This document shows, one piece after another, positions 1 to 27,845 of a stretch of 27,845 nt of DNA. The notes under the pieces are model-generated. The model ran no database searches. It saw only the letters and a list, made by a program, of their open reading frames with translations, and was not told where the DNA came from. Source of the stretch: a virus (taxonomy: Duplodnaviria > Heunggongvirae > Uroviricota > Caudoviricetes); IMG/VR virus record IMGVR_UViG_2802429221_000019, positions 1-27,845 of that record; one strand, given 5' to 3'. The stretch's first letter is position 1, and each line of letters starts with the position of its first letter. The position numbers were made by a program, and so were the translations under genes.

Positions 1-50
1 TCGTTTCGACGCAAAATTCAGCAAGCGATCAAAACTGGTGAAAAATATCG

Positions 51-78
51 TTGACTCATCGCGTCAGGTAAGTAGAAT
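51..78 (+). promoter_or_regulatory. sigma70-type promoter of the tRNA operon
   Basis: TTGACT (51-56), 16-nt spacer, TAGAAT (73-78); A/T-rich stretch upstream and GC-rich discriminator downstream; about 70 nt upstream of the first tRNA. Confidence 0.5.
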
Positions 79-151
79 GCAACGCATCGAACGGCGGCAC
101 TGATTGCCAGACGATAATAAAATCAAGTGATTAGCTGATTGCTTGATGAAT

Positions 152-227
<76 letters not shown>

Positions 228-280
228 GTTTAAAAGACATCGGCTTAAGCGGGTGTCTGGCTGAAAAGCCTGAAGAATTT

Positions 281-354
281 GGCGCGTTAACAAAGCGGTT
301 ATGTAGCGGATTGCAAATCCGTCTAGTCCGGTTCGACTCCGGAACGCGCCTCCA
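281..354 (+). tRNA. cysT: tRNA-Cys (anticodon GCA)
   Basis: 74-nt tRNA: acceptor GGCGCGT/ACGCGCC, anticodon loop TTGCAAA, T-arm GGTTCGACTCC, CCA end. Confidence 0.93.
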
Positions 355-366
355 CTTTTTTCCCGA

Positions 367-453
367 GCCCGGATGGTGGAATCGGTAGACACAAGGGATT
401 TAAAATCCCTCGGCGTTCGCGCTGTGCGGGTTCAAGTCCCGCTCCGGGTACCA
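367..453 (+). tRNA. leuZ: tRNA-Leu (anticodon UAA), class II with long variable arm
   Basis: 87-nt tRNA: acceptor GCCCGGA/TCCGGGT, anticodon stem-loop AGGGA-TTTAAAA-TCCCT, long variable arm, T-arm GGTTCAAGTCC, CCA end. Confidence 0.93.
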
Positions 454-496
454 TGGGAAAGATAAGAATAAAATCAAAGCAATAAGCAGTGTCGTG

Positions 497-520
497 AAAC
501 CACCTTCGGGTGGTTTTTTT
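497..520 (+). terminator. rho-independent terminator of the tRNA operon
   Basis: stem AACCACC / GGTGGTT around TTCG tetraloop, followed by a T7 run. Confidence 0.75.
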
Positions 521-993
521 GTATTTGTATTTTGTTAAATGGCGGTAAAGTGGCGATGGTGTGGCGATATGCAGAAATAATGATAGTACACGTCTGTTTA
601 AACTCTAAGGGTGAAGCAAAACTCTCCTGCAACTCATCTGCATTTCGCATATTGAACTAGGGCCTTGGTTAAACCAAAGTTTTTTCTGGGATCTTCCCAC
701 TCAACTTCATTTTTCCTCCTACCATCCACCAAAAGGTGTCTGCGCTACTCTATCTTTTTTAATCTGACAACATCCTGAGAAAAAGACAAATTCGTTAGAT
801 TTACTGTCTTTCTGCTGCCTCGAATGCTGATGTCTGCAGCACTGATAATAACTCTATCTCTTTGATATAGATCTTTTTTTTGATGAATTGCACGGCATAT
901 TATCGTGATGGCACCTTCTTGTTAAAGGTGTTGTACTCCTCATCTCGATTTTATGATGTGGGCTATGATTGGTTAGTAATAGAGTGTATCGGT

Positions 994-1275
994 ATGCGAT
1001 GTGGTTTATTAATGGCAATCTGCCTTTGTTTGGTATCTTTTAGTGGGTATGCAGCAACAGGAAAGTCAGATGCTCAGATCAAGAAAGAAATAATTAAAGA
1101 ATCCATTGAATCTTATCCAGGCAATTGTGCGTGTCCGTATAATCATGCAAGGAATGGTAGTAGATGTGGTGGACGCAGTGCATATAGCCGTACTGGAGGG
1201 TATGACGTGGTATGTTATGAAAGTGATGTTACCGATGAAATGATCCGGCAATGGAAGCAGGAGAATGCTGAGTAA
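994..1275 (+). CDS. small secreted Cys-rich protein of unknown function (signal peptide MRCGLLMAICLCLVSFSGYA; motif CxCPY...RCGGRSA)
   Basis: ORF-track frame 880..1275; start at 994 preferred because it begins a typical signal peptide, and the 38 residues upstream are non-hydrophobic. Lies in an AT-rich islet. Family not identified with certainty. Confidence 0.5.
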   Translation: MRCGLLMAICLCLVSFSGYAATGKSDAQIKKEIIKESIESYPGNCACPYNHARNGSRCGGRSAYSRTGGYDVVCYESDVTDEMIRQWKQENAE

Positions 1276-1340
1276 TCTCTTTTAACTGATTTGTTGTGCG
1301 AGCATTATGTGCAGTTAACGGCTCACTAGCTAGTGAGAGT

Positions 1341-1378
1341 TCCAAAAAGAAACCCCGCAGTTTTTACGCTGCGGGGTT
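1341..1378 (-). terminator. intrinsic terminator (minus-strand sense) downstream of the hok-like gene
   Basis: perfect 10-bp stem AACCCCGCAG / CTGCGGGGTT (1351-1360 / 1369-1378) with 8-nt loop; on the minus strand it is followed by TCTTTTTGG. Confidence 0.5.
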
Positions 1379-1464
1379 GTTATTCATGCCTATGAGATAG
1401 GGTGCCTTATCGGCCTTACCCTAGCAACCGATTGACGGGGAGTTGCCTCCCCGTCGCGGTTTCC

Positions 1465-1605
1465 TTACTGCTTACACTGTAAGAACGCCGCAAACTCCGC
1501 TCCCCAGAAGCTCATCCGTATTTCACACAGCGAACCGTGCAGCATCCAGATGATGAGGATTACCGTCACGCAGAACGTGATGGCCGTAAGCGATTTTTGC
1601 GACAT
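1465..1605 (-). CDS. Hok/Gef-family-like type I toxin (46 aa: MSQKSLTAITFCVTVILIIWMLHGSLCEIRMSFWGAEFAAFLQCKQ)
   Basis: Translated by hand (below ORF-track length cutoff). N-terminal TM helix followed by SLCEIR and G.E.AAF, which resemble the Hok signature (..SLCEIR..G..EVAAF..). Strong SD AAGGAG 8 nt upstream, enclosed in an inverted repeat (AGCGC..CTCC..GGAG..GCGCT). Confidence 0.55.
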   Translation of the reverse strand: MSQKSLTAITFCVTVILIIWMLHGSLCEIRMSFWGAEFAAFLQCKQ

Positions 1606-1756
1606 AGCGCTTGCTCCTTTGTTGGAGAGGCGCTAACCTATCACTTGCTAGGTTGACGGGTTAGGGCCTCGGTTAAACAGAAATGTTTTCCGGGGCCTTT
1701 CCACATCCGGCCTTCGGGTATTCCCTCCGACCATCAGCCGAAAGGCACCCGCACGT

Positions 1757-1785
1757 AATCTATCGCTTTTTTGTTACTCCGGCAA
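1757..1785 (-). promoter_or_regulatory. candidate sigma70 promoter for the hok-like transcript
   Basis: minus-strand TTGCCG (1785-1780), 17-nt spacer, TAGATT (1762-1757); would give a leader of about 145 nt, as expected for hok-type mRNAs. Confidence 0.4.
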
Positions 1786-1794
1786 TTCTGCCTG

Positions 1795-2055
1795 TTAATT
1801 CTGAGGTAAAGGCAAACTCATCTGATTGTTTCCCCTGTGTGAAGCTGGCAGCTCATGCCACGGGATACCTTCTGATGAGTGAACGCCGGAGGCGTGTTTC
1901 GATGTGAATTTATGGAAAGCTTCCAGTGTTGAGAAGCATACGCCGCATTCCAGGTTGTTACACTGGTAATACTTTTGCCGCACGGTGTTTGAATCATTTT
2001 CCGGACGACTGGTGCGGATACGGGCAGATGCGCCACAAAGCGGACAACGGAACAT
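1795..2055 (-). CDS. ogr: Ogr/Delta-family zinc-finger late-gene transcription activator
   Basis: N-terminus MFRCPLCGASARIRTSR...YYQCNNLECGVCFS with CxxC...CxxxxC zinc finger as in P2 Ogr; SD AAGGAGG 5 nt upstream; immediately follows D as in P2. Confidence 0.85.
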   Translation of the reverse strand: MFRCPLCGASARIRTSRPENDSNTVRQKYYQCNNLECGVCFSTLEAFHKFTSKHASGVHSSEGIPWHELPASHRGNNQMSLPLPQN

Positions 2056-2097
2056 AGCGACCTCCTTTAACGTGGTGCTGCCGCTATTCTAAGTTGC

Positions 2098-3207
2098 TCA
2101 CTCTGTTTCCGCTATCCATTCCGGGATTTTTGCCTCAAGCTCAAGCTGCGTGGTAAAGCCGCTGTTATCAATGGTGTGCTCGGCTTTTGCAATAATCCAG
2201 TCCTGATTATCAATCTCGCTTTTAAATCCTGTTACCGTGCCATGCATTTCGGGGTAGAGTTCTGCTCGTCCACGTGCCAGCGTGATGGAGAATGATGCGG
2301 CTCCGCGTTGTAGTTGTTGCCACTTTGCCGCCGCTGCGCGTCTTGCTGCCTGCTCGTTCTGATAAGTCTTGCGTAACACAAACACATTGCCTTCCGCGCC
2401 TTCCATATAATCACCTTCACGGCTGCTGCTTTTCTCTTTTTTCGGTTTTGGCGGTTTGCGGCGTTTCACGCTGACTTTTTTCTTTTTCCCGTAATTAAGA
2501 TCAAGCCAGTAAGCGCGTACCCCCGTATACGCCTCGCGGTCAGCAATGCGGAACTGATGGCGATCGCCGCTGCTGCGGGTGATGGAGAACGATGGCAACG
2601 GCTGGCCCTGTGCGTTCACGCCACCGCCGGGCATGATGAATAACAGATTACCGCTTTTTACCGTGGTGATTGCGCCCAGCATTTCCGCCATGCGCGTAAG
2701 GAAGGACATGTCGCTTTCTTCAGTCTGGTCGGCGTGGTCGATTTCGATATCCATCAGCATTTCGCTGATTTGCGGTTTCAGACCGTACCGATGAGCGATG
2801 GCGGATACCACGCGCTCAACGGTCACATCATGCCAGGACACTTCACGTTTAACGTTAAATTCATCCCGAAAATCTGCGCTTCTGGCTGAAACAGTCAGCC
2901 TGTCCGGCGGTCCTTCGTGTGCGATTTCATCAACAATGTAAGACCCTTTTTCTGTCAGCGGTTCGCCTTTCCAGCCAATGAGAACCGTCAGGCACGCGCC
3001 CCGTGGTGGAAGCTGCAACTGACCATCCGCATCATCCAGCGTAATGGTGAGCTGGTCTGCCTCAAATCCCCGGTTGTCGGTCAGCGACAGGCTCATCAGG
3101 CGCTCTGCCACGCCGGACAGCGTTTTACCCTCCGCGAGAATATCAAAATCCGGCATTTTCACGGGGTCTGTGCTCTGACTGAGCAATTGCATGGTGGTAT
3201 CGGTCAT
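2098..3207 (-). CDS. D: tail protein D (late control D family)
   Basis: ORF-track frame 2098..3339; start chosen at ATG 3207 (MTDTTMQLL...) with SD GGGAGGGAG upstream. P2 gpD-like in size and sequence; contains a Lys-rich insertion KKKKVSVKRRKPPKPKKEK. Confidence 0.85.
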   Translation of the reverse strand: MTDTTMQLLSQSTDPVKMPDFDILAEGKTLSGVAERLMSLSLTDNRGFEADQLTITLDDADGQLQLPPRGACLTVLIGWKGEPLTEKGSYIVDEIAHEGPPDRLTVSARSADFRDEFNVKREVSWHDVTVERVVSAIAHRYGLKPQISEMLMDIEIDHADQTEESDMSFLTRMAEMLGAITTVKSGNLLFIMPGGGVNAQGQPLPSFSITRSSGDRHQFRIADREAYTGVRAYWLDLNYGKKKKVSVKRRKPPKPKKEKSSSREGDYMEGAEGNVFVLRKTYQNEQAARRAAAAKWQQLQRGAASFSITLARGRAELYPEMHGTVTGFKSEIDNQDWIIAKAEHTIDNSGFTTQLELEAKIPEWIAETE

Positions 3208-3364
3208 CTGCTCCCTCCCTGTGCGGCATGGTCGCATGTGTGTGCGGGCGGGGTTACTGCTTTTTGTTGTCGCCGGGCGGCAAGAACGGCGCAGGGGTGA
3301 GATTACGCGCGTGGTGGGTGATGATTGTTGCCGAATCATTTAACGGATACAAGGGGCTGAAGCT

Positions 3365-4549
3365 ATGAGTGAAACTCGTTTTCATGGTGCCCGTGTTACG
3401 GAAAATACCGACCTGGTAACAGCGATTAACGATGTTGATTCCAGCGTTATCGGTATCGTGGCAACGGCGGATGATGCGGACGCGAAGCTGTTCCCGCTGA
3501 ACAAGCCCACACTGCTGACCCGCGTCAATGACGTGCTGGGAAAATGCGGAACAACGGGGACGCTTTATCGTGTGCTTAAGGCCATCGCAGACCAGGTGAG
3601 CACAAAGGTGATCGTCGTTCGCGTGGCTGAACACAAAGAAGAAGACGGAAAGACGCAGGATCAACTGGTTATCGGTGGTTCTGAGGATGACGGCAGCTAT
3701 ACGGGGATGTATGCGCTGCTTGTTGCAGAGCAGGATGAAAGCATCGGATACCGTCCGCGTATTCTGGCCGCGCCGGAGCTGGACACGGAGGCGGTGACAA
3801 AATCCCTGTGCGTGATTGCGGGTAAACTGCGCGCGTTTGTGTATGCCTCATGTCACGGCTGTAACACGATGGCTGAAGCGATTACCTACCGCCAGAAATT
3901 CAACGAACGTGAAGTGATGCTCTTGTGGCCGGACTTCATCGCCTACAACACGAAAAGTGGCGAAAACGAAACGTTCCCCGCGCCTGCCTATGCGTGCGGC
4001 CTTCGTGCGTACATTGACCATGAGCAGGGCTGGCACAAATCGCTGTCCAACGTTCCGGTTAAAAATGTGCTGGGGATGTCCAGGCATGTGTTCTGGTCGT
4101 TACAGGCCGAAGACAGCGATGCCAACAGCCTCAACAACAAAGAAATCACGACCATTATTCGTCGCAACGGGTTCCGCTTCTGGGGCAACCGCACACCGGA
4201 AACGAACGCCTACATCTTTGAGGTGTATACCCGAACCGCACAGGTGCTGGCTGATTCAATTGCGGAAGCGCAGTTTGAAACCATCGACAGTCCACTGACG
4301 CCTGCGAACGTGAAGGATGTTATCAGTGCCATCAGGGCAAAACTGGATTCACTGGTTACTGCCGGGAAACTGATTGGCGCGGAGTGCTGGTATGACGTGG
4401 TGGATAACAGCACCACGGATTTACGTCAGGGGCGTGTGCGTATTCGCTACAAATATACGCCCGTTCCGCCACTGGAAGACATGGAGCTTTACCAGACGTT
4501 TACTGATGAATACTTTGAACCCGCATTTGCGGTGTTGGGAGGTGCCTGA
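3365..4549 (+). CDS. FI: contractile tail sheath protein
   Basis: 394 aa; conserved segments FPLNKP, GFRFWGNRT, YTPVPPLE as in P2 gpFI; SD AAGGGG upstream. Confidence 0.9.
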   Translation: MSETRFHGARVTENTDLVTAINDVDSSVIGIVATADDADAKLFPLNKPTLLTRVNDVLGKCGTTGTLYRVLKAIADQVSTKVIVVRVAEHKEEDGKTQDQLVIGGSEDDGSYTGMYALLVAEQDESIGYRPRILAAPELDTEAVTKSLCVIAGKLRAFVYASCHGCNTMAEAITYRQKFNEREVMLLWPDFIAYNTKSGENETFPAPAYACGLRAYIDHEQGWHKSLSNVPVKNVLGMSRHVFWSLQAEDSDANSLNNKEITTIIRRNGFRFWGNRTPETNAYIFEVYTRTAQVLADSIAEAQFETIDSPLTPANVKDVISAIRAKLDSLVTAGKLIGAECWYDVVDNSTTDLRQGRVRIRYKYTPVPPLEDMELYQTFTDEYFEPAFAVLGGA

Positions 4550-5061
4550 TGGCTGTGCCAAAACATCTTCGCTTTTTTACGCTGTTTGTGGATGGTGAAA
4601 ACGAAGTGGGTAAGGTGACGTCCGTCACTCTGCCTAAGCTGACGCGCAAAACCGACAGCTACCGGGGTGGTGGCATGATGGGGGCGGTAAGTATTGATCT
4701 CGGTCTGGACGACTCCGCGCTTGATGCGAGCTTTGTCATGGGGGGCGCAGTTCGTGAGCTGTTCCTTAAGTATGGCGGCACGATTGACGGCACGCTGCTG
4801 CGTTTTGCGGGTGAATACTACACCGATGCAGAAAGCGACCTGTATGAAGTCGAAATGCGCGGACGTGTGACGGAAATTGATATGGGGGAAGCCAAACAGG
4901 GCGAAGCCACATCACACACTTACGCCATTAAAAACACCTACTACAAGCTGAGTGTTAACGATCGCCCGTTGTGGGAGATTGACCTGCTGAACTTCATTTA
5001 CCGGAAGGACGGCAAGGACATTGCGCCCGATCGCATCCGTTCCGCGCTTGGGCTTGGCTGA
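4549..5061 (+). CDS. FII: tail tube protein
   Basis: 170 aa; ATG overlaps the FI stop (TGATG); size and position as for P2 gpFII. Confidence 0.88.
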   Translation: MAVPKHLRFFTLFVDGENEVGKVTSVTLPKLTRKTDSYRGGGMMGAVSIDLGLDDSALDASFVMGGAVRELFLKYGGTIDGTLLRFAGEYYTDAESDLYEVEMRGRVTEIDMGEAKQGEATSHTYAIKNTYYKLSVNDRPLWEIDLLNFIYRKDGKDIAPDRIRSALGLG

Positions 5062-5116
5062 TAAGTAATATGCAGGCGGCGCAGTGCGTCGCCTCTGACT
5101 GAAAAGGAGACCACTG

Positions 5117-5491
5117 ATGAAAAACATCGATACTGAAACCCAGAATAACACCGTGGCGGATGATGTGACGGCAGATGAGGATATGGCTGTCGAACGTGGT
5201 GTAAAACTTTCCCGGCCAATTGAGCGTGGCGGCGAAAAAATCACGTATGTGGAGATCACCGGGGCTATTGAGCAGGCTGGATCCCTGCGAGGTTTGTCGC
5301 TGTCTGATGTGCTGAATCTGAAAGCGGATACCATGTTCACGCTGTTGCCTCGCGTGACTTCGCCACGACTGGATGAAGTGATGATTAAAAAAATGTCGTC
5401 ACGCGATTTTATTCAGTTGTGCGCTGTGGCTGTAAATTTTATGAGCGAGCCAGACTCTGGCGCGAAGAGCGTGCAGGAGACGGCAGCGTAA
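5117..5491 (+). CDS. E: tail assembly chaperone E
   Basis: 124 aa between tail tube and tape-measure genes; SD AAGGAG 7 nt upstream; overlapping -1 frame ORF (E') continues into the T start region. Confidence 0.7.
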   Translation: MKNIDTETQNNTVADDVTADEDMAVERGVKLSRPIERGGEKITYVEITGAIEQAGSLRGLSLSDVLNLKADTMFTLLPRVTSPRLDEVMIKKMSSRDFIQLCAVAVNFMSEPDSGAKSVQETAA

Positions 5492-5655
5492 TCACCCTGG
5501 TGTGCTTTGAGCACATCGAAGATCTGGTGGCGGATATTGCCGCCATTTTTAACTGGTCGCCCGCCGAAATCTTCATGATGACGCCCGGCGAAGTGGTTAG
5601 CTGGCGTGAGCGGGCGGCACTTCGCAGCGGGAATGCAGACAATGAAGACTCTTGA
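5117..5655 (+). CDS. E+E' tail chaperone produced by programmed -1 frameshift (predicted)
   Basis: -1 frame is open from 5389 to 5655; slippery heptamer A AAT TTT at 5434-5440 in the E frame; analogous to P2 E/E+E' and lambda G/GT. Confidence 0.45.
5434..5440 (+). promoter_or_regulatory. candidate -1 ribosomal frameshift heptamer AAATTTT
   Basis: X XXY YYZ pattern in the zero frame of E inside the E/E' overlap; an alternative A7 run at 5387-5393 is less favourably placed. Confidence 0.4.
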
Positions 5656-8449
5656 TATCCGGGTCGCTTTCAGCGCCGTTGACAGGCTGACCCGGCCTGC
5701 CGAAAACGCCCGCCGCCTGATGGGGCAGTTTGGTGACTCCATCCAGCGAACGCAGGGGGCGATCAAAAATCTCGAGCGTCAGGCGCGTTCATTTGAGCGC
5801 GCCCGTGACGCTGTCAGTAAAGCGGATGCGGGCATCGTAAAAGCACGACGCCAGCTTAACGCCCTTAATCAGTTACAACGCACGGGTACAGTGCTCAGCG
5901 AAAAACAGCAAAAGCTGATGCAGCAGTTAAGCACCCGGCTTGAACGCCTGAATGAATCGCGCACACGGGAAATTCAGAAAATGCGGGAACTTGGCGGAGA
6001 GCTGAAACGCCACGGCATTTCCCTGACAGGCAGCGATAACACCATCCAGCAGGCCATCAGACGCACCGAACAGTACAACAACCAGCTTGAACGCGAACGG
6101 CAGGCGCTTGCGCGTGTAACGCGGGCGCGTGAGCGGTATTCGCGCGCGCAGGAAACAGCGGGAAAACTGAAAACAGGTGGTGCGCTGGCAATTGGTGCGG
6201 CAGCGGCGGGCGGCTATGCTGCCGGGCGTTTTTTGCAGCCTGCGATCGGGTTCGGGAAAGAGATGTCCCGCGTTCAGGCACTGACGCGAATCGACCAGAA
6301 CAGCCCGCAGTTTAAGGTGCTGCGTGAGCAGGCGTTAAAACTTGGCTCTGAAACGCAGTTCACCGCAGGCGATGCCGCCAGTGGACAGGCATTTCTTGCA
6401 ATGGCTGGCTTCACTCCGCAGGCCATTCAGGCTGCGCTTCCCGGCGTACTGAGCATGGCAACGGCTGGCGGTATGGATCTCGGCGAGACGGCAGATATTG
6501 GCTCAAATATCCTGACGCAGTTCGGCCTTTCTGCTGACCAGATGGACCGGGTCGGTGACACACTCACCGCAGCGTTTACCCGTACCAACACTGACCTTCG
6601 CGCACTGGGCGAAACCATGAAATATGCAGGTCCGGTGGCGGGTAAGCTGGGAATATCGCTGGAGCAGGCCGCAGCGATGGCGGGCGTACTGGCGAATATG
6701 GGCATCAGAGGGAGTGATGCCGGGACGGCAATGCGTGCCAGCCTGGCTCGTCTGGCATCACCGCCAAAGGCAGCGGCAGAAGCGCTGAAAGAGCTGGGCG
6801 TGTCCGTCTCGGATGCCGGGGGCAAAATGCGCCCGATGGAAGATCTGCTGGCTGACCTTTATAAAGCTACCCGCAAATACGGGGAAGTTGACCGGGTATC
6901 CTTCTTTAAGGACATCGCCGGGGAAGAGGCTTTCACATCGTTTATGGCACTCGTTGATGCGGCGGGTGACGGTTCCTTACCCAAACTGAGAAAAGAACTT
7001 GAGGGCGCACGCGGTGAGGCTGAACGCACGGCAAAGGTTATGGCCGACAACCTTGATGGCGACCTGAAAAATCTCGACAGCGCATGGGAAGGTCTTCGTA
7101 TTCGCATCAGTGATCTGGTTGACGGTTCGCTGCGTTCTGTCACGCAGTGGCTAACGCGGGTGGTCTCAAAAGTGACGGCACTGGCGCAGGCCCATCCTGT
7201 ACTGACGCGCCAGCTACTGATTGCAGGCGGTGCGCTGCTGGCAGTGACTGCAACCGTAGGCTCGTTGTCGCTTGCTCTTGGTGTGCTTGCTGGCCCACTG
7301 GCAAAACTGCGTCTTGGTTTTTCCCTCCTGACCGGATCAATGAATGCTGTCAGGCTCCTGCCTGCACTATGGGGAATGGTGACGGGTTCCGTTTCGTTAC
7401 TGGGGGGCGCTATCGGGGCGCTGTTCAGCCCGGTCGGATTGATTGCTGCTGCGTTTGTGGCTGCGGCAGTTCTCATCTGGAAATACTGGGAACCCATCAA
7501 GGCGTTTTATGCCGGGGTGTTCAGCGGGATTATGGAGCGGCTGGCCCCGTTACGCGAAACCTTTGAACGGTTTGGTCCTGTTTTTGACGCAATCGGAAGC
7601 GGGATCAGCCAGGTGTTTAACTGGTTTAAATCGCTGTTGTCACCGATGGAGTCCAGCAAGGAAACGCTGGATAAATGCACAAGTGCTGGCGAGGTATTCG
7701 GTAACGTTCTTGGCGGTGCGTTACAGCTTGTCCTGACGCCTGCAAAAATGCTGCTGGATACGTTGGCGTGGATACTTGAAAAACTCGGTGTTCTTCCGGA
7801 TGAAGCGGAAAGGGCGCGCAAGAAAATCGAAGACGCGCAGCGTGCGGCCATTCTTCAGGACAAGGTTGCTCTGTTTCAGGGAGACATTGCGAAAATCAAT
7901 CCGCCGAAGCCTGTGGAAAATGGCAATGGCACCGGAGGTGATAACCCCAAAGACAACAAACCGCTCACAGACAGCAATACCGGTACGCTACGCAGACTCA
8001 GCAAAATTGCTGATAACACAGGTAAGCTGGTTGATGAGACGAAAAAACGCATTGGCCCCGGCGATATTGTCTTTAAGAACCTGCCCCGCGCACTTGCCGT
8101 TCGTGGGGAGTGGCAGGAGCGGAAGATTGCGCAGGTCAGTAAGCCTGCCCCCGCAATTAATATCACACCTGTGGTTCCGGCTCCGCTGCCTCCGGCGCTG
8201 GTCCCTGTTGTTGCGGCCAGCTCCCGCCCGGTGGCAGAGGCCATACGATCGCCAGTGGCATCAGTTCCTGCAACTTCCCGTAACCGGGAGCCTGTTGCCT
8301 CCGGATTTGGCGGTGAAATTCATGTTCATCTGCATAACGTTGTTACGCAGAATCCCCGCGAACTGGCGAAACTGGTCGGTGAAATGGTCAGGGCAGAAAT
8401 GGAACGGCGCGCCCGTGCCGGGCGTGGCAGTTTTTACGATAAAGATTGA
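5606..8449 (+). CDS. T: tail tape measure protein
   Basis: 947-aa ORF (GTG at 5606; possible ATG starts at 5633 or 5642); coiled-coil N-terminus, Gly/Ala-rich hydrophobic core, position between chaperone and U. Confidence 0.85.
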   Translation: MSGRHFAAGMQTMKTLDIRVAFSAVDRLTRPAENARRLMGQFGDSIQRTQGAIKNLERQARSFERARDAVSKADAGIVKARRQLNALNQLQRTGTVLSEKQQKLMQQLSTRLERLNESRTREIQKMRELGGELKRHGISLTGSDNTIQQAIRRTEQYNNQLERERQALARVTRARERYSRAQETAGKLKTGGALAIGAAAAGGYAAGRFLQPAIGFGKEMSRVQALTRIDQNSPQFKVLREQALKLGSETQFTAGDAASGQAFLAMAGFTPQAIQAALPGVLSMATAGGMDLGETADIGSNILTQFGLSADQMDRVGDTLTAAFTRTNTDLRALGETMKYAGPVAGKLGISLEQAAAMAGVLANMGIRGSDAGTAMRASLARLASPPKAAAEALKELGVSVSDAGGKMRPMEDLLADLYKATRKYGEVDRVSFFKDIAGEEAFTSFMALVDAAGDGSLPKLRKELEGARGEAERTAKVMADNLDGDLKNLDSAWEGLRIRISDLVDGSLRSVTQWLTRVVSKVTALAQAHPVLTRQLLIAGGALLAVTATVGSLSLALGVLAGPLAKLRLGFSLLTGSMNAVRLLPALWGMVTGSVSLLGGAIGALFSPVGLIAAAFVAAAVLIWKYWEPIKAFYAGVFSGIMERLAPLRETFERFGPVFDAIGSGISQVFNWFKSLLSPMESSKETLDKCTSAGEVFGNVLGGALQLVLTPAKMLLDTLAWILEKLGVLPDEAERARKKIEDAQRAAILQDKVALFQGDIAKINPPKPVENGNGTGGDNPKDNKPLTDSNTGTLRRLSKIADNTGKLVDETKKRIGPGDIVFKNLPRALAVRGEWQERKIAQVSKPAPAINITPVVPAPLPPALVPVVAASSRPVAEAIRSPVASVPATSRNREPVASGFGGEIHVHLHNVVTQNPRELAKLVGEMVRAEMERRARAGRGSFYDKD

Positions 8450-8455
8450 GGAGTC

Positions 8456-8950
8456 ATGGCCATGATGATGATCTACGGCATGTTTGTTTTTGAGTTGCGC
8501 ACATTGCCGCATCAGCAGTTACAGCAAAATAAAAGCTGGCGACATGTGAAAAATGAACGCGTTAACCGTTCAGCAAGCTGGCAGTATATCGGGGCAGGCG
8601 ATGATCGTATTGTTCTTTCTGGTGTGCTTTATCCTGAAATTACAGGTGGCGAAGTGTCGCTGTCGCTGCTGACCACGCAGGCGTATACAGGACGCCCCTG
8701 GCCTCTTATTGATGGCGTCGGGCAGATTTACGGCATGTATGTCCTGACCGAAACGAATACGACCCGTTCCGAGTTTGATCGCTACGGTAAGGCGAAAAAG
8801 ATAGAATTTTCACTGACCCTTGAACGCTGTGATGAGGATTTGCGGGAGCGCCTGCAATCCTCATCGTTCAGCGATATGCTGTCCGGCTTCAAAGATAAGG
8901 TCACATCATCTCTTAACAGCGCGGCCAGCTCCGTTAAAGGGTTGTTTTGA
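8456..8950 (+). CDS. U: tail protein U
   Basis: 164 aa; SD GAGGAG upstream; P2 gpU-like (MxxxGxFVF...LPxQxLQQ..SWRH). Confidence 0.82.
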   Translation: MAMMMIYGMFVFELRTLPHQQLQQNKSWRHVKNERVNRSASWQYIGAGDDRIVLSGVLYPEITGGEVSLSLLTTQAYTGRPWPLIDGVGQIYGMYVLTETNTTRSEFDRYGKAKKIEFSLTLERCDEDLRERLQSSSFSDMLSGFKDKVTSSLNSAASSVKGLF

Positions 8951-8958
8951 CTTAATAC

Positions 8959-8988
8959 AAAACCGCTAATAAACATATTGGCGGTTTT
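8959..8988. terminator. bidirectional hairpin terminator between convergent U and G
   Basis: AAAACCGC ... GCGGTTTT inverted repeat with an inner AATA/TATT helix; A/T runs on both sides. Confidence 0.45.
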
Positions 8989-9009
8989 GTTCCTTAAATC
9001 ATCTTGCCT

Positions 9010-9585
9010 TTACACTAATTCTGGCCATTCGATATCAGGGGCATTTTCCGGCTGAACACGGTTAAGCAATACCCGGTATTTTTTCCATTTTGTCAGACTT
9101 AATTTTTCTTCTTCTGTAGCTATATCCAAATCGACAGCATCCTGCAGCGTGGCAATAATTTCACCTGCATATGCAATCAGCTCTTTCTTCTGAGACTCCG
9201 CCGCTCTGACAAGCGCATCACGTTCTGCATTCTCATCATTCACCCACGCATTTCCGTCCCATTTCTGATAATCCCCCTCCGGGGAAATAGCTGTCACGTC
9301 TGGAGGTAATACGCCAAGTTCAGAAATATAAATGGCTGCTCCTGTTTTCGTTTCGTAGACGGTCTTTCCGCGATGGTCTTCCATCAGTTCCCATTTCATT
9401 TCATCTGCATTGAAAACGGCTGCATAACCAGCAGGAATATCAGGTGGTGCAATATCTGTACTGTTTGCAGGCAGGCCAGTATACGGCGGAATATATGCAT
9501 CACTTTCGCCAATAAACTCATTGGTTCCATTAAGTAAATTGAAAACGCGGATAGTTTGTGCTTCTGCACTCATTCTGAAAGCCAT
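9010..9585 (-). CDS. G: tail fiber assembly protein
   Basis: 191 aa, immediately downstream of tail fiber gene with overlapping stop/start (TAATG); typical Tfa sequence. Confidence 0.8.
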
Positions 9586-12200
9586 TATGCAAGCCTCACA
9601 ATATAGTTAAATGCGATGTTTTTGACGGTGTTTTCGGTATTACCCGTAGCATTTACCGTGATGGTGTGCCCGTGCGCACCTAATGCTACAGTGTGTGCAT
9701 GGGCACCAATACCTACAGTGTGGTTATGCTGACCAATATCCACCGTATGGGCGTGCGCTCCGGCTGTGCTGGACACCTGATTGTTTCCTGAAGCCTGTAC
9801 ACGCTGTTTTCCACCGACAGAGTCGCCGCCATAAACACCACCGACAGTGTGCGTATGATTGCCCGTATTGTTCGTTGATTTTGTGCCATGGTTAAACGTA
9901 CTGACTGTCTTCGTGCCGTAATCAAATGAACTGGTCGTTTTCGTCCCTAAATCCGTATTTGACGCACTGGCGCTGTGAGTATGCGATTTAATCCCGTCCT
10001 GTTCCTGTGACAATACAGCACGTCCACTGGCGGGTTTGCCCTTGATTGTCCAGCCGCGCATATCTGGAATAACACCAGAAGGATAGGCAATAGCCAGTTT
10101 AGGATATGCTGCCTTATCAAACGTCTGCCCCTGCATAATTGCATAGCCTGCAGGTGGTGTATCTGATGGCCACGGCAGCGGAACACCTGGCGGAAACGCT
10201 TCAATATTTGCCGAGCCGTCAAATTTTACGCCGTTAATTGTCCTTGCCGTTTTCAGCTTTGTTGCTGTAGCCGCATTGCCGGACAGTTCGCCTGAAAGAC
10301 CACCGCTGAATGTCTGTTTCGCCGCCCATGTCTGAGCTTCGTCAATAATTGGCACACGTCTTGTCGTGATCGTGCGGCTTCCCGGATTTCCTGAAATACG
10401 CACCATAAAAAAGCGGTAGTTCGCTTTACTTACAGTGCTGCGCCATACATGCATTGAGCGCCCCGTACCGGAATCATCACTCGGACCAACTGCGATGTTT
10501 ATCAGGTTGCCATCAATGACGCCCCAGTCCATACCGTCGGGAATGTTGGTCATGTTATCAAGCCGAACGGTTATCAGACTGCCCGGCACAAAGTCGTAGG
10601 TCTGCCAGTCCAGGCTGGTGAGCTTTGCCACAGCACCGCCGATACCCAGATTCAGGGGAAGTGAATACGAGGTGTAGACTTCCCGCCATTCGCTCCACGA
10701 ACTGCCGGTATAGACGCGCTCAAACGTGCGACCTTTCGTTGTCGTTCCTGTCCCTGTAGTGGTATAGCGTTGCAATACGGCAACGTAATCAAAACGTCTG
10801 ATAACCTCTAACACCCCTATTAGTGTTGCACCAGATGGATCCAGCAATGGACCATTGGTCGCTTTACCCGTCACACTGTAAATACCAGGGTCGGTTAGAT
10901 CATTCAAATCACCGTCATAAAAGCTGCTTGCAGTCTGGCTGCCGATTCTTAGCCATGGTTCCCACTGCGGATTTGATGCATCCCAGTTTGCAGCAAGGCA
11001 GCGGACATACATGTTCCCACGGCGAGTGGTATAACGCTGGGTATAACTGAATCCACCGCCTTTCAGAACTTCAAGCACCCCCTGCGCGTAACTACCAGCT
11101 TCGGGATAGTGCAACGCAAGAGAAGCTAACGTACTGGAACTATTTCTCCATGTACCCAGATTATCCTCTCCGGCCAGAAAATCGAGATCCATGCTATCAT
11201 CCAGCGTTCTGGCCGTCCCCTGAACGTTACGCCATACGCTCCACGGACCATCTTTGCCGTTCCATTTAGCCGTCAGGTGGCGAATATAAGTATTTCCATT
11301 GCGAACGGTGTAACGCTGTGTTCCGTTAAAATTTCCTGCTGCAAATACTTCCAGGACACCAACGGCATTCTCTTCCGGGAAGTGTTTGGCTATCTGTGCA
11401 TTAGTCGAAGTGCCTTTTGACCATGTACCCAGATAAGCTTTAACGGGACCAAATGTATTCAGATCAGCATCAACCGGCATTTCGCCATTGTTTTTCATAA
11501 ACGTCAGGCTGGTAACGCCAACATTGTCCAGAAAAGCGCCCTTATCTGGAATATCGTCACCGTTCTGGTCTTTCTGCAGACGTTTCTCAGCATTGTCATA
11601 GGCTGCTTTTACTGCCTTTGGCGTTGCCGCCAGCTTTTCACTGGTGCTGTTTGTTGCACTGCTTAACTGGGTAAAACCTTTTTCTGTCAGCGTGGCGTCA
11701 GGATGGCGGCGGGACTGCTCATGCTCTGCGATTTTGTCATCGACGTAATCCTGCGTCGCCATCACTGTGCTGGCATCAATACTCAGCTCAACGGATGCCA
11801 CGTTACTGACAATAATGACCATGCGGCAGGTCTGCGCACGTCCGGAGCCTTCAGCCAGTTCAGGCTTATAGCTTTCTGCCATGTTGGCGACCGCAATCAG
11901 TGTTCCGGCATCGTCATACAGACCAAGTTCACGCATCCAGAAGCCGCCCACTTCTGGCGGAACAACCAGTTCAGCCACGATATAGTTTTTATTCTTATTA
12001 TCCACGCTGACTTTATTCAGGGCATGACGCCAGACCTCATGCACCAGCTTCGTCTGACCGGCATCCGGCACCGGCAATTTGCCATTACCGTCACCCACGG
12101 CCATTGCAGACAGGTTTACTTTTTTCCCGCCGGGAACGGTGGCGGCTGCCAGCTTCGCGGCTCCGGCAGTAGTGATAACGGTTTTAAATTTCGTGCTCAT
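9585..12200 (-). CDS. H: tail fiber protein with C-terminal His-x-His repeat receptor-binding region
   Basis: 871 aa; N-terminus [20 protein letters not shown] typical of P2 gpH; C-terminus carries repeated HTV/GAHAHTV motifs. Confidence 0.85.
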
Positions 12201-12210
12201 TGTTTCTCAC

Positions 12211-12738
12211 TTATCCGGGATAAACAGTAATAACATCACCATCACAGACCACACCGCCTGTATACAGATAGCCGGGAATGTCCTGGATAATGTTCAGACC
12301 GATAAGGTGGCGACTTGCGGGTTTGGCATCGGCAATCAGCCGTTCCATTTCCAGATACATTTCCTCGGTCACACCACTGTCCAGCGTGCCAACATCAACC
12401 TTGAATGTTCCGGGTTCGCCGTCGAACTCCCACCACTCAGACACGCGAATGAGGTATCCCAGCGGTTCAATGGCTCGTCGCAGGGCGCTGATGGTTCCTT
12501 TGTGTCGGTGTATCAGCCATGCATCACGAATCACCTGTCGCTTTGTCTCTTCCGGCCAGTTGCGATCCCAGCGGTCAACGGAAAACGCCCAGGCGAGATA
12601 AGGCAGCAGATGTACCGGGCAGGTGTCCGGCGACCACAGCGTGTTGAGGTCTACCGGAATGTCTGTAATGCGTGTCCCGACGGCTTCGGCACAACGCATG
12701 AAATTGCTGGCTGATGGCGGTAACAGTGAATTACTCAT
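12211..12738 (-). CDS. I: baseplate assembly protein I
   Basis: ORF-track frame 12211..12771; start chosen at ATG 12738 (MSNSLLPP...), 4 nt after the J stop. Confidence 0.8.
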   Translation of the reverse strand: MSNSLLPPSASNFMRCAEAVGTRITDIPVDLNTLWSPDTCPVHLLPYLAWAFSVDRWDRNWPEETKRQVIRDAWLIHRHKGTISALRRAIEPLGYLIRVSEWWEFDGEPGTFKVDVGTLDSGVTEEMYLEMERLIADAKPASRHLIGLNIIQDIPGYLYTGGVVCDGDVITVYPG

Positions 12739-13627
12739 TACGCCCACCTTCGCTGATGGTGAATGACTCACAGCGCGCCGCCTGTATGTCGCTGATGGCC
12801 ATATTCTGTGTGGGTTCGATTATCTCCACGCGTTGCACACCGTGCACATGCAGTGCGGCAGCAATGGCGGACAACGCCACATCCTGACCGATAAGCCCCT
12901 GCTCAGCCAGCCACTTCCTGAACGACGATTCAGCCGCAGCCAGAATAGGTTCGGATTCCGGGCCGGGGTAGAAGTACAGTTTTGCATTCAGCCGCCATGT
13001 CACGATTCTGGCGCTCTGTACGGTCAGGCGGTCGGCCACCGGGCGGGTATCCTCTGCATTCAGAACGGCGCGAACGGTATTAAGCAACGCCTCCGTTGCT
13101 GTGCCGTCGCCCTCAGTGGACAGAATGGAAACCGTCACGTTGGCCGGAGACGGGCTGATGGCCCGCGCGTCGCGTACCAGACCGCTGGCGCTGCGTGCAA
13201 AATACTCGTATGCACCTGACGGGCCAGCAACACTCAGACCGTCATACGCCCGTTGCGCCCGCAGTCTCAGCGAGGTGTCACTTTCCATCACCGCGTCGGT
13301 GGTATCCGTTGCCGGAGTGATAACCAGGCGCTTTGTGTTCATATTGCCCGCGAGGTTGTCCAGGTCTGTCCCGGCGCTGTGGCTTAGCATGCAGGCGCGT
13401 GCACCCTCATTGACCCGCTGGCGTAACAGCATTTCACGAAACGCTGTTGTCTGGGCGATAACGTTCAGGGGCTCCGATTCCAGCTCCAGCGCGGCGGAGA
13501 CGGCTTCACGCTGTTCGGCGGGATAAGCCGCAATCATCATGGCCTTTGTATCAGCCAGAATTGCCTCAAAATCAGGCTCCGCGATGATGGCGGGTTCCGG
13601 TAACTGGGAAAGGTCAACGGCAGGCAT
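12731..13627 (-). CDS. J: baseplate assembly protein J
   Basis: 298 aa; SD GAGGGAG upstream; P2 gpJ-like. Confidence 0.85.
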   Translation of the reverse strand: MPAVDLSQLPEPAIIAEPDFEAILADTKAMMIAAYPAEQREAVSAALELESEPLNVIAQTTAFREMLLRQRVNEGARACMLSHSAGTDLDNLAGNMNTKRLVITPATDTTDAVMESDTSLRLRAQRAYDGLSVAGPSGAYEYFARSASGLVRDARAISPSPANVTVSILSTEGDGTATEALLNTVRAVLNAEDTRPVADRLTVQSARIVTWRLNAKLYFYPGPESEPILAAAESSFRKWLAEQGLIGQDVALSAIAAALHVHGVQRVEIIEPTQNMAISDIQAARCESFTISEGGRNE

Positions 13628-13629
13628 GA

Positions 13630-13980
13630 TTACTCCCTCAGCGTGATGGTTAATTCAACATTTTGCATGGTCTGCATGACAGTGCCCGACAACGTCACCC
13701 CGGCGCGGCCTCCCGCTTTCCAGACAACGTCGATGGCATCCAGGGCAATGCGGGGTTCCCATCGTGTCAGCGCAATCACGGCAGCACTCATGCATTGCAG
13801 ACGCGTGGTGTTATTCATGGGTTCGTCAATCAAATCAGGCACAAGGCTGCCATATTCCCGTCGCATAACCCGGCTTGCCAGCGGGGTGGTCAGGATGTCC
13901 CTGACTGACTGTTTCAGGTGCTCCATATCGTTCAGGTTTCCCGTCCCGTCCGGATTCATTCCTGTGTAGCGGGTTGTCAC
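13630..13980 (-). CDS. W: baseplate protein W
   Basis: 116 aa; GTG start with SD AGGAGG 6 nt upstream; MTTRYTGMN resembles the P2 gpW N-terminus. Confidence 0.8.
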   Translation of the reverse strand: MTTRYTGMNPDGTGNLNDMEHLKQSVRDILTTPLASRVMRREYGSLVPDLIDEPMNNTTRLQCMSAAVIALTRWEPRIALDAIDVVWKAGGRAGVTLSGTVMQTMQNVELTITLRE

Positions 13981-14558
13981 TGCGGGCCTCCTGTCGAATC
14001 GCTGCCGCCTTTCACGCCACCGTGTGTATGCGTATGCACGGTAATGCCGTTTGAGGTGAAGCTGCCGCCGCTGTGCGTGATATTGCCGCTCATCTTTCCC
14101 CCTTTTGTGACGTCAAGCGTCGCTGTTCTCAGAAGGTTTGTGCATTCCACGACGGGCGTATCCAGTGTCACGCTGACGGATGCCTGCAGGGTGGCTGTTT
14201 TCATGCCGCTGGCGCTCAGTGCGCCTGCGTCCGCGTCGTAGCGGAACACCGCGCCGTCCGGCGCGCTGATCACGATTTCTTTCAGGCTTTTGCCGGGGGC
14301 CGGATTGGCATCACTCCACAGGCTGCCAATTATCATGGCGGTTTCCGGGTTGCCGCCAATGCAGGCAATTACCACCTGTTCGCCTGGTGATGGCGGCAGC
14401 CACACATTGAAGGCTCCCGCGCGCGTGGTGTTCCAGCGCAGCCAGCCTGTTTCCAGTTCGCCGCTGCGAACGCGCACGCGCCAGGACTTCTCATCAACTT
14501 CAGAGATGATCCCGGTGCGGATGATATTGCTCAGCAGTCGCATGAGTTCTGCGCTCAC
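13977..14558 (-). CDS. V: baseplate spike/assembly protein V
   Basis: 193 aa; GTG start overlapping the S stop, SD GGAGG upstream; P2 gpV-like. Confidence 0.8.
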   Translation of the reverse strand: MSAELMRLLSNIIRTGIISEVDEKSWRVRVRSGELETGWLRWNTTRAGAFNVWLPPSPGEQVVIACIGGNPETAMIIGSLWSDANPAPGKSLKEIVISAPDGAVFRYDADAGALSASGMKTATLQASVSVTLDTPVVECTNLLRTATLDVTKGGKMSGNITHSGGSFTSNGITVHTHTHGGVKGGSDSTGGPQ

Positions 14559-15190
14559 CGTACAGCCTCCGCAATCCGGCCCAGCACCGTGTTATAAATC
14601 AGGCGTTCATCTGCCTGACTGATACCCAGCAGCTCACGTACCGGGTAATCGGTGAAAATGCCCGGCGCAACCTGATCGCGCTCGCCGAACTGATGAACGC
14701 GTGCAATACGTGCGGCCACGCCGCTGTAACCCACCGTCACACCGGAGGCATCCGCGCGGGCTTTCAGGTAACGGGTGGTGCGCAGTTTCACGAACATGGG
14801 GACGTGCTTTGTGCTGTCCTGGTTGATACGCCGGGTGCGTATTTCCAGAAAACGGTCGATGTCATCCCGGTAAAACGTGCGGATATTGTTTTTATCCTCA
14901 TCCCACCCGGTAATGGTTCGCCCGTATTTCCCCGTGTCGTGATGCCAGTTTTTCAGCGTGCGTGTTTCGTTATTCCAGATAAAGCGAATGCGCTCCTGTA
15001 TCCGGGTTACGCGGCGTCTGCGTGGTGTCCACGCGGTCCCGTCCGGCGCTTTCTGTGACCGGATACGCGCCTGCTGGGCGCGGCGTAAATCCTGTGCCAG
15101 CTTTCTGGCGATGTTATTGATGGCCTGCTGATTCAGGCTGTCGCGGATGGCCTCAAAGGTTTCATCCACGCGGATGAATGCCTTATCCAT
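14555..15190 (-). CDS. S: tail completion / virion morphogenesis protein (S-like, extended)
   Basis: 211 aa in the position of P2 S between R and V; longer than the roughly 150 aa I recall for P2 gpS; assignment mainly by synteny. Confidence 0.55.
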   Translation of the reverse strand: MDKAFIRVDETFEAIRDSLNQQAINNIARKLAQDLRRAQQARIRSQKAPDGTAWTPRRRRVTRIQERIRFIWNNETRTLKNWHHDTGKYGRTITGWDEDKNNIRTFYRDDIDRFLEIRTRRINQDSTKHVPMFVKLRTTRYLKARADASGVTVGYSGVAARIARVHQFGERDQVAPGIFTDYPVRELLGISQADERLIYNTVLGRIAEAVR

Positions 15191-15650
15191 CGCTTTCCCC
15201 CCACGTCACATCCTGGAATACATGCGACCAGTCGCCTTCGGAAGATGGCAGGCGGGGTTTTGGCTCCGGAAGGTGTTCTGCCTGCAGTGTGCCCTGACTG
15301 CTGCGCGTGATGCGAACACGTTCCCGCAGGGGAAGCATAAACAGGAGATCGGCGCTGTCATCGTCATTAATAACGGCAGAGAATTTGATGTCCTGATTAC
15401 GCTCCGGATTGAGCAACAACTGTGGCTGATTTTCTGATAACCACGCCAGTAACGGCAGCGTGAGGTCGTCCAGCTCCCCGGCGTAATCCATGACAAACAT
15501 CACCATCTGATAGCGGTAAACAAACGAGGGCGTTTCTCCGGTCGTTTCAATGTTGCCGCTCTCCACGAAAATGGTGAATTTTTCCGGGTTGGCCTGACAC
15601 CATCGGCATGAACGGGTCATGGCTTCACGCAGGGAATCAGTTTTCAGCAT
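15183..15650 (-). CDS. R: tail completion protein R
   Basis: 155 aa, same size as P2 gpR; MLK.DSLR...ENQP motifs. Confidence 0.75.
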   Translation of the reverse strand: MLKTDSLREAMTRSCRWCQANPEKFTIFVESGNIETTGETPSFVYRYQMVMFVMDYAGELDDLTLPLLAWLSENQPQLLLNPERNQDIKFSAVINDDDSADLLFMLPLRERVRITRSSQGTLQAEHLPEPKPRLPSSEGDWSHVFQDVTWGESDG

Positions 15651-15927
15651 GGTTGTTGTCCTCGTTGTTCAGTCGTTGCAGCCTGCGCTGTTCCAGTAAT
15701 TCAATGGCCCGTTTATCTGCGTTACAGGTTTCCAGTGCATCCAGAAGGTGGTCGCCCCATATCCCGAGGTTTCCCCATGTGGGAGCATCAGGGAAGGGGG
15801 GCGGCGTTACCGGTATGGTCAGCGTCTGCGGTATAAGCCGGACTGACGGCGCTGGCCGTGGCGCGTTCTGCGTGCCTGCGCAACCTGTCAGTAAAACGAG
15901 CGTCAGGCAAAGCGTGGGCGCATTCAT
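15637..15927 (-). CDS. lysC: o-spanin (Rz1-like outer-membrane lipoprotein, LysC-type), overlapping lysB in another frame
   Basis: start at ATG 15927 gives MNAPTLCLTLVLLTGC with lipobox LLTGC; Pro-rich mature part; begins inside lysB and extends into R, as in the P2 lysB/lysC architecture. Confidence 0.6.
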   Translation of the reverse strand: MNAPTLCLTLVLLTGCAGTQNAPRPAPSVRLIPQTLTIPVTPPPFPDAPTWGNLGIWGDHLLDALETCNADKRAIELLEQRRLQRLNNEDNNHAEN

Positions 15928-16195
15928 CTTTTGCAATATCGTTGCGTAGCTGTTCACGTCTGGCCTCTCCGTCCTGATTGCGTTGCTGATTTTCCGCGCG
16001 GAGTTGTGCCAGCACCTGCTGCATATCCTGTACTCCGGCGCTGATGATATTCAGTGTGTCGACGGTACTTTTCAGGGTGCTGGCCTGCGCTTCGTTTCTG
16101 GCGTTCTCCCGGCCCAGCGACCACGACAGACGCATGGATGTTCCCCATGCGGCAATCAGAAGGAAAGCGACACCCAGCGTGGGCCAGAGCTTCAT
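15788..16195 (-). CDS. lysB: i-spanin (Rz-like, LysB-type)
   Basis: start at ATG 16195 (MKLWPTLGVAFLLIAAW N-terminal TM helix) overlaps the endolysin stop (ATGA); coiled-coil-rich periplasmic part. Confidence 0.6.
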   Translation of the reverse strand: MKLWPTLGVAFLLIAAWGTSMRLSWSLGRENARNEAQASTLKSTVDTLNIISAGVQDMQQVLAQLRAENQQRNQDGEARREQLRNDIAKDECAHALPDARFTDRLRRHAERATASAVSPAYTADADHTGNAAPLP

Positions 16196-16584
16196 GCCGG
16201 ATAGGCTCCGTGTGGTAACTGAAAATGCGGTCCGTCTTTCAGGGTCTTCCAGTCGCCGCCCCATTCCACCGGAATATTCAGCTCCCGGCTGGCCTGTCTG
16301 AATGCTGCTGCGATTTTTTCGTACAGCGGCCATTCCCATGACACCTGGCTGCCGACATAAGCCACAACATCCACGGCATGCCCCGTAAGGTGGCGGCTGT
16401 TCATGGTCTGGCTCTTACCCGTGGCCACAAGTTGCTTCTGGCGGTAACGGCTACGCAATCCTTCGGTGATACCAAAATCCACTTCCGAGATTTCCAGTGC
16501 CCGTCGGGTCACTTTCACCAGATCAGGGTTTACGCCCTGCAAATTCTTTTCGCTCCGGCTGCTGAATTTAAATGTGTTGCTCAT
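16192..16584 (-). CDS. endolysin, peptidase M15-type (L-alanyl-D-glutamate / D-Ala-D-Ala peptidase-like)
   Basis: 130 aa with H..D...H zinc-peptidase-like residues; SD AAGGAG upstream; occupies the P2 K position but is not a P2-type lysozyme. Confidence 0.65.
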   Translation of the reverse strand: MSNTFKFSSRSEKNLQGVNPDLVKVTRRALEISEVDFGITEGLRSRYRQKQLVATGKSQTMNSRHLTGHAVDVVAYVGSQVSWEWPLYEKIAAAFRQASRELNIPVEWGGDWKTLKDGPHFQLPHGAYPA

Positions 16585-16904
16585 TCGTCCTTCTCCTTCA
16601 CCCTGCGATTAAAGGCCGCAATAACCTTGTCGCGTGCTTTCTCTGCGCCCATAAAACCGATTGATGCGCCGATAAACGTCACGGCATCTTCAGGAAAACC
16701 GAAGAAGCGCAACGACCCGGCCACGGCCATGGCAAGAACGCCGCACGCCAGCGATCCCGTTACGGTCTGAACCAGTGTTCGTCCGTCATAAAGACTCATC
16801 AGCGCGGAAATGCTGACCGCCGCGCCTACTGCATACACCGTTGGCAGGTGGTCAAAGATCCACGCAATAACCTGCTCTGTGATCCCTGTTTGAATGGTGC
16901 TCAC
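16581..16904 (-). CDS. holin (class I, three TMDs, charged C-terminus)
   Basis: GTG start at 16904 with SD GGGGGGAG upstream; three hydrophobic helices and C-terminal EKARDKVIAAFNRRVKEKDE; between X and endolysin as P2 Y. Confidence 0.65.
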   Translation of the reverse strand: MSTIQTGITEQVIAWIFDHLPTVYAVGAAVSISALMSLYDGRTLVQTVTGSLACGVLAMAVAGSLRFFGFPEDAVTFIGASIGFMGAEKARDKVIAAFNRRVKEKDE

Positions 16905-16906
16905 TG

Positions 16907-17107
16907 CTACTCCCCCCACAACTGAATCATTTCTCGTTTCTTCTTCTCCGGCTCCGGCATCTCCACTTCCTGCCCGGCGTCCAGAAATACCTGCTGACAG
17001 AGTCCGGGGTTGGCATCCAGCACCTTTTCGGTGACGCCCTGCGTCGTGCCGTAGTACCGGAAACAGAGCGAATCCACGGTGTCGCCTTCCAGTGCCTTCA
17101 CTTTCAT
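16907..17107 (-). CDS. X: tail protein X
   Basis: start at ATG 17107 overlapping the L stop (TGATG); 66 aa MKVKALEGDTVDSLCFRYYG... matches P2 gpX size and N-terminus. Confidence 0.75.
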   Translation of the reverse strand: MKVKALEGDTVDSLCFRYYGTTQGVTEKVLDANPGLCQQVFLDAGQEVEMPEPEKKKREMIQLWGE

Positions 17108-17601
17108 CAACACAACTCCGCAAAGATTCGCGGGCGGCACAGAATGTCAGAGATGGCCCAGCTCACATCGCGCCACAAATCCGATGTCTGTATATCCAGT
17201 GCGTCCGCCCGGCGGTCGCCCTTATCCGTGGTGTCCGCATCGCGGTAACGCTCCAGAATCAGGGCGCGTGTGGCGGTATAAACAGCATTGCGCCAGTGCC
17301 AGAGATTGACGCTTTCTCCGTTAATTACGGGTGCCGGAACATCGGCCAGCGTATGGTGGCCAGCCGCCTGCTGTTCCTGCTGCCATGCTTCCAGCTCGCG
17401 GGTAACGTGTGCCACAGCTCCGGTGGCGGTATGCAGCAGGCGGGAGGTGGTCACACGGCCCGGCAGTCGTACCGCCAGACGCAGCTCGCGCAGCACAATA
17501 TCCGGCCAGAATGCACCTGCTGAAATGCGAGTGTCGCCATCATCGGTATCGGTGATGTCGTCCTCTGCGGGTCTTGGTTCAGTTCTGGCAACCATACTCA
17601 T
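17107..17601 (-). CDS. L: head completion/stabilisation protein L
   Basis: start chosen at ATG 17601 (SD AGGAG 8 nt upstream) instead of GTG 17610; size and position as P2 gpL. Confidence 0.78.
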   Translation of the reverse strand: MSMVARTEPRPAEDDITDTDDGDTRISAGAFWPDIVLRELRLAVRLPGRVTTSRLLHTATGAVAHVTRELEAWQQEQQAAGHHTLADVPAPVINGESVNLWHWRNAVYTATRALILERYRDADTTDKGDRRADALDIQTSDLWRDVSWAISDILCRPRIFAELC

Positions 17602-17703
17602 GGGGTTCACTCCTGAAAAAAATCGGGCGGTGGGTGCGCGGTGTAAACGGTCACGGAGTCAAACCGGAACACCGTGCACGCCGCCCGCTGACGGGGTCAG
17701 TCG

Positions 17704-18504
17704 TTAACCGCGCTTCGCCTTCTGCGTCGCGGTGTTTTTTCGTGTTGCAGGCTTCCGCGTTGTCTTTTTACTTTTGCTGCTTTCGTCCTGCGCCTGCGGT
17801 GCGCTGGCGTCTTCTGGGTCGGCTGCGGAATCGGCTTTTTTCAGGGCGCGGGAAAGGGTTGCAATCTCGCGTTTCACACCTGCGTTCGGGTTCAGGTGCA
17901 TCGCTTCGCGCAGCAGCTTCAGTGACAGGGCCATGCTGTCCGCATCACTCAGGCCACGGCGGGCAAAGGCGCACGCCTTGCATAATTTGGCGCGCACTTC
18001 GTCCGGCATGTCCTGGTCGGTGACAATCTCCCGGAGGGTGTCCAGTGGTTCGATAAAGGCGGATAAATCCGCGTCGGCATCCGTTCCGGCCTGCGTCAGT
18101 ATTGGGTTGCAGATTTCCTCGGTCAGTACCGTGGCAGCAGTACGGCCAAAGTTATCCGGCATGATGAGGTTGTGACGAACCACATACGCACCAATACGCA
18201 ATGCCAGCGGAAGATCGCCGCAGTCAATCGCCCACACCATCAGCGTGGCAATCACTTCATCCTGCTGCCCGCCGTCAGCCTCCAGCGTTCCTTCAATCCA
18301 GCCGGAAAAGTCCGGCAACAACTCTTTTTTGATGGCGGCTCTGGCGCTTCTGGCCTGTACGCCCTTAAGCCGGGCCTGTGCCAGACGCAGACGATACAGC
18401 ACCTCTTCATGCGCGGTACGCGCGGCGTGATCCACGCCTTCATTCGCCCGGCCTGCGCGCTGCGCCATCACGTTCTGCCAGTGTTGCTGTGCAGGGGTAA
18501 TCAT
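17704..18504 (-). CDS. M: terminase small (endonuclease) subunit
   Basis: 266 aa, P2 gpM-like, basic C-terminal tail. Confidence 0.82.
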   Translation of the reverse strand: MITPAQQHWQNVMAQRAGRANEGVDHAARTAHEEVLYRLRLAQARLKGVQARSARAAIKKELLPDFSGWIEGTLEADGGQQDEVIATLMVWAIDCGDLPLALRIGAYVVRHNLIMPDNFGRTAATVLTEEICNPILTQAGTDADADLSAFIEPLDTLREIVTDQDMPDEVRAKLCKACAFARRGLSDADSMALSLKLLREAMHLNPNAGVKREIATLSRALKKADSAADPEDASAPQAQDESSKSKKTTRKPATRKNTATQKAKRG

Positions 18505-18549
18505 TCTTTCTCTCCGTTACAGGCGGGCATGATGCCCGCCGTGAGTTGA

Positions 18550-19602
18550 TTAGCTGTCGGCGAACTTCAGGCCAGTGACCATCGCGCACTTGCCATAGTC
18601 TTCAACGACATAAGCGTCATTGATGGACTGGTAGGTGGCGATGCGGTTGTATTCCGGCTCGTCTTTCATCAGGCGACGCATTGTTCCTTTCTGCCAGTAA
18701 ATTGACAGGTTGTTGAACGAGGTGATAAGCATCGTTGAATCCGGGAAGAACGGCGCAAGGAATACATCCAGCCCGCCAATGGCGCGCGATGACAGGATGA
18801 GCTGTCCGGCAAGTAATTCCGCATTGGGATTCTGGCCGCTGATGCTGTTCAGCACGGGCAGACGCAGCGAGTTAAACAGGTTGCGCCCCATAATCACCAC
18901 GAGGTCGTCAGCTTCCTTGTGCCATTCATCCAGCAGGGATGAGCGCGCGTCCTGTACCAGAGCATCAGCGTTCGCATACTTACCCGCGTGCGCCACGGTG
19001 TTGTCCATGTTGCGGGAGGTCAGCGTCACGTCATTCATTACGCGCTCGCTGGCGTCGGTTCTGATGTGCTCCAGCCATCCCACGTTAACGTCCTGAAGCA
19101 GCTTGTTAGTGCTGAAGTTGGACTCATCTGCGTGAGACGTGCCGTTGAAACCGATCATGATGCGGTCAAGCGCCACCTGCCGGGCAATCTGTGTGCTGAC
19201 GCGGGACTGAAAATCAGGGTGTGCCGCCCAGGCATCAAGCTGCGGATACGAAATAAACGTGTCGTAGTTCACCTGTTCGCACTGATATTTGCGGTTTTTC
19301 AGATCAACCACGTTATTCGGGTTACGGCGTTTTGTGCCGTCATAACTGGTATTCGTGCGCGCAATCGGCCCGGTGGTGTCCAGGAGGATTTTTTCGCCTT
19401 TCTGGTCGGTCACACCGAACACGTTAATTTTTTTTGTAAATTCGGTGCTTTCCTTTACTGCGTTTTCAAAACGCTGCTGCACCGAGGGTTCCACGGTAAA
19501 TCGCGATACCAGTGCAGATACCGGGATGTTGTTAAGCGACGCCTGCTGCGCCATATAGCAACCCAGCTTGTTGCGGGTAATATCTGACATCACCAGATTC
19601 AT
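18550..19602 (-). CDS. N: major capsid protein
   Basis: 350 aa; conserved segments FTVEPSV, GFNG, VGWL, LSIYWQ, YVVEDY as in P2 gpN. Confidence 0.9.
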   Translation of the reverse strand: MNLVMSDITRNKLGCYMAQQASLNNIPVSALVSRFTVEPSVQQRFENAVKESTEFTKKINVFGVTDQKGEKILLDTTGPIARTNTSYDGTKRRNPNNVVDLKNRKYQCEQVNYDTFISYPQLDAWAAHPDFQSRVSTQIARQVALDRIMIGFNGTSHADESNFSTNKLLQDVNVGWLEHIRTDASERVMNDVTLTSRNMDNTVAHAGKYANADALVQDARSSLLDEWHKEADDLVVIMGRNLFNSLRLPVLNSISGQNPNAELLAGQLILSSRAIGGLDVFLAPFFPDSTMLITSFNNLSIYWQKGTMRRLMKDEPEYNRIATYQSINDAYVVEDYGKCAMVTGLKFADS

Positions 19603-19625
19603 AAAAAATTTGCTCCTTTGTCTTA

Positions 19626-20462
19626 TCAGAAGTCAGCCAGTTGATCGGAGGCTGCGCCCGTTGCGGTGAACCGGTTCTGCGGATCGCCGTCCTGCGTGCG
19701 CAGTTTTTCCTTCAGTGCTGTCAGCTCTGTGGTCAGTGAAGTGATTTTCTGGCTGTCCTGCTGATGGCGGGTTTCCAGCGCATTAAAACGGTCGATAATG
19801 TCGGCCTGTGACGTTGCGACGCCTTCCACCGCTTCCTGAATGCGGGAAAAACTGGCGTCATCCGCTTTGCGGCCACGGCCAATAATCCCCATTACGCGGT
19901 TAAACCACTGGGTGCCTTCTTCCTGGCGTTGTTCTGCCATTTCGATGATTTCAGACTCGATGGCTTCGGAGATAAGCGGTGCTTCACCCTGGACACTGTT
20001 GAACGTCATCACCGCCTGACGTTGCTGTGCCGTGAATTTCAGGCGCTCAGTGCCCAGACTTGCCGGGGTGTCGGTCATCGCCAGCCCGACCAGATAGGCG
20101 CGCCCGTTAACGGAGAACTGCGGGTGCAGTTCGATACTGGAATAGATTTTCTTGCCGTCAGCGACAAGCTGCTTCATGCGCTCGGTCGGTTCGATTTCTG
20201 CATACAGCGCAGTACGTCCGGCCAGCGGACCTTCCGTAATGTCTTCCGTACTCAGTGCGGTGACATCGCCCATTGCGGAAAATTCGCTTGACGGGCATGG
20301 CGAGAGATAGTGCTCAACGTTCACGCGGGCAGCGTAAACATCCGGGTCGAAGTTCTCAGCAGCTTCACGCAGATGCACCGGACTGATTTCGCGGCCATCA
20401 ACAGTTGATCCGGAGACAGCCACGCGAAACTTTTTGCGTGATGTCTTTTTTTCATTAGCCAT
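19626..20462 (-). CDS. O: capsid scaffolding protein
   Basis: start chosen at ATG 20462 (MANEKKTSRKKFRVAVSG) with SD AGAGGGG; ORF-track frame extends to 20495. Confidence 0.82.
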   Translation of the reverse strand: MANEKKTSRKKFRVAVSGSTVDGREISPVHLREAAENFDPDVYAARVNVEHYLSPCPSSEFSAMGDVTALSTEDITEGPLAGRTALYAEIEPTERMKQLVADGKKIYSSIELHPQFSVNGRAYLVGLAMTDTPASLGTERLKFTAQQRQAVMTFNSVQGEAPLISEAIESEIIEMAEQRQEEGTQWFNRVMGIIGRGRKADDASFSRIQEAVEGVATSQADIIDRFNALETRHQQDSQKITSLTTELTALKEKLRTQDGDPQNRFTATGAASDQLADF

Positions 20463-20616
20463 AGTTTTTGCCCCTCTGACTGGTTCTTCAGTCATGATGG
20501 CAAAGCGTAACAGGCTGATACAAAGGGCTTTTGTTGTAAGAAAATGGCCAGAACAGGGGGTTAAGGAGAACGGTTTCGCGCGCGGGTAATCTTCCTGTAA
20601 TTACTCAGGGGGAGCA

Positions 20617-22368
20617 ATGATTCAGGACGCTTTTGTGCGCCAGCGTGCGCGACAACTTTACTGGCAGGGTTATCCGCCCGCTGAAATATCACGTCTGATG
20701 GGAATAAACCCGAACACGATTTATGCGTGGAAAAAACGCGACCAGTGGGATGAAACGCCACCCGTGCAGCGTGTCACGCAGTCCATCGATGCGCGCCTCA
20801 TCCAGCTTACTGAAAAACAGAATAAAACAGGCGGTGACTTTAAGGAAATAGACCTGCTGACCCGGCAGCTTAAAAAACTGCATGATGGCCAGCCGGATGC
20901 GACGGCCACAGGAAAGAAAGGCCGGGCGAAAAAGCTTAAAAATCATTTCACGCCGGAACAGATTGCCGCACTGCGGGAAAAAATCATCAGCAGGCTGGAG
21001 TGGCATCAGCGGGGCTGGTTTGACTCCCTGACCCTTTGCAGGGAAGCCGGGATACGTAACAGGATGATCCTGAAATCCCGACAGATTGGGGCGACCTGGT
21101 ATTTTGCACAGGAAGCACTGCTGATGGCGCTGCGTGACGATGTGGCGCAACCTTACCAGCGTAACCAGATTTTTTTGTCTGCGTCGCGTCGTCAGGCGTT
21201 CCAGTTTAAAAGCATTATTCAGAAGGCTGCATCTGAAGTTGATGTGGAGCTGAAAGGGGGCGATAAAATCATCCTCTCCAACGGCGCAGAACTGCATTTT
21301 CTCGGTACTTCTGCTGCGACGGCACAGTCCTACACAGGCAATTTTTATTTTGATGAATTTTTCTGGGTCAGTCGCTTTGCTGAACTGCGCAAGGTGGCTG
21401 GCGCTATGGCAACCCTCAGCGGGCTGCGACGCACCTACTTCTCCACGCCATCAACCGAAACGCACGAGGCATACGTCTACTGGAACGGCGACCGCTGGAA
21501 CGAGAAAAAGGCCGCGCATAAACGCCAGCGTTTTTCTGTGGACTGGAAAACGCTGCATAACGGGCTTATCTGCCCCGACCGGACGTGGCGGCAAATTGTC
21601 ACGCTGGAAGATGTGGTTAATCACGGCTGGAAACACACCGATATTGATGAAATTCGTGATGAAAACACCGAAGACGAGTTCCGCAATCTCTATATGTGTG
21701 AGTTTGTCCGCGAAGGGGAATCGGCATTTAACCTGAATATCCTGATTGGCTGCGGCGTTGACGGATACGACGACTGGAAAGACTGGAAACCTTTTGCTCC
21801 CCGCCCGATGGGGAATCGTCCGGTATGGATTGGGTATGACGCAAACGGCAGCAGTGGAAACGGCGACAGTGGCGCGGTGTCCGTGGTGGTTCCTCCGGCT
21901 GTTCCTGGTGGCCGTTTTCGAACGGTGGAGACGCGACGCGTTCAGGGGCTGGAGTTTGAAGAACAGGCCAGAGTCATTGAAGAGTTCACGTGTCGCTACA
22001 ACGTGGAACACATCGGCATTGATGTGACGGGCGGGAACGGGGAGGCTGTTTATCAGATAGTGAAACGGTTTTTCCCTGCCGCTATTCCGTACACCTTCAC
22101 GCTGTCATCAAAACGGTCGCTGGTACTGAAAATGCTGCAAATAATGCGTGCCGGGCGGTGGGAATACGATCGCGCCGAACGCGAGCTGGTCGCGGCCTTT
22201 AACGCCGTGCGTAAGGTGAAAACACCGGGCGGCTTTATCACTTACGAAACGGACCGCGCGAGGGGGATCAGCCACGGCGACCTTGCGTGGGCAACCATGC
22301 TTGCTGTCATTAACGAACCAATTGGCGGCGAAGGAGAAAACGAGCGTTTCACGGTTATGGAGTTCTGA
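20617..22368 (+). CDS. P: terminase large (ATPase) subunit
   Basis: 583 aa; SD GGGGGAG upstream; divergent from O as in P2. Confidence 0.9.
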   Translation: MIQDAFVRQRARQLYWQGYPPAEISRLMGINPNTIYAWKKRDQWDETPPVQRVTQSIDARLIQLTEKQNKTGGDFKEIDLLTRQLKKLHDGQPDATATGKKGRAKKLKNHFTPEQIAALREKIISRLEWHQRGWFDSLTLCREAGIRNRMILKSRQIGATWYFAQEALLMALRDDVAQPYQRNQIFLSASRRQAFQFKSIIQKAASEVDVELKGGDKIILSNGAELHFLGTSAATAQSYTGNFYFDEFFWVSRFAELRKVAGAMATLSGLRRTYFSTPSTETHEAYVYWNGDRWNEKKAAHKRQRFSVDWKTLHNGLICPDRTWRQIVTLEDVVNHGWKHTDIDEIRDENTEDEFRNLYMCEFVREGESAFNLNILIGCGVDGYDDWKDWKPFAPRPMGNRPVWIGYDANGSSGNGDSGAVSVVVPPAVPGGRFRTVETRRVQGLEFEEQARVIEEFTCRYNVEHIGIDVTGGNGEAVYQIVKRFFPAAIPYTFTLSSKRSLVLKMLQIMRAGRWEYDRAERELVAAFNAVRKVKTPGGFITYETDRARGISHGDLAWATMLAVINEPIGGEGENERFTVMEF

Positions 22369-23414
22369 TGAGCAGAAAAAATAAAAAAGTGCGCATGAGT
22401 TCACGCATTGATCTCGCTGATGCGCTCAGGAAAGAATCGTCGCTCAGTGCATTCACATTTGATGGTCCTTACCGCCTGACCGGGCATGACCTGCTGGACA
22501 ATATGTACTGTGCTGATAACGGGCGATGGTATGAAACCCCGGTGGACTGGTACGGTCTGGCAAGAGCTGCCCGGCAAACGTCCTGGCATCAGTCTGCGCT
22601 TTACTTTAAGCGTAATGTATTGCTCGGCTGCTATATTCCGCATCCGCTGCTTTCCCGGCAGGATTTCTCGGCGCTGGCGCTGGACTGGTTTGTGTTCGGT
22701 AACGCATTCCTTGAGCTTCGAAGCAATATGCTCGGCGAACCGCTTAAATTACGGCACGCCCTGGCGAAATACATGCGACGCGGAAGCGATCTTGAATCAT
22801 GGTGGTATGTGCAGGATGGCAAGGACGCGTTTCAGTTTCGCCCTGGCAAAGTGTGCCACCTGATGAACCCGGATATTAACCAGGAAATCTACGGCATGCC
22901 GGAATATCTTGGCGCATTACTCTCGGCCAGCCTGTCTCATTCGGCGGACATGTTCAGAAAACTGTACTACGACAATGGATCCCACGCCGGGTGCATCATC
23001 TACATCGGTGCAGCGCAGGTAAACCGCGAAAGCATGGACTCCCTGAAGGAAACGCTACAGGGTGCGCGTGGTGGTGGTGCATTTAAAAACGTGCTCATTC
23101 ACGCGCCAAACGGGGGCAAAGAAGGTGTGCAAATTTTGCCGTTCCAGCAGATCACCGCAAAGGATGAGTTCATGAATGTTAAGGCGGCATCCCGTGATGA
23201 TGTGCTGGCTGCGCACCGCGTTCCGCCGCAACTGATGGGGGCGATGCCGGGCGAAAAAAGTGCGTTTGGTGATGTGGAGAAGGCAGCGCGGGTTTACGCA
23301 ATTAACGAGCTGATGCCCGTCATGGAGGCCATGAAGCACATCAATGACTGGCTTGGCGAAGAGGTGATCCGTTTTAATTCTTATGCTCTTCTTGATGAAA
23401 AAACAGCCCCGTGA
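22368..23414 (+). CDS. Q: portal protein
   Basis: 348 aa; ATG overlaps P stop (TGATG); P2 gpQ-like size and position. Confidence 0.9.
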   Translation: MSRKNKKVRMSSRIDLADALRKESSLSAFTFDGPYRLTGHDLLDNMYCADNGRWYETPVDWYGLARAARQTSWHQSALYFKRNVLLGCYIPHPLLSRQDFSALALDWFVFGNAFLELRSNMLGEPLKLRHALAKYMRRGSDLESWWYVQDGKDAFQFRPGKVCHLMNPDINQEIYGMPEYLGALLSASLSHSADMFRKLYYDNGSHAGCIIYIGAAQVNRESMDSLKETLQGARGGGAFKNVLIHAPNGGKEGVQILPFQQITAKDEFMNVKAASRDDVLAAHRVPPQLMGAMPGEKSAFGDVEKAARVYAINELMPVMEAMKHINDWLGEEVIRFNSYALLDEKTAP

Positions 23415-23430
23415 TGGGGCTGTCCTTTTT
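23403..23430. terminator. bidirectional intrinsic terminator between Q and the convergent 174-aa gene
   Basis: stem ACAGCCCC / GGGGCTGT with 5-nt loop, overlapping the Q stop, followed by CCTTTTT; the complementary strand has a T-run on the other side. Confidence 0.65.
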
Positions 23431-23953
23431 ACCAGAGTTGAACCATTTTCTGTGTGCCGTCAGGCTTGAGATTATCAATTTCAGAGAGAACGTAATATTG
23501 AATGGCTTCACAGACGGTGGTGTATGGTGAATTACCTTCTTTAAGTGGCACGATATTATTATTAACGCGAACCTGTATTTCATCGTTATACATTGCGATC
23601 GAAAGAGGAGTATGCACGAAGGCGACTTCGCCAGGTGTGTCGTCAACCACTGTCTCAATGCTGAAAATCAGTTTTCGCTCATCATTGCCGCCCCTTGCTT
23701 TGGGGGTAGCGGCAGGAATCTGAGATAAAGGCATTCTGCGAAACCCTTCAGCCGTTTCCAGTCCGCATGAAACGTAATGCTGGCGATTACCGTCGCTATC
23801 AGTCCATGTCTGTGATGGCAGCTCCAGAGAGATTTCATAAGCATCAACAATTCCCTGGGCAATGCGTACAAGCGGGGTCAGGTCTTCATTGCGGCGAAAA
23901 CTCTCCTTTACCTGATCTCGTTTTTCTCGTAACTGCTTGTAATTAATGACCAT
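23429..23953 (-). CDS. hypothetical protein, 174 aa, no recognised domain
   Basis: ORF-track frame 23429..23992; start chosen at ATG 23953 (MVINYKQLREKR...) with SD GGAGG 7 nt upstream; ends at the bidirectional terminator; GC content looks lower than the phage core. Confidence 0.5.
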   Translation of the reverse strand: MVINYKQLREKRDQVKESFRRNEDLTPLVRIAQGIVDAYEISLELPSQTWTDSDGNRQHYVSCGLETAEGFRRMPLSQIPAATPKARGGNDERKLIFSIETVVDDTPGEVAFVHTPLSIAMYNDEIQVRVNNNIVPLKEGNSPYTTVCEAIQYYVLSEIDNLKPDGTQKMVQLW

Positions 23954-24358
23954 AAGACAGCCTCCATTGATTTCTTTGCTCGTATTTTGCACTTATGAAG
24001 TGTGGTCGGCAAGGTGCCGCATCACTGACGCGCTTCGCTTGTCTGCTGCTTCGCCGGGGCATAAAAAATTTATGCCCCGACTCTCCAGCTCCCGTATCAA
24101 TCAGATAATTTCACGACGTCTTCCAACTTATCGCCATCATCGACGGCCAGACTCTTACGCAATCCCATCGAGCTGATAGCATGTTCTCGCCGCCTCAGTG
24201 CGATTTTGACGGCCTTACCTTTCACCCCATCAAATCAGAACCCCTTACGTATTTTTCACGCTCAGCGTGAGCGATACAGCCATTCTGTTGTGTCGCTGCG
24301 ACATCGTTCAGGGAATGCTATTTACCCCCTGAAACGCGGGCTGTTCCCCCGTCACCTG

Positions 24359-24382
24359 CGCGCAGAAAAAGCGCGTTTTTTT
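24359..24382 (+). terminator. terminator-like hairpin with U-tract (plus-strand sense) in noncoding region
   Basis: CGCGC - AGAAAAA - GCGCG followed by T7. Confidence 0.35.
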
Positions 24383-24450
24383 GTGCACGCACGGATCCTT
24401 GACGGATCCAGCCGCCATGCGGGCCGGAAGGGCAAAAAGTCGTTCAAAAA

Positions 24451-24480
24451 AATTGTGCAAATTTGTGCACTATTGTGCAA
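24451..24480. repeat. three tandem 10-bp repeats (ATTGTGCAAA / TTTGTGCACT / ATTGTGCAAA)
   Basis: TTGTGCA core at 24453, 24463 and 24473, exactly one helical turn apart, at the boundary of the AT-rich island. Confidence 0.6.
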
Positions 24481-24718
24481 ACCGAACGGAGTGCTTATTT
24501 ATAGAAAAATTGAGCCTATGTATACGACGTTGCTTATAAATACATCCCTGACTGTTATGTGAAAATATGCAAAGAAAATTACATGCTATGGAGATGAGAG
24601 TTATAACGACCTTTTCTACTTATTTGTAAAAGAGGTCGTTATGTAAAAGTTAAATTATTTTTTACTCTTGATATGTGTAAAAAATATAGCTTTGATGTTT
24701 ATATCCTATTAGAATACA

Positions 24719-26416
24719 TTATTTATCCTCTTTAATGATTTTGTTATAGTCAAAATCCCAAATTTTTCTGTCAATGCCGTTTGTTGGTGTAACCCGGTAG
24801 AATAAGGATCGTAATCCATTGTAAAAATACTGGAGAGATTTCTGATTTTCTGGTTTGTCTAACCAGTTTCTTGTAATCATTCTAAAGAATTCAATATGCT
24901 GATTGAATATTTTCTTATTTAATTTTCTTCTTAAACCGGATGTAGACTCATGGTTGTCTTTTCTTTTCTGAATTTCAGTTTCAATTGATTGTAATTGAGG
25001 ACGTATCTTGAGTAAGTATAACTCTTTCGAAAAACCATTGTTAATTATATCCTGATTTTCCCAGAAGGAAGAGTCGTCGGTATTATAAAGGTGCTCACAA
25101 TGCTCAAATATCAATTGTTCTGGAGCTTTTTCACCCGGCAGTGATATAATTCCTCTCTGATCCTCAGGGCTGTGATCTCCATCAAGAATACAAATTGATT
25201 TTAACGAGGTTTCCTTAAGATGAGAATCATTAAAAATAGTTTTTAAATTGTCTGCACCAATGAAACAATCAATTAAGTGAAATGAATTACTAACTATAGC
25301 AAAATTTGGATATTTGCTTATCCAATAACCAAGTATTTCATTAAATAAAAAGCGAGCTTCTTCATCTTCCGTGAAAACTGGTATCTTGTTCCTTGTGTAT
25401 ATCTCATCCTTTGTTTGTGTTTTCAGATACATTGTTATTTTTAATATATCAGGATTATCCAAAAGCAGAGCCTTTGTAATATTGTTAATTAGATAGGCAA
25501 CATGATATTTTTTATGAAAAGCATATTCTAGCAATGTCAGACTGTGCGTTGTGAAAAATACTTGAATCTTATAATCTTTTGCGTATTGATAAATTTTATC
25601 TAATAATCTTATCTGTAAAGAAGGATGTAAAGTGGCATCAAATTCATCTATTAACAGAATGCTTTCTTTTTGATCAGTGGATTGAATAAGTGATTCAAAA
25701 TAATACCTAAGGCTAACTAATGCCTTGATTATAACGAATATATTGTCTTCCCCGGATGATATGGTATTAGAATCAATTGCTGGGTTATCGGTATCAAATA
25801 ATGGGCCAGCTTTAAAATCTCCGATATTGTTTGATTCTATATTTATAATATTAATGCCCAAAAGTTCATTATATATTTTCGATATATAACCAACATACTC
25901 TTCTGGTAGGTTTAACGGAATTTTTGTAAGGGCGTCGTCTTTAGTTTCACCAATTGGGAATAGTCGCGATAATCCAAGATATAAAACTGGTTTAGCTGGA
26001 AGTGATTGTTTTTCTTTTCCGCGTGGGTATACTGGTTTGATAGCATACCGTTGCGCTTCGTCTGGATTTTTTGAGTTGTGCTTTCTGAAGTCTAGTGTGC
26101 TATGATCCAAATAGTTAATAGAAAATAACACACCTTTTGTTCCCTCTGCCGGATCGGTGTAATTTTTTGATTCCCTAACAATTGCTTCCATTTTGGGGTT
26201 GGCTATTTTGTTTATAGATTTTATAACTCTAACACAATTACTATTTGAATAATTTTGTGATCGAGATGGTGGCATTTGGAAACCATTGCTAATTAAATGA
26301 AGCAATGTTGTCTTACATGTCCCATTGGTTCCTGATATTATATTGATGTCTTCATTGAATGAGAAGTCAATATCTATCAGTTTCTTAAATTTTTTAAAAC
26401 TAATTTCTTTAATCAT
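24719..26416 (-). CDS. OLD-family-like ABC ATPase with C-terminal Toprim-like nuclease domain
   Basis: 565 aa; Walker A GTNGTCKTT (aa 29-37), signature-like ISSGE (aa ~219-223), Walker B ILLIDE (aa 253-258), H-loop FFTTHS (aa ~287-292); C-terminal PVFTEDEE (Glu ~350) and ILDGDHS (DxD 412-414) fit a Toprim fold; SD AAGGA 8 nt upstream; very AT-rich. Confidence 0.7.
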   Translation of the reverse strand: MIKEISFKKFKKLIDIDFSFNEDINIISGTNGTCKTTLLHLISNGFQMPPSRSQNYSNSNCVRVIKSINKIANPKMEAIVRESKNYTDPAEGTKGVLFSINYLDHSTLDFRKHNSKNPDEAQRYAIKPVYPRGKEKQSLPAKPVLYLGLSRLFPIGETKDDALTKIPLNLPEEYVGYISKIYNELLGINIINIESNNIGDFKAGPLFDTDNPAIDSNTISSGEDNIFVIIKALVSLRYYFESLIQSTDQKESILLIDEFDATLHPSLQIRLLDKIYQYAKDYKIQVFFTTHSLTLLEYAFHKKYHVAYLINNITKALLLDNPDILKITMYLKTQTKDEIYTRNKIPVFTEDEEARFLFNEILGYWISKYPNFAIVSNSFHLIDCFIGADNLKTIFNDSHLKETSLKSICILDGDHSPEDQRGIISLPGEKAPEQLIFEHCEHLYNTDDSSFWENQDIINNGFSKELYLLKIRPQLQSIETEIQKRKDNHESTSGLRRKLNKKIFNQHIEFFRMITRNWLDKPENQKSLQYFYNGLRSLFYRVTPTNGIDRKIWDFDYNKIIKEDK

Positions 26417-26433
26417 CTATATCATCCTTAAAT

Positions 26434-27279
26434 TTAAATGTCAGGGATTTTTATACCATGATTATAAATGATAATTTCTAGACCTTTTTTCTTATCTTGT
26501 GCAGTATAATTAAGCGTATAATCAGTCATATTGAATTCATGATATATGCTTTTTATTTCAGGCACATTGTCATAAGACACAACCCAAGGTAGTTGAATTT
26601 CCCGTAGTGTATTAGCGATTTTTACATGATCATCATGTTTATAAAAATTTCTATATAACTCTGCTCCTTTAACATAATAAGGTGGATCAAGATATATTAG
26701 ACTATTTTGGGGTAGCAATGCTTTTTGGTGTAGCAGAAAATCTACAGCATCAAAATTCGATACGTAAATTTTCTCCTTATATGCCCCAATTAGTTCAATC
26801 CTTTTAATTAACTCTTTTTTGTTGAATCGTGCATCTAACTTCCATGGTCCTTTTTGTTCTTTCCCTCCAATAACGCCAGCCTTAAGTATTCCTGAACGGT
26901 TTGTTCTATTTAAAAAGAAAGTAGATAATGCGACTTCAAGCATACTATATTTATCATTGTTTAGGAGTATCTCCTTTTGAGTATGCCAATTTTCAATAGT
27001 CACAGGAACTTCATCAATCATTTCACATAACAGATCGTTATGATTAACCACTGCAAACCAAAAAGAATAAAGGGCAGGATCAATATCATTTATGAAGATA
27101 TTTTCAACAAGACCGTTAAGGAGCAAACCTAATGCAACACCGGCTCCACCTGCATAAGGTTCAGCATAACATCCACCAATGAGATCATTGTTGCGGAGTA
27201 TTTGTTCAATATGTGGCAAGAATTTTGCCTTACCTCCCGGATAACGAAGAGGGGTTCTAAAATGAGAAGGCTTTGTCAT
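26434..27279 (-). CDS. Dam-family (D12 class) N6-adenine DNA methyltransferase
   Basis: 281 aa; motifs YPGGK (aa 13-17), EPYAGGAGV (aa 40-48, SAM-binding FxGxG type), DPPY (aa 198-201); 17-nt gap to the downstream OLD-like gene. Confidence 0.85.
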   Translation of the reverse strand: MTKPSHFRTPLRYPGGKAKFLPHIEQILRNNDLIGGCYAEPYAGGAGVALGLLLNGLVENIFINDIDPALYSFWFAVVNHNDLLCEMIDEVPVTIENWHTQKEILLNNDKYSMLEVALSTFFLNRTNRSGILKAGVIGGKEQKGPWKLDARFNKKELIKRIELIGAYKEKIYVSNFDAVDFLLHQKALLPQNSLIYLDPPYYVKGAELYRNFYKHDDHVKIANTLREIQLPWVVSYDNVPEIKSIYHEFNMTDYTLNYTAQDKKKGLEIIIYNHGIKIPDI

Positions 27280-27367
27280 CCACGATTTTCTCAGTAAAAA
27301 ATAAACATAATCTTAACATGGCACTTGAGTTTTCCCGATAAAAAACATCGTCGCCGTCCATAGATAT

Positions 27368-27383
27368 TTGCATAGTTATGCAA
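27368..27383. promoter_or_regulatory. perfect palindrome TTGCATA-GT-TATGCAA, candidate operator in the leader of the methyltransferase operon
   Basis: 16-bp dyad located between the predicted promoter and the methyltransferase start. Confidence 0.35.
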
Positions 27384-27402
27384 AAAATCCAGTTTTCAAT
27401 GA

Positions 27403-27432
27403 ATTAAGGGGAATTATATCAATTGCATTCTA
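27403..27432 (-). promoter_or_regulatory. candidate extended -10 promoter for the methyltransferase/OLD-like operon
   Basis: minus-strand TGATATAAT (27411-27403) with weak -35 TTGTGT (27432-27427, 18-nt spacer). Confidence 0.35.
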
Positions 27433-27464
27433 TTCAACACAATATTCGGTTAGCGATTCACATC

Positions 27465-27845
27465 TCATCCCTCATGATGGAAAAGGCATATCCAACTTTG
27501 TAATTGTTTTTTCTCATCATCATTTTGATTACTAAAGTGCTGTTTGCCTCTCTTTTGGAGCAAAGTAGCCTTGCGGCGGGCGCGTTCAGTGGTTTCATTG
27601 ATTCTTTGTGCGTGCTCTGCGTCACGGATGGCGCGCAGCATGTCAGAAAGCACGGTAACGGGAGTTTTCATGGTGTTCTGGTCCTGCTGAATTGTGGATG
27701 CCAGGCGTGCGGCGGCTTCGGGGTCTGATGCCCCGAGCTGCTCCAGATAGCTGGAGACCGGGTTATGGCGGATCTCCGTGCTGCTTACGCCGTGATTACG
27801 GCTCAGGCGCTGCCAGAGCTGCGTGATTCGGCTGTCCGGGCGGGT
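27465..27845 (-). CDS. phage early-region protein, C-terminal part (5' end outside window)
   Basis: frame is open from the window edge (hand translation ...TRPDSRITQLWQRLSRNHGVSSTEIRH...) to the stop at 27465; function not recognised; last ~30 codons are AT-rich. Confidence 0.55.
   Translation of the reverse strand, partial: TRPDSRITQLWQRLSRNHGVSSTEIRHNPVSSYLEQLGASDPEAAARLASTIQQDQNTMKTPVTVLSDMLRAIRDAEHAQRINETTERARRKATLLQKRGKQHFSNQNDDEKKQLQSWICLFHHEG

Follow-up and report, generated by a model that had tools for sequence, protein, structure and literature searches.

A D12-class DNA methyltransferase next to an OLD-like ATPase–Toprim gene in the P2 defence hotspot: a candidate restriction–modification-like module

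What is a DNA methyltransferase gene doing near the end of a P2-like prophage, and is its role tied to the gene that follows it? The question arose from a record of IMG/VR (IMGVR_UViG_2802429221_000019, Caudoviricetes), of which the whole stretch analysed, positions 1 to 27,845, is referred to as the window. A sequence-only reading had described the gene as a Dam-like methyltransferase of unknown specificity, carried as prophage cargo together with a nuclease gene, and had offered three roles for it: self-protection for the linked nuclease, anti-restriction and epigenetic control. Here we argue that its product is the modifying half of a restriction–modification (R-M)-like anti-phage module made up of two genes, with an OLD-like effector, a moron in P2 hotspot #1. 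We hold this view with about as much confidence as doubt.

The open reading frame lies exactly where the earlier reading had placed it (Table 1). Judged by its profile matches, the product is a genuine D12-class (alpha-group) DNA methyltransferase, and its motifs suggest that it is an active enzyme in this strain. A profile search matched it to Pfam PF02086 (MethyltransfD12) with E=1.3e-20, and the score of 74.6 bits exceeds the threshold of 22; the match spans residues 13–253 of the protein and positions 1–246 of the 253 in the profile. Among PADLOC models, it matches MTase_II, the Type II methylase model, at E=9.1e-108 and PD-Lambda-5_B (PDLC04018) with a score of 403.9 bits (E=8.7e-122). 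By the latter match, it is a member of a family on record as supplying the modification component of the defence system PD-λ-5. The motif order of the D12 class is kept, with a glycine-rich loop followed by the target-recognition region and then the catalytic DPPY (residues 198–201), some 156 residues past the loop. This much had been seen correctly before, but the FxGxG motif that had been named is not literally present: the regular expression [FYW]xGxG gave zero matches in the methylase sequence, and the AdoMet motif is a variant, EPYAGGAG, at residues 40–47. Both EPYAGGAG and DPPY are invariant or nearly so in 28 relatives. Residues invariant among the 28 family members are R12, P14, G15-G16-K17, E40, G44-G45, N64-D65 and D198-P-P-Y201, and the hairpin or target-recognition stretch is strongly conserved in the family.

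Table 1. Features of the methylase locus, in window coordinates unless residues are stated
Feature	Position	Strand	Remarks
D12-class (alpha-group) DNA methyltransferase, PD-Lambda-5_B family, 281 aa	26434..27279	-	ORF, ATG start
Methylase hairpin/target-recognition stretch, FFLNRTNRSGILKAGVIGG..Q.G	about residues 121-144		conserved
Spacer from methylase stop (TAA) to ATPase ATG, 17 nt, contains AAGGA	26417..26433	-	
ABC ATPase with Toprim-like C-terminal domain, 565 aa	24719..26416	-	17 nt downstream of methylase
ABC/OLD-type ATPase head, residues 1 to about 334	25415..26416	-	
Toprim-like domain and helical bundle, residues 335-565, putative nuclease	24722..25414	-	
Intergenic stretch upstream of methylase; expected operon promoter region	27280..27464	-	
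P2-type replication endonuclease gene (gpA), 3' end, cut by window end; hotspot border	27465..27845	-	mapped from L001
P2-type portal gene (gpQ); other hotspot border	22368..23414	+	ORF; annotation of L001 and 397 E. coli genomes

The GATC N6-adenine methylases Dam, DpnM and T4 Dam share with this protein the Pfam family and the motif order and are similar in size. Against NCBIfam TIGR00571 (dam), however, the methylase scores 70.4 bits, below the cut-off of 114.85. A phmmer search with the methylase alone against PDB chain sequences, even at E<=10, found no Dam; the sole match was 7M6B, the structure of M.CbeI from Caldicellulosiruptor bescii (1.5e-17). A profile of 28 family members likewise placed M.CbeI closest among solved relatives (4.5e-29). 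DpnM was reached by this profile only, at 2.9e-09, and E. coli Dam and T4 Dam were not reached by it among the PDB sequences. The TIGR00571 score below the cut-off, the single-sequence PDB search free of Dam and a foreign base composition (see below) together rule out both the host dam gene and a Dam orthologue. The earlier reading had thus been right to set the host gene aside, but its label "Dam-like" is supported only in the broad sense of the family to which the protein belongs, with M.CbeI and not Dam as the nearest solved relative.

Comparison with M.CbeI also bears on the base that is methylated. The two proteins align over nearly their full length and have in common an N-terminal RYPGGK, the EP-x-x-GG AdoMet loop, LNR..SG and DPPYY. 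M.CbeI, the partner of the conventional Type II enzyme CbeI (PMC3425538), carries DPPY and had been given the annotation of a D12 adenine methylase, but experimentally it produces N4-methylcytosine (m4C) in GGCC (PMC3425538; PMC8616854); both M.CbeI and DmtB are alpha-class N4-cytosine methylases for GGCC. It follows that neither GATC nor adenine can be assumed as the target of the methylase studied here. The specificity of M.CbeI cannot be transferred to it either, because the two are divergent overall and their hairpin/target-recognition stretches are not alike. Since the target base may be other than adenine, digestion with DpnI, DpnII or MboI, or checks confined to m6A, could give a false negative. 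For methylome work in general this is a caution that "Dam-like" D12 methylases with DPPY are not safely taken to be makers of m6A.

The methylase is AT-rich prophage cargo that occupies P2 defence hotspot #1, with the portal gene on one side and replication gene A on the other. Its GC content is 0.34 and that of the neighbouring ATPase gene 0.32, whereas all other parts of the window together have 0.54. The corresponding GC3 values are 0.23 and 0.27; in the terminase and portal genes GC3 is 0.60. The pair is flanked by P2-type terminase, portal and replication endonuclease genes, the last of which was mapped from an annotated locus (L001) of 99.5% identity. Host tRNA genes (Gly, Cys and Leu, at 152–453) mark the chromosomal side of the window; Rfam and tRNA scans of the window found these three host tRNAs only, far from the locus. 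Given the P2-type neighbours and the tRNAs on the chromosomal side, "prophage cargo" was a correct description, as was the claim that the gene is as AT-rich as its neighbour and was acquired with it. The gpA–portal interval is a defence hotspot of P2, in which the tested occupants are defence genes (PMC9519451; PMC9122126); in phage P2 itself the gpA–gpQ hotspot is occupied by old and tin. The element of the unknown in the earlier description is accordingly reduced, with the family already represented by the B component of PD-λ-5 and the locus a known P2 hotspot.

The arrangement of the two AT-rich genes is that of an operon: an AAGGA (ribosome-binding site) precedes the ATPase start within the short spacer, so that the two genes are read as one unit. 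A consensus promoter scan over positions 24000–27845 gave 13 sites versus 14.7 in shuffled sequence, none of them convincing in the intergenic stretch upstream of the methylase, and the scan for promoters and terminators as operon signals around the locus was uninformative.

We then considered the neighbour itself, which had been called a nuclease gene. Its product is better described as an ABC ATPase whose C-terminal domain is Toprim-like, and for which nuclease activity is a prediction. The ATPase head has a Walker A motif (G29-x-N-G-x-C-K35-T), a signature-like motif (S220-x-G-E-D-N), a Walker B motif (L-L-I-D257-E258) and an H-loop histidine (H291). The Walker A lysine, the signature-like SxGE, the Walker B DE and the H-loop histidine are invariant in 34 homologues. 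An N-terminal ABC ATPase with these four motifs is expected of an OLD-family nuclease, and the neighbour has it. The head matches AAA_15, AAA_21 and SMC_N in Pfam and, at about 1e-15, ATPase-Toprim_I-B, PtuA, AriA and GajA in PADLOC. In the C-terminal part, the acidic residues E350, D351, E353 and D412-G-D414 are invariant; a Pfam search with the isolated C-terminal domain returned only a chance-level match to DUF1351. We assign the OLD-like ATPase–Toprim fold with moderate confidence. A search of 1.84 billion proteins showed the family of the C-terminal domain to be compact, its members forming 156 clusters at 50% identity, with nearly all full-length members measuring 520–625 aa, and the PHROGs entry for the neighbour, phrog_3940, is listed as "function unknown".

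In its predicted succession of ABC ATPase, Toprim-like and helical domain, and in the conserved acidic residues of the second of these, the neighbour resembles the OLD family, represented by P2 Old (Class 1), GajA of Gabija (Class 2), the retron-linked Class 3 proteins and PARIS AriA/AriB. Its place in the hotspot is also the one that old has in P2. Nevertheless, the neighbour is not an orthologue of P2 old, which we ruled out since the two sequences resemble each other only around Walker B and the H-loop (63 aa with a BLASTP E of 0.011; probability 75% in hhalign). The OLD classes set out in a review (PMC10568477) consist of a single gene or are linked to a helicase or to a retron, and a methyltransferase is part of none of them (see also the survey 10.1101/2024.10.26.620412).

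In contrast to these classes and to PARIS, the coupling of the neighbour to a methylase is nearly obligate. We retrieved 80 loci from contigs representing one genome per species, using the ATPase as the sole query. A member of the methylase family is encoded at 74 of them, and at 67 of the 80 it lies within 300 bp. In five of the six exceptions only 0–111 bp of contig are left past the 3' end of the ATPase gene, the usual site of the methylase; in the sixth (L079), the ATPase gene is 5'-truncated at the contig start, and the 5 kb downstream of it hold no methylase. The loci come from Enterobacterales, Clostridia, Bacilli, Negativicutes, Actinomycetota, Collinsella, Neisseria and Haemophilus, as well as Campylobacterota, Sulfurovum, Spirochaetota, Brachyspira, Planctomycetota and an archaeon/methanogen. 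Elsewhere the module rides on viral contigs and integrative islands, and here on a P2-like prophage. As is generally the case for R-M systems, the genes are adjacent and co-inherited, with the putative nuclease gene tied to the methylase and the methylase sometimes solitary. Distant relatives of the methylase on cyanophage and giant-virus contigs, for example, have no partner. An ATPase that essentially never occurs without the methylase, combined with a methylase that sometimes stands alone, is the asymmetry expected of R-M pairs. Thus, among the three roles proposed earlier, self-protection for the linked nuclease is backed by comparative genomics, while anti-restriction or epigenetic control by an unlinked methylase is contradicted by the co-occurrence.

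A methylase of the same family is found in the same hotspot with a different partner. In other E. coli, a PD-λ-5-type locus of 2460 bp in the P2 hotspot encodes first a protein of 501 aa and then a methylase of 294 aa; the insert published for PD-λ-5 of E. coli ECOR7 measures 2461 bp (Vassallo et al. 2022, PMC9519451). The two proteins of this locus match PD-Lambda-5_A at 6.9e-168 and PD-Lambda-5_B at 7.9e-122 (404.1 bits). The window methylase is 52% identical to the methylase of this locus and 49% identical to a lambdoid-prophage version that adjoins a ParB/Srx protein (PD-Lambda-5_A). PD-λ-5 and the window locus therefore have in common the methylase family, the PD-Lambda-5_B score, the gpA–portal hotspot and the form of a two-gene AT-rich cargo. 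They differ in the partner, which in PD-λ-5 is PD-Lambda-5_A, a ParB/HEPN protein of about 500 aa with no ATPase, and in the window the 565-aa ABC ATPase–Toprim protein. They also differ in gene order, effector first in PD-λ-5 and methylase first in the window. The PD-Lambda-5_A model is not among the best 25 PADLOC matches of the window neighbour, and an HMM built from four PD-Lambda-5_A proteins found no such reading frame adjoining the window methylase, which places the locus in the class with the OLD-like partner alone and not in the class with both partners. The locus is hence not PD-λ-5 itself. Loci of this type match PD-Lambda-5_B in the absence of PD-Lambda-5_A, and a two-component annotation should not call them PD-λ-5.

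Dam methylation is tolerated by the methylation-dependent restriction of E. coli K-12, and no mrr deletion is required for it. PD-λ-5, unlike Dam, had to be cloned in a strain from which the mrr region had been removed (PMC9519451). This implies that the homologous methylase is active and makes a real modification, one not of the Dam type and not tolerated by the methylation-dependent restriction of K-12. PD-λ-5 from ECOR7 protects against 9 of 10 phages (PMC9519451). Its protection is strongest towards T-even phages; as these have hypermodified DNA, such a preference is not typical of classical R-M. "Compacted RM+Abi" is the published phrase for such a design (PMC9519451).

How the two partner types relate to each other became apparent when the methylase was used as the query. 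On the viral contigs retrieved in this way, the methylase has as its neighbour PD-Lambda-5_A, the ATPase, or both; the ATPases concerned are near full-length profile matches, some of them close relatives and others divergent. Among 142 classified loci, a pool biased towards the ATPase as 80 of them had been fetched with it, about 72 consist of ATPase and methylase, about 36 of PD-Lambda-5_A and methylase, 19 of all three genes and 11 of a methylase with no detected effector. Two Pantoea loci (L007 and L008) have the three genes in the order PD-Lambda-5_A, methylase, ATPase, and their ATPases are the closest sampled relatives of the window ATPase, bar one 71%-identical contig (L006, binned as Clostridium). 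In pairwise comparisons, the window methylase is 60% and 58% identical to methylases linked to PD-Lambda-5_A and 57% identical to those linked to the ATPase. Being equally close to both, it points to repeated exchange of partners on one methylase scaffold. In the methylase tree, partner types are intermixed, and the nearest relatives of the window methylase are linked to PD-Lambda-5_A.

A similar mix of components is known from Menshen (NsnABC), in which ParB-like (DUF262) proteins occur together with an OLD-ABC ATPase and which frequently has methylases as neighbours (PMC12065111). It resembles the three-gene relatives described above, made up of PD-Lambda-5_A, an OLD-like ATPase and a methylase. 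The NsnB model, however, matches only the ATPase head of the neighbour (5.2e-13, residues 1–296), and the window has no DUF3696, NsnA or NsnC.

Taken together, these observations make an R-M-like role the best supported: the pairing is near-obligate, the genes share an operon junction, solitary methylases show the expected asymmetry, the site is a defence hotspot and a homologous system has been validated. We propose that the methylase would be translated first and would mark a short sequence, as m6A or m4C, on the chromosome of the lysogen and on the prophage. The OLD-type ABC ATPase–Toprim protein with its helical domain would be kept in check by this methylation and would attack DNA devoid of the mark, namely that of an incoming phage. 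For this pair, the model accordingly predicts an active methylase, an active and methylation-sensitive nuclease, a physical complex of the two and defence. In Type III R-M systems, the methylase gives target recognition to an ATP-dependent nuclease subunit. Coupled methylases elsewhere, about 50–60% identical, have as partner the unrelated PD-Lambda-5_A or both effectors, and such swapping of partners on a conserved methylase suggests that it is the methylase that supplies recognition or a docking surface to the effector. The methylase might then be a shared specificity "hub" to which effectors are keyed, comparable to the Type III subunit Mod, which directs Res, although the window has no helicase-type Res subunit and the complex is putative. 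Several points weigh against an R-M-like role. No characterised OLD-type effector is known to read methylation. With partner types intermixed in the methylase tree, it would be awkward for two unrelated nucleases to recognise one site independently. Finally, given the 19 loci with both effectors, the role of the OLD-like protein could be that of a second line of defence (a backup, Abi) and not of a restriction enzyme.

This last point leads to the strongest alternative, in which unmethylated DNA is not restricted at all. Here the OLD-type ATPase would act as a guard in abortive infection, monitoring the methylase, the methylation state or an anti-restriction factor of the phage such as a DNA mimic or a SAM hydrolase. 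Once triggered, the Toprim nuclease would hit host tRNA or DNA and the infected cell would die, so that the methylase would be a bait, a sensor or a silencer of the toxin instead of a classical modification enzyme. OLD/Toprim relatives do behave like this: in PARIS, AriA senses Ocr and releases the tRNase AriB (PMC11464382), and P2 Old has been reported to be an abortive tRNase (bioRxiv 10.64898/2026.07.10.737580). GajA, for its part, is a nucleotide-gated nickase (PMC8136825). The three-gene loci, including those of Pantoea, fit "RM plus Abi", with PD-λ-5 and the window module as different compactions of it, and free swapping of partners would be easier for effectors that dock on the methylase than for effectors that each read a DNA sequence. 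On the other hand, the two-gene form with the OLD-like protein, at about 72 of the 142 classified loci, is by far the commonest among loci retrieved with the ATPase, and the pair is therefore self-sufficient. In addition, the DPPY motif is invariant in 28 of 28 aligned members, as if methylation itself mattered, and sensing is purely putative. We consider a guard of this kind rather improbable, but worth taking seriously.

It seems quite unlikely that the module serves chiefly in addiction, a stable nuclease and a dilutable mark making loss of the prophage lethal through post-segregational killing, with defence as a by-product. Such behaviour is generally known of Type II R-M systems, and the module resides on mobile elements, its ATPase essentially never without the methylase. 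Yet the tested occupants of the hotspot are defence genes (PMC9519451, PMC9122126), and a plasmid clone of PD-λ-5, the system with the homologous methylase, does confer defence. A role in addiction would in any case be compatible both with the R-M-like reading and with a guard. Least probable is a stand-alone phage methylase functionally unrelated to its neighbour, serving in anti-restriction on entry or as an epigenetic regulator: orphan D12 methylases are common in phages, as the partnerless cyanophage and giant-virus relatives and the 11 effectorless loci among the 142 illustrate, but the operon junction of 17 nt, a foreign composition common to both genes, the co-occurrence with the ATPase across phyla and a position in the lysogenic-conversion hotspot, not in the early or late regions of P2 where anti-restriction on entry would be expected, all stand against it.

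Returning to the R-M-like reading, we asked how far the pairing is already on record. The methylase family is known, and its pairing with an OLD-type ATPase–Toprim protein appears to be unnamed. The combination is absent from the PADLOC v2 models, and it was not found in the review of OLD classes (PMC10568477) or in the 2024 survey of eight OLD-containing systems (10.1101/2024.10.26.620412); the main text of Rousset et al. 2022 mentions no methylase in the P2 hotspot. Targeted literature searches did not turn up a description of the pairing. An earlier mention of the neighbourhood is possible in Krishnan et al. 2020, which reportedly, by the account of a later paper, deals with ABC-ATPase-anchored R-M-like systems. 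To our knowledge, Toprim is not among the catalytic folds of restriction endonucleases, which include PD-(D/E)XK, HNH, GIY-YIG, PLD and half-pipe. It is tempting to go further and see in these loci a widespread, unnamed class of R-M systems with an ATP-driven OLD-type Toprim restriction subunit, whose specificity comes from a small D12 "hub" methylase that can be plugged to the OLD-like protein, to PD-Lambda-5_A or to both, and whose mark may be m4C. We put this wider proposal forward tentatively, with clearly more doubt than belief.

If the R-M-like role is correct, a methylation-coupled branch would be added to the OLD nuclease family, whose members have so far been solitary, helicase-linked, retron-linked or of the PARIS type. 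PD-λ-5 and the window module would then look like two reductions of a three-gene ancestor composed of a methylase, a ParB/HEPN effector and an OLD-like ATPase, and this ancestry would make it possible to approach the mechanism behind "RM plus Abi" in concrete terms.

In E. coli, the 3.4-kb stretch with both AT-rich genes occurs in 15 of 5426 complete genomes, at 99.2–99.5% identity in 14 of them and at 97.7% in the fifteenth. Carriers include FDAARGOS_1285, E110019 and TW10598. In these genomes the methylase gene has no annotation beyond "DNA adenine methylase", nor its partner beyond "AAA family ATPase", and the candidate defence module, present in many phyla, consequently goes uncounted. The E. 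coli isolates that carry it came from human, pig, dog and seawater.

Genes of the methylase family were found on elements other than phages. One locus (L086) carries a PD-λ-5-type pair, that is, PD-Lambda-5_A (a ParB/HEPN effector) together with a methylase, inside a Pseudomonas-type tra gene cluster for conjugative transfer. In Pectobacterium, three others (L087–L089) carry such a pair inside an integrase-bounded island adjoining yicC. All these methylases are 58–60% identical to that of the window. Therefore, the methylase hub is carried by several types of mobile element, and phages are not its sole vehicle.

Its association with ATPases is likewise not confined to close relatives of the window ATPase. 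A second, divergent group of ATPases (500–600 aa) is encoded directly upstream of the methylase in viral contigs. These proteins match the profile of the window ATPase family at only ~1e-40, and for most of them the match extends well into the C-terminal region. Since they too adjoin the methylase, the methylase–ATPase association is both older and broader than the close ATPase family.

In a number of loci, including two from Pantoea (L007 and L008), PD-Lambda-5_A, the methylase and the OLD-like ATPase-Toprim protein occur together, in several different gene orders. These three-gene loci look like an "RM plus Abi" arrangement that has not been compacted; PD-λ-5 and the window's methylase–ATPase pair would be two different reductions of it.

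Features of the window and loci encoding the methylase with its partners
Feature	Sequence	Position	Strand
tRNA genes Gly-GCC, Cys-GCA, Leu-TAA (consecutive)	window	152-453	+
ORF at GC dip	window	9010-9585	-
ORF at GC dip	window	9585-12200	-
187-aa ORF	window	23429-23992	-
Terminator-like hairpin	window	24358-24376	+
Terminator-like hairpin	window	24470-24455	-
Three-gene locus	L007	2479-6683	
Three-gene locus	L008	2545-6686	
Three-gene loci	L018, L020-L023, L028, L030, L048, L067-L069, L071, L076, L080, L081, L099, L118		
Divergent ATPase with methylase	L092-L098, L101-L103, L106, L116, L121, L130, L133, L137, L143, L144, L146		

The 187-aa ORF directly adjoining the portal gene had no match in Pfam, NCBIfam or PADLOC searches, and is a strong member of phrog_5091 (8.4e-66), a family of unknown function. 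The region that includes it (window 23380-24720) is covered to at least 80% in 397 E. coli genomes. Compared with L001, a nearly identical annotated E. coli locus, the portal-to-ATPase interval of the window is longer by ~614 bp. As this difference agrees with the size of the ORF, the latter looks like a distinct variable gene within the hotspot. The non-coding interval between this ORF and the ATPase gene contains two terminator-like hairpins oriented toward one another. In P2, cosR adjoins old; by analogy, a cos site would be expected in this interval.

The AT-rich module (24719-27279, 2.56 kb) contains 12 GATC sites (4.7 per kb), compared with 57 (2.4 per kb) in window 1-24000; we estimate from base composition that ~7.6 and ~93, respectively, would be expected. 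The difference is modest.

GC content also falls to 0.46-0.47 at window 8500-10000, against 0.52-0.60 in the surrounding late region; this may be where P2-like phages carry tail-fibre genes or a second hotspot.

At the left end, the tRNA trio is one which we take to be the E. coli glyW-cysT-leuZ cluster, so that the window begins within the host chromosome. Immediately to the right of the trio, one would expect the attachment site or end of the prophage. The low-GC stretch at window 1-1500 (0.42-0.44) overlaps this host–prophage junction.

Follow-up and report, generated by a model that had tools for sequence, protein, structure and literature searches.

The leader of a prophage methyltransferase-ATPase operon contains an AT-rich dyad, TTTGCATA-GT-TATGCAAA (8+2+8; 27367-27384), which we tentatively read as a single ARG-box-type site for the host arginine repressor ArgR. 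Held with somewhat less than even confidence and based on sequence resemblance, this reading would have ArgR at most trimming an accessory promoter that is specific to the cassette. The dyad does not serve as the switch that controls an R-M-like module. It is specific to one prophage lineage, and it is an ordinary, probably minor detail of regulation.

The leader and its prophage setting

The window, i.e. the whole 27,845-nt stretch of DNA that was analyzed, covers the greater part of a P88-like (Xuanwuvirus, P2-family) E. coli prophage. The preliminary description of this DNA had placed an operon leader at 27280-27464, and these coordinates are correct: the 185-bp intergenic leader of a minus-strand operon lies between the stop codon of gpA (TGA, 27467-27465) and the start codon of a methyltransferase gene (ATG, 27279). 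The upstream neighbor is the 3' end of gpA, the phage replication endonuclease gene (27465-27845, minus strand), whose open reading frame runs off the window and meets no stop before the TGA at 27467-27465. Of 5,426 complete E. coli genomes searched by BLAST, 15 contain the leader and its flanks with 98-100% identity, and in these RefSeq names the genes bordering the leader "replication endonuclease" and "DNA adenine methylase".

Homology to the P88-like backbone ends at ~27568-27571, inside gpA, and restarts at ~24479-24482. The last 35 codons of gpA (27465-27570) are specific to the cassette and not part of the P88 backbone; alternative gpA tails are present in P0122-P0126, and a frameshift variant of the gpA tail was also found. 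The cassette is positioned between gpA and the portal gene, a site known as a defense hotspot of P2-like phages, where P2 itself carries tin and old and where four of the defense systems of one study were also located (PMC9519451). GC content is ~30% in the cargo and 33% in the leader, compared with ~50% in the phage backbone. A cassette-specific, AT-rich spacer of ~235 bp (27335-27570) contains the dyad together with the distal of two predicted promoters, and no other match to this spacer was found in E. coli genomes, phages, or plasmids.

No terminator was called between gpA and the cargo (26900-27845), so that transcription of the phage early genes in lytic growth probably continues into the cargo. 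At the other end, a terminator-like hairpin with a T run, GTGCACAAATTTGCAC (24445-24470, minus strand; stem 24470-24455), is located in the backbone just past the cassette and probably ends the cargo transcript. An upstream open reading frame of 38 aa that starts in the dyad was rejected, as it is without a ribosome-binding site and is not conserved. A search of the literature for the exact dyad and for two protein accessions found nothing.

The methyltransferase-ATPase module and its promoters

The first gene of the operon (26434-27279, minus strand) encodes a 281-aa D12-class (Dam-like) N6-adenine DNA methyltransferase (Pfam PF02086, E = 1e-20). The second gene, 17 nt further on (24719-26416, minus strand), encodes a 565-aa ABC/SMC-type ATPase (AAA_15/AAA_21) with an uncharacterized C-terminal half. 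Methyltransferase and ATPase are paired in all eight genomic contexts, these being the window and seven others represented by the contigs of the closest methyltransferase homologues (67-84% identity). The order methyltransferase-then-ATPase occurs in a relaxase-bearing element, a Salmonella integrase island, Pectobacterium chromosomes, an E. coli smpB-associated island, a Klebsiella island beside a PemK toxin gene, an uncultured contig, and a Pantoea island. Among homologues at <=61% identity the order reverts to a ~500-aa gene preceding the methyltransferase, and a scan of species-representative genomes with the methyltransferase returned only relatives at <=56% identity.

The module resembles the defense system PD-lambda-5 in its methyltransferase, which matches the PADLOC models PD-Lambda-5_B (E = 9e-122) and MTase_II (E = 9e-108), and in its location within the same P2-family hotspot. 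PD-lambda-5 is composed of a ParB/HEPN protein (A, the first gene) and a methyltransferase (B) (PMC9519451 supplement; Vassallo et al. 2022), whereas the module described here has an AAA_15/AAA_21 ATPase that follows the methyltransferase. No PD-Lambda-5_A match for the ATPase appears among the best 25 of its 103 PADLOC matches (best E = 1e-16). With an ATPase in place of the ParB/HEPN protein, the module is therefore a relative of PD-lambda-5 with a different partner, and not PD-lambda-5 itself.

The earlier observation that no controller gene is visible in the operon was right, as the operon consists only of the methyltransferase and ATPase genes. Searches with Pfam and PADLOC revealed no helix-turn-helix controller gene in the operon or adjoining it within the window, the window contains no C-box, and no regulator common to the eight module contexts was found among their called genes.

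Judged on sequence alone, two elements of the leader conform to the extended -10 of sigma-70 promoters (TGnTATAAT-type), and they are predicted to direct starts at ~27405 and ~27302, the distal one being placed ~7-8 nt past its -10. The distal element, already recognized in the preliminary description, is a perfect TGATATAAT on the minus strand (27421-27413) and is cassette-specific; it was missed by a generic promoter scan because it is without a -35 match. Two TGATATAAT sites are present in the window (0.58 expected), and since the other lies antisense within the ATPase gene, AT-rich cargo DNA evidently yields sites of this kind. The proximal element, TGTTAAGAT (27318-27310, minus strand), is found downstream of the dyad and had been overlooked in the preliminary description. 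Eight nucleotides past it, an A followed by six T (27296-27302, minus strand) would serve as the start and initially transcribed tract, and this tract is conserved together with the promoter.

Conservation of the proximal element was assessed by aligning the upstream regions of the homologous modules (L003, L005, L006, L027/L030, L031, and L032-L034). The pattern TGnTAnnnT is kept in six of the seven other contexts, the exception being the Pantoea locus L117. It belongs to a shared block ~37 nt before the start codon that consists of TGnTAnnnT, exactly 7 nt, an A with four to seven T, and (G/A)CGG(A/G)TG ending in the start codon. Upstream similarity between the homologous modules and the window ends near 27335. 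The alignment suggests that the proximal extended -10 is the module's own, apparently unregulated promoter, which travels with it in most genomes.

The preliminary description had justified an operator in the leader by the frequent need of R-M-like modules to delay nuclease expression on entry into a new host. The comparison among contexts gave no support to this rationale. Neither the dyad nor the distal TGATATAAT element is present upstream of homologous modules in any of the seven other contexts, and six of these share only the promoter that lies downstream of the dyad. Absent from the other contexts and followed by a conserved promoter, the dyad therefore does not belong to the control that the module carries with it and cannot alone shut the operon off.

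Resemblance of the dyad to an ARG box

The palindrome was first described as a perfect 16-bp sequence. The 16-mer TTGCATAGTTATGCAA is indeed present at 27368-27383, but its central G and T are non-complementary, making it a 7+2+7 dyad that one more pair extends to 8+2+8. Its placement just downstream of a predicted transcription start holds for the distal promoter, relative to which the 8+2+8 dyad occupies ~+22 to +39; relative to the proximal start it lies at ~-65 to -82.

Copies of the dyad were sought with a leader BLAST against the 5,426 E. coli genomes, phages, and plasmids, with exact and gapped scans of contigs, and with a protein search using the gpA tail. The 39 leader copies retrieved (15 E. 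coli genomes, 14 viral, 9 metagenomic contigs, and 1 Logan contig, the last of which carries a gpA deletion along with the dyad) are 98-100% identical. Because all 39 are nearly identical, conservation and covariation are unusable as a test of the dyad. In the 98% variant, from strain ZH177, the leader differs by four substitutions that spare the dyad and both -10 elements, an outcome that is uninformative as the 18-bp dyad would be left untouched by chance in about two-thirds of cases.

Within the window, an imperfect second copy, TTGCATT-C-TATTCAA (27423-27437), has two mismatches and a 1-nt spacer and overlaps the spacer and -35 zone of the distal promoter. It is located 54.5 bp from the main dyad, center to center, and differs from it in half-site spacing; a second site with <=3 mismatches arises in 8.6% of shuffles, and the imperfect copy is not significant on its own. 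Neither the rest of the 27.8-kb window nor the prophage's immunity and early-gene region yielded another close copy.

The ARG box was tested because a gapped scan of metagenomes, which gave three unrelated loci, returned among them a site in front of an argD-family gene. On this unrelated metagenomic contig (L104), ATTGCATATTTATGCAAT precedes a transaminase gene of the argD family (TIGR00707, 463 bits), with a second box 2 bp away, an arrangement that makes it a textbook, canonical tandem ArgR operator. We scored the dyad with a symmetrized matrix whose 16 boxes come from eight E. coli K-12 operators (carAB, argEC, argA, argG, argR, argI, artJ, and artP). At 15.39 bits, by a matrix that is mildly circular in that its boxes were chosen by consensus matching, the dyad is the top-scoring 18-mer of the 27.8-kb window (next best, 11.98 bits) and falls within the leave-one-out range of the real boxes (3.1-20.9), i.e. 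at mid-strength. The score was reached by 139 of 20,000 leader shuffles (0.7%), a frequency to be discounted for multiple hypotheses, as the ARG box was preceded by several other motifs that had been considered. In 58 kb of natural, unrelated DNA of <36% GC, ~2 chance hits score as high, or about one per 26-29 kb.

The consensus of the ARG box has been given as TNTGAATWWWWATTCANW for E. coli and AWTGCATRWWYATGCAWT for Streptomyces (PMC5291005), and the dyad agrees with these at 13 of 16 specified positions and at 15 of 18 positions, respectively. A consensus for E. coli derived from RegulonDB, TTATTTGCATAAAAATTCATT, has TGCAT/ATGCA half-sites (PMC7826281), and such half-sites are found in the real E. 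coli boxes of argG, argR, carAB, argA, artJ, and artP. The positions of the box that are most conserved or contacted are G4, A6, T7, A12, and T13 (PMC6640053). Written as TTTGCATAACTATGCAAA, the dyad has all five of these as well as C15, and its non-consensus bases are C5, C10, and G14, of which C5 and G14 are seen in the real boxes of argG, argR, carAB, and artP. Variants of the arms likewise occur in genuine boxes, with TTTGCATAA in argG and argR and TATGCAA(A/T) in carAB and artP. Like an ARG box, the dyad is 18 bp long and AT-rich and has its center of symmetry between positions 9 and 10.

The arrangement around the dyad differs from that of known operators. Canonical ArgR operators of E. 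coli have two boxes, 2-3 bp apart, that overlap the -35 and -10 elements (PMC6640053, PMC4381063), whereas the dyad overlaps neither element of the leader promoters, being located past the distal start and well before the proximal -35. A weak candidate for a second box, ATCCAGTTTTCAATGAAT (27387-27404), lies 2 bp from the main dyad and scores 2.0 bits, below all 16 reference boxes (lowest 3.06). The mean for the cargo is -13 bits, and ~2% of cargo 18-mers exceed 3 bits. The other three flanking box positions score -4.8 to -37.5 bits, and a single 2.0-bit result in four tries is about a 1-in-10 event. Unlike known ARG boxes, the dyad is effectively single and sits in prophage defense cargo without a link to arginine metabolism, and there is no obvious biological reason for coupling the module to arginine. 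No ARG-like box of comparable score was found upstream of the homologous modules.

From these features we infer that ArgR may bind the dyad and may exert a regulatory effect there. The preliminary description had reasoned that a regulator acting on the dyad, if it is an operator, would have to be encoded elsewhere, and this is supported, with the ARG box of host ArgR as the best sequence match. The operon would then be transcribed from tandem extended -10 promoters, the distal one cassette-specific (~27405) and the proximal one module-borne (~27302), with the dyad between them. Its most likely binder would be the host ArgR hexamer with L-arginine. ArgR would be expected to damp the distal promoter no more than modestly and in dependence on arginine; neither the proximal promoter nor transcription entering from the phage early operon would be affected. 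A small effect is expected because the box is essentially single, lies downstream of the distal start, and would be bound by a protein that is a poor roadblock: at lrp, ArgR positioned downstream of the start represses little, and carP1 transcripts are not blocked by it (PMC6640053). A stronger proposal, that the lineage has wired the accessory cargo promoter to host ArgR through 27367-27404 and perhaps also 27423-27437, seems unlikely to us. Were it true, expression of the cargo in the lysogen would vary with arginine supply, and a mobile defense cassette would have gained host metabolic control after its insertion.

Alternative origins of the dyad and implications

Almost as likely as an ArgR site is a fortuitous palindrome. 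The dyad would then have arisen in the AT-rich, recently acquired spacer, with no function and a merely coincidental likeness to the ARG box, and we consider this a serious possibility, if also one short of an even chance. Dyads with arms of >=8 and a spacer of <=4 occur in 151 of 5,000 dinucleotide-preserving shuffles of the leader (3%), whose GC content is 33%, which makes the dyad no more than moderately unlikely; the whole window has eight such dyads against 2.1 expected, mostly GC-rich terminator hairpins. An ARG-box score this high turns up about once per 29 kb of natural AT-rich DNA, and the second perfect TGATATAAT, antisense inside a cargo gene, illustrates that consensus-like elements arise by composition. 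The lack of both dyad and distal promoter in seven of seven other contexts also favors chance, as does the unconstrained state of the adjoining gpA tail, with its alternative tails and frameshift variant. However, a lone 185-bp leader would seldom give either result by chance (3% for the dyad, 0.7% for the ARG-box score). The dyad is moreover placed between two promoter elements, with its imperfect copy overlapping the distal one, and it is the best ARG-box match in 27.8 kb.

It is improbable that the dyad, instead of binding a protein, acts as an RNA (or single-stranded DNA) hairpin: a stem-loop close to the distal transcript's 5' end, or in early-operon RNA that reads through, would then affect mRNA stability or processing. 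An RNA hairpin had been raised as an alternative in the preliminary description, and it is physically possible: the dyad and its flanks form an extended imperfect hairpin (27361-27391, minus strand) of -9.1 kcal/mol as RNA and -5.9 kcal/mol as single-stranded DNA, the stem continuing past the dyad via TGGAT/ATCTA. The local RNA fold compares with a mean of -1.75 kcal/mol for shuffles of the 33-nt segment, but the z-score of this 33-mer is inflated, the segment having been picked for being a palindrome. Early transcripts would cross the dyad too, given the absence of a terminator between gpA and the cargo. Against such a role, the stem is AT-rich and has only 7 bp with a 4-nt loop, and ~15 nt separate the predicted 5' end from the start of the hairpin, which is ~90 nt away from the ribosome-binding region. 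The leader as a whole folds no better than its shuffles (z = -0.02) and has no family match in Rfam, and the hairpin is not conserved in related modules. A function as an intrinsic terminator was rejected, as the stem is AT-rich and no U tract comes after it; a T run precedes the stem on the transcribed strand.

Still less probable is an operator for a dedicated controller or repressor, C-protein-like or phage-encoded, that delays or limits an R-M-like module in a new host. This idea draws on a module that is methyltransferase-first with a putative effector ATPase, on the location of the dyad downstream of a strong promoter-like element, and on the presence, among the genes of the phage early operon, of a small MarR-like winged-helix gene. 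As with the C boxes of R-M systems, the dyad is found in the leader of a methyltransferase operon for which the timing of expression after transfer would matter. In contrast to those systems, there is no C gene here, no equivalent dyad precedes any homologous module, the dyad neither lies upstream of nor overlaps the module-borne promoter, and the partner gene encodes an ABC-type ATPase, not a recognizable restriction endonuclease. No regulator gene is located in or beside the module in the window, and none is shared by the called genes of the other contexts. Because the conserved promoter lies downstream of the dyad, a repressor bound there would be unable to silence the operon, and other close copies of the dyad are lacking in the window and in the prophage immunity and early-gene region. 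A phage CI operator was rejected, as the motif in the prophage's own switch region (L023, 6753-7050) is GGTATC-N6-GATACC and a TTGCAT/ATGCAA dyad is absent there.

Recognition by CytR is very improbable. Each arm of the dyad matches six of the eight positions of the CytR octamer, with half-sites like GTTGCATT, and the arms are 2 bp apart with a TTGCAT core; a 2-bp spacing is reported as optimal for CytR alone, the optimum being AATGCAAC-N2-GTTGCATT (PMC3454398). The order of the half-sites is nonetheless everted here, TTTGCATA-N2-TATGCAAA as opposed to AATGCAAC-N2-GTTGCATT or direct repeats (PMC3454398). Natural CytR sites have CRP sites on both sides, but none flanks the dyad: no CRP-like TGTGA-N6-TCACA with <=3 mismatches was found in 27280-27451, and the hits in the window as a whole are at chance level, 102 against 99 expected. 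A Xer/cer-type site with an ArgR accessory box was also dismissed, as by eye the sole XerD-arm-like stretch is the conserved promoter and there is no XerC arm. TyrR, PurR, FNR, LexA, Fur, NsrR, and MarR-type regulators, compared through their consensus sequences, gave no fit to the dyad.

With ArgR as the preferred, if tentative, reading, the dyad is a candidate further example of a well-known type of operator in an ordinary setting. The control element of the module itself is the short conserved extended -10 promoter with its A-T6 start tract, and not the palindrome. The module seems to spread without a dedicated controller, which bears on how pairs of a methyltransferase and an effector become safely established in new hosts. 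If ArgR binds the dyad, this would be a small case of an acquired defense cassette coupled to host physiology, and it would indicate that junction DNA at the P2-family hotspot can add regulation to the module that it carries as cargo.

Cassette junctions and a possible further cargo gene

On the gpA side, the cassette junction lies inside gpA itself (window 27465-27570), and the final 35 codons of the gene are made up of AT-rich cargo DNA in place of P88 backbone. In other fragments of gpA, different tails follow the sequence ...ERARRK, and the tail of one such fragment, P0126, is a frameshift of the window's own gpA tail; the C-terminal tail of gpA therefore seems to be unconstrained. Hotspot cassettes appear to recombine within the 3' end of gpA. 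At the portal-side junction, three tandem TTGTGCA(A/C) repeats lie in conserved phage backbone (window 24456-24482), and part of these repeats makes up a minus-strand, terminator-like hairpin (24470-24455), after which comes a T run.

A 413-aa ORF on the minus strand (window 2098-3339) adjoins the tail sheath gene, a position corresponding to the second P2 defence hotspot (Z/fun). This ORF has no match in PADLOC, and its sole NCBIfam match is a weak, VgrG-related one (E = 8e-7) that falls far below cutoff. The ORF could be a cargo gene that is still uncharacterised.

The methyltransferase-ATPase pair

The methyltransferase of the module (pair at window 24719-27279) is a close relative of PD-Lambda-5_B. 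Whereas the partner in PD-lambda-5 is a ParB/HEPN protein, the partner here is an AAA_15/AAA_21 ATPase whose C-terminal half (approximately residues 300-565) is without annotation. Sampled methyltransferase homologues with 49-61% identity are instead preceded by either an ATPase homologue or an unannotated gene of ~500 aa. The pair in the window may represent an undescribed variant defence system.

Leader elements and the module promoter

A 38-aa ORF on the minus strand (window 27257-27373) begins in the leader, at an ATG within the ARG-box-like palindrome's right arm, and overlaps the methyltransferase start by ~20 nt. Lacking both a ribosome-binding site and conservation, this ORF is probably not a gene.

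Scanning for the promoter-plus-dyad pattern also led, by chance, to a canonical tandem ARG operator on the metagenomic contig L104 (Ga0099364_10016506, 5959-5996), with boxes of 16.1 and 20.9 bits spaced 2 bp apart. The host of this contig is AT-rich, and the promoter that the operator overlaps, TGTATAAT, precedes a gene of the argD family. A similar TGCA-type tandem adjoins a winged-helix-like ORF at a further locus, L102.

A second perfect extended -10, TGATATAAT, occurs on the plus strand at 25142-25150, antisense within the ATPase gene. It is either an antisense start or one of the spurious promoters that AT-rich foreign DNA typically contains. In the Klebsiella loci L032, L033 and L034, an additional extended -10, TGTTATAAT, precedes the module promoter by ~45 nt. 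With a second upstream -10 in this context too, tandem promoters may arise repeatedly in the AT-rich flanks upstream of the module.

The module promoter itself (window 27296-27318, minus strand) follows a pattern shared by the window and six of seven other contexts, in which exactly 7 nt separate a TGnTAnnnT -10 from an A that is followed by 4-7 T, just upstream of methyltransferase genes (L003, L005, L006, L027, L031 and L032). The fixed distance of 7 nt places the predicted transcription start on the A-T6 tract. UTP-sensitive promoters with reiterative transcription include those of pyrBI, codBA and upp, and the A-T6 tract resembles their initially transcribed regions. The A-T tract of the module promoter could be a conserved means to limit or tune expression.
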